Below are positions 1 to 64,000 of a stretch of 64,000 nt of DNA, piece after piece (position 1 is the stretch's first letter; each line of letters opens with the position of its first letter). Position numbers and translations under genes: made by a program. Origin of the DNA: a virus. The stretch lies in the IMG/VR virus record IMGVR_UViG_3300042907_001527, positions 1-64,000 of that record; one strand, given 5' to 3'. The notes under the pieces were generated by a model, which did no database searches, had not been told where the DNA came from, and saw only the letters and a program-made list of their open reading frames with translations.

Positions 1-2095
1 ATGTTCCTGAAGAACCTGAGCTACCGCTAGTTCCCGAAGAACCACTTGAACCTGATGTTCCTGAGCTACCGCTAGTTCCTGATTCACCTGATGAACCTGA
101 TGTTCCTGAGCTACCGCTAGTTCCTGATTCGCCTGATGAACCTGATGTTCCTGAACTACCTGAAGTACCATCTGTTCCTGAACTACCTGATGTACCATCC
201 GTACCACTTGAACCTGATGTTCCTGAAGAACCTGAGCTACCGCTAGTTCCCGAAGAACCACTTGAACCTGATGTTCCTGAGCTACCGCTAGTTCCTGATT
301 CACCTGATGAACCTGATGTTCCTGAGCTACCGCTAGTTCCTGAAGAACCTGAAGTTCCGCTAGTTCCTGATGAACCTGATGTTCCTGAAACTCCTGAGCT
401 ACCGCTAGTTCCTGAAGAACCACTTGAACCTGATGTTCCATCCGTTCCGCTTGAACCTGATGTTCCTGAACTACCTGAAGTTCCGCTAGTTCCTGATGAA
501 CCTGATGTTCCTGAACTACCTGAAGTACCATCTGTTCCTGAAGAACCTGATGTTCCTGAACTACCTGAAGTACCATCTGTTCCTGAACTACCTGAAGTAC
601 CATCTATTCCTGAAGAACCTGAAGTTCCGCTAGTTCCTGATGAACCTGATGTTCCTGAAACTCCTGAGCTACCGCTAGTTCCTGAAGAACCACTTGAACC
701 TGATGTTCCGTCAATACCGCTTGAACCTGATGTTCCTGAACTACCTGAAGTGCCACTTGAACCTGATGTTCCTGAACTACCTGAAGTACCATCTGTTCCT
801 GAACTACCTGAAGTACCATCTGTTCCTGAACTACCTGATGTACCATCTGTTCCTGAACTACCTGATGTACCATCCGTACCACTTGAACCTGATGTTCCTG
901 AACTACCTGAAGTACCATCTATTCCTGAAGAACCACTTGTTCCGCTTGAACCTGATGTTCCATCCGTTCCACTTGAACCTGATGTTCCTGATGAACCGCT
1001 TGTACCATCCGTACCACTTGAACCTGATGTTCCTGATGAACCGCTTGTACCATCCGTACCACTTGAACCTGATGTTCCTGAAGAACCACTTGTACCATCC
1101 GTACCACTTGAACCTGATGTTCCTGAAGAACCACTTGTACCATCCGTACCACTTGAACCTGATGTTCCTGAACTACCTGAAGTACCATCTGTTCCTGAAC
1201 TACCTGATGTACCATCCGTACCACTTGAACCTGATGTTCCTGAACTACCTGAAGTACCATCTATTCCTGAAGAACCTGAAGTACCATCTGTTCCTGAAGA
1301 ACCACTTGTTCCGCTTGAACCTGATGTTCCATCCGTTCCACTTGAACCTGATGTTCCTGATGAACCGCTTGTACCATCCGTACCACTTGAACCTGATGTT
1401 CCTGAAGAACCACTTGAACCTGATGTTCCTGAAGAACCACTTGTACCATCCGTACCACTTGAACCTGATGTTCCTGAAGAACCACTTGTACCATCCGTAC
1501 CACTTGAACCTGATGTTCCTGAACTACCTGAAGTACCATCTGTTCCTGAACTACCTGATGTACCATCCGTACCACTTGAACCTGATGTTCCTGAACTACC
1601 TGAAGTACCATCTATTCCTGAAGAACCTGAAGTACCATCTGTTCCTGAAGAACCACTTGTTCCGCTTGAACCTGATGTTCCATCCGTTCCACTTGAACCT
1701 GATGTTCCTGATGAACCGCTTGTACCATCCGTACCACTTGAACCTGATGTTCCTGAAGAACCACTTGAACCTGATGTTCCTGAAGAACCACTTGTACCAT
1801 CCGTACCACTTGAACCTGATGTTCCTGAACTACCTGAAGTACCATCTGTTCCTGAACTACCTGAAGTACCATCTGTTCCTGAAGAACCACTTGTACCATC
1901 CGTACCACTTGAACCTGATGTTCCTGAACTACCTGAAGTACCATCTATTCCTGAAGAACCTGAAGTACCATCTGTTCCTGAAGAACCACTTGTTCCGCTT
2001 GAACCTGAGCTACCACTAGTTCCTGAAGAACCACTTGAACCTGATGTTCCTGATGAACCGCTTGTACCATCCGTACCACTTGAACCTGATGTTCC
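1..2095. repeat. 9-bp-unit coding tandem repeat with higher-order duplications (about 216 bp and 333-351 bp periods)
   Basis: Units such as gaacctgat/gttcctgaa/ctacctgaa; position 1 recurs at 217; shadow ORFs recur at 919, 1261, 1612. Confidence 0.95.
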
Positions 2096-2848
2096 TGAAG
2101 AATTACAATCTGAAAACCCTGTCACATTAACAAAAGAACCATCGCTATTAGATAATGTTAAGGTGTCGGTATTACATGTATATGTTCCACCTGTTACAGT
2201 ACCAGTAAATCCTGATACTGAAATCATTTCACCATAGTTATTATTTAACTGTAATGTAGTTGTCGCAGAATAATATGTACCACCCGTAATAAAAGTGTCA
2301 TTTAAATCTGCGATTCTCCATCTTGCGGTATCACGAGTAAAACCATTAACACCCTCAATTGTTGAACCAGTCCAAGCGTCCATTAAGTTTTGTCCACTAG
2401 GCGTTAAATTCAAAACATAGTAACCTGTACCACCAACATCAGTAATGTCACCAGCAGCTTCTGCGGCATCCCACAAATTTTCATAATTTGGTATTATATA
2501 TTGATATGTTGTTAGATTTTCTTGAACAAAAACCAACATACCCAATCTTCTTCTACCAGAAGAAATTCCGTCATTATTTAAATTTAATTGGTTAATATAA
2601 GGTGGTGGGTCACTATGTACAGCCGAAGTAAAACTAATAGGAATTGTATTACCCGTAAATAGGACTGGACCTCCACCGTTGTAAATATCATTTGGAATAA
2701 TCCAATCTAAGTCCGCCAAACTCCAAACTTCCATGTGTCCACCAATACTATTTACACTAAAAATTGTTCCAGTGTCGCTATCCCTATCTACAGAAATAGG
2801 TCCAAATACTATGGTACCTGAAGTTGGATTTTTATATTCAAAACTCAT
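1..2848 (-). CDS. Collagen-like (Gly-X-Y) Ser/Thr-rich fibre protein, 3' end beyond window start; absent from ORF track
   Basis: ATG at 2848 reads MSFEYKNPTSGTIVFGP...SSGRRRLGMLVFVQE...TGFSDCNSS, then GTS/GSS/GTD/GTN triplets from 2095 to the window edge with no stop seen in the stretches read; same strand as all neighbours. Confidence 0.9.
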   Translation of the reverse strand, partial: MSFEYKNPTSGTIVFGPISVDRDSDTGTIFSVNSIGGHMEVWSLADLDWIIPNDIYNGGGPVLFTGNTIPISFTSAVHSDPPPYINQLNLNNDGISSGRRRLGMLVFVQENLTTYQYIIPNYENLWDAAEAAGDITDVGGTGYYVLNLTPSGQNLMDAWTGSTIEGVNGFTRDTARWRIADLNDTFITGGTYYSATTTLQLNNNYGEMISVSGFTGTVTGGTYTCNTDTLTLSNSDGSFVNVTGFSDCNSSGTSGSSGTDGTSGSSGTSGSSGSSGTSGSSGSSGTSGSSGTDGTSGSSGIDGTSGSSGTSGSSGTDGTSGSSGTDGTSGSSGTDGTSGSSGTSGSSGTDGTSGSSGTSGSSGSSGTSGSSGTDGTSGSSGTSGSSGTDGTSGSSGTSGSSGTDGTSGSSGIDGTSGSSGTSGSSGTDGTSGSSGTDGTSGSSGTSGSSGTDGTSGSSGTSGSSGTDGTSGSSGTSGSSGSSGTSGSSGTDGTSGSSGTSGSSGTDGTSGSSGTSGSSGTDGTSGSSGIDGTSGSSGTSGSSGTDGTSGSSGTDGTSGSSGTSGSSGTDGTSGSSGTSGSSGTDGTSGSSGTSGSSGTDGTSGSSGTSGSSGTDGTSGSSGTSGSSGTDGTSGSSGTSGSSGIDGTSGSSGTSGSSGTDGTSGSSGTDGTSGSSGTDGTSGSSGTDGTSGSSGTSGSSGTSGSSGTSGSSGIDGTSGSSGSSGTSGSSGVSGTSGSSGTSGTSGSSGIDGTSGSSGTDGTSGSSGTSGSSGTDGTSGSSGTSGSSGTSGTSGSSGTSGSSGTDGTSGSSGSSGTSGSSGVSGTSGSSGTSGTSGSSGTSGSSGTSGSSGESGTSGSSGTSGSSGSSGTSGSSGSSGTSGSSGTDGTSGSSGTDGTSGSSGTSGSSGESGTSGSSGTSGSSGESGTSGSSGTSGSSGSSGTSGSSGSSGT

Positions 2849-2896
2849 ATTAGTTTATTTCTATTTAATTTTTTATTGTATACTTTATTTTATAAA

Positions 2897-4018
2897 CTAC
2901 GGTGATGTTAATGAACAAAGTGAGAATCCTCCAGTTTCCTCTCCCGCTGAAAGTAATTGAACTACTTGTCCTGAATTTGTATAGTATCCTGTCATGTTAG
3001 TTGTAACTGGTCCCAATAAAGAATCATAAAATAAGACATTTTGGTCAAAAGTTGAATTGTCACCATATATTGTTATTGTGTTAATACCATTACATGAATC
3101 ATAAGCTGTTGCACCTGTTGAAACTACAAAACTAAATCTAGTTTGTGTTGGAGAAACAGTTGGTGTTACAGTATTGGTTGGTGTTGAAGTTCTAGTAGGT
3201 GTATTGGTTGGTGTTGTAGTATTAGTTGGTGTATTCGTATTTGTTGGTGTTACACTTGGTGTTACACTTGGTGTTGTAGTATTAGTTGGTGTTACAGTTT
3301 GTGTTACGGTATTTGTTGGTGTTACAGTTGGTGTTACAGTATTTGTTGGTGTTACAGTTGGTGTCACACTTTGAGTTGGTGTAGGTGTTGTAATAATAGA
3401 ACAAAGTATGAATCCATCAGTTTCATATCCTGTTGAAAGTAATTGAACTACTTGTCCTGAAATTGAATAGTATCCTGCCATGTTAGTTGTAACTGGTCCT
3501 GATAAAGAATCATAAAAGAACGTATTTTCATCAAAAGTTGCAACATCACCATATATAGTGATTGATGATAACTCATTACAAGCTTGATTATAGGTTGTAC
3601 CAGTTGACACAACAAAACTAAATCTAGTATTTGTTGGTGTTTCAGTATTAGTTGGTGTAACAGTATTAGTCGGTGTAACAGTATTAGTTGGTGTTACAGT
3701 ATTTGTAGGTGTTTCAGTATTAGTTGGTGTTTGAGTTGGCGTTACGGTTGAGGTTGAAGTATTTGTTATAGTAGGTGTTTGTGTTGGTGTAGATGTTGCG
3801 CATAGAATAGGAATTACCACACCATTTAACATTTCATCTCTTGTCAGTCCTAAATAATAAGCAACATTATTTAGGTAAACATTAAAAGGTCCTAACGCAT
3901 TTGAATTTGACGCTAAGCTAACAATATAAGACGTACATCCAGTAACCGTAATTTGTTGTTCAATTTCATTAACACATCCAGGTGCGTTATTAGTAACTAA
4001 TATAGAATATACCGACAT
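2897..4018 (-). CDS. Thr/Pro-rich (mucin-like) putative virion fibre protein with two copies of a ~76-aa Cys-bracketed module
   Basis: TPTNT linkers separating two TRFSFVVSTG...C...GYY...GQVVQL...LCS modules. Confidence 0.8.
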   Translation of the reverse strand: MSVYSILVTNNAPGCVNEIEQQITVTGCTSYIVSLASNSNALGPFNVYLNNVAYYLGLTRDEMLNGVVIPILCATSTPTQTPTITNTSTSTVTPTQTPTNTETPTNTVTPTNTVTPTNTVTPTNTETPTNTRFSFVVSTGTTYNQACNELSSITIYGDVATFDENTFFYDSLSGPVTTNMAGYYSISGQVVQLLSTGYETDGFILCSIITTPTPTQSVTPTVTPTNTVTPTVTPTNTVTQTVTPTNTTTPSVTPSVTPTNTNTPTNTTTPTNTPTRTSTPTNTVTPTVSPTQTRFSFVVSTGATAYDSCNGINTITIYGDNSTFDQNVLFYDSLLGPVTTNMTGYYTNSGQVVQLLSAGEETGGFSLCSLTSP

Positions 4019-4117
4019 TCGATGTTTTTATTTAATAAATACTTTGACAATATTTATTTAAACAAATATTAAATTAAAAAATAAAATTTAGGGTTGAGGA
4101 TGTTATTGCAACTTAAC

Positions 4118-4241
4118 TTATGAAGGAATACAACTATAATAGCCAACAATAACCCGATTAATAAGTTGAACAACAATCCCATCAACAGGACTATGGACAT
4201 CTTATTAAAAAACACCAATTAGTACCTCCTAACGGAGCAAA
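4118..4241 (-). pseudogene. Two stacked orphan C-terminal coding remnants of fibre proteins
   Basis: 4241-4191 reads FAPLGGTNWCFLIRCP* (compare [17 protein letters not shown] ending the upstream gene); 4192-4118 reads SPVDGIVVQLINRVIVGYYSCIPS* (compare SISGQVVQL...LCSLTSP*). Confidence 0.55.
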
Positions 4242-4264
4242 TTTCTTCAACCGATGGTTATTAG

Positions 4265-6319
4265 TTAGTTAATACATACCACTGAAAAATTCCAAGCAGT
4301 ACTTAATATCGGAGCTGTAACAACTACCAAAACGGTTGTAGGTGATGTCGATGATTTGTTGAAAATCATACTACCAGCCCCTGGCCCTGATACGTTTGGA
4401 TATCCTAAGGCATTTAATTGTGCATTATAGGAGGGGTCACCTCTAAATCCTGTGTCAATAACCATATTCCCATTCCAAAAAACTTGAAATTGGTCAGGTA
4501 CAGTATATGCGTTAAAGTTAAAAGTAGTATCACCCGCAGTCAACCCCATCTCAACAGTAATTTGATGAACACCAATACTACCACTACCATTATATGTAAC
4601 ATCACAGTTGGTTTCACCTGTAATAATTGTATATGGTGTTGTAGATGGAGTCGGTGTAACAGTATTAGTTGGTGTAATAGTATTAGTTGGTGTTTTAGTT
4701 ACTGTTGGTGTATTTGTTGGCGTTACAGTATTTGTTGGAGTTTTAGTATTAGTTGGTGTTACTGTAGGAGTTGTTGTTGGTGTTGCGGTATTTGTAGGTG
4801 TTACTGTAGGAGTTGTTGTCGATGTTTCAGTATTTGTTGGTGTAACAGTTGGTGTTTCAGTATTTGTTGGTGTAACAGTTGGCGTTTCAGTATTTGTAGG
4901 TGTTACTGTAGGAGTTGTTGTCGATGTTTCAGTATTTGTTGGTGTAACAGTTGGTGTTTCAGTATTTGTTGGTGTAACAGTTGGCGTTTCAGTATTTGTA
5001 GGTGTTACTGTAGGAGTTGTTGTCGATGTTTCAGTATTTGTTGGTGTAACAGTTGGTGTTTCAGTATTTGTAGGTGTTACTGTAGGAGTTGTTGTCGATG
5101 TTTCAGTATTTGTTGGTGTAACAGTTGGCGTTTCAGTATTTGTAGGTGTTACTGTAGGAGTTGTTGTCGATGTTTCAGTATTTGTTGGTGTAACAGTATT
5201 TGTTGGTGTTTCAGTATTTGTTGGTGTTACAGTATTTGTTGGTGTTTCAGTATTTGTTGGTGTTACAGTATTTGTTGGTGTAACAGTTGGTGTTTCAGTT
5301 GGGGTAGAAGTCACTGTTTCAGTATTAGTCGGTGTAACAGTACTTGTTTGTGTTGGCGTGTTAGTTGGAATTAATGAACAAAGGAAGAATCCTCCATCTT
5401 CTCCTCCTGTTGAAGTTAATTGAACAACTTGACCTGAAATTGAATAATATCCTGTCATGTTAATTGTAACTGGTCCCAATAAAGAATCATAAAATAATAC
5501 ATTTTGGTCAAAAGTTGGATTATCACCATATATTGTTATTGTGTTAATACCATTACATGCATCATAAGCTGTTATACCTGTTGTTACAACAAAAGGAAAT
5601 CTAGTGTGTGTTGGTGTTGGAGTATTTGTTGGAGTTTTAGTGTTTGTTGGAGTATTTGTTGGAGTTTTAGTTACTGTTGGAGTTTGGGTTAAAGTATTGG
5701 TTGGGGTTGAAGTTGGGGTTGAAGTATTGGTTGGGGTTGAAGTTTGGGTTGGGGTTGAAGTTGGGGTTGAAGTTGGGGTTGAAGTTGGGGTTGAAGTTGG
5801 GGTTGAAGTATTGGTTGGAGTTGAAGTATTGGTTGGAGTTGAAGTTTGGGTTGAAGTATTGGTTGGGGTTGAAGTATTAGTTGGTGTAACAGTATTTTCC
5901 GGTGTTTTAGTAGGTGTCGGTGTTAAAGTAGGTGTTTGAGTATTTGTCGGTGTTACAGTAGGTGTTTGAGTATTTGTTGGTGTAACAGTTGGTGTTGGTG
6001 TTTGTGTTGGTATTATAAACTCTTGAATATTAATATTAACAACACAAGACGCCAATTCGATTGTAATTTCAAATGCACAACCATAAAAACAGTCTAGTAT
6101 TTTAAATATACTACACCCATTATCATCCGTTAATTGTAACATTATTTCAGAGGCAGAATCAAATATTGAAGGAATTGTGACATTATAATCGATTATTGGT
6201 GGAACAGTTCCAGAATTAATAGTGCCAAGCAAAGTTTGATTATTACCGTATACATCGGATATGTATATGTTAATTGGGTATGTACCTCCTGATATTTCGG
6301 TTATTCTTACCTGTCTCAT
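4265..6319 (-). CDS. Thr/Pro-rich putative fibre/adhesin protein, paralog A
   Basis: N-terminal ~100 aa nearly identical to paralog B, long TPT linkers, one internal 76-aa module, distinct beta-rich C-terminal domain. Confidence 0.85.
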
Positions 6320-6366
6320 GTTAAATAAATTGTATCATAAACAATAATTAATTTAATAATAATTTC
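5990..6366. repeat. ~375-bp near-identical duplication of 8447-8860
   Basis: 6161-6320 matches 8617-8776 essentially base for base; identity ends at 6366/8860. Confidence 0.95.
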
Positions 6367-6603
6367 AACATCTGTCGTGTCCGCTAAATGTGACAATCCT
6401 GAATCCATAGTCACAAAACATAACAATTTATCAATCAAATGCCAATCTTGGGATAGACTTGTCTTATTCATTAAGTTTAATCCATCTTTTATTTTAAAAT
6501 TAAACGTTGGCTTATAAATATTAAAGAATCCCTTTTCAGAACTATCTTTCCCAATCGACACAACTGAAATACCTAAATCATTTAATTTTTTTGTTAGTTT
6601 CAT
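6316..6603 (-). pseudogene. Chimeric ORF: GT9-family (heptosyltransferase-like) glycosyltransferase fragment fused to a copy of the last 16 codons of the SprB-repeat gene
   Basis: FVTMDSGLSHLA resembles the GT9 DSG..H.A motif; tail [16 protein letters not shown] matches EIIIKLIIVYDTICLT of 8810..10945; in-frame TAG just upstream of the ATG. Confidence 0.7.
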
Positions 6604-6624
6604 CTATTTAGATGACGTATATTT

Positions 6625-8775
6625 TTAACAAAAATCTCCAAAAGTAAAAACTCCACCAACTACTGAACCATAACTAGTGAAATCTGAATAAACTCCGTCA
6701 TCTGCTAGTGTAGTACAATTGGCGTCTGTGTAGATTGCGAGAGCATCATACAAATCACAACTATAGTTATCACATTCAGAACTTATATAGAATGTTCCTC
6801 CTGTTGCATTACAAGCATCTAATGGGTCATTGACATCGTAACCCAATTGAATTTCACAACAAATAGTTATCTCTGATGTATCACAAATAACTAGAGGTGA
6901 AGATAAGGTAACACCAGTAGAACCTGTATAAGGATAATAACATACCGTATATCCAGTAGTTTCATTCCCACTTGTTCCAGTTTCTTGCCCGAAAGGGTAA
7001 CAACATGAGTGATATGAGTATACGGTATCCTTTGGTATGTGTCCTTCAACACATCTAAGACCAGCCTGTGTTTGTGTTACTGTTGGAGTTGATGTGTTTG
7101 TTGTAGTGTTACTTGGAGTCGCCGTCGGAGTTAACCCAATTGTAACTGTTGGTGTTTGAGTATTTGTTGGTGTTACAGTATTTGTAGGTGTTTCAGTTGG
7201 TGTAACAGTATTAGTCGGTGTAACAGTATTTGTAGGTGTTTCAGTGTTAGTTGGTGTTTGAGTATTTGTAGGTGTTTCAGTATTTGTAGGTGTTTCAGTA
7301 TTAGTTGGTGTAACAGTATTAGTTGGTGTTTGAGTATTTGTCGGTGTTACAGTATTTGTAGGTGTTTCAGTATTTGTTGGTGTTACAGTGTTAGTTGGTG
7401 TTGAAGTATTTGTAGGTGTTTCAGTATTAGTTGGAGTAACAGTATTTGTTGGTGTTTCAGTATTAGTTGGTGTTACAGTTGGTGTTTCAGTATTAGTTGG
7501 TGTTTGAGTAGGAGTTAACACTTGTGTTTCAGTTGGGGTAGAAGTTACTGTTACAGTATTAGTCGGTGTAACAGTATTTGTTGATGTTACTGTAGGAGTT
7601 GTTGTCGGTGTTTCAGTGTTAGTTGGTGTTGAAGTATTTGTAGGTGTTACAGTATTTGTAGGTGTTTCAGTATTTGTTGGTGTTACAGTGTTAGTTGGTG
7701 TTGAAGTATTTGTAGGTGTTTCAGTATTAGTTGGAGTAACAGTATTTGTTGGTGTTTCAGTATTAGTTGGTGTTACAGTTGGTGTTTCAGTATTAGTTGG
7801 TGTTTGAGTAGGAGTTAACACTTGTGTTTCAGTTGGGGTAGAAGTTACTGTTACAGTATTAGTCGGTGTAACAGTATTTGTTGATGTTACTGTAGGAGTT
7901 GTTGTCGGTGTTTCAGTGTTAGTTGGTGTTGAAGTATTTGTAGGTGTTTCAGTATTTGTAGGTGTTTCAGTATTTGTTGGTGTTGAAGTATTTGTAGGTG
8001 TTTCAGTATTAGTTGGTGTTTGAGTAGGAGTTAACACTTGTGTTTCAGTTGGGGTAGAAGTTACTGTTTCAGTATTTGTAGGTGTTTCAGTGTTAGTTGG
8101 TGTTGAAGTATTTGTAGGTGTTTCAGTATTAGTTGGTGTTGAAGTATTTGTAGGTGTTACAGTGTTAGTTGGTGTTACAGTATTTGTAGGTGTTTCAGTA
8201 TTTGTAGGTGTTTCAGTGTTAGTTGGTGTTGAAGTATTTGTAGGTGTTTCAGTATTAGTTGGTGTTACTGTTGGTGTTTCAGTATTAGTTGGTGTTTGAG
8301 TAGGAGTTAACACTTGTGTTTCAGTTGGGGTAGAAGTTACTGTTTCAGTATTAGTCGGTGTAACAGTATTTGTTGATGTTACTGTAGGAGTTGTTGTCGG
8401 TGTTTCAGTATTAGTTGGTGTTTCAGTATTTGTAGGTGTTACAGTAGGTGTTGGTGTTTGTGTTGGTATTATGAACTCTTGGATATTAATATTAACAACA
8501 CAAGACTCCAATTCGATTGTAATTTCAAATGCACAACCATAAGCACAATCTAACGTTTTAAATATACTACACCCATTATCATCCGTTAAGTATAACCTTA
8601 TTTCTGGAGCAGAATCAAATATTGAAGGAATTGTGACATTATAATCGATTATTGGTGGAACAGTTCCAGAATTAATAGTGCCAAGCAAAGTTTGATTATT
8701 ACCGTATACATCGGATATGTATATGTTAATTGGGTATGTACCTCCTGATATTTCGGTTATTCTTACCTGTCTCAT
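6625..8775 (-). CDS. Thr/Pro-rich putative fibre/adhesin protein, paralog B (start revised to ATG 8775)
   Basis: [13 protein letters not shown]-terminus shared with paralog A; ~450 aa of TPTNTE repeats; Cys-rich C-terminal domains. Confidence 0.85.
7344..7948. repeat. Exact 300-bp tandem duplication inside paralog B
   Basis: Lines 7381/7681, 7441/7741, 7501/7801 and 7561/7861 are identical. Confidence 0.95.
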
Positions 8776-8828
8776 GTTAAACAAATTGTATCATGTTAAA
8801 CAAATTGTCTCATGTTAAACAAATTGTA
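8772..8828. repeat. 3 x 19-bp tandem repeat TCATGTTAAACAAATTGT(A/C) over a stop/start junction
   Basis: Units at 8772-8790, 8791-8809 and 8810-8828; only one unit at the paralogous junction (6316-6334). Confidence 0.95.
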
Positions 8829-10945
8829 TCATAAACAATAATTAATTTAATAATAATTTCTTGTCCATTTAAAGTATCATTAGTTGGGCTAGTTTGAATA
8901 GTTATTTGATTATTTAAATCGTCAACTGTAATTACACCAATACCAGGTATTGTGTTTAATAAACTAGTAACGGTATCATAATAAAGATTATCACCTGGAA
9001 CAACATTTAAAGACGTTGTTGTAAAAAAAGTTTCGCTTGTTGTCAACCCTAATGGATTAACTGAAACGTTTATTGTAAATGTTGCTGAAACTAAACTACA
9101 ACTTGTATTACCAGAGGTTAAATCGTCAAATCCAACATTTAACATTTGTAATAACCCAAATTTAGTTTGTGCCTCAATAATAAAAGTTTCAGACCCCATG
9201 ACATATGTTTGATATGAAACATATGAAGCATCACAAGTAATTTCTGCGGTTCTTGATAACGAACATCCATTATCATCAATTACGGTTAAGTTATATGTTC
9301 CTCCTGTTAACCCTTGAACAGTAATTTGTTGCGGATTATTGGGCACATTATTAGACCAATCAAATATAAATGGTGGAGTTCCTGATGAAATAAATGCGGT
9401 TAAAGTACCTTCAGAACCTGTACCACAAGAAGTACTATATAAACTATAATCAAGTGGTATACTACTATTAACATAAACTTGAGTTGTTTGAGTACATCCT
9501 GTATTATCCGTAACAGTAATTGTATGTTGTCCTGAAGAAACATTATTAAATGTAATCGCAGATAAAGTACTATTATTTATATTAACTAAACCGTCTAATG
9601 AATAATCAAATGGAGTTGCCCCTCCTTGACTTTTAATAACCGAAATATAACCATTTGCATTATTACATGTGGTTCCTGTAGTATTTGTTGAGATTGTAAA
9701 TGTGTCAGTAGCATATAATGTAACTTCATCTAAATAATAACATCCTGAAGCATCTTGAACCGCAACACTATACGTTCCTGAATATAAATTAGAAAATAAT
9801 TGAGCTGTTTGGTTATTACTAACATTTAAGACGTTTCCATTTGGATATATTAACGTATAAATGTATGGGGAAGCTCCTCCATTAACTAAAACGGTGATTG
9901 ACCCTCCATTACTTGAACATGTTGAGCCTTGTGTATTAATGTTAACCGAGGTTATACCATTTGGTGGCGTTAATGTTGTCCCAGCAACCATAGTACATAA
10001 TGCCGCGTCTGTTACTTGGAAGGAATAATTTCCTGAGGATAATCCAGATATTGTAAATGATTTTGGATATTGAATTAATACCTCTCCTGTAGATGCAGAA
10101 TAATAATATGGTGCGGTTCCTCCTGTAATTTGAATCGTTATTGAACCATCGGAAGAAAAACAAGTTGGAGGTGTTGAGGTAAACGTACCTAATCCAATTG
10201 GTGGGACATTCACAATTGTCTCACTTTTTGTTGTAACACACCCATAATAATCTGTAACACTAACAGAATAAATTCCAGCGGTTAATCCGGTGACAGTTGA
10301 CCCTGTGTTACTTGTATTCCAAAGATATGTGTATGGTGGAGTACCTGTTACTCCTGTAACCATAATTTTACCCATACCAGTTCCTCCACACGATGAATTT
10401 GGAACTACATATAAACCATAATCTAAAGTATCCGAATCTTCAATAATAAAAGTTGGAGTTTGTCCTGTACACCCACCCAAGTCAACCGCCTTAATGTAGT
10501 AAGTTCCAGCGGTTAAACTTCCAAACACAACTGTTGATTGAGATGTTATTGCCGATTGTGAAAATACTCCATCTCCATGAAAAATATAAAATTCAGTTGA
10601 AGAATAATCTGATGTTGATGTTCCAGTTACAAATCCATTATTTTGAGAACATGTTGTTCCCATAACACCGAGAACACTTGCACATACTCCACTTGATACT
10701 GGTATGTTAATATAAAATTCATTATTGGTTGGTAGTGAACTATCAATAGCTCTTACCGAATATGTTGTGGCACTTAATCCTGTTTTTATCGCTGGCTCGG
10801 TAGTGACAATGTTTGGCGATAAAATAGGACTTAACCATTGTGCCGTGTATGGTGGCGTACCACCGCTAAAACTCAAACTGATAGACCCTGAGTTCGTATT
10901 TGAACAATCTCCAGTGACCGCTATATTATAATTAAAAGTTGACAT
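8810..10945 (-). CDS. SprB-repeat-like putative tail fibre/adhesin
   Basis: About 7 repeats of C...G.I.....GGT.PY.Y.W......GL.AG.Y...V.D..GC, the pattern of Bacteroidota SprB repeats. Confidence 0.75.
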   Translation of the reverse strand: MSTFNYNIAVTGDCSNTNSGSISLSFSGGTPPYTAQWLSPILSPNIVTTEPAIKTGLSATTYSVRAIDSSLPTNNEFYINIPVSSGVCASVLGVMGTTCSQNNGFVTGTSTSDYSSTEFYIFHGDGVFSQSAITSQSTVVFGSLTAGTYYIKAVDLGGCTGQTPTFIIEDSDTLDYGLYVVPNSSCGGTGMGKIMVTGVTGTPPYTYLWNTSNTGSTVTGLTAGIYSVSVTDYYGCVTTKSETIVNVPPIGLGTFTSTPPTCFSSDGSITIQITGGTAPYYYSASTGEVLIQYPKSFTISGLSSGNYSFQVTDAALCTMVAGTTLTPPNGITSVNINTQGSTCSSNGGSITVLVNGGASPYIYTLIYPNGNVLNVSNNQTAQLFSNLYSGTYSVAVQDASGCYYLDEVTLYATDTFTISTNTTGTTCNNANGYISVIKSQGGATPFDYSLDGLVNINNSTLSAITFNNVSSGQHTITVTDNTGCTQTTQVYVNSSIPLDYSLYSTSCGTGSEGTLTAFISSGTPPFIFDWSNNVPNNPQQITVQGLTGGTYNLTVIDDNGCSLSRTAEITCDASYVSYQTYVMGSETFIIEAQTKFGLLQMLNVGFDDLTSGNTSCSLVSATFTINVSVNPLGLTTSETFFTTTSLNVVPGDNLYYDTVTSLLNTIPGIGVITVDDLNNQITIQTSPTNDTLNGQEIIIKLIIVYDTICLT

Positions 10946-13929
10946 TAACTACTACACTTTATATTAATATTTATTCCGACGTTTAAAAATACGGTATCTT
11001 GCAAATTTTCAGAATTACACCCTAAATTAGTTATTGTTAAATTATTACCATTTAAATAATAAGTGTATCCATAATCATATAAAATTGGTAAATAATATAT
11101 TAAACTATTTCTCCATTGTAATTCGGTGGGGACATCAGTATATCCATATCCACTATAAAAAGTATTTTGAATTAAAATTTGATTATTAATTCTTAAATCA
11201 ATGTACCATTCTGTTTGAACCGAATTTTGATAACATTGATTAAGTGTTAATCCGCTTTCAGACAACATATTATTAATCCTATTTGAAAGAATACTATTAA
11301 AATTAGTTGCTGTTATATCCCCATTAAACCATGGATATATATTAAAATCAACATATTCAGAATTACAGGTATAATTAAAAATATCTGATATGATATAACA
11401 GGGGTCAACAGCCACTGGTATAAATTGGCATCCTCTTTGTCTCCTATAAACAAATTTTTGTTTGTGTAATACCGAATTTTCTAATCGAACACCAGTATTC
11501 CAAATAGTTGTTGCCGGAATCATCTGTTCTACCAACTTAGTCCAATATGGACCAATACCTGTTACATAGTCAATCAACTTTTGATATGTGTATTTGTTGT
11601 TAGGTAACCCAACGGTTTGTTCTGATTCAATGTATTTCCACCATATAGATTGCAGTGTTGGATAACCACCAGTTTTACCATCAGAAATGTATTGTCTATT
11701 TCTAGCGTTAATCATATTTTGCCAAAAAGTTTGAGAAAATTCAAAGAATGTTTTTTTCTTAGGTTTTGGGTCAATATAAGTCCAATCAACTCCTCCAGGA
11801 ACAGGATATCCAATAGTTAAACCTGATTCAGGTATGGGATAATCATATTTTCTTGATTGGTCCCAAACATCATAAACCAGTCCTTGTGCCGGATTTAAAA
11901 ACAAATCAATATTCTTAACATTTAACACTAATTTTTCATTATCTACAAAATAATATGCGTTATAATCTGCCTGAGTTGATGTTCTGATTTTATCATCATC
12001 AGATAACCAAGATTTATTGTTATCAACAATTTTTTGTAGTTTAAATCCTTCATTCATGTATGGAAAATCTCTAAATCGATTCAAATAAGTTTGTCCGTAT
12101 GTGAATGGTAGTAATTGTGTTTGTATGTTTAAATTTTGGCCAGTAAATACATTACCAGTTAATACCACATCATCAGGACTTCTATGTTCTGGAGTGGTCT
12201 CATACCATCCAGCGCCAATTTGAAAAAAATAAGTTTCGGTATTAAGTGGAGCATTGGGATAACCTTCAAAGTCAATTGGATAGTCACTTAAAGTTATATT
12301 AGTATCTTGGTACGAAGAATTTGTTGTAAATGCCGTAAATAATTGACCCTTAAAACTATATGTTTGCCCAGTTGCATATGTGGGAGTTTCTAAAACATAT
12401 GTTCCTCCCGATATTTGAGACCATTGATTATAGAATTGGTCAAGATTTATTTTTTGGTCCGCCAAATAAATGTGTTCATTATATTCAATTAATGAATCTG
12501 GAGCACCAATTAATCTTAATAAAAATTCGATTGACCTTCGAGTTCCTTTTGATTTAAAAAGATAAGACGCGTTAAGAATTAAATTTTTATAATAAGTGTA
12601 ATTTAATTCTGTTGGTGTTAAAGCTCTTGCGTACCCAGGATATGTTGGTGTTGACGTATTTCCAAAAACAGAACTTAAAAAATCTTCATTTGTGATTGGT
12701 GAAAAATTTGATGACCACCCTAAAGTTCTTGATAAATTAACTAATAACTCCGAAGGTATATCATTTGATGTATTATAGTTAACGGAATTCATGTAAGCCA
12801 ACCCTTCAATAAATTGTTTTATTTGGTCAAAACTTCTACCGTATATTTGAAATATTTTTTCAACTTTTCTACCTAAAGTATCAAATTCTTTTAATGAGTC
12901 TGAAACCAAAAATCTTGAAATTAGATTAGTTTTAAATGAATCTAAATTAATTGCAATTTCTTGAATTTTTGCCAAATAAGAATCAAATAGAAATGAACGA
13001 ATGTCCAAGTTCCAATACCCATCTTTTGGCCAAGTAACTTGTTGATAATCCGTATATGTTTGTCCATACTCGTTTTGTTGTGGTACTTGAAATACTGCGG
13101 TATATTCAGGTCGTACTAACCTATTAACTAAAAACTTTTCAACCTCATCAAAATTTTCTTGGAATATTTTATCAACAATATAATCATTAGGTCTAATTTG
13201 AAATTCTGTTTGCAATGTTGTTGCAGTTGTCCCAAATGGTGACCCTGAAACATAAAATGTTAGTGTTCCTGAAGTTAATGTTGTTGATGGTGTAAACGCT
13301 AAAATTTTATAGATGTTATCGTCAATACTAACACAGTAATCCAAATAAGTTTTATTAAGATTTCTGTAAATAGAAACCTCTAATTCTCTCATCATCAAAT
13401 TATTTGATGCGTTAATAGAATAATCAACATCAAATGGATTACGTAATCTATCAACATTTACTTTAAAGTAAGTTTCGTCACTTTGAATATCATAAGCAAT
13501 ATCATACGCAGTGTCACCAGTTATAAAATCACCATTAGTGTATTGAACATCTAAAGACGCCGGAAAATAATTAATAATTTTTGTTATTGAAACTCTAAAC
13601 CTTTCAGATAAAGAACCGTACATTGAAAAATTAAGAACCTGACTTATATCATAGTTAGGGTATACTCTAAATTGAGTTGCAAGAATTTGTCTACTTTGTT
13701 CGAGACTTTCGATATTCATCATATCCAAAGTCATTGACTCTGAAAACGCCCCGACATTAAATGTTCTATTAACTTTTTCTGTTACTCCGGTGGTAAACTC
13801 AAAGTTACCTTGCGTAAGACCTCCTCCTTCAACAGTTTGTAGTCCTACAATGTTGTCAGAGAAAGTACCCGCCCCGTTACCTGGCCTTGGTGGATAAAAG
13901 TATTTAGTATTTGTTGTATTTACGGCCAT
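10945..13929 (-). CDS. Baseplate wedge protein (P2 gpI / T4 gp7-like)
   Basis: YLFKSKGTRRSIEFLLRLIG motif typical of gpI-like wedge proteins; baseplate context. Confidence 0.55.
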   Translation of the reverse strand: MAVNTTNTKYFYPPRPGNGAGTFSDNIVGLQTVEGGGLTQGNFEFTTGVTEKVNRTFNVGAFSESMTLDMMNIESLEQSRQILATQFRVYPNYDISQVLNFSMYGSLSERFRVSITKIINYFPASLDVQYTNGDFITGDTAYDIAYDIQSDETYFKVNVDRLRNPFDVDYSINASNNLMMRELEVSIYRNLNKTYLDYCVSIDDNIYKILAFTPSTTLTSGTLTFYVSGSPFGTTATTLQTEFQIRPNDYIVDKIFQENFDEVEKFLVNRLVRPEYTAVFQVPQQNEYGQTYTDYQQVTWPKDGYWNLDIRSFLFDSYLAKIQEIAINLDSFKTNLISRFLVSDSLKEFDTLGRKVEKIFQIYGRSFDQIKQFIEGLAYMNSVNYNTSNDIPSELLVNLSRTLGWSSNFSPITNEDFLSSVFGNTSTPTYPGYARALTPTELNYTYYKNLILNASYLFKSKGTRRSIEFLLRLIGAPDSLIEYNEHIYLADQKINLDQFYNQWSQISGGTYVLETPTYATGQTYSFKGQLFTAFTTNSSYQDTNITLSDYPIDFEGYPNAPLNTETYFFQIGAGWYETTPEHRSPDDVVLTGNVFTGQNLNIQTQLLPFTYGQTYLNRFRDFPYMNEGFKLQKIVDNNKSWLSDDDKIRTSTQADYNAYYFVDNEKLVLNVKNIDLFLNPAQGLVYDVWDQSRKYDYPIPESGLTIGYPVPGGVDWTYIDPKPKKKTFFEFSQTFWQNMINARNRQYISDGKTGGYPTLQSIWWKYIESEQTVGLPNNKYTYQKLIDYVTGIGPYWTKLVEQMIPATTIWNTGVRLENSVLHKQKFVYRRQRGCQFIPVAVDPCYIISDIFNYTCNSEYVDFNIYPWFNGDITATNFNSILSNRINNMLSESGLTLNQCYQNSVQTEWYIDLRINNQILIQNTFYSGYGYTDVPTELQWRNSLIYYLPILYDYGYTYYLNGNNLTITNLGCNSENLQDTVFLNVGININIKCSS

Positions 13930-14837
13930 TAACTAGTTATGTTTGTAAAGTTTTTACTGAAATCAATATTATTACCTCTACTTTGTCTAACTTCATATAA
14001 TAATGCATTAAATTGGTCTCTAATTTCATATAAGTTGTATTGTCTATATATGTTATTTTGAGAGTCGTAGATTGTATAAACACCATCATCAATTGATTTG
14101 GTTTGATTACCAAAAAGAGCAATTGCAAGAGATGATATGTCATATTCAACCATTTCTATCTCCAAAGTTATTGGATTAAAATATGTATTTGAAATTATAA
14201 TATTTTGGTTTGGTTGTCCAATAAATGGAGTTGAGTTTGGATTATTAGTTGGAGACGATGATGGTGACAGAGTTAGAAAAATTAAATTGGTATTTCCATC
14301 AACATATCGATATCTTATAGTTTTTGCGGTAGTGTTGGTTTGATTTGTAACAACTGGCTCACAAAAGAATGATGAGGTAATAACTCTAAAAAAATTAGGT
14401 ATTTTTGAACCATTAGTATTTAAATATTCTACTCTAAAACCAACCAATCCTTGTGAAACAAATTTATTTTGATATTGGGCTGGCACATTACTAACGTCAA
14501 CAACAATTCCTTTTACATTTGGTAAAGCGTTTAATACACCACAATCGGTAATCTTTGTTCTAATTTCTTTTGGTCTTAAATATAACGTGTAAATTCCAAG
14601 AGCATTGAACTGCTCAGCGGGTAAAGTTAAATTATATAATCCCCCTAAAACTTCAACACCAGCATTTCCGCCAGTCTGAGTATTATTGAAATAAGGTTTA
14701 AGGATTGTCTGCGCATCAAGTTGTGTTAGAATAAAATTATCCGTAACGTCTCTAGATGGGGTATAATTTAATAAAATTTGGACATCCTCGGGACTTACAT
14801 CACTTGGTCGTATTGTTCCGTAGCTTCCTATACTCAC
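13929..14837 (-). CDS. Hypothetical structural protein
   Basis: 302-aa ORF translationally coupled within the baseplate operon. Confidence 0.6.
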   Translation of the reverse strand: MSIGSYGTIRPSDVSPEDVQILLNYTPSRDVTDNFILTQLDAQTILKPYFNNTQTGGNAGVEVLGGLYNLTLPAEQFNALGIYTLYLRPKEIRTKITDCGVLNALPNVKGIVVDVSNVPAQYQNKFVSQGLVGFRVEYLNTNGSKIPNFFRVITSSFFCEPVVTNQTNTTAKTIRYRYVDGNTNLIFLTLSPSSSPTNNPNSTPFIGQPNQNIIISNTYFNPITLEIEMVEYDISSLAIALFGNQTKSIDDGVYTIYDSQNNIYRQYNLYEIRDQFNALLYEVRQSRGNNIDFSKNFTNITS

Positions 14838-14885
14838 TTGTTTTCTTTTTTAATTAGTTTATTTTTCTTATTTAATAAATACCTA

Positions 14886-15995
14886 TTAATTATTTTTAAC
14901 CACCGAAAAAAATCCGTATCCATAATTAATCATATCCCCTAAATTGTCAACTTCTCCGAGTCTTTGAATTTTTTCATACGCAGAGTTTTTCCCTCTTTCA
15001 ACAAAAACATTTGTTTGTATTTGTGGTTGGTCAATAACCTTAAGTAAAACCTCTTCTTTAGTTATTGGTTTGTTTGTTAAATTATTATTAGTAAATCCTG
15101 AAGATTGTTGAAAAAATATTGTAGTACCATCTATGTAATCATAATAATCGACTGAATTAATTGTGTATGCCGTGAATGTTGTTGCCGTGTTGGTTATTGC
15201 TCCCCATATTTGCCCATTTTTAATTACAGGAACCCCCACTTGAAATTTTAACGGCCCATACATTGATAACTCATTAAGTTTAGATTTTGTTAATCCTGAA
15301 ACTGTAAATGGAACTGTTGTAAAGTTATTTGATGTTTGAGCCGATACTTCACTAACCGCGTCGCCCGAAAATATGTAATCATAACTGATTGGTGTTTCAA
15401 ACCAATTACCGCCAGCAGGAATAAAAAACGCCATACCATTTGGATTATTAATAACAACATCTGAATATGGTGTTGTTATTGTTTTGGAAACTTTAGTAAT
15501 ACCCCAAGGATTTGTTTGCTCCAATGTAATGGTGTATTGGGCATTTGCAACAGGATAAGTATGATTTATATAGTTTGGTGTATAAGTTGCGATTGTTTGT
15601 GATGGTGTTCCATCACCCCAATTAATTTTATATGACGATAATTCAAGAAATTTTTGAAACTCGCTTGATGTATTATAAACGTTATAAACATATGGATTAG
15701 AGGTTGTAGATGAAAATATAAAATTAGCTACAATATCTTTTTGTAATATCGCACCATCAAATGGGCTAAAGTATCCAACATCAATTGCTGTTTGTTTAAA
15801 TAAAATTGGAATTGTTAATCCAGTTAATAATGAACTTCCTTCATTACCTCCAGTTAAAACTTGAGTCATTCCCGAATAAATCCCAATCGTTTCACCAGAA
15901 TAATTTGGTCCAACATTGTTACCTTGTAAATTAACAGTAAAAAGGTCTCCCTTAATTGTCTCAGGGGATATAATAATATTATAAAAATCTTCCAT
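14886..15995 (-). CDS. Structural protein with PKD-like domain
   Basis: YKINWGDGT...HTY...YTITL motif. Confidence 0.55.
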   Translation of the reverse strand: MEDFYNIIISPETIKGDLFTVNLQGNNVGPNYSGETIGIYSGMTQVLTGGNEGSSLLTGLTIPILFKQTAIDVGYFSPFDGAILQKDIVANFIFSSTTSNPYVYNVYNTSSEFQKFLELSSYKINWGDGTPSQTIATYTPNYINHTYPVANAQYTITLEQTNPWGITKVSKTITTPYSDVVINNPNGMAFFIPAGGNWFETPISYDYIFSGDAVSEVSAQTSNNFTTVPFTVSGLTKSKLNELSMYGPLKFQVGVPVIKNGQIWGAITNTATTFTAYTINSVDYYDYIDGTTIFFQQSSGFTNNNLTNKPITKEEVLLKVIDQPQIQTNVFVERGKNSAYEKIQRLGEVDNLGDMINYGYGFFSVVKNN

Positions 15996-16816
15996 TATGG
16001 GTTAACATATTCATACCATTTTATGGGTTCTAATGTACCTGCCCTTTCATTATCATTAATATATATTGTTTGAGATGTGTTTATATTGAATATTTGGTAA
16101 TTATGTTTTTCGTAATTTAATTCAACCCGATAGTAAAAATATTGTGAACCATCAAAAATATATTTATCACCTGAGATTGATGATTGCGGCATATTTAACA
16201 TTTTTGTAAAGGAACCATTTTTTGCGTCATAAAACTTTGCCGTCATGTAAAATGTACTTATGTCTAAAAATTTTCGTTTTTTTAACCAATAAATAAAAAA
16301 ACCTTCTTTATCTCCAATATAATCTAAAATAAAATATGGTTTTTTAATTGTTACCGGAGTTACTTGCATAATTGCATCCATCTTTAACCCTTGTTGTGTG
16401 GGTATAATAATTGTAATATAATTCGTCTGTCTTTTTTCATCAATATTATCATATAAATCCAATTTAAAAAATGAATTTGTAAAGTTGTTAGTATAATAAT
16501 ATATTTCTTGTGTTGTAAATCCTTCCATCTGATAGTTAGATTTCCAATTTGTTTCATCATTTAATGAACCACCTGAATAAAAATTAAATTCATATTTAAT
16601 TTCTGTTGGGGCACCAGTTGCTCCTGTTAAAGGTGCATGCGCAAATCGAGTAACTTCAAAGTCTCTACCTTCACCAATCACTTTAGTTATCATTTCACCC
16701 TCATACTCATCAATACTTTGGTCTAAGCCCAAATAATCCCAAGTAAACTGAATTGGAATTGTGAGTTGTCTATCAACAAACCCCTCTTTATTAATTACTA
16801 TTTTATTCACACTCAT
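15995..16816 (-). CDS. Hypothetical structural protein
   Basis: 273-aa ORF overlapping neighbours in the operon. Confidence 0.6.
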   Translation of the reverse strand: MSVNKIVINKEGFVDRQLTIPIQFTWDYLGLDQSIDEYEGEMITKVIGEGRDFEVTRFAHAPLTGATGAPTEIKYEFNFYSGGSLNDETNWKSNYQMEGFTTQEIYYYTNNFTNSFFKLDLYDNIDEKRQTNYITIIIPTQQGLKMDAIMQVTPVTIKKPYFILDYIGDKEGFFIYWLKKRKFLDISTFYMTAKFYDAKNGSFTKMLNMPQSSISGDKYIFDGSQYFYYRVELNYEKHNYQIFNINTSQTIYINDNERAGTLEPIKWYEYVNP

Positions 16817-18497
16817 CGAATAATGGTTTTATTGGAAATTGAATTCCAAGTAAATTATCGTTATAGTTGATACCATCAGGTATTAATCTAAATACAACAT
16901 TTTTATATGGATATTGGGAACTATTTATAAATGGATAATCAACACCTCTATTTTCATTGTCTATAAATCCATAAGTGTATAAGTCTCTCCATCTGAATTC
17001 TTGGTCTGAGGAAGAATAAAAGGAATAAAAAGGTACGTTTGCAACAGATTTAATGTCTCCAGTTTCAATATAATCAGAAAAAACCCTAATTTCCATTGAT
17101 GTGTGTGGCTTATAATAATAACCTTGGGTATTAGTTGAATAAGTACTAGATGTTTGAAAAACGTTTTGATTGTAATTTATTTTTTGATAATAATTTGAAA
17201 TAACTCTTTCAATTTGTTCATAATCATTCCATTCACAAAAATCTCCATCAACTGAATCCCCTCTGTTTAAATCTTCATTATAATAAAATGTTTTGGTGAC
17301 TCCACTTGTTAAGGTATAATTTGATGTAGGTATGCTTGTATTTGAATTTGTGTTTAATAAATCCCACCAAGAACTTATTGGGGTTGACAAATTAAATTCC
17401 CACCCTTGTTTTAACCCTACACCATTATTTGGTTGATTAAAATAACCTGTATATCCCTTATTAATAATAGTTAAAAACAATTCGCTAACAGGTCTTTTTT
17501 GATTATCTAAAACACCATTTAAATCTAAATCATAATTAACAGTAATATTATATGAATTACTACTTGTTTTTTGTGAGATTCTTGATATTTGATTTGGAGT
17601 AATAGAACTATATTCAAATTGTTTATCTTCGTTAAAAATGTTTCTTTCAAAAGCATTTTTAACTACAATACAATCTTCGACATTTGTTAAAATCTTATGT
17701 TCTCTAACATAATACTTTGACTTAGTTTCTAATAAATTATTCGGATTAATAACTCTTTTAAATGTACCAGTAACCCCATTCGCAAATGTTGTACCAGTAT
17801 AACCAAGATTAAAAAGATTAAAAATAAAAATATCGCTATCAACTAAATTATTACCTAAGGAGTATACTTCAAACAAATTTGTGTCATTGTAAGAAAAAGA
17901 TAATTCAACATATTCTCCAACAGTTAATGCATGTGGTGATATACATTGAAATCCAATAATATTACTCCCGTTTTTAGTTGTATTATTAATAAAAAATGGA
18001 ATTCCTTCAGATGCTATCCAATCATAACCACTATTATTTAATGTGTATGACATTTGTTTTGAGTAGTTATTATTATATGCGTAACTAACATAATAAGTCC
18101 AATTATAGGTGTAAGCACTTTTTGCCTCATAATTAATGTGTTGGTCAGTTATGTTAGGTCTATAAAAATCAAATTCATAATACTGCGGATATCCTTTCCA
18201 TACAGTACTAACATAAGATTGTATTGGCTCAACATAATATAGAGTGTCTCTAAATGGAACATATTCAGTAGTTCCGGTATATGTGTTATTATATAAATAA
18301 GTTACTTTAAACGTAGGCCTAAACACACTACCACGTTGTCTTTCATCGTCAAAAACTTGAGCTAAGTTAATACTTTGACTTCGGTCATATTCAACCATTT
18401 GTTGACTTTGTTCTTCTAAAGTAAGATTAATTTCTTGGTCAACCGACGGAGCCGCCGCATACGTTAAACTACTTGGTATGATTGTATGTTTATTCAC
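16803..18497 (-). CDS. Hypothetical structural protein
   Basis: 564-aa ORF overlapping neighbours in the operon. Confidence 0.6.
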   Translation of the reverse strand: MNKHTIIPSSLTYAAAPSVDQEINLTLEEQSQQMVEYDRSQSINLAQVFDDERQRGSVFRPTFKVTYLYNNTYTGTTEYVPFRDTLYYVEPIQSYVSTVWKGYPQYYEFDFYRPNITDQHINYEAKSAYTYNWTYYVSYAYNNNYSKQMSYTLNNSGYDWIASEGIPFFINNTTKNGSNIIGFQCISPHALTVGEYVELSFSYNDTNLFEVYSLGNNLVDSDIFIFNLFNLGYTGTTFANGVTGTFKRVINPNNLLETKSKYYVREHKILTNVEDCIVVKNAFERNIFNEDKQFEYSSITPNQISRISQKTSSNSYNITVNYDLDLNGVLDNQKRPVSELFLTIINKGYTGYFNQPNNGVGLKQGWEFNLSTPISSWWDLLNTNSNTSIPTSNYTLTSGVTKTFYYNEDLNRGDSVDGDFCEWNDYEQIERVISNYYQKINYNQNVFQTSSTYSTNTQGYYYKPHTSMEIRVFSDYIETGDIKSVANVPFYSFYSSSDQEFRWRDLYTYGFIDNENRGVDYPFINSSQYPYKNVVFRLIPDGINYNDNLLGIQFPIKPLFDECE

Positions 18498-21400
18498 TTA
18501 TTGAATATTTTGTTTTAAATTTATCTAATGCGGTCAGTCCTTGATTAATTCCAAAATAAAAATGAAATGGAGCTCCAACTAAAAATTTAGGAGGATAAGT
18601 TCCTGCATCATAACTAAACAAACCAGTGTTGTCTACATTAAAAATATATCCTCTCTCATATATATCACTTATTTGAGTGTTTGAACCAATAAAATAACTT
18701 GGCTCATTAAGATTTCGTCTAGATAATGATTGGTAGTTATATCCAAAAATTCCTGTATTAGCGGCAGATTCGTTTGTTTTCCAATTATTTTTTTCTGAAC
18801 CAAAAATACTTTGGGTGGATGGTTGTTTTAATTCCCATTGGTAAAATGGAACATATTGAGATTTAATTCCATAAGGATAGGTTATTGCGTTTGCGTTATT
18901 TGATGGTCTAAAATTAATAACTCCAGGTGTTAAAAAATCTTTGTTTTGTAAATCAAAAGTAGTCGACGAAAAGAAAATTCCCATTGTTGGTGCTGTAAGG
19001 TTACCTAAAATAACAACTGGGTCGTCTGGAGTTCCGTATACACTATAAAATTCTGGTGAAAAGGGAATGACACCATATTCAGAATTAATTGACATACTTT
19101 GAGCTAAATCACCGTCAATTCTTTTTCCACCATTAAAGTCTCTAGTAAATAATTGATTTAATCCGTTATTACCAAAAGAAAAAAGTTGAGCTAAAAATCC
19201 TTCATCAGTAATTCTTGATATTACAAATAAATTAACCAAATCGGAGGTATCCGAATAACTTGTTGGGTTTAAACTATCCATAATATATGCCTTAGCTGAT
19301 GGGTCAAATATTATTTCTTGATAAAAATCATCTTTAATTCCTAAATTAATAATTGTTGTTGGAAACAATAAATTTCTTGTGTTAACCGGTCTTATATCAC
19401 GGGAACCATTAGAAGGATTAGTTGGTCTACCAATAAATCTTTGTGAAGATGGTAAATAAGGCGAACTTCTATAATAAAAATTATTAGTTTTACCGTCAAA
19501 ATATGCGAGTTGTTTTGCAAAATCAGGCGGTAATGGTTTATTTTCTTGGTCATAGTAAGTATCAATTTGAAGTGGAAACATATATAAAGAACCATTAACC
19601 CAATTATTAGTAAACGATTGAGCCAAAACTCCTCGACATAGTCCATAAAAAAATCTAAACCTAAATGCCCATTCACTAAAACTTTTTATATCTCTTTTAA
19701 TTCCTTCCGTTAATTGTGTAAATATAGTTGTGTTAGGAATCTCTTGTAAAAAAACATAACACCCATTTTCTACCGCGTCAGATTCGGGACAACCTGATTT
19801 AATTCCAAAATTAACACTATTACCACTATAACAACTAAGATTTACCATTCTATCACAATCGGTTAGACTATCTAAAACATTAGTAGCTGCTAATTGTCCT
19901 TCAATGTCAGGAGTTACTTGTGATGCTCCAGTTGAAAGTACGGGTTGAACTAATAATCCAGAACCATTATTTTGAAGAACGTATGATGCAAATATACTAT
20001 TTTGTTGTAAAAGACTAGGGTTGTCTGGCGAATCAAATGTGTCCGAACTTGGAAGTCTTCCAGTTCTCATAATATTTTTAGTAGGATTTGAAATTGATAA
20101 TGACGTAGTTGATGAATATATTTTAGTAAAATTATATCGATTCATTCCTCCAACATACACAGTAAGTTGGTTACTATCCATACCAACTTCTTCAGTTGAG
20201 GGGTTTAACAAACTCAGCATATCTCCTCCAGATAAATCTTCCGCATTATCATAGAAATTTGACCCAATTGTGGCACTGTATAATAAATTACTAGTCATAC
20301 TTCTAATCCCTTTAAGAGTTGGGGGAGTGTATTGTATAGTAGTAAAAAAAGAACTACTAATATTTGAATCTAATCTTCCATAATATCTCACATTACTTGT
20401 TGTAAATCCGGAATATTGTTGTCCTGGTGTAACTGAACCGGATACTCCAGGAGTAAAAAATTTAGATTGGAAAAATATGTTATTCTGATTAGTATGTGTT
20501 GGTACTGTAGTTGTAGAACCAGCGGGTACTTTTTGTACCGGAATATTAACTCTAGTTGAAGCTGTAAATACCCAATCAGGGTCATCAATATCTTGTCCAA
20601 ATATTCTTCCAACACTATATTTGTTGGTAAGTAATGGTGAGTATGGGTCAACACCTCTTTGTAAAATTACAACTTTTTGACTTGCAAAATCCTCAAAATA
20701 ATTTGCCGGTATATACTGCAATGTGCCAAGAGTTTTATATCCGTCATTAGTATCACCCAAAGCATTTTGGATATTTTGACGCTGAGTTATACTACTTGAA
20801 GTTAGTAATTCTGATAAAAATCCAGAGCTACTTGATGCATTTGGAATAATAAAATTTGTCACTCCATTTATTACGGTAGTTGATATAGTAATTGCTGTTA
20901 ATACTTGATAATATTCTATATCTGAAGGAAATGAATATCTTTGACAGGTATCTCCAGTACTTACCACCGTATATTCTGCGGTACCCCCTAAACTTTGTAA
21001 TTGTATACAATAGTCAATATTAGAAATGGTTTGAGGTCCAAGTGTTGTTGCAGTAATAGTATAAGAAAGATTATTACAGTCTTTATAAGTAATAGTCCCC
21101 ACATTATCAACTAAACCAGTTACTTCTACTCCAATACTACTAAAACAAAACTCCTCTATATTTTCATTTTTTGGAATAACATATGAGGTGCTTAGATTAT
21201 TTAATTTATTCGTTGGGTCGGCGTATTCTACATTCATGACAAATTCATCGGTTTGCAATTTTCCTATAATACCATTAACAGCATTTGTTGGTGATACTCC
21301 TGCACTAACTGTAACGTTCTGCGACCACAAAAAGTTAGAGTCTGTAGAACCACTAGGGTTTATAAACGATAAAATTGAACCTGGTTCTAAATTTTCAACA

Positions 21401-23589
21401 AAATCAGGAACTACCAATACTGTTAAAGTATTGTCGTAGTGATAATTTAAATTTGAATCTGCGGCAAAAGTGACTTTAATCCTATTAACATTATCATAAT
21501 ACTTGTTGTTTGTATTAAAAATATTAATTCTAACACCTAACGGTATTGTTGATTGAAAACTATATCCCCATGGTCCATAACCAACAGGATTATTAAAAAA
21601 AGATATTGTTTCTCCATCTCTTGTTTGTCGTACCTCACTAACCGCTGTTTTATACTTAGAATTATTTACATTTGCTGGGTTTGTTGCGAGAGCTTCAGTT
21701 AAATTTAGAATAATTTCATTTTGATAATTAAAGCCATCCCAAAGCGTACCAAAAGCGGATGCATAATATTGTTCAACTAAGTCATAATAAAGTGTTGGGT
21801 TAGATACCGGAGTTAAAAAATTAGCGTCCGGTGGAGTTGTTGAGGTCGAAGTAGTTGTTCCTGCAACTAACGTATCACATTCACAAGCCTCACAGTCCGG
21901 ATAGGTAATCATTGGTATTCTGATTGCATCATATTTTTTTTTACAATACTTACTATAACTCTTGAATGGTTTTTGGAAAAGAATATTAATCTTAGAAAAT
22001 GCACATAAAATAAAATAAACAAAATTTTCCACAAACTGTATTAGGGCACCTATGAATAGAAGTATCAGTCCAATTGGTTGTAATATTGTCATAAGAACTG
22101 AAAATAAAAAATATATTAAATCAAAATTTCTAAAACCCTCATTTACTGGAAATTTATTGATACTATCACAATCTTGACTATCAATTTCTTTAATGCCAAT
22201 AAATCTACCTCTAAAACCATTTTTAAATTGGTCAATAAATCCTGAAACCGTATAAACTCTATTAAATTCAAATTCATAAAAAGTATCTTCACAATTTATT
22301 GCCGCTTGTGTATTTGTATATCCCGTCCAATCTAATCCAAAATAATAAGAACCCGCTAATTTTTCATTAGTTAAATAGTCGGGCTCCAAATTTGGGTCAG
22401 TTCCGGTAATTGTCCAACCATATTCTTTAATATTTGGAACTAAGAAATATGGTCGTTTTACATCAGTTAATGATGGAGGTTGCTGCCACTTAATTTTAAA
22501 TCTATATTTTGATTTAGTTGGTATTCCCAATGTTGGGTCATTTGAGATAACTCTCTCACCAAATTCATTAGTTATAATATAATCTAAATTCATTGGTAAT
22601 TCAGTTAACCAAACCCCATCACCGTCAATAATATTTCCTGATTGTTCTAATTTAAATTCTTCTAATATTGGTTTACCTGTATCATCTTGTTGAATAGTTT
22701 GTCTAATTACCAATATTTGTCCAGGTCCTGACTGTAAACTACAAAGATTTCCCATATTATCTTTTGGTCTTCCTTTTTTTCTAACTCTAAATTTATCTGG
22801 AGTTGAGTATATTGACCCCATAAAAACCGCAGTGGGTTGTATGTCAACATTTGAATCGTCTCTTAAATCAAAATCTAAACGATTAATGGCTATGTCACAA
22901 ATATCAGGTTCACCCCAAAGTGGTGAAATGTCTAACTGTTTAACAGAATTAATAATTTGTGGTAATGAATTTAAATCTGTTGACGTTTTAAATCTATTAC
23001 CCGCAACTTGTCCTTCAGTTGCAAGACCCATTCTAATTAAATCTTGTGGTGTTAATGAAAACTCTCCAATGTCAGATAAATCAACATCCATAACTACAGT
23101 TTGAAACCCTATTGGTACACCCATTATCATGTAATCACCACTTTCATTTGTTTTGGATGTTAGAAGATAATATTTGTCATAAATTTCAATTGTGGTTGTT
23201 TCTGTTAACGCATCCATTCTTGAAGGAAGAGTTCCTGTTGCCGCATGAGCGGAATAAGATTTCATGTAAGGTAATAAATTATACCTATATCCATCTTCAT
23301 TTACATCGTTAGGTGATTTATACGGATAGATACTAGAAATTATTGGGTTTGATACATCAATATTACTAATAGGAATAAAGATTGATACTCTAGCGTTTGG
23401 TAATCCAAACCCATTGTTTGCCGTTACTCTTCCAACAATAACTCCATAATCAGCACAACTTCTATTATAAACATCTTCTTGTTGTAATGTTAAAGATAAA
23501 ATCTCTAATTGTTCAAACTCTTGGTCTAATTGTACGTTGATTGTTTTGTTAATACCTAACTCAGTCCTTATTCTATATGATTGACCCAT
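18490..23589 (-). CDS. Large baseplate-associated protein with N-terminal carboxypeptidase-regulatory-like beta domain and an internal hydrophobic segment
   Basis: GRVTANNGFGLPNARVSIF...TNESGDYMIMGVPIG; hydrophobic FDLIYFLFSVLMTILQPIGLILLFIGALIQF; directly downstream of the gp6-like gene. Confidence 0.6.
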   Translation of the reverse strand: MGQSYRIRTELGINKTINVQLDQEFEQLEILSLTLQQEDVYNRSCADYGVIVGRVTANNGFGLPNARVSIFIPISNIDVSNPIISSIYPYKSPNDVNEDGYRYNLLPYMKSYSAHAATGTLPSRMDALTETTTIEIYDKYYLLTSKTNESGDYMIMGVPIGFQTVVMDVDLSDIGEFSLTPQDLIRMGLATEGQVAGNRFKTSTDLNSLPQIINSVKQLDISPLWGEPDICDIAINRLDFDLRDDSNVDIQPTAVFMGSIYSTPDKFRVRKKGRPKDNMGNLCSLQSGPGQILVIRQTIQQDDTGKPILEEFKLEQSGNIIDGDGVWLTELPMNLDYIITNEFGERVISNDPTLGIPTKSKYRFKIKWQQPPSLTDVKRPYFLVPNIKEYGWTITGTDPNLEPDYLTNEKLAGSYYFGLDWTGYTNTQAAINCEDTFYEFEFNRVYTVSGFIDQFKNGFRGRFIGIKEIDSQDCDSINKFPVNEGFRNFDLIYFLFSVLMTILQPIGLILLFIGALIQFVENFVYFILCAFSKINILFQKPFKSYSKYCKKKYDAIRIPMITYPDCEACECDTLVAGTTTSTSTTPPDANFLTPVSNPTLYYDLVEQYYASAFGTLWDGFNYQNEIILNLTEALATNPANVNNSKYKTAVSEVRQTRDGETISFFNNPVGYGPWGYSFQSTIPLGVRINIFNTNNKYYDNVNRIKVTFAADSNLNYHYDNTLTVLVVPDFVENLEPGSILSFINPSGSTDSNFLWSQNVTVSAGVSPTNAVNGIIGKLQTDEFVMNVEYADPTNKLNNLSTSYVIPKNENIEEFCFSSIGVEVTGLVDNVGTITYKDCNNLSYTITATTLGPQTISNIDYCIQLQSLGGTAEYTVVSTGDTCQRYSFPSDIEYYQVLTAITISTTVINGVTNFIIPNASSSSGFLSELLTSSSITQRQNIQNALGDTNDGYKTLGTLQYIPANYFEDFASQKVVILQRGVDPYSPLLTNKYSVGRIFGQDIDDPDWVFTASTRVNIPVQKVPAGSTTTVPTHTNQNNIFFQSKFFTPGVSGSVTPGQQYSGFTTSNVRYYGRLDSNISSSFFTTIQYTPPTLKGIRSMTSNLLYSATIGSNFYDNAEDLSGGDMLSLLNPSTEEVGMDSNQLTVYVGGMNRYNFTKIYSSTTSLSISNPTKNIMRTGRLPSSDTFDSPDNPSLLQQNSIFASYVLQNNGSGLLVQPVLSTGASQVTPDIEGQLAATNVLDSLTDCDRMVNLSCYSGNSVNFGIKSGCPESDAVENGCYVFLQEIPNTTIFTQLTEGIKRDIKSFSEWAFRFRFFYGLCRGVLAQSFTNNWVNGSLYMFPLQIDTYYDQENKPLPPDFAKQLAYFDGKTNNFYYRSSPYLPSSQRFIGRPTNPSNGSRDIRPVNTRNLLFPTTIINLGIKDDFYQEIIFDPSAKAYIMDSLNPTSYSDTSDLVNLFVISRITDEGFLAQLFSFGNNGLNQLFTRDFNGGKRIDGDLAQSMSINSEYGVIPFSPEFYSVYGTPDDPVVILGNLTAPTMGIFFSSTTFDLQNKDFLTPGVINFRPSNNANAITYPYGIKSQYVPFYQWELKQPSTQSIFGSEKNNWKTNESAANTGIFGYNYQSLSRRNLNEPSYFIGSNTQISDIYERGYIFNVDNTGLFSYDAGTYPPKFLVGAPFHFYFGINQGLTALDKFKTKYSISE

Positions 23590-23681
23590 TAATACCTTTA
23601 ATTAATAAATAGTTTATGTGGGATTTTTAAAATGAACACACACAATTAAATAATAATCTAAAGAAAAAATAAGTGAACTTG

Positions 23682-25520
23682 TTAAGAGAAAGTAATCGAT
23701 TGGAAGTTTTTAACTGAAACTTTAATATCTTTACCAGGGTACCTAATTTGATAAACTTGTGATGGTTGCGCAAATATAGTATCATCAACTGGCCCAATAA
23801 GTTTTACTGCCGGGTCTGAATACTCCATAGATGTTTCTGCAGATGAATACTGACCTCCAACTTCATTAAATATATCTAATGTTGACACGGTTAATACCCC
23901 ATTTGTGTTTTGAATAATACTTCTAAGTTCTGATAAATAGACATTTTGACCTAATTGTCTTGTTTGAGGGTTAAAATATGTTGATACTTTATCAATAACA
24001 CTTGAAATAACTTGTCCTGAGTTTTGAGCGGAATCTAAAACAATTGCAACATCAACACTCAAATCAATAACCTCAGCACTGAATATAGAAATATAATCAT
24101 TCATCATTCGGTAATTTGATAAATAATTTGCAATGTTTTGTCTTAAAGTATTTGAAACAATGTTTGTTAATTTACCTGAAGTATCAAAAGATAGTATTTG
24201 AATTAAAATTTTATTATTATTTTCGGTAATAGAAACTTTGGCAGGTGCACCAAATTGGGATGGCATGTTTCTAATAATTGATTCATAATCTTGTACTGTT
24301 ACCGCCCTTTTTTGTGCTGAAAAATTAAATGAAACGTAATTTCTAATTTCTTCCAATGAGGGAATTCCCGCTCCACCAACAGCTGCCGTGACATTTACAC
24401 ATCTTAATGAATTAACTACAGTAGAGTTTGTTGTTTCAGAAGGCCCATTAACATAAAAAGATATGGTGCCTAATTGATTAATTACATTTGAACCTAAATT
24501 TGTTGCTAATCCACCACCAACTCTATATTGAATAAACAATGTTGAATTTGGAGATAATGCCGAACCTAATGAAAAATTATTTGAGTATTTTTGAAGTTCT
24601 AATGTGGTACCTAAAGTTGTAAATTGGTTTAATTGGTCTTGAGCAGTGTTTGTTCCTCCACCAAATGTCATTTTTTTAAATCCTTCAGGAGTAAATTCCG
24701 TAATAAATCTATTTTGTGTTTGAATGTATTTTCCAACTTTAATTCCAGGTTGGTCGGAAACTTTTGTTAAGTCTTCAATAAAAACTCGGTCTTCCGCCAA
24801 AGCATCTACCTCATACCATTTATTATCTAAACCTAAAAACTCTGCAGTTGTCGGTGTATTTGTATATTGTGTACCATTTTTTAATATGACACTTGTAATA
24901 CCTAATACGTTCTTTTCTGGTAGGAATAATTCAAAGAAAGGTTTAACATCATTTGCACCAATAACTCTTTTAAATACTTTTGTTATACCATTAACAACAA
25001 CTTCTCTTTTTGTGATAGTATAATTAACTAAAATATTATTAGAATTAAAGTTTGGAATTTTTAATCTATTTGGAAACCCTTGGGAATTATATGGTGAGGC
25101 AAAATCAATATCATTAACATTTTCAAATACAATTCCGGCTCCAACAACTTGTGAACCTCTTGTTAATATTCCAAGATATCTCTCATCTTCTTTATCACCA
25201 AAAGCAGGAACTGTAACTGAAAAATCAACCAAAGAAACTGAAGGTCTTTGACCTGGTAATTTTAATCCGTAAGTTCTAGCGATATTATATATTGACGACC
25301 TTTGTTGTGCATATTGTAATACTGTTTCCTGAATACTTCGGTCAATATTATAATGTAAGTTGTCAGCAATTGCAGCATTTAAATCAATAAATACGGAAAA
25401 TATTGAAGCGTCATTAAAATCTTGAATTAAGTCAGGATAGTAAGTTTTAGTATAATTTAAAAGTTCTGTCCTAATTGACTGATAATCTCTTGTTGCGTAC
25501 GATATTTTATTATTTGCCAT
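23682..25520 (-). CDS. Baseplate wedge subunit (T4 gp6 / baseplate J-like)
   Basis: ISYATRDYQSIRTEL, YRVGGG...N, AQKRAVTVQDYE motifs; follows the gp25-like gene. Confidence 0.9.
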   Translation of the reverse strand: MANNKISYATRDYQSIRTELLNYTKTYYPDLIQDFNDASIFSVFIDLNAAIADNLHYNIDRSIQETVLQYAQQRSSIYNIARTYGLKLPGQRPSVSLVDFSVTVPAFGDKEDERYLGILTRGSQVVGAGIVFENVNDIDFASPYNSQGFPNRLKIPNFNSNNILVNYTITKREVVVNGITKVFKRVIGANDVKPFFELFLPEKNVLGITSVILKNGTQYTNTPTTAEFLGLDNKWYEVDALAEDRVFIEDLTKVSDQPGIKVGKYIQTQNRFITEFTPEGFKKMTFGGGTNTAQDQLNQFTTLGTTLELQKYSNNFSLGSALSPNSTLFIQYRVGGGLATNLGSNVINQLGTISFYVNGPSETTNSTVVNSLRCVNVTAAVGGAGIPSLEEIRNYVSFNFSAQKRAVTVQDYESIIRNMPSQFGAPAKVSITENNNKILIQILSFDTSGKLTNIVSNTLRQNIANYLSNYRMMNDYISIFSAEVIDLSVDVAIVLDSAQNSGQVISSVIDKVSTYFNPQTRQLGQNVYLSELRSIIQNTNGVLTVSTLDIFNEVGGQYSSAETSMEYSDPAVKLIGPVDDTIFAQPSQVYQIRYPGKDIKVSVKNFQSITFS

Positions 25521-25525
25521 TTATA

Positions 25526-25996
25526 TTAAATATTAATAATAACAAAATCACTCTGTGCATATGTTGAGCCGTTTGTTGAGTAATCTAATCTTATTTTTGC
25601 GGTGTATTCAGAAGTTCCTTTACCCGGAAATCTGTAAATTGATGATTCACTAGTTCCCACAAAATTTTGACCTGTTGCAATATCAACTTCTTCTTCTGGG
25701 TCTGCAGGTAATATACTTAAACTATTAACTAATAAATTTGGCATAAAATTTTCAATAGCGTCTCTTATGTCAGATTCAATTGCAGTAAAAGTAACACCAT
25801 CAAATGGTTCAAAAATAAATTCATATAATCTTGTGCCAAATTGCGGTAAAAAGTATCGAGAACCTCTTCTTGTTAACAATAAATGTATTAAGTCCGCTTT
25901 AATTTCTTGGGATTGTAGTTCAGTAAGTTCTAAATAATCCCCTCGTCTAGAATCTCGAAAAGGGAAATTAATACCATAAGTAACACCATTTGCCAT
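25526..25996 (-). CDS. Baseplate wedge subunit gp25 / sheath initiator
   Basis: GINFPF...LLLTRRGSRYFLPQFGTRLYEFIFEP. Confidence 0.92.
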   Translation of the reverse strand: MANGVTYGINFPFRDSRRGDYLELTELQSQEIKADLIHLLLTRRGSRYFLPQFGTRLYEFIFEPFDGVTFTAIESDIRDAIENFMPNLLVNSLSILPADPEEEVDIATGQNFVGTSESSIYRFPGKGTSEYTAKIRLDYSTNGSTYAQSDFVIINI

Positions 25997-26035
25997 AACT
26001 ATAAATATAGTACTATCTATTTTTCTTTAAATAGA

Positions 26036-26068
26036 TTAAAAATGAAAAATCCCGACGTGTCGGGATTT
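26036..26068 (-). terminator. Rho-independent terminator after nrdA
   Basis: AAATCCCGAC-GT-GTCGGGATTT hairpin followed by a T-rich run on the minus strand. Confidence 0.8.
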
Positions 26069-26072
26069 ATAT

Positions 26073-28499
26073 TTAAGAGCTACACCCAAAACATTCAAAA
26101 GGACTATCTTCAGGTTTTGTGTTTAATTCAATTATTTCAACTTTTGGTATTTCAATCTTAACATTAGGTTTTGATATTTTTGAAACATCAACCGCCAAGT
26201 GTTTTGCTCCCGTTGAAATTGCTTTAGTTCTAACATAATAACATAAAGTTTTTAATCCTTTTTCCCATGAATAGAAATGCGATGAGGTAATTTTAGACAA
26301 TGTTGGATTTGCCATATAAATATTCATTGATTGTGATTGGTCAATAAATGGTGCTCTATCTGCCGCCATATTAATCAATTCTTTTTGTGAAATTTCCCAA
26401 ATTGTTTTGTATTTACTAATCAAGTATTCAATACGTTTAACTTTCTTGGTATAGTTTTTATCCTCAGTGTCAAGATGGTTATTAAAGTTAATGTTTTGAA
26501 TTGAACCTTCATTTAAAATGATTTCATTTTTTAATTCTTCACTCCAAATACCAATCTTTTCAAAATCATTAATCAAGTATTTGTTCACAATCATTATTTC
26601 ACCACCAACAACTCGTCTATTAAAAAGAGCAGAATGTGCGGGTTCTGTCATTTCAAACGAACCTGTAATTTTTGCTGAAGACGCTACAGGCATTTGAGCG
26701 GTAAATAATGAATTACAAACACCATAATTTTTAACGTTTTGTTTTAAATCGTTCCAAGGCCATCTACCTGAAAGGTCATCTTCATTTAATCCCCACATAT
26801 CAAATTGAAATACTCCTTTAGACATAGGTGAACCCTTGAAGTGAACGTATGGTTCGTATTTACCTTCCATACATAATTTATTACTTTCGGTGATTGCCGC
26901 AAAATAGATAGTTTCAAAAATCGCTTTGTTTAATTTTTTAGCTTCTTCAGATGTAAAAATGTAATCCATTAAATAGAACACATCTGCCAATCCTTGAGTT
27001 CCAATCGCAATTGCTCTTTGGTCTAATCCACCTTTTTTACCTTTTTCAGTTGAGTAACGATTAATATTAATAACTTTATTAAGTGCTCTAACAACTTTTC
27101 TAACTTCATCATAAAGTAGGTTAAAATCAAACTCACCCTTTTCAATAAAGTTTTTTAATACCATTGAGGATAATGTGCAGATTGCTGTGGTTTTCTCGTC
27201 AGTATATTGGTAAATTTCATTACAAAGATTTGATTGTTTAATTACACCAATGTTCTGATGGTTTGTTTTTTTGTTAGCACTATCTTTAGAACATAAGTAA
27301 GGAACACCTGTTTCAACTTGTGACTCAACAATCTTAGTCCAAACATCTTGAGCTTTAACTTTTTTACCAAGACCTAATTCAACTGCCATGTTGTAGTTGT
27401 TTTCATACTCATCACCATAGCATTCTTGAAGTGGTTTAATACCTGCTTTAATAATATCGTTAGGACAAAACAGATACCAATCAGTACTGTCTTTTACCGC
27501 TCTCATGAAGTTATCTGGAATCCAAAGAGCTGTGAATAAATCTCTCGCCCTTAATTCTTCGGCTCCTGTATTTTTTTTGATTTCCAATAAATCCATAACA
27601 TCTTTGTGCCATGGTTCAATGTAGATTGCAGCACTACCAGGCCGTCTTCCTTGTTGGTTAAAGAATCTTAATGACTCATTAACAATTTTTAAATACTTCA
27701 ACAATCCCCCTGAGTGTCCTCCTGATGTAGATATTCTACTTTCCTTACTTCTAATGTTAGACATAGATAAACCAATTCCGGCAGCGTCTGAAGAGTAGGT
27801 TGAAATATCATTTAAAGTCTCCAATAAACCATTACGTGAATCTGAGTTATTATAATGTAATACACAAGATGCTAATTGAGGAACTTTACTACCTGAATTG
27901 ATAATGATTGGTGTTGCGGGAGAAATAAGTTGATTAGACAATGAATTATAGTATTCTACCGCTTCCTCAAATGAGTTTGTTACCCATAGAGCAACTCTCA
28001 TATACATGTGTTGTGGTCTTTCAACTACTTTACCTTGTGGTGTCTTTAACAAATACATTTCTTGCAATGAACGCCAAGCAAAATAATCAAAATTATAATC
28101 TTTATTATGATTTATAATTTCATCAATATTTTTTTCTCCGTATTTTTGAATTGTTTCTATTAACAAATCATTAATAATTCCATGTGAATGTAACTCTGCA
28201 ATTGTTTCTGAAAAACTTGGGTTAGTTTCTTTATGATATGAAGAAATTGCAACTGATGAAGCCAATCTTGAATAGTCGTGATGACTACCAGTATATGCCG
28301 CAGCAATTTCATAAACCAACTTATCCAACTCTTTAGTTGTGATAAGTCCTTCAGTTGGTACCGAGGTAATAACTTTGATGAAGATTTCATCAGAATTTAC
28401 GTTCAACCCTTTAGCCGCACGTTTAACTCGATTATATATTTTTTGAGGATTAAATGATACGTCCTCACCGTTTCTTTTTTTAATTTTTAATGACATCAT
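26073..28499 (-). CDS. nrdA: Class Ia ribonucleotide reductase large subunit with ATP cone
   Basis: IKKRNGEDVSFNPQKI ATP cone, QLASC, SNLCNEI, CYYVR, C-terminal ECFGCSS. Confidence 0.97.
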   Translation of the reverse strand: MMSLKIKKRNGEDVSFNPQKIYNRVKRAAKGLNVNSDEIFIKVITSVPTEGLITTKELDKLVYEIAAAYTGSHHDYSRLASSVAISSYHKETNPSFSETIAELHSHGIINDLLIETIQKYGEKNIDEIINHNKDYNFDYFAWRSLQEMYLLKTPQGKVVERPQHMYMRVALWVTNSFEEAVEYYNSLSNQLISPATPIIINSGSKVPQLASCVLHYNNSDSRNGLLETLNDISTYSSDAAGIGLSMSNIRSKESRISTSGGHSGGLLKYLKIVNESLRFFNQQGRRPGSAAIYIEPWHKDVMDLLEIKKNTGAEELRARDLFTALWIPDNFMRAVKDSTDWYLFCPNDIIKAGIKPLQECYGDEYENNYNMAVELGLGKKVKAQDVWTKIVESQVETGVPYLCSKDSANKKTNHQNIGVIKQSNLCNEIYQYTDEKTTAICTLSSMVLKNFIEKGEFDFNLLYDEVRKVVRALNKVININRYSTEKGKKGGLDQRAIAIGTQGLADVFYLMDYIFTSEEAKKLNKAIFETIYFAAITESNKLCMEGKYEPYVHFKGSPMSKGVFQFDMWGLNEDDLSGRWPWNDLKQNVKNYGVCNSLFTAQMPVASSAKITGSFEMTEPAHSALFNRRVVGGEIMIVNKYLINDFEKIGIWSEELKNEIILNEGSIQNINFNNHLDTEDKNYTKKVKRIEYLISKYKTIWEISQKELINMAADRAPFIDQSQSMNIYMANPTLSKITSSHFYSWEKGLKTLCYYVRTKAISTGAKHLAVDVSKISKPNVKIEIPKVEIIELNTKPEDSPFECFGCSS

Positions 28500-28511
28500 A
28501 TTATTTTAATA

Positions 28512-29459
28512 TTAGAAATCTTCCTCGAAAGAAATTGTTTCGTTTAATTTTGCTTTTTGATACTCAACAGTTCTTGACTCAAAGAAATTTCCTTTTGTCT
28601 CAACTGCAATTTGTTCCATGAACTTAAATGGTTGTTCAACATTAAACTCCTTTTTACATCCTAGTTTAACCAATAACCCATCAACGACAAACTCAAGATA
28701 TTGTTTCATTAAGTTTGAGTTCATTCCAATTAAAGATACTGGTAATGACTCAGTAATAAATTCTTTCTCAATTTCTAATGCCGATAATAAAATCTCTCTG
28801 ATTTTTTTTTCACTTGGTTTATTTTCAATGTGATTGTTTAATAGGTGAATTGCAAAATCACAATGTAAATTTTCATCTTTAAAGATTAATGAATTAGCAT
28901 TACACAATCCTTGTAGGATACCTCTTGATTTTAACCAAAAAACTGAACAGAATGAACCTGAAAAGAAAATACCTTCAACTGCTGCAAAGGCAACCAATCT
29001 TTCTTGGAAAGATGATTTTTCAATCCAATCCAAAGCCCATTTAGCCTTTTTTTGAACTGCCGGTAAATTATCCAAAGCAGTGAAACATAGATTTTTTTCT
29101 TCTTCATTTGAAATGTATGTATCAATAAGAAGTGAATACATCAAACTATGAATGTTCTCCATCATAAGTTGGAACCCATAAAAGAATTTTGCTTCGGGAT
29201 ATTGTACCTCACGATAAAAGTTTTCCGCCAAATTTTCATTAACAATACCATCAGAAGCCGCAAAGAACGATAAAATATTCTTAACGAAATATTGCTCATT
29301 TTCAGATAGATTATTCCAATCTCTGATGTCATTAGTTAAATCAATTTCTTCAGCTGTCCACAAAGCAGCTTGGTGCATTTTGTAGTACTCCCAAATATCA
29401 TTGTGCTGGATTGGGAAGATAACAAACCTATTAGGGTTCTCCATTAATATTTTTTCCAT
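28512..29459 (-). CDS. nrdB: Class Ia ribonucleotide reductase small subunit (start revised to ATG 29459)
   Basis: [47 protein letters not shown]. Confidence 0.97.
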
Positions 29460-29469
29460 AATTGTTTTT

Positions 29470-30849
29470 TTAAGATTTTTGTTCTTGTTCTCTTTGTTTT
29501 CTTTTGTCCAACAGTTCTTTAACTCTGTCTCTTTTTCTTTCCTCTTGTTGTTCTCCAAAACCTAAGAACGTTACAGATGACTCTGTATCAATTTCAAGTA
29601 GTTCGTTGTTGAACTTACAGTTCTCAAACACCACCCCATCTTTACCAATACGTGATTTGGTAATTGCTATTGTTGCTAAATTCATTTCTTTTTGTTGTAA
29701 AGTTTTTGCCACGGAAATGATAACGTGTCCAACTTGTGCTTTCTTAATAGAACCTCCCATTTGGTCATTGGTTACAACCTCAGAAGATATAGAGCTTCTG
29801 TTACCCTGTGTTGCCGTCCATCCAACTAATGACAGTTCGTGACACATTGCCTCAAAACCTCTCATAACTGAACCCTCAGCTTTCCACTCGTCCTTACTTG
29901 TACTTTCCGGTACAATACAATCAATATAATCTAAAAGTACCAAGTCAATTTTTGTTCCGTCAGCAATCATTTTTCTGATTTGGTTTTTAATCTGATTCAT
30001 AGTTATAGAATCTGAAGGTAGTTTTTTCATAATTAACTCATTCTTCATGGTTTCTTTAATTTCTGTAATTTTAGACATAACCTCGTCTTTGTGTTTTACT
30101 AAATTATCAGGTTCAATTCCAGTCCAAAGTGTGAAATGCTTACGTTGTATGATTTTTGGATTGTCCTCAAAAAAAATTTGGAGAACATTATACCCAAGAT
30201 TAAACGCGGTATTGGCAATCTTTGTTAAGATGGTAGTTTTACCAACACCTGTCGGTGCAAGGATAACCCCAATTTCACCCTTTGCAAGACCTCCCTTAAG
30301 CAATCTGTCAATACCAGGTATTCCTAATGGAATTGGATGTCTAAAATCCTCATCAAGGACTGTTTCAAGATTAGAAAAAACATCAAGGGTTCCAGTATCT
30401 TTTTCCCCAACCTGTAACGCTTCACGAACCAAACTCTCAACTTTGTCATAAGATTCAAAGTCACCTTCAGTAATAATTTTTTGGGCTTTGTCCATCGCCT
30501 TTTGTAGTTCTTGTTGTTTACAAAACTTCAACGCTTTTTCTTGAACAAATTGTGTACCCTCAAATGGTGCATCTTTTACTTTTTTAATAGTGTCAATAAC
30601 AATTTTTGCAACCAATTCTTGTGAAATCTCAGATTTTACAATTTGTTCGAGAGTATCAAAATTAGGGGTAGATTGGTATTTGGTGTGATACTCCTTGGTC
30701 ATTTGCAAGATAATCTTAAAGTATTTGTTATCAAAATATGTCGTTTCAATAACATCCATAATTGATGTTGAAAATTCTTTATTTACAATAAGTTGGTTTA
30801 AAAGTTGGATTTGGAATGTGTTTCCTAAGTAGTCAAAGTTTTTGTTCAT
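29470..30849 (-). CDS. Replicative DnaB-like helicase (T4 gp41-like)
   Basis: [20 protein letters not shown] Walker A, LLDYID Walker [14 protein letters not shown]. Confidence 0.92.
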
Positions 30850-30883
30850 ATGATATATTTCTCTCGTCTGTTTTATTAAATAT

Positions 30884-31336
30884 TCACTTGTTTAAGTCAA
30901 ATCCCAAATATTCTAAACTTAATTTTTGTTCGGAAAAAATGTCAGTTAATTCTTTTAACATGTTTTTTAAAAATGGTCTTACGTCAACAGTATAACGAAC
31001 TTTTGGTGGGAATTTTTTTCCATCAATACATCTATGACAAATTGTCTGTTCACCAATTTTAAGATAAATATTGAATTGTTCACTACCTTCAGTAAGGGAT
31101 GTTTCCATGATTAACGGGTCATTGATAATTAAATTCATATTGTCCATCATATAAATTACTGTTTTCATTTTTAGGTGATACTCAAGTTCTCTTTTAAATT
31201 GTGAGATAAAGTCGTATAAGTCTACGGAATTTTTTGCCTTTGGGTTATACCCTCTGACATTAAAGAATCTTTGAACAACGATGTTATCGTTTAATGTTAA
31301 TAAAAATTCTATTTTAGTGCTGTCTTGTTCTTTCAT
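30884..31336 (-). CDS. Hypothetical protein (start revised to ATG 31336)
   Basis: 150-aa ORF between exonuclease and helicase. Confidence 0.7.
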   Translation of the reverse strand: MKEQDSTKIEFLLTLNDNIVVQRFFNVRGYNPKAKNSVDLYDFISQFKRELEYHLKMKTVIYMMDNMNLIINDPLIMETSLTEGSEQFNIYLKIGEQTICHRCIDGKKFPPKVRYTVDVRPFLKNMLKELTDIFSEQKLSLEYLGFDLNK

Positions 31337-31338
31337 AA

Positions 31339-32343
31339 TTAATTTTTTTTTGTGTTTCTTTTTTCTTTTCTTGTTAATTTCATAAAAGGTGTTAGGAAGT
31401 TTACCCAAGCCTCGTCATTTTTTGGTAGATATTTGAAAAGTCCATCTTCCACCATCATTCTCATTAAGTTTTTATATCCCCTATCTGTAGGGTCTATAGT
31501 GTCAGTTAAAATTTGTTCAACTAATTTTTTTCCATCGGTAGTGATTAAAGGGTTTGTAAGGTCGACTATCTTTTTGTTTGTTGTATAAAACTCTTCACCA
31601 AGTATAGTTGATTTTGTCTTACCAGTCAAAAGATTTGTGAATGTTTTTGAAGGTTTGTCCTGCAAAAGATTTCGAGCACAATCTAAAATTTCTTCCATAG
31701 TACAAGGTTTCTTCTGCACCTGAGGGAAAAACTTAACTAATGTTTTTTCTCCAAGTCCCTGTATTCCTTCAATATTGTCTGATTTGTCCCCCGTGAATAT
31801 CTTTGTCAACAATACATTGTAGTGAGGTATATCCACTTTGTTCATAGATATCATATCTCCATTTTTAAAGTACTGTTTTGTGATAGGTGAATAGATTGTC
31901 ACATGTTCAGAGATAAGCTGTGTAAGGTCTTTATCCGCAGAAAAAATGATAATCTTCTCGTCTTTAGATATCTTACAATAATAAGCAATTAAGTCATCTG
32001 CCTCATTGTCGTGCATCTCAACCTGTCTTACAAATATCTCCTCAAGATATTGTTTGATTCGAGACTTCTGATACAAATACGATTCGTACTTATATTCATT
32101 CATATCGTCTTGTCGTCTGTTCGCCTTATACTGGGGGTATATAGATTTTCTGATGGACGAATTTGAATCTCCGTCCCAAAACACAACAACTTTATCATGG
32201 TTGTGTTCATTAAGAAATTTACGGAGTATACTCACAAAGTGAAATACTCCACCCACATGAGCTCCGTCGTTAAACACGTCTTTTGCTCCGTGGAATCCTA
32301 TCTTAAATAAATTATCTCCGTCTACTAGTAATGTCTTAATCAC
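31339..32343 (-). CDS. 5'-3' exonuclease / flap endonuclease (T4 RNase H-like)
   Basis: LLVDGDN, YKANR, EADDLIA, SADKDLTQL, GDKSDNIEGIQGLGEKT. Confidence 0.95.
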   Translation of the reverse strand: MIKTLLVDGDNLFKIGFHGAKDVFNDGAHVGGVFHFVSILRKFLNEHNHDKVVVFWDGDSNSSIRKSIYPQYKANRRQDDMNEYKYESYLYQKSRIKQYLEEIFVRQVEMHDNEADDLIAYYCKISKDEKIIIFSADKDLTQLISEHVTIYSPITKQYFKNGDMISMNKVDIPHYNVLLTKIFTGDKSDNIEGIQGLGEKTLVKFFPQVQKKPCTMEEILDCARNLLQDKPSKTFTNLLTGKTKSTILGEEFYTTNKKIVDLTNPLITTDGKKLVEQILTDTIDPTDRGYKNLMRMMVEDGLFKYLPKNDEAWVNFLTPFMKLTRKEKRNTKKN

Positions 32344-32357
32344 ATTTGTGATTTAAA

Positions 32358-32975
32358 TTAATATAAAATCTTGTTACTTTTTTTCAAATTGTCTTCCGCC
32401 CATAATGGTTGAAGATTTTTATAATGACATAACATATAAAGTTCGTCTTCTGTTTTTGCCGATGATAACGGAATGATGTGGTCAATGTGCCACTCACTCC
32501 TATTTTCCCAAGTCATACCATCAATAAATTGGGCTTCTAAATGTTCTTTTAAAAATTGTGGAGAACATCCAACAATTTCGAAAGTATGTTTTGACCGATA
32601 TTTTAAATATCGATTGACTGAAGTTCTAATGTTAGTTTTAAGTCTAAATAGAATATCTTCTTTTTTTCTTTGTTTATTATAATCATTAATATAATCAGGG
32701 TTTTTTTCTTTGAATCTTTTTCTTGTTTCTAAAACTTTATCATAATTTTCAACATCCCATATTTTACGATATTCTTGATAATAAAATTTGTTTTCAGAAT
32801 TCCATTTAGAATTATATTCTTTTATTTTTTCCTTATTTTTAAGTTTATATTCCTTAGTTCCAAGTCTTTGACACTCTCTACATTCCGCCTTTCTACCATC
32901 TTTTACTCTTGAACATACGTTATATTCCAATAGTAATTTCTCAATACCACACTTAGTACAAACTTTAGTTTCCAT
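32358..32975 (-). CDS. Free-standing HNH endonuclease with N-terminal zinc finger
   Basis: CTKC...CREC; MTWEN..EWHIDHIIPLS...HYKNLQPLWAEDNLKKSNK. Confidence 0.9.
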   Translation of the reverse strand: METKVCTKCGIEKLLLEYNVCSRVKDGRKAECRECQRLGTKEYKLKNKEKIKEYNSKWNSENKFYYQEYRKIWDVENYDKVLETRKRFKEKNPDYINDYNKQRKKEDILFRLKTNIRTSVNRYLKYRSKHTFEIVGCSPQFLKEHLEAQFIDGMTWENRSEWHIDHIIPLSSAKTEDELYMLCHYKNLQPLWAEDNLKKSNKILY

Positions 32976-33117
32976 TTTTAATATATTCTTTTAATAATTT
33001 ATTAACAAGGGAAGATAAATTTATAGATTTATCTTTAAAGTGTTGTGGCAGTTCGGGGTCAACCGCAACCGAAACCTTTATTTTTTTTTTATCTTCATCA
33101 ATCTTATTTCTTCCCAT
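32965..33117 (-). CDS. Small ribbon-helix-helix DNA-binding protein, 50 aa (not in ORF track)
   Basis: MGRNKIDEDKKKIKVSVAVDPELPQHFKDKSINLSSLVNKLLKEYIKNGN*: alternating beta strand KVSVAV then two helices with NLS.LV..LL; overlaps the HNH start. Confidence 0.75.
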   Translation of the reverse strand: MGRNKIDEDKKKIKVSVAVDPELPQHFKDKSINLSSLVNKLLKEYIKNGN

Positions 33118-33169
33118 ATTATATAAATATCTTAAAAATACTTAAAAGTAGTAATAGTATCAATTTTTT

Positions 33170-34168
33170 TTATTCTTTTTCTTCTTTCAAATCAAAATCA
33201 CCATCAGTTCCAATTATTTCTTTCCAATAGTCAGCATATTCTTTTTTATATTTTTCAATATTTGATTTCTCTTCAGTAGAATCTTTACCCGCCAAAAATC
33301 CGTGTGGGGTTACAATAATACGGCCATCTTCATAACCCAATCCGTTAATGTGATTTTTTAAGACCGAAACTTTACTTCTAATCGCAAATTTGATACTTCT
33401 TTTATCTTTGGTGGCGGTTATCTTATTTGTTCCAGCACCTTTTTGATTACCAAATAAAAATACTAATGAAGAATTTAACCAAATAGCATTGCCGCCCTTT
33501 GCCATAATCTTAGGTTGACCAAATGGATTATCCGGTAACTCCACCCAAGGTTGATTTACGATAATTAAAGTGTTTTCATATTTTGAATCTGACCTTCTAC
33601 TTCCTGAAATTCTTTGATTAATACCCATACCAATTTTATCTGATAACGCTCCGGCCGTGTGTTGTTTCCCACCTTTTCCATCAAAAGTCATTTTACATGG
33701 TACGCTGCCCACGCTATCCCACATTATACATAAACTATAATCTAATTCTCCTTTTTCTTGAGCGTCAAGTAACGAATTAATATAATCAGTAATTTGTTCA
33801 ATATATTCAAAATTATTGTTAAATATAAAGAATCCATCCCAATCTAATTCTCCTGTTTCAGTATCAACAACTTCTTCACATTCAAACCCCATTAATTTAG
33901 CGTGCTCGAACGACCATTTCTGTTCTGTAATGATGAATACAGGTAGAATACCTTTCTTTTGGGCATCAACGGCAGTTTTAACTAACGCAGTTGTTTTTCC
34001 TGTGTCAGAGTGACCCAAGAACATATTTAAGTGTCCAATTGCAGGACCTGGTAGTCCAACCGCGTCTAAGAAGTCCGAACCTAAGTCAAAAAATCTTTGT
34101 GGTTTGTATTTAGCAGAAGTAGAGAATTTTTTCTTTACTGAGTTAAAGTCGTTTTTTTTAATTGCCAT
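33170..34168 (-). CDS. recA: RecA/UvsX-like recombinase
   Basis: GHSDTGKTT Walker A, IMWDSVG Walker B, IIVNQ, KGG, KNHI. Confidence 0.88.
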   Translation of the reverse strand: MAIKKNDFNSVKKKFSTSAKYKPQRFFDLGSDFLDAVGLPGPAIGHLNMFLGHSDTGKTTALVKTAVDAQKKGILPVFIITEQKWSFEHAKLMGFECEEVVDTETGELDWDGFFIFNNNFEYIEQITDYINSLLDAQEKGELDYSLCIMWDSVGSVPCKMTFDGKGGKQHTAGALSDKIGMGINQRISGSRRSDSKYENTLIIVNQPWVELPDNPFGQPKIMAKGGNAIWLNSSLVFLFGNQKGAGTNKITATKDKRSIKFAIRSKVSVLKNHINGLGYEDGRIIVTPHGFLAGKDSTEEKSNIEKYKKEYADYWKEIIGTDGDFDLKEEKE

Positions 34169-34388
34169 TTTCCCCATAAATATTAAAATTTATAATTGTT
34201 TGTAGTTTGTCTTTTGCATTTGTTAATTTTTCAACTAAATTATCCATTTCTTCTGTATGTTGTGGATGTTCTCCAATACCAACTGAGCTACTGAAATAAA
34301 TGTATAATCTTGCTTCAGAATCTGATATCTCAGCCTCATATTTTTTTATTAAAGCTGTTTTTAATTTTTCTGCGATAAATGGTTTCAT
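34158..34388 (-). CDS. Small hypothetical phage protein (VGIGEHP motif)
   Basis: 76-aa helical ORF overlapping the recA start. Confidence 0.65.
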   Translation of the reverse strand: MKPFIAEKLKTALIKKYEAEISDSEARLYIYFSSSVGIGEHPQHTEEMDNLVEKLTNAKDKLQTIINFNIYGENGN

Positions 34389-34413
34389 AGTGTTTTTTTT
34401 ATAAAATATAAAC

Positions 34414-34443
34414 AAAAAAACGGGAACAATAAACTGCTCCCGT
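34414..34443 (-). terminator. Rho-independent terminator after SSB gene
   Basis: ACGGGAGCA...TGTTCCCGT stem then T-run on the minus strand. Confidence 0.75.
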
Positions 34444-34465
34444 CAGATTTTTTTTAATAATTTAT

Positions 34466-35314
34466 TTAGAAAGGTAACTCTCCGTCAGCTTCATCATTTA
34501 ATTGTGGGTCAACAATTTTAGTTGTTTTACTCCCGCCAATAGATGTGGTTAATTCATCATTATTTGAATATACATATCCACCTTTTTCAGTATCCCATTT
34601 TGGTGTTTCTCCACGAGCAATTGCTTCAAGATAGTCAACAGGTTTTTTAGAATATACATCTAACCAAGTCATCTCGTCATTAATCCAAACATTAGCTTGA
34701 GCTTTGTCTTCGTGAACAGGAGTTGGGTCATCGTACATGATTGTAGAGATACTTGTATACTCTTTACCCGCAGGTGTCTTAGATTTACTTAATTCGATAA
34801 CAAGGTCACGTCCTTTTTCAGGGTCAGTGATATCACCTTTGTTTCTCCAAATTGGAATGATTTTATCTAAGATACCATCATTTTTATAGTTGTGTTTAAA
34901 TCTCCAAAATTTAACACCGTCTTCTTCGTGGTCTCTATCAATCACTTTAACGATGTAGAACTTACGAGACTTGTATTGTTTTGCCAATTCTTTGTCTGAT
35001 TCTTTACCTGTAGACATCAACTCTTCGTAAACCTCATTCAAAGGTGAACGTTCGTTATCATTCTTTCCTGGGTCAAAGAATTTGTTCCATTGTCCACCAA
35101 CTTGAATTTCGTGGTACCATGCTTCTTTGAATGGTGAAGAACCATCTGGTGTTGGTAGGATACGTACTCTACGTTGTCCTGATTTCTCTTTGTCAGAAAG
35201 GATACAAGCGAAATACTTTTTCATTCTTTCGTCTTGCGACATTTTGCTTTGGGCCCCGCCCCCTTGTTGTGCTTTTTCGTACTGTGCCAATACGGCGTCT
35301 AATGAACTCATCAT
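34466..35314 (-). CDS. Single-stranded DNA-binding protein (T4 gp32-like)
   Basis: RVRILP, ITDPEKGRDL, acidic C-terminus ending DGELPF. Confidence 0.88.
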   Translation of the reverse strand: MMSSLDAVLAQYEKAQQGGGAQSKMSQDERMKKYFACILSDKEKSGQRRVRILPTPDGSSPFKEAWYHEIQVGGQWNKFFDPGKNDNERSPLNEVYEELMSTGKESDKELAKQYKSRKFYIVKVIDRDHEEDGVKFWRFKHNYKNDGILDKIIPIWRNKGDITDPEKGRDLVIELSKSKTPAGKEYTSISTIMYDDPTPVHEDKAQANVWINDEMTWLDVYSKKPVDYLEAIARGETPKWDTEKGGYVYSNNDELTTSIGGSKTTKIVDPQLNDEADGELPF

Positions 35315-35346
35315 GTTTTTATATATTTAAAATTAATTTGTGTTAT

Positions 35347-35376
35347 AAATATAATAAAATTCTATTGATTTGTCAA
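35347..35376 (-). promoter_or_regulatory. Putative host-polymerase promoter upstream of the SSB/replication block
   Basis: Minus strand TTGACA-N17-TATATT. Confidence 0.5.
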
Positions 35377-35378
35377 AT

Positions 35379-35405
35379 AAAAAAGGTCACTTTTTGAGTG
35401 ACCTT
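35379..35405 (-). terminator. Rho-independent terminator
   Basis: AAGGTCACT-N5-AGTGACCTT hairpin plus T-run on the minus strand. Confidence 0.8.
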
Positions 35406-35426
35406 CCATTTTATTTTATTTTAAGA

Positions 35427-36083
35427 TTATTTGTATTTAAACTTGTCATTAATATCATTTGATTTGTTTCGAAAAGAATCTTGAATGTCATTAACATTAA
35501 TGTCGGTTACATCATCAGAAGTTAAAACATACTCATTTTTTCCTGTTTTTTCCATCTCATCAGTTTTATCATCAAAGAATTGTGATAATTTTTGGTTGAA
35601 TGGATATGAGTCATAACTTCTTAGTTCCAATTTTTCTTGTGGAGTTTTTTCTCTGTATTTCTCAATTTTATTTTCAAGAGCATTTAACTTGTTCATAATT
35701 GCATCCATCTCTCCTAACCTTGATTCCAATTTACCTAATTGTCCAAATAAGTTGTCAAAATAATCATCTTGTTTTGACTGAATATCTTTTTGAGCGGTAA
35801 CTAAATCAGTAATATCAAGTTCTTCACTACCCTCACTATCTTTATCTTTTTCTTCTGATTCTCCCTCGTCATCAATTTTTTCAACGTCAGGGTCATTTTC
35901 AACATCAATTGGTTCGGCGGGTGCCTCGGCGGGTGCCTCACCTGCTGCTGGTGGAGGTGGAGCTTCCCCTTCAGGAGGTAACGCTGCGTCAACAGGCGGT
36001 GGAACCGCTTCTTGTTCCAAAATATAATTATTGATACTTCTGTATCGTTGAATTTCGCTTAATATCTTTTTATCTATACTCAT
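35427..36083 (-). CDS. Acidic Pro-rich coiled-coil protein, possible head-internal protein
   Basis: N-terminal ILSE/ILE motifs, PPP/acidic linker, coiled coil. Confidence 0.55.
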   Translation of the reverse strand: MSIDKKILSEIQRYRSINNYILEQEAVPPPVDAALPPEGEAPPPPAAGEAPAEAPAEPIDVENDPDVEKIDDEGESEEKDKDSEGSEELDITDLVTAQKDIQSKQDDYFDNLFGQLGKLESRLGEMDAIMNKLNALENKIEKYREKTPQEKLELRSYDSYPFNQKLSQFFDDKTDEMEKTGKNEYVLTSDDVTDINVNDIQDSFRNKSNDINDKFKYK

Positions 36084-36087
36084 TATA

Positions 36088-36312
36088 TTATCCGTTTAAT
36101 AATTGTTTTATACCTTTAGATGTTTCAACTCTAACTTTTCTATTGGCGGTTGTTTGGTGTCCGGCTCTTTCAATAAGACCATCTTTTTCTCTTACGGTAT
36201 AACAATCTCCCGTATCTAAATCACAAACTTGTTTAGTTCCGTCTCCGTTATCTTCTTGTGAAAATCTTGTAGATTTACCAAGGTAGTTGTCTAATGTTGT
36301 TTTAATGTCCAT
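36088..36312 (-). CDS. Small hypothetical protein
   Basis: 74-aa ORF with a TATTTAT motif 15 nt upstream. Confidence 0.7.
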   Translation of the reverse strand: MDIKTTLDNYLGKSTRFSQEDNGDGTKQVCDLDTGDCYTVREKDGLIERAGHQTTANRKVRVETSKGIKQLLNG

Positions 36313-36350
36313 AATTATCTTTATATATAAATATATCGTTATTTGTTAAA

Positions 36351-39300
36351 TTATAATTGTATATTCAGTTTAAAAGTGCGAGTTGATAGTTGTCCAGATA
36401 CTAAAGACCTAGCAAATAATGTAAATTCACAAATGATATTACAATTTGATGGTGGTGTTTGCCAATTAGTAGTAATGACACTTAATATGTTGGCTTGATT
36501 CATATTGAAGTTATTTGAAGTTAAGTAAGTATCGCCTAAACCAATAATATTACTTTCATATACGGTAGATGTTATTGTTGAATCATTCACGACGTTTTCT
36601 TGAGTAACCTTAAATCTCATGTTAGGATAATTGTTAGTAGGTAAGAAAGTATAAGTACCAATAAGAACAGGATTAATATCAACATTAACTGACGCATTTC
36701 CAATAAATGTAACACCATTTTGAGTTTGTCCAATCATAGGTATCGGACCAGTTTGTTGTGAATTTGTATTAACATTTGGAGGAAGATTTGGAGCAACTGT
36801 TGGTGGTGCGGCAGATGTTTGTAATGGATTATATGTAAAGATTGTAGTACTTGTTCCAATACCATGAACACCACTTAATGTAATTGTATTATCTTGAGGT
36901 ATTAGTGTATTACTAAATGGAATTAATACTACAATATTTACACCACTATTAATAGTAATTCCAGTTGTAGTTGTTACATTATTTATTGTCGCCGCTGTTA
37001 CCGTACCTAAATCAGTACCTGTAATATTTAATATTGTTCCAGTAACACCCGTTAATGGTGAGAATGATGTGATAGTTGGTGGAAAACAAGTTGGTAGTGG
37101 TAATGTTGTTGTATTAAGATTATTAGTCGTATTTGTTGTATTAGGGTTTACAATTTGTTGGGTTTGACGCTTAACTGCATCATATGCTTTTTTTACTGAT
37201 TCAAAATCTAATTGTACTAATTTTGCCGATTGGTAAGCATCTTCAAAAGTATCATATAATTTTGTAAACTCATCTTGATTTTCGTCAAAATAAGATTCTG
37301 GAATGTTTTGGTTTTCTGCCGTTGGTGGTTTCCAATAACAAACGTAGTATTTTAAAAGACCTAAAGGAGCATTACCGTTTTCTCCATAATAAATTCTTTT
37401 AATATTTGGTGTTAATCTTGCAACCATAAAATCTAAAAATTTATCAAGATTTGTAAAATTAGCAATAGGTTGTGAGACTAATCCCCCTAAGGAATTAGGA
37501 ATTTTAACACAAGATGATTGTTTTTGAACAAAATAAATAGAACTAGCCCCCCAATTTGTACTTAATGGAACATTTGCGAAATTATTATTATACCCATAAA
37601 ATTTATCTTTATTAAAAGTTAATATATAACATAACAAATAAATTGTAGTTTGCAACTCAGTATTAGTTACTTTGGCGGTTATTGCGTTTGCAAACTGTAA
37701 AGGTGATAATCCTGTTGTTATAGATTCAACAAAATCACCCCAAGTCACATAATTATCACTTAAATTATTAGTACAAGAATTTGCTGCCGCAGCAACATTA
37801 TCACCATTCTGAGATAACAATGCCGTTTTATTAATGTTAGTTAATGGTTTATCTGGAACGTTATCTTTATTTGTTAAAATAATACTTTCAATTTGGGTTA
37901 AAAGATTTTGATTAATACTTTGTAAAAAGTTGTCAATTGAAGGTAAATCAAAAACTCCTTGTCTAACTCCGGTAAATGATGTTTGAAATTCCCCAGAACC
38001 AATAGTGTGAGTAACATCAGTAATTAAGTAAGGTCCATTAAACATTGGAACATGTCTAAGATTAAAATACATTGTTGGTTGTAATAATGCATTTCCCAAA
38101 CAAACAACTTGGCATTGGTAACTTCTTTGTTTATATAAATTATATAAACCATTATTTTGAGTTGCAACAGTTTTACCATTTGCTTGGTTAACCATGTTCA
38201 ACTGAGTTTGAATTGTTTCTGAAGTTGCTTTACCACTATCCATAGAAACATTGAAAGAATAAAATATATTTTGATTTCTTGTTCCAATGTCAACATTAAA
38301 TCCAACACATTTATTTGAGAGTGCCCAATCCTTTTTACCAACTTGATTTTCAATTAACGGGTTATTTGCTCGTTTTAAATCAAAAGCATCGTCTCTAAAT
38401 CTAGAATTACCTTTTGGTAAATCTAAATAAGCTGAGGGGAGTCCGGCATAAAAACAAATTAATTTTGGACCTGATTTTCTATAATCAACATCTAAAAATG
38501 TTCCCCACATATTATCAGCAAACTCTAAAGAACCTTCAGCACTTTGAGATATTGTAGTCCCGTCCGCATCTTGTACATTATAAAAATTAACATATGCTGG
38601 CAATGGCATTACATTAAATTTATTCTTAATTAATATTCCACTAAGAAATGTGAATACACTCATTTCCATATTAATAGAACTCTCTTTTAAAGTATTTTTT
38701 AAATCAAAAATATCAACAAGAATAATATCACCAACATTTCTTGATGCTCTATCCAAAAATAAAAAATCTTCAAATAAAGTTTTATTTGTAAAATCTCCAC
38801 CAGCAATCCATTTATCATTTAAAGCTTTAAACACTTCATAATTTTCAACTTTACTTTGTTGACCGTCAATCACACTTTCTATTTTTTTCTCAGGTAACTG
38901 TTGTTGGTTTGGTAATTCAGCTCTAACCTTTGTTAGTATTTGATTTAAAAAAATATTTTGAATTGCATTTGTTCCTTGTAAATAATCTTGAAGTCTACCT
39001 TTAAATTCTGAACTAGTTATTGTTGGGGTATATAATTTTTGAGTAGCATATTGTTTAATGAGTTGCGAACACAATGTAATATTATCTACTGAAAATTCAA
39101 TTTTATTATCAATAAAAAAATCTGTAATATAAGAACCTTGGTTTGTATATTTTAAATTTGTAATTGTCGAAAACCCTACTTCAGTTTCTAAAGCCAACCA
39201 AGCTTCAGGATATGTTGCTTGGGATTGTGCCAAAGTAATTGTTCCGTTTGCTGATGGTAATGTATTGTTGACATATAAATTAAAAGGTATTGGGTCTACA

Positions 39301-42300
39301 ATTGCGTTGTTTCCACCATTAGATGCTAAAAACGAGTCAACAATTCTTCGTTTATAATTCGCAGGATTACCATATTTTAAAATAACATCATACTCTAAGA
39401 ATGATTTAATTGTGTTTGAAAATGAAACTAATTGTGAATTACCAAGTGTATTAAAATATTCTGTATTGGTTAATTCGCTATTTGAATTAACTGACATTAA
39501 ACTTCTAAACAAATACTGAAAGTTTTTAAAAATTGCGTTGTTATCAACAGGTGAAGTATTAATAGGTACATTAGCTTGTGGTCCTAAATCAATGTCTGAA
39601 ATAGGTTTAGAAAAATTTAAAAATTCTTGTTCGAATTTATCTAAAATTCCTTTATCAAAAACCGAAAATATTTCTTCAATATTTGAATAGTTATTTTCCA
39701 GTAATAATTTAAACGATGATTGTTTTGTATTACCAGTTAAAATTTCGTTAATATATGAGTCAGGTTGTGGTTTAACAACTTGAAGATTATTAAAATAACC
39801 GTAGTTTGGTGCTGCCCATAGTAATCTAACAGAACCATTATAAATTGATGGGTCATTTGAGAATGGTAAAATTTGAACATTGTTTATTAAACACTCAGTA
39901 TTAACTTGATTTATTTGAGAACCAAATGAAGGCACAATAAAATATTTAGGACTACTTGTGTTTGTATTTGGTGAACAATTTCCTGATAACGCCTCAAAAT
40001 CCATTACATTATTAGGTAAAATAACCGACCAAGTTTGGATAGACGATGTATTAGTTGTCCCACCAAGAAGATTTGAAACTGAGGAACTTGGATTAATATT
40101 TGATTCAGGAAAATTATAAACTTTCATACCACCATTAATACTTGTTTGTATTTCAGAATCGGTATATCCACTATATAAATCATAACTATTATAAAAAACA
40201 TTAAAGTCGTTAATTACCTTTGGGTAAAACCCAACTTGCATTTTTGATTCACTGTTTACTAATGATATGTTTTTTACTCCATCAAATTCAAATTTATATG
40301 TTTTAGTGTCTGAACTGGTTATTGGGTCAAAATTAATTTTAGGGTCAAAATTGTCCCAAGCGGTATCAATAAAATCAATTCCAGTTATTTTATATGTTTT
40401 ATAACGATACCATAAAGAACCCATTTTTAAAATCCAAGCATATGGCATTTTATGAATAGCGCCAAATTTTTTAAAACAAGACGCGATATAATCTAAGTCA
40501 TTTGGTGAACCGTATGTTTTATATCGTTCTCTTAAAGACGCCAATGGCAATGAATTTATAAAAAGATATGCCGCTTGAATGTATGGGTATTTATCTTTTT
40601 GTCTCCAACTATAAACACCATTTTGAATTGCGTTTATAAAGTACGGTGTGTTTAATATTGTGGTAGTCGTTTCGGTGGTTAAATTTGTTGCAGGTCTAAA
40701 ATGATTAACATAACCTTCTGTTGGTATAAAAATGTCAGGATTTTTTCTTGTGTCAAGAAATGTTTTTAAATTTGTTGCGTTAATCTCATTTATTGGATTA
40801 CTAACATTTAAATATGAAAAATTTGTAACAGGTCTGTTAGTAGTATAATCATACACACTACTAAAATTTGAAATTACATTTCTGTCTTGGAAGACTTTTA
40901 AACTTTCATTTGTTTTATAAACCTCAAAACCTTCTGATTTATCACTAAGACTCATATTATTTTTTACCCATGTTGAATTTGTAAACGGATAAGTGTCAAT
41001 AATCATTGGCGTGTTACTGGCATTTTTAACTAATTGTTCTAATAATTCTAATTTAATACTATTTTTTGGTGACTTACCTAATTCATTTATATTAATAATA
41101 TTGAAAGAATTTTCGGTAATATTTTTAATATATGGGGTAACATATATATCCCTAATAAATTCTTGATATGACCTACCAGTTCCTTGATTTGATATGGTGT
41201 TCAAGAAACTTTCATATTTTTCTGCAGTTAAGTCATAATTTTTTAATTTTAAACTTAAAAATGGAGAACTAACACCTAAACTAGTTATAATATTATTTGT
41301 TTCAGAATTTGAAACTAAATCAATTAGTTGGTTTAGTTGATTTCCATTTGCCCTAATAAATCCAGAATAATTTGAGGTTAAGAACTGTCTTTCCCATATT
41401 TCATAAAAAAATTTAATTTCTTCTTTATTAACATACGCGATACCATTTGATGGATATTCAATAGCATTAATATTGATAATATTTGTTGTTGACTGACTAT
41501 CAATATCGGATTGAGGACTTGGAGGATTAAATTTTTGAGTTAATCCTTTCATATATTCTTCAACAAATTGAACTTCGGGCCATTTTGAATAATTCCATCC
41601 TTGCGTTATATCAACAACAGAAGGGTCTGCAAGATATTTTAATTGGAATCTTCCTTTTTTATCTTCAGGAGTTTCAACAAAAAATTGCGGCCAAGGATAT
41701 ACGGGTATTTGACTTGTTGATAATCCTTGATTTTCGTTTTTGGCTTCATTAGTCATTTTAAGATTATCTTGCGTATCACTACCTTGAACTGAAGAAGGGT
41801 TTTCTAAAATTGCAAGTTGTCTTACTGGGTCATATTTAACGTTCCACGCATTTGTATGTACTTCATCAAGTAATCTAATAAACGCCTCGGCGGACGCCAT
41901 AACAACCGCACAAATATTCCTAACGGTAGGACTGAACCCAATACCTAATTTTGTGTCCTCAATTTTTTTTGAAAAATCGGCAGTTAATTTTGTTTCATAT
42001 TCAGTAAGTTTTTGACTAACATCTACCTCAATCTGAGAAATTAAATTTTCAAATCTTGGTGGAGATGAAGTTGAAAGATTTTGTTCTTTAAAAATAAATA
42101 ATGGTCTTATTATAGTATTAATTGGTATGAGTTCGGGTGAATTTTTTGGTACTTCGTTTTCTTGTCCTAATATCTTTTCCAAATACTCTTTAATAGTTTT
42201 GGTATCAGCGGTTGTTGGTAATAACTTACCTGTTTGTTCTATCGTTGTTTTTTCTAAATTAATATCAACAAGGGTAAGATTAATTAACATTGAGTCATAA

Positions 42301-43580
42301 TTAATCGCGTTTTTAATCGGCGATTTACCTGTTTTACCTAATGTTTGATTAGATTCCAATAATTTATTATATTCAATTGTATAACCACTTAAAAGTATTT
42401 TGGCTTTTTGTTCTTTTACCGGGTCTTCTAATATTTCTTCCTTTAAAGCGTAAACCAAAGTTTTATTATTTAAAACTATTGGTTTTGGATTTATATAAGT
42501 ATTATACCAAGAAGTGGTCGCCCCATAAATTTCATTATAATAATTTTTTAAAGTTTCTTTATATGCTCTAATATCGGTTAATGGTTGAACATCTACTTTA
42601 TTGTAAGTATTAATAATGTTTTTTTCAAAATTTGTTAAACTAGTCATCAATTCCGCAAATGTTAATTCCGGAAAATCAGGAGCAATTAATCCTTTTGCTT
42701 TATATTCACTATAAACTTCTCTAATTTTTTGATATCCTTTTTCACTAACAATTTGAGTCACGACATTATCTGTATTATTAGGAGATGAGTTGGAAATATC
42801 AAATCTAGTACTGTACATGTGTGGGGTCGCCAATAAACTACCCATAGATATTTCGTTTAAAATATTAAACTTATATCCAACAAATTCTAAATTTATTTGA
42901 TAATTCCCGCTAAAAGAATTAAATCTGGCATTAAATGTTTTTAAATTTAATTGGTATCTAATTGCCTTACCATAAAACCCTTTAAGGGTTAAATAAAAAG
43001 GGCAATAAGGTAAATTAAAAAACGCGGCATAAGGTGAATTATCTCCTAACTGAAACAGAGCTCTTCCTTGTATATCTTCTAATTCAATTGATACTGTTGG
43101 AACAAAAGAAGTATTTGTTGTTACCCTAATACTTGTAATACCTAATAGTCCGTTATCTGTTGACGTATTACCAGGGTTATTGATAACAGCGGTTTGGTAT
43201 GGTTTAGTTCCGTCATTTGGGGTTATAGTTTTTTCTCTTATTTGATTTTCTCCTGACCCAGTACTTGAATTTTTACCAGTTAACTCATCATAATAACTAG
43301 AAGTAAGTGATGTTCCTTTTGTTGGTTTTAAAAAATTAATCTTTGCAACAGAAATAGTTCTAATCCTATCTTCGGGACTTCCCCCAATTGATAGTTTGGT
43401 TCTTGGCACAACTTCGGCTTCAAGGTTGGCAAACATAACCAATTTTTCATGGTCAACTAATCTTTCCTTAATATTACCAAACGCATCAATAGTTTTATTT
43501 GGGTCGACAACAATAATATTATTATATTCAAATTCTGTGTATATATTTCCGCTATTGTCCCCTGGTGTATTACCTGCCAT
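36351..43580 (-). CDS. Giant baseplate hub protein (gp27/gpD-like) with C-terminal IPT/TIG domain
   Basis: GITSIRV...VSIELED N-terminal part; CLGNALLQP..YFNL...FNGPYLITDVTHTI...FQTSFTG hub C-terminal motif; PTITSFSPLTG..GTILNITG IPT motif. Confidence 0.7.
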   Translation of the reverse strand: MAGNTPGDNSGNIYTEFEYNNIIVVDPNKTIDAFGNIKERLVDHEKLVMFANLEAEVVPRTKLSIGGSPEDRIRTISVAKINFLKPTKGTSLTSSYYDELTGKNSSTGSGENQIREKTITPNDGTKPYQTAVINNPGNTSTDNGLLGITSIRVTTNTSFVPTVSIELEDIQGRALFQLGDNSPYAAFFNLPYCPFYLTLKGFYGKAIRYQLNLKTFNARFNSFSGNYQINLEFVGYKFNILNEISMGSLLATPHMYSTRFDISNSSPNNTDNVVTQIVSEKGYQKIREVYSEYKAKGLIAPDFPELTFAELMTSLTNFEKNIINTYNKVDVQPLTDIRAYKETLKNYYNEIYGATTSWYNTYINPKPIVLNNKTLVYALKEEILEDPVKEQKAKILLSGYTIEYNKLLESNQTLGKTGKSPIKNAINYDSMLINLTLVDINLEKTTIEQTGKLLPTTADTKTIKEYLEKILGQENEVPKNSPELIPINTIIRPLFIFKEQNLSTSSPPRFENLISQIEVDVSQKLTEYETKLTADFSKKIEDTKLGIGFSPTVRNICAVVMASAEAFIRLLDEVHTNAWNVKYDPVRQLAILENPSSVQGSDTQDNLKMTNEAKNENQGLSTSQIPVYPWPQFFVETPEDKKGRFQLKYLADPSVVDITQGWNYSKWPEVQFVEEYMKGLTQKFNPPSPQSDIDSQSTTNIININAIEYPSNGIAYVNKEEIKFFYEIWERQFLTSNYSGFIRANGNQLNQLIDLVSNSETNNIITSLGVSSPFLSLKLKNYDLTAEKYESFLNTISNQGTGRSYQEFIRDIYVTPYIKNITENSFNIININELGKSPKNSIKLELLEQLVKNASNTPMIIDTYPFTNSTWVKNNMSLSDKSEGFEVYKTNESLKVFQDRNVISNFSSVYDYTTNRPVTNFSYLNVSNPINEINATNLKTFLDTRKNPDIFIPTEGYVNHFRPATNLTTETTTTILNTPYFINAIQNGVYSWRQKDKYPYIQAAYLFINSLPLASLRERYKTYGSPNDLDYIASCFKKFGAIHKMPYAWILKMGSLWYRYKTYKITGIDFIDTAWDNFDPKINFDPITSSDTKTYKFEFDGVKNISLVNSESKMQVGFYPKVINDFNVFYNSYDLYSGYTDSEIQTSINGGMKVYNFPESNINPSSSVSNLLGGTTNTSSIQTWSVILPNNVMDFEALSGNCSPNTNTSSPKYFIVPSFGSQINQVNTECLINNVQILPFSNDPSIYNGSVRLLWAAPNYGYFNNLQVVKPQPDSYINEILTGNTKQSSFKLLLENNYSNIEEIFSVFDKGILDKFEQEFLNFSKPISDIDLGPQANVPINTSPVDNNAIFKNFQYLFRSLMSVNSNSELTNTEYFNTLGNSQLVSFSNTIKSFLEYDVILKYGNPANYKRRIVDSFLASNGGNNAIVDPIPFNLYVNNTLPSANGTITLAQSQATYPEAWLALETEVGFSTITNLKYTNQGSYITDFFIDNKIEFSVDNITLCSQLIKQYATQKLYTPTITSSEFKGRLQDYLQGTNAIQNIFLNQILTKVRAELPNQQQLPEKKIESVIDGQQSKVENYEVFKALNDKWIAGGDFTNKTLFEDFLFLDRASRNVGDIILVDIFDLKNTLKESSINMEMSVFTFLSGILIKNKFNVMPLPAYVNFYNVQDADGTTISQSAEGSLEFADNMWGTFLDVDYRKSGPKLICFYAGLPSAYLDLPKGNSRFRDDAFDLKRANNPLIENQVGKKDWALSNKCVGFNVDIGTRNQNIFYSFNVSMDSGKATSETIQTQLNMVNQANGKTVATQNNGLYNLYKQRSYQCQVVCLGNALLQPTMYFNLRHVPMFNGPYLITDVTHTIGSGEFQTSFTGVRQGVFDLPSIDNFLQSINQNLLTQIESIILTNKDNVPDKPLTNINKTALLSQNGDNVAAAANSCTNNLSDNYVTWGDFVESITTGLSPLQFANAITAKVTNTELQTTIYLLCYILTFNKDKFYGYNNNFANVPLSTNWGASSIYFVQKQSSCVKIPNSLGGLVSQPIANFTNLDKFLDFMVARLTPNIKRIYYGENGNAPLGLLKYYVCYWKPPTAENQNIPESYFDENQDEFTKLYDTFEDAYQSAKLVQLDFESVKKAYDAVKRQTQQIVNPNTTNTTNNLNTTTLPLPTCFPPTITSFSPLTGVTGTILNITGTDLGTVTAATINNVTTTTGITINSGVNIVVLIPFSNTLIPQDNTITLSGVHGIGTSTTIFTYNPLQTSAAPPTVAPNLPPNVNTNSQQTGPIPMIGQTQNGVTFIGNASVNVDINPVLIGTYTFLPTNNYPNMRFKVTQENVVNDSTITSTVYESNIIGLGDTYLTSNNFNMNQANILSVITTNWQTPPSNCNIICEFTLFARSLVSGQLSTRTFKLNIQL

Positions 43581-43893
43581 AATAATAAAAATAATTGTCT
43601 AAAGCTGATTTATAATCTTGTAATGAAGGTAGTAGAGGATAAGGAATAATCAATACCGCACCATCATATATATTGTTTTCTAATCCACCAAATTGTGGAT
43701 TTGCTTGTAATATTAACCAACCAAAATATGGTGAGTTATAATATTCTTGAGAAATAACATCTAATCTACTTCTAGCCACCTTATATATGTAAGCGTTATC
43801 CGTAGGTTTTTGTGGTATTTTTACAAAAGGCACAGTAGTTTGTTCTCCATTTATAAGAAAATCACTATATCTATTCCAATATTGATAAGCCAT
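43570..43893 (-). CDS. Baseplate wedge gp53 / LysM-like (tail X) protein
   Basis: RLDVISQEYYNSPYFGWLILQANP...GAVLIIP. Confidence 0.85.
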   Translation of the reverse strand: MAYQYWNRYSDFLINGEQTTVPFVKIPQKPTDNAYIYKVARSRLDVISQEYYNSPYFGWLILQANPQFGGLENNIYDGAVLIIPYPLLPSLQDYKSALDNYFYYYGR

Positions 43894-46800
43894 TAATTAA
43901 AGTTTACTTTTGATATGAATAACGACGCACCATCAACGTCGTTCCATGTTTTATTATTTGTATTTTGGTTTTGTGTTGCCCCTAATGATTTTATTAGTTT
44001 AACTTGCCCATCACTTCCGGCACCTTCCGTTGTATAAGTAAAAATTCTTTTTTTACTTGGGAACGGTGTATATTTTAAAAAGGGTTCTAATTTTTCTTTT
44101 TCCATGTATGAAATAAACGCTTCAGTTATTTTATTTTCTTCAATAAATAACGGTTTTGCTATTTTATCCCAATAAGCATCAAAAACTTCACTTAAATTAT
44201 CCGCACCGTTTCCAATAATTCCAGTGTTACCAAGTATATTACCAATCATTGCAGTTTTAAAAGTTTCATATTTTTTTGCGTCAACAACATCATCAGAAAT
44301 AATCATGTAAACCATTTTAAATGTTGTATTTTGAAATGTTGAAGTAGGACTTAAATTAATGTATGATTGATTTGTACTAAAAGGTACAAAAACTTTTTCG
44401 TTTCCAGGAAATTTATAAGGAGTATCTACCGGAAAAACTAAAGTACCTTTATAATTTATACCTGAAAATTGAAAATTAGTTTCATTGGAAACTATACCAT
44501 TAAATTCTTTAATATTGTCACTAATTTTTGTGACATCAATTAAAAACTCCGATAATGTATCAGTTGAACCTTGTGAACTTGAATTAACCTCAGTTGTTGG
44601 AAACAATATAAACGACCTAACATTACCATTTTTTTGTTGTGAGCCGTCAGTTCCTGAAGGGTCAGTAATAGTAGACTTATAAAGGACTGTATTTGCTCTG
44701 GCCAAATATCCAATATAATTTTGTTGAACTCCAACAGTAGTCTGAATAATAGTCGTTAACGCGTTTTGATATGACCCCTTTTTAGTATTAACAACATTAA
44801 CATAATTTTCTTTAACTTGTTTAACTAATCTTGATGAGAAATTTTTAGAAGGGTTGCTTATAAATTGGATGAATGGGTCGTTGTCTGATGTAATTTCCTT
44901 AATCAAATCTGAGAATATTTCATCAATTCTTTTACCAAAATTATATGGTTTACCAAATAAATCAACTTTTTTCTCCGTATATATGCCGTCCCCAACTCCA
45001 ACAGTCATATCACCTTTAGTATAATTTCTTTCTAACATCCATTGTTGTCGTAGTGCATTATTATATTGAGTTGTCACTTCTTTATTTTTACTAACAACAG
45101 TATTAAAATAGTTTTGAGTTTCACCCACAAGCTTATCCATAAATGTTTCATAACTAATGCTACCCGTTTGTCCCGATTCACTAATATTATTTGTTATAAT
45201 AGTACCAATAGTTGATTCATTACTTAATGCGTCATTAGGTTTAGCGTCATTAATTGTTGGTGGTGGAACGTTACTTAAAGCTGACGATTGTATAAAGTCT
45301 TTGTCAATGACTTTATAACTTAAATCTGTTGAATCCGCTCTATCATCATAAATTTCAGTGTTCGCATAATAATTAAACGTTAAAGCATTTTGTAGTTTAT
45401 CTACGGATTCTTTTAATCCGCTACCACCAACAAAATTAAATGCCATTGTTACTTTTGCAATCATAGGCTGAATACCAATACCTTCAGGATTAATGTCTAA
45501 ATTTTCATATGCAAGACTTAAACTTGTTGGTATAATCTTAGTATTATAAAAATCACCAACCCTTAATACTAGTACTGGTGGCGCCCCAAAAGCAGTATTG
45601 GTTGCATTATTATATTCTAAGATTGGTTTACCCCCTGAGTCATCACCTTTAACTACGGGTATTGTATCACCAGGTCTCATACATTGTTGTAAAAAAGTTA
45701 ACCTTGTATTAAGACCTTCAGGTGTTGTTGAATGAAATGCCGGTTGAAAAAATTTTAATTTATCTTTAAGATTGTCATAAACCATAGGAGTTTCTTCTTT
45801 CATAACTTCAAAATAATCACATTCAGATAGTAATGCTCTTAACACTCTTTTACTAATATTATCTTTTTGAACTGGAACATTTTCCACACTATTAACCTTT
45901 TCTGTTGTTGTTACAACATTACCGGTAACAACTGTTTTTGTTTCTTTTGGATTCTCAACAATTATTGGAGGAGCAGGTGGTGGAGCGGTTAGAGTTGAAC
46001 TTATATCAGCAATAAATGCTCTCCTACAAGCCATGGCATTTGATGTATAAACCGCGGTTGATGACATTGTGTCTCCACCCGCCGCATTTAGATTTGTATC
46101 GGTACAATTTACAGAATTTCCAGGTGAAAATGGTAAAGTGTATGGTGCAACGTTGGTACTTGAAACCATTGGGGTTGAGCTTGTCACTTCTCCACTTGCG
46201 GTTCCAGCGACCACCATTAATCTTTTTTGTGCAACATAATCTTTTGTTGCAGAATTTTGTTCAAAAAATTTAATAACCGAATTAATTCTTCTAACCGATA
46301 ACTCAGCATTATAACCAACAGTTGCAGGAGCGGAACAACTTGAATTAATTCTAATTGTTACTGTACCAGCCTCACTATTTTTAATTTGTTCTGCAACATC
46401 AATTGCCATTTGTTTAGCAATTTCATAGTTTGGTGTTACCATTGTGTCATAGGTTTGAACCAATTGAGTTCCATTTGTTTTTCCAGCATATGTTGTTTTT
46501 TGCCCAATATATACATCATACATTTCTGGATAACTTGGACTAGTTGAAGGTTTTGGATAATCATTTGCAAAATAAAACCCGATTTGATTATATTTGCTCA
46601 TAAAATATTCGGTATTACCAATAATTGGAGTACTAGCACTAGCCCCACCACCATTACTACTAGCAATTGGACTATTAACAGTAATTGTACTAACAACATA
46701 TTCCATCTGTTCTTTTGTGATTTCTTTAGATGTAATTGCTTGTTGCATTTGTTCTAAATCATTTGGATTTATTGTTGCATATTTTTTAGCCAATTCATAT

Positions 46801-48974
46801 AAATCGTATTTTCTACATCCAGCAAAGAATGAATCCAAAATACTATCAATTCTTGTTTTGTTGGTTTCGTTGGCCATAACTTTATTAACAATAATGTTTA
46901 ACACAGATGGGTGGTCAACAACAATATCCCAAGTTAAACTACCGGTTCTACTTGTATTTTTGTAAGTATAAATTGGTTCAGGTCTTCCAATAAAATCATT
47001 TGATTGCCAACTTGCTTGGACTGACTCACTAAATACTAAATTATACGGTGGAAACCACATAACTCTACCTCCATTAGGTCCTCGTTCACATACCGCTAAA
47101 TCAGAAACCGCAAGACCTGGACTGTTTGATGTTGCCCACGCCAAGTTCTCTAATGAAAACATATATTTTTTAGCATAAGCATTATTTAATGAACCAATAA
47201 TATTTGTTGAGTCTTTACCACCTTCTTGTTTGTTAGGTGCAATGTTAAGATTATATGTCTTATCTAACACAGAATAAGAAAATCGTCTTCCTTCAGTTGT
47301 AATACCGTCTGTTTTTTGAAGGTCATTATACTGAAGGTATGGAGTATCTTTTGTAAATACTCTACAATATTCAGTTCCAACTTCTTGTCCAATTGCTCCA
47401 ACATATGATAAAACTCTTGAACCTTTAGTCATTTCTTTATATCCATCATTGAATACTTTACTAACTTGGTCAATCGCATTACCAGCATGTTGTAATCTTT
47501 TACCACCTTGTGGTTGGCTATCAATAATTCTTTGTGTCTTATCAAGTATAGAACCTTCTTTAAAAGTTCTTTCAGTTGATTCAGTTGAATTATAAGATGA
47601 TGGTTTAAAATCAGAATCTTGATTTGTTACTTTTCCACCAACACCAACATGTTTACCCGCATTACCTTTATATTTTGGTGACACCCAAGTAAATCCACCT
47701 TCAATACCTCCTCCATTACTATATGTTGGTCCGTTAGCCCCTAAACGAATTTCATTACTTGGACCTTCATACAATTGAGCCAACTCAGATGGGCCATAAA
47801 CAGGGTCTTGTTGTTCATTACCAAATGCGTCATTTGGTAATGACCCTGATGGTGAGAATACTCTTGATGGGTCTGAAGATGTACTTCCAACATAAAAATT
47901 TGAAGTATTTGTACTAGTTCCAACGAGTGCACCAGCTAAAGTGTCTAATAAACTCTTATCATAATTTGGTTTAAACTTATTAAAATTAAGGTTTTTCCAT
48001 AAAATAGATTTTTGACCTGCACCTGTATTGTTATAAAATATTTGAGTTCCTGTTTTAGTTGGCCCCAATAAGTTACTAATAAAATTACCTACAGCCGCAA
48101 TTGGATTTGCTAATAAAGATTGTGCTATTGTTGTTGGTTGCGGTGGATTTATACTAGTGTCAAAATAAGAGCCCGGTATTATTGAAAATGGTGCGGTAAC
48201 TCCACCAAGACTAACGGCAAAATTTGCAGCAACGGCTAATGGATTTGACGATACTGTAATGGTATAGTTTGGTTCTATTAAGGGTATTTGACCACTTAAG
48301 ATATTAACAAGGTTACTACCACTATTAATATTTAATATATTTGCACGTCCAAGAGTTTGTCTTAATAGTTCTCGACCAATACGGTCTTCAAATTCTTTTT
48401 TTAAAGTTTTTGCTCCTAATCTAGCAATAAATGAGTCATCACTCAATAAACCATTACTACCTATTGGGTCATTATCTAATAAAATTGAGAGTGGTCGATA
48501 GGACGAAGGAACAAATTTAAAATAAGGTTGTCCATTTGATTGTTTTTGGTCAGGTAAAAAAGTGTTTAAAGTTGTTATTGCCTCTCCAGCGTCAAAATTA
48601 TTATTACTTGAGTACCCATTTAACGGTCTCCATATTTGAGTTGCCGCAAATCCAGAATCAACAATATGAGCATCTTGTTGTCCTGGCCCATATTCTCCTT
48701 GATTTGAAAGAGTATTTAAATTTCCACTAACATCGGGAGCTTGGTGATATCCTCCTTCAGCTCCCCACTTGTTAAGTGGGTAACTTGAATTAGCAAAGTA
48801 TGGGGTATCAATTAAATAATCAGGACTATCAACAACAGAATAATTTGATTGAATAACCTCAAAATTAATAGGTGGGGTGGCAGGACTAGGTGATTTAGCG
48901 TATGGAGCTAAATTTCTAGGAATTAATTTTTGTCTAAATCCTTCACTATTTACAAAATCTAACGGGCTACCCAT
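43893..48974 (-). CDS. Large tail tube initiator (gp48/54-like) with inserted OmpA-like domain
   Basis: FSESVQASW...GRPEPIYTY..TSR and APPVLVLRVGD...PTSLSL...PMIAKVTMAF halves; YNAELSVRRINSV...CRR between them. Confidence 0.65.
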   Translation of the reverse strand: MGSPLDFVNSEGFRQKLIPRNLAPYAKSPSPATPPINFEVIQSNYSVVDSPDYLIDTPYFANSSYPLNKWGAEGGYHQAPDVSGNLNTLSNQGEYGPGQQDAHIVDSGFAATQIWRPLNGYSSNNNFDAGEAITTLNTFLPDQKQSNGQPYFKFVPSSYRPLSILLDNDPIGSNGLLSDDSFIARLGAKTLKKEFEDRIGRELLRQTLGRANILNINSGSNLVNILSGQIPLIEPNYTITVSSNPLAVAANFAVSLGGVTAPFSIIPGSYFDTSINPPQPTTIAQSLLANPIAAVGNFISNLLGPTKTGTQIFYNNTGAGQKSILWKNLNFNKFKPNYDKSLLDTLAGALVGTSTNTSNFYVGSTSSDPSRVFSPSGSLPNDAFGNEQQDPVYGPSELAQLYEGPSNEIRLGANGPTYSNGGGIEGGFTWVSPKYKGNAGKHVGVGGKVTNQDSDFKPSSYNSTESTERTFKEGSILDKTQRIIDSQPQGGKRLQHAGNAIDQVSKVFNDGYKEMTKGSRVLSYVGAIGQEVGTEYCRVFTKDTPYLQYNDLQKTDGITTEGRRFSYSVLDKTYNLNIAPNKQEGGKDSTNIIGSLNNAYAKKYMFSLENLAWATSNSPGLAVSDLAVCERGPNGGRVMWFPPYNLVFSESVQASWQSNDFIGRPEPIYTYKNTSRTGSLTWDIVVDHPSVLNIIVNKVMANETNKTRIDSILDSFFAGCRKYDLYELAKKYATINPNDLEQMQQAITSKEITKEQMEYVVSTITVNSPIASSNGGGASASTPIIGNTEYFMSKYNQIGFYFANDYPKPSTSPSYPEMYDVYIGQKTTYAGKTNGTQLVQTYDTMVTPNYEIAKQMAIDVAEQIKNSEAGTVTIRINSSCSAPATVGYNAELSVRRINSVIKFFEQNSATKDYVAQKRLMVVAGTASGEVTSSTPMVSSTNVAPYTLPFSPGNSVNCTDTNLNAAGGDTMSSTAVYTSNAMACRRAFIADISSTLTAPPPAPPIIVENPKETKTVVTGNVVTTTEKVNSVENVPVQKDNISKRVLRALLSECDYFEVMKEETPMVYDNLKDKLKFFQPAFHSTTPEGLNTRLTFLQQCMRPGDTIPVVKGDDSGGKPILEYNNATNTAFGAPPVLVLRVGDFYNTKIIPTSLSLAYENLDINPEGIGIQPMIAKVTMAFNFVGGSGLKESVDKLQNALTFNYYANTEIYDDRADSTDLSYKVIDKDFIQSSALSNVPPPTINDAKPNDALSNESTIGTIITNNISESGQTGSISYETFMDKLVGETQNYFNTVVSKNKEVTTQYNNALRQQWMLERNYTKGDMTVGVGDGIYTEKKVDLFGKPYNFGKRIDEIFSDLIKEITSDNDPFIQFISNPSKNFSSRLVKQVKENYVNVVNTKKGSYQNALTTIIQTTVGVQQNYIGYLARANTVLYKSTITDPSGTDGSQQKNGNVRSFILFPTTEVNSSSQGSTDTLSEFLIDVTKISDNIKEFNGIVSNETNFQFSGINYKGTLVFPVDTPYKFPGNEKVFVPFSTNQSYINLSPTSTFQNTTFKMVYMIISDDVVDAKKYETFKTAMIGNILGNTGIIGNGADNLSEVFDAYWDKIAKPLFIEENKITEAFISYMEKEKLEPFLKYTPFPSKKRIFTYTTEGAGSDGQVKLIKSLGATQNQNTNNKTWNDVDGASLFISKVNFN

Positions 48975-49038
48975 CAATATCTTTATTATATAAATAGGTT
49001 AGTTTGTATTTTTTAATTGTTAATTAAATGTTTTCTCG

Positions 49039-50907
49039 TTAGTATGATAAAACTCCAGACCCTTTATTTTCCGAAGAATTTTGTTTTGTAAGGTTAACAA
49101 CATATTGTTTAAATTTATCGTTATTGAATATATCATTTAATTGTTGTTGAGTTAAAGTTGTTCCTGGTGGTGTTTGAATTGTGATTTTAAATTCTCCAAA
49201 ATCAACTTTACTATTGGTATTTAAATTTTGACTACTTGAACCTTTATTATTTAAATTTTCTTGAATTTGTTTTGTTTTTGTTTTATTTCCGATTACAGAT
49301 GAAAGCCCTAATGTTTTATCTTCTTCTGTTGTTGTTGTAGGTTGTTTTGGTTTACTTAGTGGAGTCCCTGTCGCGGTTAAAATCTCAGAAGCAAACTTTT
49401 TAAATTCTTTTTCAATACCACTGCTACCTGTTACTTTTTTATTTGCGTCAGAAAGAATATTTTTAAATGCCTCTATTCCTTTTTCACCTAAACTATTTGC
49501 ATCATTTACTATAGTACTTTGGAGGGTTTCTAATTGTTTTATAAATTGAGCATCAGTTAGTTTACCTGCGTCTTTTGCAACAAATAATCCACTCATTTTA
49601 TCTACCGCAACATTAATTTTTTCAGTTATTTCCGCACTTTCAGGAACATTTTTATCAACAGAATTTGTAAGGGCATTTGTTATTCTTTCCGCTCCAACAA
49701 TATTACCTCGTATAACGGAGGTACCGGCAACACCATAAGTGCCTTTGGCGACACTTCCTTCAATTGCTTTCTGAATATTTATTAATACATCCAACTGACT
49801 TATTTGAATTTCTTCTAAGGTCTTAGGTTTTTCATCTTGTTGTTTTCTTAAAGCTTTAAGTTCTTCATTTGTAATTTCACTTAACTTAATTTTATCAACT
49901 TCCCCCGTCTTATCATTTTTAAGTTGTACAATGTATTCTCCACCCTCTCCCATTGTTGCCATATTTGCCAACAATTCTTTATCTTCAGGTTTGTCAAAAT
50001 TTAAAGCTGGATTAATGAACGAAAGTCTTTTATCTAAATCTACCGCAGCTAAAGCACTTTTTGTTAAATTATCATAAGAAAGTCCAGTTTCTGCCGCCAT
50101 TTCCCTTAAAGTTAACATTCCTTGTGGGTTTATTTTAAATGATTTTGTTTTTTCATCAAATTGAACAAACTGTTTTGTTGCCTTAATTAAACTATCTTGT
50201 AATGCTCCTGGGTCATTGATTGCGTCATTCATTAATGCAAATGGGTCACCTAATTGGCCAACAGCAAGACCTAATCTTTGTAAAGCCGCGGCGGTCTTAA
50301 TTGCTCCTTCAGGGTTCATTACTGATTCCGCAAACTTAAAGGTATCTGACATATCAAACCGTAACATTGACGCTTGTGCCGCCATTTTAGCCAACCCAAC
50401 AACACCATCAGCAAAATTGTATTCATTCATTTTTTTCATGTTAGTATTAACATCGCCCATAACATCTTTCGCATTTAAACCAAGACTTTGAATATATTGA
50501 ATAGAACCTTCTAAATTAACACCAATTTGAGAAGTTTCATACCCAACTTCCGCAAAATTATTAACTAAAGTTTCTGAACTAGTTCCTAATACACTAGAGG
50601 CCGCATATAATTTTTTAACTTGTTCTTCAGTCGCAATAACATTTCGTCTTGACCCTGCAGCAATATTTTGCATAGTTGTACCAACATCAGTTATTGAACC
50701 ACCTAAACGAATAACTCCTGCTGCCGATTTTGAAACGGCATCGGCCATTTCATCCATTCTGGTTCTACCTTCTAAAAATGCGTGATTAAGAATATCGGCC
50801 TCATCATACATGCTGCCTATAGCATCAATAATTTTGTCAATTGGAGAACCTAAACTTTCAATAGTGTCTTTAAGGTCTTTTAGATTACCTCTCTTATCTC
50901 CTGCCAT
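49039..50907 (-). CDS. Tail tape measure protein
   Basis: Helical Ala/Leu/Lys-rich 622 aa; canonical position after tube and chaperone genes. Confidence 0.7.
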   Translation of the reverse strand: MAGDKRGNLKDLKDTIESLGSPIDKIIDAIGSMYDEADILNHAFLEGRTRMDEMADAVSKSAAGVIRLGGSITDVGTTMQNIAAGSRRNVIATEEQVKKLYAASSVLGTSSETLVNNFAEVGYETSQIGVNLEGSIQYIQSLGLNAKDVMGDVNTNMKKMNEYNFADGVVGLAKMAAQASMLRFDMSDTFKFAESVMNPEGAIKTAAALQRLGLAVGQLGDPFALMNDAINDPGALQDSLIKATKQFVQFDEKTKSFKINPQGMLTLREMAAETGLSYDNLTKSALAAVDLDKRLSFINPALNFDKPEDKELLANMATMGEGGEYIVQLKNDKTGEVDKIKLSEITNEELKALRKQQDEKPKTLEEIQISQLDVLINIQKAIEGSVAKGTYGVAGTSVIRGNIVGAERITNALTNSVDKNVPESAEITEKINVAVDKMSGLFVAKDAGKLTDAQFIKQLETLQSTIVNDANSLGEKGIEAFKNILSDANKKVTGSSGIEKEFKKFASEILTATGTPLSKPKQPTTTTEEDKTLGLSSVIGNKTKTKQIQENLNNKGSSSQNLNTNSKVDFGEFKITIQTPPGTTLTQQQLNDIFNNDKFKQYVVNLTKQNSSENKGSGVLSY

Positions 50908-51007
50908 CTATTTTTGTTATTATATTTTTTTTTAGTTTACGTGTGAACTGACAAACCAACAAAGATTGGTTTACTTCTTAAATATAAATAGATTAAAGAA
51001 TTTTTTT

Positions 51008-51187
51008 TTAAGTTTTTTGGTTATCTTCTATCCACTTATCTAATAAGTATTTTCTTACAAACAAGGGCATTCTTTCAAAATCTTGATAAGAAATCTTCAT
51101 TAGTGTTGTTAAATAATAAAATTCGTCGATTTGAACTTTTCTATAATCAGAAGAAAGGGAGAAAAAAGTCAACCCCAAAACCAACAT
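51008..51187 (-). CDS. gp51-like / chaperone GT extension ORF (not in ORF track)
   Basis: +1 frame across the chaperone end: FSLSSDYRKVQIDEFYYLTTLMKISYQDFERMPLFVRKYLLDKWIEDNQKT*, with the MP...R..L pattern of chaperone extensions. Confidence 0.75.
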   Translation of the reverse strand: MLVLGLTFFSLSSDYRKVQIDEFYYLTTLMKISYQDFERMPLFVRKYLLDKWIEDNQKT

Positions 51188-51890
51188 TCACTGTTAGCTT
51201 TTCTCCTGACGGGGCTATAATTGTTTTAGTCATATCTAATCTTGGTTCATTTTCATTCATAAATTTTCTTATGAACTTTGAGTCTGAAATTGGCATCGAC
51301 TCAACAAACTTTGCAATTGATGCTTTATCGGTTGACCCGTCAACTTCAATAATTTCTTTTTGCATTCTCCAAGTTACCTTTGGAACAACCCTACCTTGAG
51401 GGTATGTTTCTGCTAATTTACCAATCTCAATAATTTCACCGTAACTTAATGGTTTAAGTTTAATTGTAGATTGTGATTTTGGTAAAAGAGTTGTAAATGA
51501 ACCATCCTCATTTGGTTTTTGACCATTAATAATATTTAATTGGTCTAATAATACGTTTGATTTAAATGGTTTTTTAGTGACAGGGTCGGTAACATTTAAT
51601 GTTATTTCAGGCCCAAATCCTGTATTTCTTAAAAATATTAGGATTGCTTCAACATCACCTTCAAGTAATTCCTCAACTTTAATATCAGGTTCATAAATTT
51701 TTGCTCGTAATAAAGTCATCGTTAAATCATTTGCACCACCCATTAAAATATTTTCATCTGAGGCGGTAAGATAACCAACTTTAATTGATTTTTTTTTATT
51801 TTTATAAAAAATTCCTTGTGAAGGTAATTGTACCACATCATGTGGTAATGTGAAGTTTTCTTGACCGTAGTCCATTGATTGAGTATCCAT
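51147..51890 (-). CDS. Tail assembly chaperone / T4 gp26-like
   Basis: VQLPSQG.FY, YLTASDENIL, LLEGDVEAILIFLR...G, ends GVDFFLPFF. Confidence 0.8.
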   Translation of the reverse strand: MDTQSMDYGQENFTLPHDVVQLPSQGIFYKNKKKSIKVGYLTASDENILMGGANDLTMTLLRAKIYEPDIKVEELLEGDVEAILIFLRNTGFGPEITLNVTDPVTKKPFKSNVLLDQLNIINGQKPNEDGSFTTLLPKSQSTIKLKPLSYGEIIEIGKLAETYPQGRVVPKVTWRMQKEIIEVDGSTDKASIAKFVESMPISDSKFIRKFMNENEPRLDMTKTIIAPSGEKLTVNVGFGVDFFLPFF

Positions 51891-51892
51891 AT

Positions 51893-51930
51893 AAAAAATT
51901 AACCGTAAAGTTTATTGTCTTTACGGTTAA
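51893..51930 (-). terminator. Hairpin terminator/attenuator between tube and chaperone genes
   Basis: TTAACCGTAAAG-N8-CTTTACGGTTAA then T-run just before the chaperone ATG. Confidence 0.75.
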
Positions 51931-52018
51931 ATATAATTAGATTTTTTTAATTATAAACATAATTCTTATTTAATTATGATTTATAGTAAATGAATAGAAG
52001 TATTGTATTATTAAAAAA

Positions 52019-52507
52019 TTAATAAACCAACACACATCTATCCATTCTTAAAGAAGCGGTAATTTCGGCTAAAGCATCTTGACTATAAGATAAAGCCCCA
52101 AAATTTACATCAGTTAAGAATGTACCATAAAGAATCCATTTTTCAACAACAACTCCTGTTGGGTCTAACATTTCAAGGTCAATGTCTTTTTTGTATCCCG
52201 CAGCATAACCCATACGACCTGTCACAGATTCAGCGTGTAAACGAACCCACTCCATAAGTGCTTGAGCGGCTGATGGACCAATTGGGTCACGAAACTTAAC
52301 ACTAATTGGGTCCCAATTAAATCTACCCGCAACAAATGTTGATGTGTTTAAGAATTGTATTTCAGTTGCTCCAATTTTAATTGATGGTCTTGAAGCACTT
52401 TCAACAAACCATTCGTTAATACCTAAACTTGATGGAAACCTTAAAATAAAACGATTTTGTCGTTTTGGTTCATAAGGTATCGGCATTTTCATTAATAAAT
52501 CAGCCAT
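52019..52507 (-). CDS. Tail tube protein (T4 gp19-like)
   Basis: EPKRQNRF, AGRFNWDPI, YKKDIDLEMLDPTGVVVEKWIL. Confidence 0.92.
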   Translation of the reverse strand: MADLLMKMPIPYEPKRQNRFILRFPSSLGINEWFVESASRPSIKIGATEIQFLNTSTFVAGRFNWDPISVKFRDPIGPSAAQALMEWVRLHAESVTGRMGYAAGYKKDIDLEMLDPTGVVVEKWILYGTFLTDVNFGALSYSQDALAEITASLRMDRCVLVY

Positions 52508-52609
52508 GTTATTTTATTTTTTTTGTTTTAGTTGTTTATATTCTATATGTATAAATATATCCTTGTTAAAATTTTTTTCTATTTACTTTTATTTTATCAA
52601 AATTATAAT

Positions 52610-53440
52610 CTAGTTATATTTATTTTTAATGCCACTAGCAGTAGAATAAGTCTTAATTATGTTATTTGGTTTATTTATAAAATGTTTATTCATTACTTCT
52701 ACATTTTTAATGTCGTCATCTGAAAATCCAATAGTTGGTTGCTCTGGTATAAAGTTATTTGATATATCGTTTTTAATAAACGCTCTTTTATTTAACTTAT
52801 TAGCCATTTTTCTAATGTAGGAAACAAATTTTTCCATATCACGAACTTTAGCCTCTTCAGGATTAACCGCACCTGACTCATCACCAAAAGACACTGGATA
52901 GTACTTATTTAGGTTCAAATACGACTTAATTAATTCATCATCACTTATATCATTTTCACCGACAAACGTCCTATATTTTTTAAGGTTTTTAACTAGTTGA
53001 TTTTTATCAATCCCATTAAATCCGTTGATAATATAATTATAAACAGCTTGTTTTAAAATATTTGGGTTATGACCTCTTGCAGTAATTATTGAAAAAATTG
53101 AACCATTATTAATTGCCTCTTTAAAATCATCGAAAGCTGGTCCAACATTTGCCATCATAGCGTCAACTAAAAAATCTTTATCACCTTCGGTTCGAAAATT
53201 TTTAAATGGATTTTTACCAAACCCAACAATAATTTCTCCATTATATTTAAAATTTTTTTTCCCAATTTTCTCCCTATGTTTTGCAAAATCATTAGTACTC
53301 ATACCAATTTCGTCTCCGTCTTCAGTTTTTACTATTATTTTGGTTGGCATGTGGACAATATTGTCATCCCAATCAAACGCGTAATATTTCATGTCTGGAG
53401 TTCCTTCTTCTTTAAATCCTTCTCTAAGTTGTCCTTTCAT
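52610..53440 (-). CDS. HAD-superfamily phosphatase-like protein
   Basis: AFDWDDNI (motif I), IITARG (II), K (III), GFSDDD..N (IV). Confidence 0.75.
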   Translation of the reverse strand: MKGQLREGFKEEGTPDMKYYAFDWDDNIVHMPTKIIVKTEDGDEIGMSTNDFAKHREKIGKKNFKYNGEIIVGFGKNPFKNFRTEGDKDFLVDAMMANVGPAFDDFKEAINNGSIFSIITARGHNPNILKQAVYNYIINGFNGIDKNQLVKNLKKYRTFVGENDISDDELIKSYLNLNKYYPVSFGDESGAVNPEEAKVRDMEKFVSYIRKMANKLNKRAFIKNDISNNFIPEQPTIGFSDDDIKNVEVMNKHFINKPNNIIKTYSTASGIKNKYN

Positions 53441-53451
53441 AATTAGATAAT

Positions 53452-53473
53452 ACGGGGCAGTTATATACCCCGT
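53452..53473 (-). terminator. Possible terminator after sheath gene
   Basis: ACGGGG...CCCCGT stem with a weak U-tract. Confidence 0.45.
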
Positions 53474-53481
53474 TAATTTTG

Positions 53482-56400
53482 TTAAATATTTTCAAATGAA
53501 GCCCCTGTTGGTGTAATTAAGAATTCAATATCTATAAATTCTAACGCCCTTGTAGGTTTTAAATAAATTTTACCTGTTAATGTGTTTCTGTCTAAATCTT
53601 CAGGTGAAGATGAAACTGTTACACGGAAATCATATAAACCTCTATCTCTTCTAATTGAATCCAAAATAGGATTAACACTATCCAAGAATTGTTGTCTAAC
53701 AACTTGGTCGTTTTGTTCAAATAATAATCTTACAGCTACTGCGGAAATTAACTTACGAGCTTGAAGTAACAATCTTCTTACATTCAATCTATTAAGTGCT
53801 GAGTCAGCAATTTGTAATGTTTTATTACCCCAAATTACAGTTCCAACATCAGAGAAAGTTGCTATAGGATTTATTCTACCTTGATATAGTACATCTCTGT
53901 CGGTTTGTGTAAGTTTTTGTCTCGCCTTAATAGAGTTTACAAGTCCTCTAGTGTAACCCGCAGATGCAAACCAAGGGAATGAAATGTTATCGGTCAAAGC
54001 TAAGTTTCTACAAACCTCACCAGTTGGAGGTAAATAAATTTGTGTGTTATTAACAGTATCTCTTGTTAAAATCCAAGGGTAATAAGTTGCTGTATAGTTA
54101 GAGTCAATTCCTGTATTATCTAAATTGTCAACTGATTCTTGAGGATAAATAATGTCCAAAGAATTTGTTCCGTCTGGAGTATACATTCTATAATCAGGTG
54201 TTGTACAAATATAAACCGAATCCGCTCTTGAAAATTGAATCATGTCTATCGCTTCCTCAACAAGGTTTGAGTTATTTACGTAGTCAATACTTGCACTTGC
54301 GAATATATTAATGTTAGTTGATTCTGGATTTGCAAATGATAAAATACCAAGTAGATATGCGTAGTAGTCTGTATTTGCAAAATCTTGAGTATTGTTCTGA
54401 ACCACAATTCTTTTAAACAATCCATCACCTGTTGCGGTTGGATATCTTGATGAAGGTGCAGTACCCGCCAAATAACCCGAAGCTCCTAATTGAAATCTAT
54501 CTTCGTTAGTTCTCCACTCTCTATAAATGTCCCAACCATCAAACCCACCAGCAAAACATAGTGTATATTTTCTTGAATATATGAAATAATACGGATTTTC
54601 TTGTGTTTCTGGGTCACTTCTAAATTCAGCAGTACCACATTCAAAAGCTGTTTGACCACTTGTCATTGATGTGTTAGCAATTGATACAACAGTTGCTCCT
54701 GAGTCCATATGGAAACCTTTACTAGTGTAATTCCATTTAAATGAGTCAGTTGCTAAAGCCCAATTTGATTGAGGGTTTTGTTTTCCTTTATAAGTTAAAA
54801 ATGATTCATCAATTCCATACTGTGTTGAGAATCCTAAATATGTTCTTCTTATAACATCTCCAGGAGATTCAACAGTATTTGAGCCACCAATAGGTGTTCC
54901 AAATGGTGGGTTAGCAATAACTTCTCCAGGGTAATCATATTTTATTTTATATTTTGGATATGGTGATGGGTAAACCGAAGCGTCTTCATATTCTCTTTGT
55001 GTGTAACCACGGAAACCACAAGGTAGTGAGTCAATTGGGTATTCATCTGCCATTTCAACCATAACATATCTTGAAATTAAGGCAAATTCACCATTAGATG
55101 AACCTATTTTTTTTCCGACAAAGTTATTTGATGCTGGGTCCATATTACAATTTGTGAATTTTTCAATTACAACTGGATTTGAGTCAGAGTCATAAAAATT
55201 TCTAATCTGAACATCAAACGACATATTATTGTACGATAAGTTAGCGATTGAAATTTTAACTTCAGTATTTGCATCATTTCCATCGGAAATTGATATGAAT
55301 TTAAATAAATTATAAACTTGGTTACCTCTTAATTCAGAAACCAAATAAGGTGTTTCAGGTGATTGGTATTTTTCTAAATTCCAAGCAATTGATTGACTTG
55401 ATTGACTTCTTGCATCAGGTAGTGCAATTAAATCACAATTTAATCCACGGATATAATTTTGACTATAAGCATAATTCAAACTTCCCTGATAAAGTTCTTC
55501 AACATAAATAGGAACCTCGTATCTTGATTTACCAAAATTATCAACACCTAATACTTTTGTAATATATTTTGACGAAGATGCACTTAATGACGTTTCAAAT
55601 GAAAATGTTTTATTATCATTTGTTAAACCCGATAATAAAAAAGATGAATAAGGTGATTCTGTAATACCTGAATATTGTCCAGTACAAACTATTTGTAAAT
55701 TATTTGGAACCCATGTATTATTATTGTTGTAATCAATACCAACCTCATAAACTGGACCATGGTTATTACTTCCGGCACTATTAACATAATTACAAATACC
55801 TCGTGAACGAATAGTACCAACAACCATATTATTGAAGTCGGTGTACGCCATACCTGTAAAATTAACGGAAGCTCCAGAAATAGTGACAGTAAAATTAGAG
55901 TCCACAGTATTAATAACATTATCAATAACATAATAAAAAGAATAACCCGAATAATTGTTTCCTGAAGAAATATTAAAATTAGCATAAAGCCAAGGGTCGT
56001 TTGACGACGCAGATAAATCATTTTCTTCTAAGATAGGTACACAATCATATGGTGTTATTAGGTTAGGGTGTCCATACGTAAGAGAATAATGGTCATCATA
56101 AAGTATTGAACCATATATAACTGACGTTGTTGCAGAAAGTGATGTTGTATTTACAATCTCGCTTAAATAATTGTTAAAATCGGTTTGTATTGTAGATACT
56201 GAACCGTCTTGTAATTTATATTGTTTATTTAATTGAACTTGATTTGGTAATGCCCCACTTATAAGGTTAAATGTACCTCCCAATGATGTACCAGTAAACG
56301 TTGCGGTAAAAACCACGGGATTTGATGGTGCAGAAATAGTTGTTGGGTCAACATTAGCAACTAATGAAAGACTCCAAGATGGTCCTGCGTCATATCCAGA

Positions 56401-56703
56401 CAATCCTAAAATTCTTGTTACAAACAATTGATTTGATTGTTGTAAATATGATTTGGCAATATAAGCCGCCTCATATTTTGGTATCTGAGTACCATAAAAT
56501 TTAACGGGCTCTGAACCACCAAAATATGATTGGAATTCGTCAAAATTTGTTATGAATACTGGTTCAAATGCTGGACCTTTTAAAGTTTCTCCAACAAGGC
56601 CTAAAGTTGTTACCCCCACACTTTGGGCGATAAATGATAAGTCGGTTTCCGATGTGTACACTCCAGGTGATACAAATACTTTTTGATTTGCTTGTGCTGC
56701 CAT
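53482..56703 (-). CDS. Tail sheath protein (T4 gp18-like), enlarged
   Basis: VSPGVYTSETD, PWFASAGYTRG, LYQGRINPI, WGNKTL, NVRRLL, IYLKPTRALEFI. Confidence 0.97.
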   Translation of the reverse strand: MAAQANQKVFVSPGVYTSETDLSFIAQSVGVTTLGLVGETLKGPAFEPVFITNFDEFQSYFGGSEPVKFYGTQIPKYEAAYIAKSYLQQSNQLFVTRILGLSGYDAGPSWSLSLVANVDPTTISAPSNPVVFTATFTGTSLGGTFNLISGALPNQVQLNKQYKLQDGSVSTIQTDFNNYLSEIVNTTSLSATTSVIYGSILYDDHYSLTYGHPNLITPYDCVPILEENDLSASSNDPWLYANFNISSGNNYSGYSFYYVIDNVINTVDSNFTVTISGASVNFTGMAYTDFNNMVVGTIRSRGICNYVNSAGSNNHGPVYEVGIDYNNNNTWVPNNLQIVCTGQYSGITESPYSSFLLSGLTNDNKTFSFETSLSASSSKYITKVLGVDNFGKSRYEVPIYVEELYQGSLNYAYSQNYIRGLNCDLIALPDARSQSSQSIAWNLEKYQSPETPYLVSELRGNQVYNLFKFISISDGNDANTEVKISIANLSYNNMSFDVQIRNFYDSDSNPVVIEKFTNCNMDPASNNFVGKKIGSSNGEFALISRYVMVEMADEYPIDSLPCGFRGYTQREYEDASVYPSPYPKYKIKYDYPGEVIANPPFGTPIGGSNTVESPGDVIRRTYLGFSTQYGIDESFLTYKGKQNPQSNWALATDSFKWNYTSKGFHMDSGATVVSIANTSMTSGQTAFECGTAEFRSDPETQENPYYFIYSRKYTLCFAGGFDGWDIYREWRTNEDRFQLGASGYLAGTAPSSRYPTATGDGLFKRIVVQNNTQDFANTDYYAYLLGILSFANPESTNINIFASASIDYVNNSNLVEEAIDMIQFSRADSVYICTTPDYRMYTPDGTNSLDIIYPQESVDNLDNTGIDSNYTATYYPWILTRDTVNNTQIYLPPTGEVCRNLALTDNISFPWFASAGYTRGLVNSIKARQKLTQTDRDVLYQGRINPIATFSDVGTVIWGNKTLQIADSALNRLNVRRLLLQARKLISAVAVRLLFEQNDQVVRQQFLDSVNPILDSIRRDRGLYDFRVTVSSSPEDLDRNTLTGKIYLKPTRALEFIDIEFLITPTGASFENI

Positions 56704-56823
56704 TATTAAATTATTCTGTTACAGATTTATTTTATTGATAAATATTAGAGTTTTTATGAAAAAACTTTACTTTTAGATAAGTATTTATAAAGAGTATGAA
56801 TAAATACTGCTTTTTTTCTACCT

Positions 56824-56985
56824 ATGAATACTAAAAAAGAAATAAAAAACATCAAAATATCTCCTGAATCACACGATATTTTAAAAAAATATTGTGATAA
56901 ACGGGGAATAAAAATTTACAAATTTTTAGAAAATTTAATTGTAGAAAAATGTAAAGAAAAGAAAGACATTTATGGGGAAAATTAA
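56824..56985 (+). CDS. Small ribbon-helix-helix (CopG-like) protein, 53 aa (not in ORF track)
   Basis: MNTKKEIKNIKISPESHDILKKYCDKRGIKIYKFLENLIVEKCKEKKDIYGEN*. Confidence 0.75.
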   Translation: MNTKKEIKNIKISPESHDILKKYCDKRGIKIYKFLENLIVEKCKEKKDIYGEN

Positions 56986-58025
56986 ATTAATTTATTTTCA
57001 TATAGTATGTTTGCTTCTACAGTATTGTCATTTTTTGTAACTTCTATAGTTAAAATATCGTTTGTTGTAATTTCAATTTTTTGAAGGTCGCTCCCATAAT
57101 AATCATTATTAATATATACATCAAAAGTATCAACATTACTTGTTGAAAGTAAATTCATATTTGAACTAAAGTCAATTACGTCAGTTAAACTTGTATTACC
57201 TGAAACAAATAAAAACGGAGTTTCAAAATTATCAGGGTTTTTAGGATATTTGTTTGTTCTTTTTTTTCTTGGTGCTGTGTTCATTTCAATTAATTGAGTC
57301 ACTCTTTGAATTGCTGGTTTTACTTCAAATTCTTCTTCATCTATTAAATAACCCAACATAGTAAACTCATAATTTTGGACGTAATATTTTCTAGATTCCA
57401 TACTTAATTGAGATTCGTCGGAAATGTTGGCTAATATAATTGGTATGTATTGACCTTTAATAAATGTATAAGCTTGTTTTGATGAAAATGTTTGCATCAC
57501 AATCTTATTAAGTTGATTTAACTCTCTCATTCTATTACAAATAATTTTTACATTATATGTGATATCTACAGGAACTGGTTGTGGAATTGTATAAATATCC
57601 ATTCCTTGTTCGTTTCCATTCCAAGTTGGTACTGACGCGTAATAAAATTGTTTTCTGTTTGGTATTGTATATTGAAGTGATGGATTTGTGCCATACTTAA
57701 CTTCAGGAGTCCTAACAACAGTAATAAATGGGGGGGTTGGATTATAGTCAACATCCACAAATTTCCAAGTTTCTAAATATTGTGACCAATTTTGAGTTGT
57801 GATTATAATATCTAATAATGGAACTATTTTACCTGAGGTAACAACTTTAAGTTTATCTTTAACAAATTCAAGCATACCCTTATCCAAATCCGCATGTAAT
57901 ACTGATTTGGGTAAATAAGTTCCATCATCTTTAATATATTCTAAAAGTTGTTCTCTCCTTTCAGATAAAATTTTTTTTGGTACTAAAGGTAATGTTGGTT
58001 TAACTATTGTTCTTGGTAGTGGCAT
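56982..58025 (-). CDS. Tail terminator / sheath stabiliser (gp15-like)
   Basis: PQPVPVDITYNVKI...ELNQL, FTMLGYL; upstream of the sheath gene. Confidence 0.6.
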   Translation of the reverse strand: MPLPRTIVKPTLPLVPKKILSERREQLLEYIKDDGTYLPKSVLHADLDKGMLEFVKDKLKVVTSGKIVPLLDIIITTQNWSQYLETWKFVDVDYNPTPPFITVVRTPEVKYGTNPSLQYTIPNRKQFYYASVPTWNGNEQGMDIYTIPQPVPVDITYNVKIICNRMRELNQLNKIVMQTFSSKQAYTFIKGQYIPIILANISDESQLSMESRKYYVQNYEFTMLGYLIDEEEFEVKPAIQRVTQLIEMNTAPRKKRTNKYPKNPDNFETPFLFVSGNTSLTDVIDFSSNMNLLSTSNVDTFDVYINNDYYGSDLQKIEITTNDILTIEVTKNDNTVEANILYENKLI

Positions 58026-58048
58026 GTTATTATTTAATAATAATTTTA

Positions 58049-58573
58049 TTATAATCCGTTAAATTCGTCAGGACTTACATATGTTGCAACAATCGTTCTA
58101 TAGAATGGTTTATATCCACCGTAAGTGTGTTTAGTGTCAGACACAACATATCCGTCATCACTAATGGAATAGTATCTGACTTGAGATTCAGTCTCATAAT
58201 ATCCAAGGTAATCCCCCATAAAAATCTCAACACCTAAATCATCAAGTTGTTTTTGATAAATTGAGAACTTTAAATTTCCAGGTTCTTGTATTTCAACTTT
58301 AGAACTACCGTATAACTTATTAGTTGGTGCCATAACTTGAACTAAACCTTTTAATTCAATAGGAGCCATAAATTGTATCCCATCTTCTAAAACTTCACCG
58401 TAAACATCGTCTTTTTTTGTTTTATACCTATCAATACGATACAACACAACGGTAAAATTCATATCACCCTCAAGCCATTCTTGTCCCATATCAATATCAA
58501 GGTCAAAATCTTCATTACCAAAAAATTTGCCTAATCTTGTAACTGGAACTAACTTTTCTAATGTCCGTTTCAT
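58049..58573 (-). CDS. Neck / head-closure protein (gp14-like)
   Basis: VVLYRID....DDVYGE, LGVEIFMGDY; neck context. Confidence 0.6.
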   Translation of the reverse strand: MKRTLEKLVPVTRLGKFFGNEDFDLDIDMGQEWLEGDMNFTVVLYRIDRYKTKKDDVYGEVLEDGIQFMAPIELKGLVQVMAPTNKLYGSSKVEIQEPGNLKFSIYQKQLDDLGVEIFMGDYLGYYETESQVRYYSISDDGYVVSDTKHTYGGYKPFYRTIVATYVSPDEFNGL

Positions 58574-58628
58574 ATATTGATAAATACTTAAAGTTTTATT
58601 ATATTTTAAATAAGTTTATTAATATTAA

Positions 58629-60383
58629 ATGAGTAACGTTAGTTTAGAATCAAAGGCAATGTCCATTCTTGAGTCATATGAGGGTGGCAATAACTATATC
58701 TTGGAATTAAAACGTAAATCACAGGTTAATAGAAAATTTTATCCAACAAGGAGTCAATCAGAATACATTATTAATTTTCACAATAAACAACCAAAAGTCG
58801 CAAAAAAATGGGTAATCCTTGACACATACTTTGCTCAGAAATTAGCCGACGACAAATTATATACCGAAATCCCCCAAAAAGTTTGGGTTGAAAAGTTATT
58901 GGCGGATAAAGAAAAGGCTTACCACATTTGGGGTAAAGTTTTTGAAAATGAAGAACTACACGATTTTTGGTTACCAAAGGCCGCAATTATCAAAGACAAT
59001 TCAGTTAAAGATGTGGTAATTGATTACTCTAAGTATTCACATCGTCCACCACTTGAACACCAAAAAGAAGCAATACAAAAATTGGTTGAGAATAAAAAGT
59101 TTATCCTTGCCGACGATATGGGTCTTGGTAAAACAACATCAACAATTATTGCTGCGTTAGAATCAAACTCAAAAAAAGTATTAATCATTTGTCCTGCAAC
59201 ATTAAAAATTAACTGGAAACGTGAGATTGAAAATTACTCAGACAAATCAATCTACATTGCAGAAAGTAAAAATTTCAGTACCGAAGCTGATTTTGTAATC
59301 ATAAACTACGACATAATTAAAAATTTCCATGACCCTAAAAAGAAAAACGAATCTCAAGTCCTTGCGTCCAACTTTGATTTAGTTATTATTGATGAAGCCC
59401 ATTATATTAAGAATGGTACGGCGCAGAGGACGAAACTAATCAATGATATTGTTAAAAATACCGAAAGACTTTGGTTGTTGACAGGTACACCAATGACATC
59501 ACGACCAATCGATTATTTTAATTTATTAAGTATAATTGATTCTCCTGTTGCTAAGAATTGGATGGCATATGCTATCCGTTATTGTTCTGGATACCAATTT
59601 AATGTTGGGGGAAGAAAGATTTGGAATGTAACAGGGGCGTCAAACTTGGAAGAGTTAAGAGACCGAACCTTAGGTTTAACATTAAGAAGATTAAAAGAAA
59701 ATGTTCTTGATTTACCCGATAAGATTATCACACCTGTTTACCTAAGATTGAAATCAAAATTATATGAAAATGTTATGGGAGAATACTATGATTGGTATGA
59801 CAAGAACCCTGACGAATCCAAATCATTAACCGTTCAATTTTCAAAGTTAACAAAAATTAGACAAATTATTGCCGATGAAAAAATTGAACAAACTATTGAA
59901 CTAGCGGAAAATATTCTTGAGCAAGATAAGAAAGTAATCATTTTCTGTAATTTCACCGATTCGTTAAATAAAATTACAGAACATTTTGGTAAAGCTGCAG
60001 TTAAACTTGATGGTTCTATGTCAAAACCCAACAGACAAAACTCCGTTGACCAATTCCAAGATAACCCCAAGATTAAAGTCTTTGTAGGTAATATTAAAGC
60101 GGCTGGTGTCGGTATAACATTAACTGCTGCTGAAGCTGTTATTATGAATGACTTATCATTCCTTCCATCAGACCACGCCCAAGCTGAAGACCGAGCTTAT
60201 CGTTACGGTCAAAAAAATAACGTTTTGGTTTATTATCCAATATTCGAAAATACAATCGAAGGTATCATCTACGATATCCTAAACAACAAAAAACAAGTCA
60301 TTGCAACTGTAATGGGAGACAACCAACATCCAGCAGATGCTGCAGAAGAAATCCTACAAAGAATTAATGAATTGAGATATTAA
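58629..60383 (+). CDS. SNF2-family (SMARCAL1/HARP-like) helicase
   Basis: LADDMGLGKT, IIDEAHYIKN, LTGTP, GVGITLT, QAEDRAYRYGQ. Confidence 0.95.
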   Translation: MSNVSLESKAMSILESYEGGNNYILELKRKSQVNRKFYPTRSQSEYIINFHNKQPKVAKKWVILDTYFAQKLADDKLYTEIPQKVWVEKLLADKEKAYHIWGKVFENEELHDFWLPKAAIIKDNSVKDVVIDYSKYSHRPPLEHQKEAIQKLVENKKFILADDMGLGKTTSTIIAALESNSKKVLIICPATLKINWKREIENYSDKSIYIAESKNFSTEADFVIINYDIIKNFHDPKKKNESQVLASNFDLVIIDEAHYIKNGTAQRTKLINDIVKNTERLWLLTGTPMTSRPIDYFNLLSIIDSPVAKNWMAYAIRYCSGYQFNVGGRKIWNVTGASNLEELRDRTLGLTLRRLKENVLDLPDKIITPVYLRLKSKLYENVMGEYYDWYDKNPDESKSLTVQFSKLTKIRQIIADEKIEQTIELAENILEQDKKVIIFCNFTDSLNKITEHFGKAAVKLDGSMSKPNRQNSVDQFQDNPKIKVFVGNIKAAGVGITLTAAEAVIMNDLSFLPSDHAQAEDRAYRYGQKNNVLVYYPIFENTIEGIIYDILNNKKQVIATVMGDNQHPADAAEEILQRINELRY

Positions 60384-60424
60384 CAAAGAACGGATTATTT
60401 ATATATAACGGATAATCCAATACT

Positions 60425-61954
60425 ATGAAAAAAACAGAAGAGAAAATCCAACAATTAGAGTTACAGATACTTGAAAATCACGTAACCAAAGAAAAAGAGT
60501 TGTTGATTACAGAAATGAAAAAAATCGGAATAGAGAAACTACCTTATTCCTACTCAGCCCTCAAACAGTTTATTGACCCCGAAACCATGAGTTTCCACTA
60601 CAATAAACATTACAAAGGGTATGTTGATAAACTAAACGACGCATTATCAAAGAAAAAATACGGAGATTTAGATTTAGAAAAAATAATTAAAACAATCAGT
60701 CGTTTTGATAAAACAATTCGAAACAACGCAGGTGGAGCATTTAACCACGCATTGTTTTGGAATATGTTAACTCCCGAACCAAAGAAATTAACAGGTGAAC
60801 TTTATAAAAAGATTACCAAACAGTGGGGAACATTCACAAACTTTAAAAAAGAATTTGAAAAACAAGCCAAAGACCGTTTTGGTTCAGGTTGGGTATGGTT
60901 AATTCTAACCTCTAATAATACTTTAAAGATTATGTCAACTCCAAACCAAGATAATCCATTAATGAATGTGATTGAAGGTGGTGGGTTTCCATTGTTGGGG
61001 TTAGATTTATGGGAACACGCTTATTATTTGAAGTACCGAAATAAAAGAGACGAATACATAACAAACTTTTGGAAAGTTGTTAATTGGGAATTTGTAACTA
61101 AAATGTACGAAATGAGAGTTGAAACCAAATTAACAGAATCTACCAAAATGAAACAAATATTAAGTGAGGGTAAATCTGAAATGTGTTCAAAATCTGATAA
61201 CGAATTTTACAGAATGTTATTTAACGTAAATCAAGATATTAAATGGACTTACATGAATGGTATCAATAGAATCCTTAAAGAAGTTTTTAATGAAAATTAT
61301 ATTGAAGTTCCTCCCACTAATCAATTACCGGGTATTTATGATATTGAGGGACCTGGTAGGTCAGTAATTAATAAACTCAACACAAATTACACGGCGTTTT
61401 GTATTTTATTAAAAGATTTAAATCAAGTTATTACAACTATACCAAATAAAAAACCAATCACTTTTACCGATAAAACTCCCGCAGAACAGAAAAAAGAAGT
61501 TGAGAGATTTGTAAATGCGTTAGGACATTTTAAATATAGAATATTTGATAAACAAAGTTCAACATTTATTAATTTATTAAGAACCTTAACAGAAAAAAAT
61601 AATGCAGGTGATAAAAGAGAACAAATTACGTTATCAATCCTTAGAAGATTTTTTGGTCAAAATGCAAAAGTTGAGTTGGTTGGTGGGTTAGGAAATAAAA
61701 AAGATGCAATTCAAGGTGTTGATTTAGAAATATTTAAAGATGGTAAGTTACACACCGCACAAGTTAAACCATTTAGAGAAATGAAAAAAACTGAAAGTGG
61801 AATTGAATTGGAGGGTACCGCAAGTGTTAAATTATATAAAACGGATTGGATGGTTTTTCAACGAGGAAAGAATGTTTTAGTGTTTGATAAAAAACCAAAA
61901 ATTGTTGGTGGTAATTTTGTTTTTCCACTTGATTCACTTTTATATAGTATATAA
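60425..61954 (+). CDS. Fe/Mn superoxide dismutase (Mn-type signatures) fused to a C-terminal PD-(D/E)XK-like domain
   Basis: LPYSYSAL, HYNKH, NAGGAFNH, FGSGW, NQDNP, DLWEHAYY; C-terminal GDKREQ...GVDL...AQVK. Confidence 0.85.
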   Translation: MKKTEEKIQQLELQILENHVTKEKELLITEMKKIGIEKLPYSYSALKQFIDPETMSFHYNKHYKGYVDKLNDALSKKKYGDLDLEKIIKTISRFDKTIRNNAGGAFNHALFWNMLTPEPKKLTGELYKKITKQWGTFTNFKKEFEKQAKDRFGSGWVWLILTSNNTLKIMSTPNQDNPLMNVIEGGGFPLLGLDLWEHAYYLKYRNKRDEYITNFWKVVNWEFVTKMYEMRVETKLTESTKMKQILSEGKSEMCSKSDNEFYRMLFNVNQDIKWTYMNGINRILKEVFNENYIEVPPTNQLPGIYDIEGPGRSVINKLNTNYTAFCILLKDLNQVITTIPNKKPITFTDKTPAEQKKEVERFVNALGHFKYRIFDKQSSTFINLLRTLTEKNNAGDKREQITLSILRRFFGQNAKVELVGGLGNKKDAIQGVDLEIFKDGKLHTAQVKPFREMKKTESGIELEGTASVKLYKTDWMVFQRGKNVLVFDKKPKIVGGNFVFPLDSLLYSI

Positions 61955-61978
61955 TAAACTAAACGATATTTATTAGAT

Positions 61979-63094
61979 ATGTCAGTTATACCAGAACCAG
62001 AAAGGTCAAAAATTTATACGAGAATAAAACATCTATTGGGTGCACCATTAAGAAGTGTTGAAGTCACTGATGAAATGATGGATTCGTTAATGGAATTATC
62101 CATTCAAGATTACGAACAGTATATCTTGAATTGGTTAATTGATAGTCAATGGGTTAACTTGGTTAATCTTAATATGAGTGAAAAATCTGTTGCTCAAGCG
62201 TTAATCACAAGAACAATGGATTTTGAAAAACAATTCTCATATTCATACTCAAAAATTGTGGGACTTCAAGCTGAAGGTCCTTGGGTATTAAAAAAAGATT
62301 ATATTGTTCTTGAAAAAAACAAACAAAACTACGAAATCCCTGCAGGTCGTGAAATAAATGAAGTATTATGGTTTAGTAATCGACCTATTACCGCATTTGG
62401 TATGGGAGGTATTGGTGCTGGAGCAGGTCTTGGTGCAAATGAATCTGGTTTTGCCCAAGTGGGTAATCAGGGTTCTTATTATATGATGTCAGGGTTTGAT
62501 TACTTGATAAGAATGCAAGAAGCGAACATTATAAAAAGAATCCTTGGTGGTTCTTTAACTTATAGAATTACTGCGTTACCTGATGGTAAAAAAGATTTAC
62601 AATTATACAATGCACCTGGTAGTCGATTTAATTGGAGTAATTATAGTCAATACGTTGGTAATGCTGTTTGGTATTGGTACTACGATGTAACACCTGATAG
62701 TAGAGCAGATTGTTTAAAAAATAATCCTGACGTAATTAAAATGCCAAACGAAGTTCCTTTAGAAGAAATGAATTGGGTTGACTTAAATGTTCCCGCACAA
62801 CAATGGGTAAGAAGATGGTTCACCGCATATGTTAAAGAAACGTTAGGTCGAGTTAGAGGAAAATACAGTGGAAATTTAAAGGCTCCTGATTCAGAATTAA
62901 CAATGGACTACACAAGTTTATTAACTGAAGGTAAAGACGAAAAGACAAAGTTGATTGAAGAATTGACAGGGGCTGAAGGTTGGTTAACAAGATTACGTCC
63001 TGAAAAAGTAATGGAAAAAGAAGCGTTACTCGCTGAAAATCTAAATAAACAAATGAAATTCAGAGCAATGCCTCGTCAAATATATGTAATTTAA
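61979..63094 (+). CDS. Neck / head-tail adaptor protein (gp13-like)
   Basis: LGAPLRSVEV, WVRRWFTAYVKETLGRVRGKY, EGKDEK. Confidence 0.8.
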   Translation: MSVIPEPERSKIYTRIKHLLGAPLRSVEVTDEMMDSLMELSIQDYEQYILNWLIDSQWVNLVNLNMSEKSVAQALITRTMDFEKQFSYSYSKIVGLQAEGPWVLKKDYIVLEKNKQNYEIPAGREINEVLWFSNRPITAFGMGGIGAGAGLGANESGFAQVGNQGSYYMMSGFDYLIRMQEANIIKRILGGSLTYRITALPDGKKDLQLYNAPGSRFNWSNYSQYVGNAVWYWYYDVTPDSRADCLKNNPDVIKMPNEVPLEEMNWVDLNVPAQQWVRRWFTAYVKETLGRVRGKYSGNLKAPDSELTMDYTSLLTEGKDEKTKLIEELTGAEGWLTRLRPEKVMEKEALLAENLNKQMKFRAMPRQIYVI

Positions 63095-63097
63095 ATT

Positions 63098-63433
63098 ATG
63101 GCAATTATTAAAACAATACCATCAACAAGATTGATTAATGGTGAAGTTATTGAAACTTCTGAAATTTCAATAGTATCTGAAAAAGAATATAGAACAAATG
63201 GTGAAGAGTGTGTTATCGTTAGAAATGTACAAGAGTCAACAATCATATTAGATTCAAAAACAACAGACCATGTAGTTATAAAATCTATGACTTATTTAAA
63301 AATTAAACCAGATATTGGTAAAATTGATGAAGAGTATGATGAAGTAATTGCTGATAGATACTCATGTATTGAATTTAGATTTTGTGTTGGTAACTGGTAT
63401 ATCTTGTCGTCAGACGGTCTCAAGAATTCCTAA
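63098..63433 (+). CDS. Hypothetical beta-rich protein
   Basis: 111-aa ORF coupled to the neck gene, ending ..GNWYILS. Confidence 0.6.
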   Translation: MAIIKTIPSTRLINGEVIETSEISIVSEKEYRTNGEECVIVRNVQESTIILDSKTTDHVVIKSMTYLKIKPDIGKIDEEYDEVIADRYSCIEFRFCVGNWYILSSDGLKNS

Positions 63434-64000
63434 TTTTTCTTTCCAATCCTCTTCAGCAAAATCATACATATAATCAGAACTTAAACCTCTTCTTTCCCAA
63501 TAATTTAATTCTTGTTCTGTTATATCAAGTACGTCTTCTTGTAATCTATCTTGGTCACCATTACCTAATGGATGTCCATTGATAAGTTCACATTGTGACT
63601 TTGTAAAAATACCCCTATTTTCAGGGTCATTAACAATTAAGTTATTTCTAACCTCGTCTTGAAATACAACCATCAATGGTTCCATTCTTTTGTTAAATGT
63701 AGTAATTGCTCTTGGTATATTATAATCACCTGTTAAATTAGGGTCATTTTCCAAAATGTCTTTGTGTAACATATAACAATTGATTTGAACTCCGTCTCCT
63801 TTTTTCTGAACATCACCATGTGAAGCTCTTAATCCATTATTCACATACATAATAACATCACCAAGATTTACCGCAAGATTTTCTTGTATTGCAAGTTCCA
63901 TGTGAGCCATTCGACTCATACTATTACCCGATTTAGTTTTAGTTGTTAATCTTTTCTTATAGTCATCTACAGATAGTTTAACTTTTGCTCGTTGAGCAAT
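63410..64000 (-). CDS. Family B DNA polymerase, C-terminal part (extends beyond window)
   Basis: Frame open to 64000 (IAQRAKVKLSVDDYKKR...AHMELA...LGDVIMYV), resembling a PolB thumb region. Confidence 0.7.
   Translation of the reverse strand: MAQRAKVKLSVDDYKKRLTTKTKSGNSMSRMAHMELAIQENLAVNLGDVIMYVNNGLRASHGDVQKKGDGVQINCYMLHKDILENDPNLTGDYNIPRAITTFNKRMEPLMVVFQDEVRNNLIVNDPENRGIFTKSQCELINGHPLGNGDQDRLQEDVLDITEQELNYWERRGLSSDYMYDFAEEDWKEKLGILETV

Follow-up and report, generated by a model that had tools for sequence, protein, structure and literature searches.

The window, a stretch of 64,000 nucleotides from the IMG/VR virus record IMGVR_UViG_3300042907_001527, carries on its plus strand a single open reading frame in which a superoxide dismutase (SOD) is followed in frame by a nuclease-like module. 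The gene lies between a helicase and a head-tail adaptor, and the locus is organized as follows.

58629..60383, plus strand: SNF2-family helicase (Pfam, PHROG), the upstream neighbour, syntenic in all related loci.
60425..61954, plus strand: the whole open reading frame, 509 amino acids from ATG to stop, comprising leader, Mn-type SOD, linker, helical domain and nuclease-like domain.
60425..60514, plus strand: N-terminal leader, residues 1–30, acidic (pI 5.3), ending in I28-T29-E30 and followed by M31.
60530..61111, plus strand: Fe/Mn-family superoxide dismutase domain, residues 36–229 (Pfam, NCBIfam, PDB).
61112..61189, plus strand: linker, residues 230–255, starting at M230, with two candidate prohead-protease sites and the invariant C254.
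61190..61594, plus strand: helical subdomain, residues 256–390 (AlphaFold2 pLDDT 96).
61595..61951, plus strand: PD-(D/E)XK nuclease-like domain, residues 391–509 (family conservation and fold matches).
61979..63094, plus strand: the downstream neighbour, called a neck gene in the initial annotation and matching PHROG 211, head-tail adaptor Ad2 (E 2e-10); it is syntenic in all related loci and has its own TATTTAT motif.

The SOD half, described as intact in the initial annotation, contains both Pfam domains of the family. Sod_Fe_N (PF00081) covers residues 36–115 (E 1.9e-22; 80.0 bits against a cut-off of 27) and Sod_Fe_C (PF02777) covers residues 123–226 (E 1.2e-39; 134.9 bits against a cut-off of 20.9). 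The best solved relatives in the PDB search are Mn-SODs, headed by 6gsc (E 9.5e-59 across residues 38–229), and the four metal ligands, H58, H108, D194 and H198, all fall at the aligned positions of that enzyme's ligand motifs. The Mn-type signatures G103-G104 (GG) and Q175 (NQD) are also present, and the best NCBIfam match is SOD [Mn], under the equivalog cut-off; the signatures and the Mn-enzyme matches suggest a metal specificity of the Mn or cambialistic type. Strongly purifying selection acts on this half (dN/dS 0.02–0.07). Bacterial Mn-SODs (e.g. PDB entry 6gsc) and the stand-alone SODs of phages share the Pfam domains, the ligands, the Mn-type signatures and purifying selection with the fusion, which differs from them in a leader of 30–35 amino acids, a basic predicted pI and a C-terminal module of 280 amino acids when counted from the end of the SOD (255 after the linker). 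The leader is missing in cellular SODs, and solved SODs align only from residues 31–38 onwards. Stand-alone SOD genes were found by tblastn in several large phages among the annotated phage genomes, in which the search matched the SOD half alone and never the module.

The C-terminal module contains a small set of strongly conserved residues. In an alignment of 56 family sequences, G395, D427, D433 and K448 never vary, and each of E399, G431 and Q446 is conserved in at least 90%; the motifs singled out in the initial annotation coincide exactly with these residues. The catalytic-type set E399, D433 and Q446-x-K448 persists, invariant or nearly so, in a family whose members are down to 20–25% identity. 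The residues of note are encoded at the following positions.

61619-61621, plus strand: E399, key residue of the nuclease-like domain.
61703-61705, plus strand: D427, an extra invariant Asp of the nuclease-like domain.
61721-61723, plus strand: D433, key residue of the nuclease-like domain.
61760-61762, plus strand: Q446, key residue of the nuclease-like domain.
61766-61768, plus strand: K448, key residue of the nuclease-like domain.

In the AlphaFold2 model of the module (pLDDT 93.6), E399, D433 and Q446-x-K448 map onto helix 149–183 and strands 204–208 and 211–219 (model numbering). Structural comparison with VIA-align placed the Hjc structure 2wcw first (Z 7.7, r.m.s.d. 3.5 over 100 residues, a moderate score) and the homing endonuclease I-Ssp6803I (2ost) second (Z 7.1), with NhoI and HhaI among the next matches; nearly all of the 44 best VIA-align rows are named PD-(D/E)XK nucleases, covering model residues 163–279. 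I-Ssp6803I is also the best Foldseek match (E 2.8e-3, probability 1.0), and in the protein atlas the named clusters closest to the module are those of restriction-endonuclease families. The model, the fold matches and the conserved E…D…QxK residues thus agree with the restriction-endonuclease-like PD-(D/E)XK fold proposed at the outset, and the C-terminal domain is predicted to be PD-(D/E)XK nuclease-like with its catalytic residues at the canonical positions. The Q-x-K variant of this motif is found in Mrr-like enzymes. Nucleases of the Hjc, I-Ssp6803I and Mrr types share with the module a core fold of about 115 residues, in which E…D-x12-Q-x-K is distributed over helix 1 and strands 2 and 3; the module differs from them in the extra invariant D427, in a novel helical domain of 135 amino acids ahead of the core, and in an all-β extension after strand 3, in place of the usual helix. 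Profile searches against Pfam, PHROGs, NCBIfam and PADLOC returned no significant family match for the module. Below threshold, Mrr_cat_2 and RE_EcoO109I (E 0.0045) were each matched by one of the 56 members, and NucC appeared at E 1.1. Sequence and profile searches of the module against PDB chains gave only noise, and the helical subdomain, modelled alone, had no convincing solved relative (best VIA-align Z 4.5; Foldseek E above 0.4). The moderate fold score and the lack of a Pfam nuclease family above threshold count against the nuclease assignment.

The PD-(D/E)XK fold is frequently reused for binding, and the gene adjoins the head-tail adaptor in every relative. The module might accordingly be a non-catalytic accessory of the head or neck that binds DNA or DNA ends in the manner of an end protector, whether packaged or not, and such a role would avoid the self-damage that an active packaged nuclease could cause. 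We consider this improbable, as a full catalytic set that stays invariant or nearly so at such low family identity would be unusual after loss of catalysis; moreover, known head-completion or end-protector families were found neither by PHROG and Pfam searches nor among the BFVD structure matches.

The fusion of SOD and module was detected in 89 related viral contigs, each time between the SNF2 helicase and the head-tail adaptor, with gene contexts taken from IMG/VR loci, and in all 89 the reading frame is free of any stop or frameshift between the two halves. The module itself was at the same site in each of the 96 related loci that were examined, and an empty site was never seen. In a sister clade it stands alone at the SNF2–adaptor locus, and no SOD was found in a sister-clade genome that is 96% complete; because the module occurs at the same locus without it, the SOD is best regarded as an add-on. 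This comparison of loci indicates that the optional part is the SOD rather than the nuclease module, which is probably the older of the two. Only clusters on long contigs (P0122 and P0130) and the loci L109–L115 were accepted as genuine SOD-less forms. Many apparently stand-alone homologues of about 280 amino acids were rejected as fusions whose calls are cut short on very short contigs, the P0126 cluster also having a 512-amino-acid member, and a 376-amino-acid gene that follows the SOD-less allele proved to be unrelated to the module. Forms without SOD also occur in huge phages. The initial annotation knew of no described SOD–nuclease fusion; a literature search likewise found none in phages, but a relative of 501 amino acids already stands in UniProt/BFVD under the sole name 'superoxide dismutase'. 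No cultured phage with the module was found, and megablast with 20 kb of the window gave no match among annotated phage genomes.

The two halves differ sharply in their rates of change. Among loci L053–L082 the module shows 36–40% identity, against 81–88% for the SOD half, 81–88% for SNF2 and 78–80% for Ad2, and the fall in identity is abrupt near residue 240. The module is nevertheless under purifying selection (dN/dS 0.07–0.32), and positive selection on the whole domain was rejected, dN/dS being below 0.35 throughout; relaxed constraint combined with allele exchange explains the hypervariability better. On this evidence the module behaves as a hypervariable, exchangeable cassette. Comparable hypervariability is on record for the internal proteins of T4 (PMC3012670).

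A cassette of this kind, with its sharp boundary and a PD-(D/E)XK homing endonuclease as its best Foldseek match, recalls the selfish elements that spread by cutting alleles that lack them, and a homologue in one huge phage has a DNA polymerase B fragment as its neighbour and an HNH gene close by. The initial annotation had accordingly offered a homing nuclease hitch-hiking on an auxiliary gene, joined to the 3′ end of the SOD gene, as an alternative. This is very improbable: the module is in place in all 96 loci examined and the SOD is the optional part, the module is maintained by purifying selection, and its own N-terminal leader has conserved protease-type sites for which a homing enzyme has no need.

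Those sites are of the [IL]-x-E type. All four triplets reported in the initial annotation are present, ILE at residues 15–17, ITE at 28–30, LTE at 236–238 and LSE at 246–248, and the last three are kept in all relatives, above chance expectation. The two sites in the linker are as follows.

61130-61138, plus strand: L236-T237-E238/S239, candidate prohead-protease site.
61160-61168, plus strand: L246-S247-E248/G249, candidate prohead-protease site.

Conservation was assessed on 50 distinct fusions, which as related sequences are non-independent samples. In all 50, an [IL]-x-E triplet immediately precedes the (M/A)KK with which the SOD part begins. Over the 509 residues, only three [ILV]-x-E triplets are kept in every clade: L195-W-E197, which is a buried active-site motif of the SOD, and the two in the linker at 236–238 and 246–248. 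E238, E248 and C254 are the sole invariant linker residues in this set, P3 is always L, I or V, and AlphaFold2 gives low confidence to the first 20 residues past position 230 (pLDDT 51–60). [IL]-x-E is a short motif, and the protein is rich in Glu, Leu and Ile; these points, like the relatedness of the sequences, weigh against a processed precursor.

In alignment, the linker of the fusion corresponds to the leader at the N terminus of stand-alone homologues. More distant SOD fusions, in which module identity falls to 28%, also have an [IL]-x-E no more than about 15 residues from the point where the aligned module begins. Among the stand-alone family representatives, 18 of 63 carry [IL]-x-E with its Glu at position 8–11, the mean at other offsets being 3.3; in the comparison set, the open reading frames of the fusion's own contig, the count is 4 of 83. 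Some stand-alone subfamilies begin otherwise, for example with MKENLV.Y, and lack the motif. One huge-phage member begins MKKFTEYIKE, and the capsid-targeting sequence (CTS) of T4 is MKTYQEFIAE (PMC8442874), in which targeting needs positions 4 and 7 and processing needs positions 8 and 10 (PMC9026906).

The conserved linker pattern bears on whether the precursor is cut at all. An unprocessed, cytoplasmic bifunctional enzyme, with SOD and module acting as one polypeptide in the infected cell, would have the [IL]-x-E motifs as structural or interaction features of leader and linker; it might deal with DNA under oxidative stress or break down host DNA, or the SOD dimer or tetramer might serve as a scaffold for nuclease oligomerization. 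Nucleases of the Hjc and I-Ssp6803I types work as oligomers, as do Fe/Mn SODs in the form of dimers or tetramers. Such an arrangement would fit this shared oligomeric habit and also the strict upkeep of the fusion in 89 loci, which suits a joint function. We nevertheless think it rather unlikely. The halves evolve independently, the module having been swapped or having diverged (36–40%) beside a well conserved SOD (81–88%), and the module exists without SOD in the sister clade and in huge phages. The invariant linker residues, furthermore, amount to just two Glu, each with L, I or V at P3, and one Cys in a low-confidence segment, a pattern more simply explained by a short linear motif.

In T4, an Asp at position 10 of the CTS blocks cutting. 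A protease that could recognize an [IL]-x-E motif is encoded by the relatives. Five of those with the fusion, as well as the sister clade, have Peptidase_S77, the family of T4 gp21, at E ~1e-23; no protease gene was found on the window's own contig, which is about 28% complete, and a gp21-type protease is attributed to its phage because the relatives encode one. The same five fusion-bearing relatives have a gp23-like capsid protein (E 1e-62), in which the gp23 cleavage site is conserved, an I-N-E/A site aligning with L-T-E65/A66 of a Tequatrovirus gp23. The gp21 relatives of phiKZ and SPN3US cut at other motifs (PMC9026906).

Upstream of the gene, the initial annotation had noted a TATTTAT motif inside an inverted repeat, and the sequence confirms both elements.

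60392..60418, plus strand: inverted repeat GGATTAT/ATAATCC with 7-bp arms, at 60392-60398 and 60412-60418.
60396-60402, plus strand: TATTTAT promoter-like motif within the inverted repeat, 29 nt ahead of the ATG.

Of 46 distinct relatives, 45 have TATTTAT upstream of the gene, and in 38 the arms of the enclosing repeat vary in compensatory fashion. In the window, 11 of 37 genes have the motif no more than 60 nt ahead of them, including those for the sheath and the Ad2-like adaptor, against an overall density of 0.33 per kb per strand. Since the motif is common to structural genes, the fusion gene appears to be expressed late.

The idea of a packaged polyprotein matured by a protease, put forward in the initial annotation, is partly supported by these comparisons, namely by the linker sites, the CTS-like starts, the gp21-like protease, the gp23-type site and the promoter motif. 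The best reading of the gene, to which we would give an even chance, is a late polyprotein-like precursor that is packaged and cut by the prohead protease; its late timing, packaging and cleavage, as well as the nuclease activity and its target, are what we infer for it. The precursor of this jumbo T4-like phage, consisting of the acidic leader, the Mn-type SOD, the flexible linker and the two-domain module, would be made late and enter the prohead as the internal proteins of T4 do. A gp21-type prohead protease would then cut after Glu at [IL]-x-E, at E30 in the leader and at E238 and/or E248 in the linker, freeing a SOD of ~25 kDa and a nuclease-like protein of ~30 kDa, both predicted to be basic (pI ~9.4–9.5). 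Both products would remain in the capsid and reach the host together with the DNA. The SOD may keep oxidative damage down, either within the particle or as infection begins, and the nuclease-like module may act on nucleic acid of the newly infected cell, possibly in an arms race. More tentatively, and at somewhat less than even odds, we propose that a group of freshwater jumbo T4-like phages naturally loads its capsids, through T4-style targeting and prohead-protease processing, with two enzymes, a SOD and a nuclease that is hypervariable and belongs to a new family, and injects both with the genome.

The T4 proteins IPI, IPII, IPIII and Alt have two features in common with the module family, a short peptide at the N terminus that ends in [IL]-x-E and a hypervariable cargo behind a conserved leader (PMC3012670, PMC9026906, PMC8442874). 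As in the T4 system, the phage group has a protease of the gp21 family and a capsid protein of the gp23 family, the predicted products are basic and the gene is apparently late. The present family differs from the T4 internal proteins in having no sequence similarity to them, in a cargo that is a two-domain nuclease-like protein, accompanied by SOD in one clade, and in a fusion with further, internal candidate sites. The fusion's leader of 30 amino acids, against 10–19 for the T4 propeptides, counts against packaging, as does the need for an active nuclease in the capsid to spare the phage's own DNA, for which we identified no mechanism. Engineered T4 CTS fusions package staphylococcal nuclease, EcoRI and other enzymes, which are cut by gp21 and delivered to the host (PMC3012670, PMC9026906); those fusions are artificial, and the present one would be a natural counterpart predicted from its gene.

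If the packaged-precursor reading holds, the fusion would provide the first case of a SOD packaged naturally by a phage, and its module would represent a new class of nuclease effectors delivered by injection, with an arms race reflected in their rapid allele turnover. Injected capsid proteins are the first move of a phage in infection, and to our knowledge few are known beyond T4, the phiKZ group and N4. An auxiliary metabolic enzyme would have been recruited into a precursor for virion delivery, and phage SODs, taken as helpers of late infection, would have to be reread as components of the particle or of early infection. The combination of a CTS-like start, a gp21-like protease and a hypervariable cargo could then serve as a sequence signature for effectors in uncultured phages. 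Two neighbourhoods of huge-phage homologues, with PhoH, radical SAM, PolB-fragment and HNH genes, show no consistent partner for the module. The widespread phage nuclease-like family defined here, which had no prior name, comprises 154 clusters at 50% identity, in phages ranging from jumbo size to 735 kb.

The window covers the initial 64 kb of a viral contig that is 104 kb long and ~28% complete (CheckV), and its source is a large AT-rich myovirus (32% G+C) whose genes here include those for a tail sheath, a ribonucleotide reductase and an SNF2 helicase. The gene under study is listed below.

60425-61954, plus strand: fusion ORF of 509 residues

Residues 36-229 form a complete Fe/Mn-family superoxide dismutase (SOD), with both Pfam domains matched (E = 1.9e-22 and 1.2e-39). 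The closest solved structures are Mn-SODs, namely 6gsc (the top match, E = 9.5e-59), 5a9g and 5n56. The metal ligands H58, H108, D194 and H198 are all present together with the Mn-type GG and NQD signatures, and the intact SOD recognized in the initial annotation is thus borne out. Alignment with solved SODs begins only at residues 31-38, and the N-terminal 30-35 residues are therefore an added leader.

The remainder of the protein (residues 231-509, the module) has no family match in Pfam, PHROG, NCBIfam or PADLOC. Exhaustive searching assembled a family of 154 clusters at 50% identity; in an alignment of 56 diverse members G395, D427, D433 and K448 are invariant and E399, G431 and Q446 are at least 90% conserved. 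The AlphaFold2 model derived from this alignment is confident (pLDDT 93.6). Its residues 163-279 resemble the Holliday-junction resolvase Hjc (Z = 7.7) and the homing endonuclease I-Ssp6803I (Z = 7.1; Foldseek E = 2.8e-3, probability 1.0), with NhoI, HhaI, DpnI, PvuII and further proteins of the restriction-endonuclease fold next in rank. These matches have moderate Z values yet form a homogeneous set that spans the whole domain. The conserved residues occupy the places that the fold requires: the first helix carries the Glu, strand 2 opens with the Asp and strand 3 contains Q-x-K (12 residues lie between D433 and Q446). A protein-language-model search led to the same clan (RE_MjaI, Mrr_cat, RE_TaqI and Hjc). 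The predicted structure therefore agrees with the PD-(D/E)XK-type fold proposed earlier for the C-terminal domain. The preceding 135 residues form a helical domain that is modelled confidently alone (pLDDT 96) and has no recognizable solved relative by structure comparison. The module constitutes a family not described before, and its helical domain is novel. A single cysteine at its start, C254 (window 61184-61186), is invariant in 50 of 50 distinct fusions and is also kept in the closer stand-alone homologues, in the context S-x-x-C-S/D.

The 89 IMG/VR loci examined carry homologues that are 34-98% identical in the module. All 89 have SOD and module in one uninterrupted frame, with no stop or frameshift separating them, and in all of them the gene is flanked by those for the SNF2 helicase and an Ad2-like head-tail adaptor. 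A sister clade (L109-L115), whose SNF2 is ~70% identical, has at this locus a 292-aa gene comprising leader and module without SOD, and no SOD was found anywhere in this clade's 282-kb, 96%-complete genome. A second SOD-less cluster (P0122, 287 aa) occurs on contigs of up to 46 kb, and stand-alone members are also encoded by huge phages of 635 and 735 kb. The module is thus the older, self-sufficient unit and the SOD an addition. The initial annotation had also considered a homing nuclease hitch-hiking on an auxiliary gene; since 96 loci include no empty site and the optional part is the SOD rather than the nuclease, such a cassette is disfavoured and we regard it as very improbable. The SOD-less locus L111 has an additional 376-aa gene (8892-10022, plus strand) between the module and adaptor genes, which is unrelated to the module by profile comparison.

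The module behaves as a hypervariable cassette. Loci L053-L082 are 81-88% identical to the window in the SOD half, 81-88% in SNF2 and 78-80% in the adaptor but just 36-40% in the module, identity falling abruptly near residue 240. L038, with similar flanks, has a module of 65% identity, and L102, with more distant flanks (SNF2 79%, adaptor 74%), nevertheless reaches 53%. The divergence of the module thus does not scale with that of the genome, which indicates that alleles are exchanged in addition to being less constrained. Comparisons of close relatives give dN/dS of 0.02-0.07 (SOD) and 0.07-0.32 (the two module domains); every part is under purifying selection, the module evolving several-fold faster. 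This behaviour fits the review description of T4 internal proteins as a highly diverse anti-defence set with a targeting sequence as the sole common feature (PMC3012670).

Protease-type sites were surveyed as [ILV]-x-E triplets in 50 distinct fusion sequences. Of these triplets, just six persist in 90% or more of the sequences, and only three in every clade:

L195-W-E197: buried SOD active-site motif
L236-x-E238: linker
L246-x-E248: linker

In the linker (230-255), the start of which is modelled at low confidence (pLDDT 51-60), E238, E248 and C254 are the sole invariant residues. The leader carries [IL]-x-E immediately before the SOD in all 50 fusions, allowing a two-residue alignment gap, and SOD fusions with as little as 28% identity in the module also have [IL]-x-E close to the SOD-module junction. 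In alignments the linker corresponds to the N-terminal leader of SOD-less homologues, M230 falling approximately at their start codons. Each cargo part is therefore preceded by a leader-like segment ending in [IL]-x-E. The T4 capsid-targeting sequence (CTS) is MKTYQEFIAE (PMC8442874), in which positions 4 and 7 mainly govern targeting and 8 and 10 processing (PMC9026906). Many stand-alone relatives have an MKKF(S/T)L(I/L)xE-type peptide of 9-10 residues at the start, and one huge-phage member begins MKKFTEYIKE; some stand-alone subfamilies lack the motif. The Glu of [IL]-x-E lies at position 8-11 in 18 of 63 stand-alone relatives (mean at other offsets, 3.3) and in 4 of 83 ORFs of the fusion's own contig. 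The brevity of [IL]-x-E is a caveat on reading the fusion as a precursor, and an unprocessed cytoplasmic bifunctional enzyme is a less probable but serious alternative. In L111, two tandem paralogous 127-aa genes (4844-5227 and 5259-5642, minus strand) are flanked by the counterparts of two genes of the window, encoding 174 and 347 aa. Both paralogues begin with the CTS-like MKIIITE and are possible further internal-protein candidates.

A protease of the T4 gp21 (prohead protease) family (Peptidase_S77, E ~1e-23) is encoded by five fusion-bearing relatives. Among them are a 100%-complete genome of 326 kb and a relative whose SOD and SNF2 proteins share ~94-96% identity with those of the window. 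The sister clade also encodes such a protease, and the window's own incomplete contig carries none. In fusion-bearing relatives a gp23-family major capsid gene (E = 1e-62) lies a few kilobases from the protease gene. Its I-N-E|A site aligns with L-T-E65|A66 of a Tequatrovirus gp23, the position at which T4 gp23 is cut, and this alignment supports the same cleavage rule in this phage group. The capsid protein is gp23-like and ~600 aa long (L094:505-2307, relatives in L090-L093); its closest cultured match is from Microcystis phage Mel-JY01 (42% identity).

A TATTTAT motif at -29 of the fusion gene is kept upstream in 45 of 46 distinct relatives. Of 37 genes in the window, 11 have it at most 60 nt upstream, those for sheath and adaptor among them, where its overall density (0.33 per kb per strand) would predict ~2% of genes. 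It is missing upstream of the ribonucleotide reductase and SNF2 helicase genes.

4018, 14837, 23589, 25996, 35314, 48977, 52507, 56703 and 58573, minus strand: starts of genes carrying TATTTAT
60425 and 61979, plus strand: starts of genes carrying TATTTAT

TATTTAT is a candidate late-promoter element of the group, and its distribution suggests late co-expression of the fusion with structural genes. Both mature products are predicted to be basic (pI 9.5 and 9.4), a property shared with the T4 internal proteins, which are highly basic (PMC8442874); the leader is acidic. A non-catalytic DNA-binding accessory of the head or neck is improbable in our estimation. The best-supported reading is that a late precursor would be targeted to the prohead and cut by a gp21-like protease into SOD and a nuclease-like protein, both of which would remain inside the capsid until delivery at infection; we give it roughly an even chance, since its functional steps are all inferred. 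That the T4-type route can package and deliver nucleases is shown by engineered CTS fusions (PMC3012670, PMC9026906). A packaged nuclease would need a means of sparing the phage genome, possibly DNA modification.

The components are of known kinds (Mn-SOD, PD-(D/E)XK fold, T4-type targeting and processing). The earlier statement that no SOD-nuclease fusion had been described stands for the searchable literature, where no description of a natural SOD joined to this module via protease-type sites was found, but a 501-aa relative is already in UniProt/BFVD, named merely 'superoxide dismutase'. New in this analysis are the hypervariability of the cassette, the invariance of the linker sites, the CTS-like N-termini among stand-alone relatives and the context of gp21- and gp23-family genes.

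An inverted repeat (60392-60418) encloses TATTTAT, as it does in 38 of 46 distinct upstream regions, and has an equivalent position in loci L001-L108. Its pairing is kept by compensatory changes between clades (arm pairs GGATTAT/ATAATCC, GAGTTATTT/AAATAACTC, GCTTATTT/AAATAAGC and CGGCTTATT/AATAAGCCG), and it may be a regulator-binding palindrome or an RNA/DNA hairpin overlapping a late promoter. In the 635-kb huge phage, the stand-alone module gene (L084:5770-6525) abuts a 473-aa DNA polymerase B fragment, with an HNH endonuclease gene nearby (neighbours 6518-7942 and 3103-3576, minus strand) and no second polymerase fragment adjoining it. Two further proteins, P0214 (583 aa) and P0222 (1109 aa), carry the module fused to other N-terminal partners with no Pfam match; at the junction both retain an internal peptide that resembles a start (Met-Lys-Lys) and ends in (I/L/F)-x-E, as if a stand-alone gene were being read through from the gene before it.
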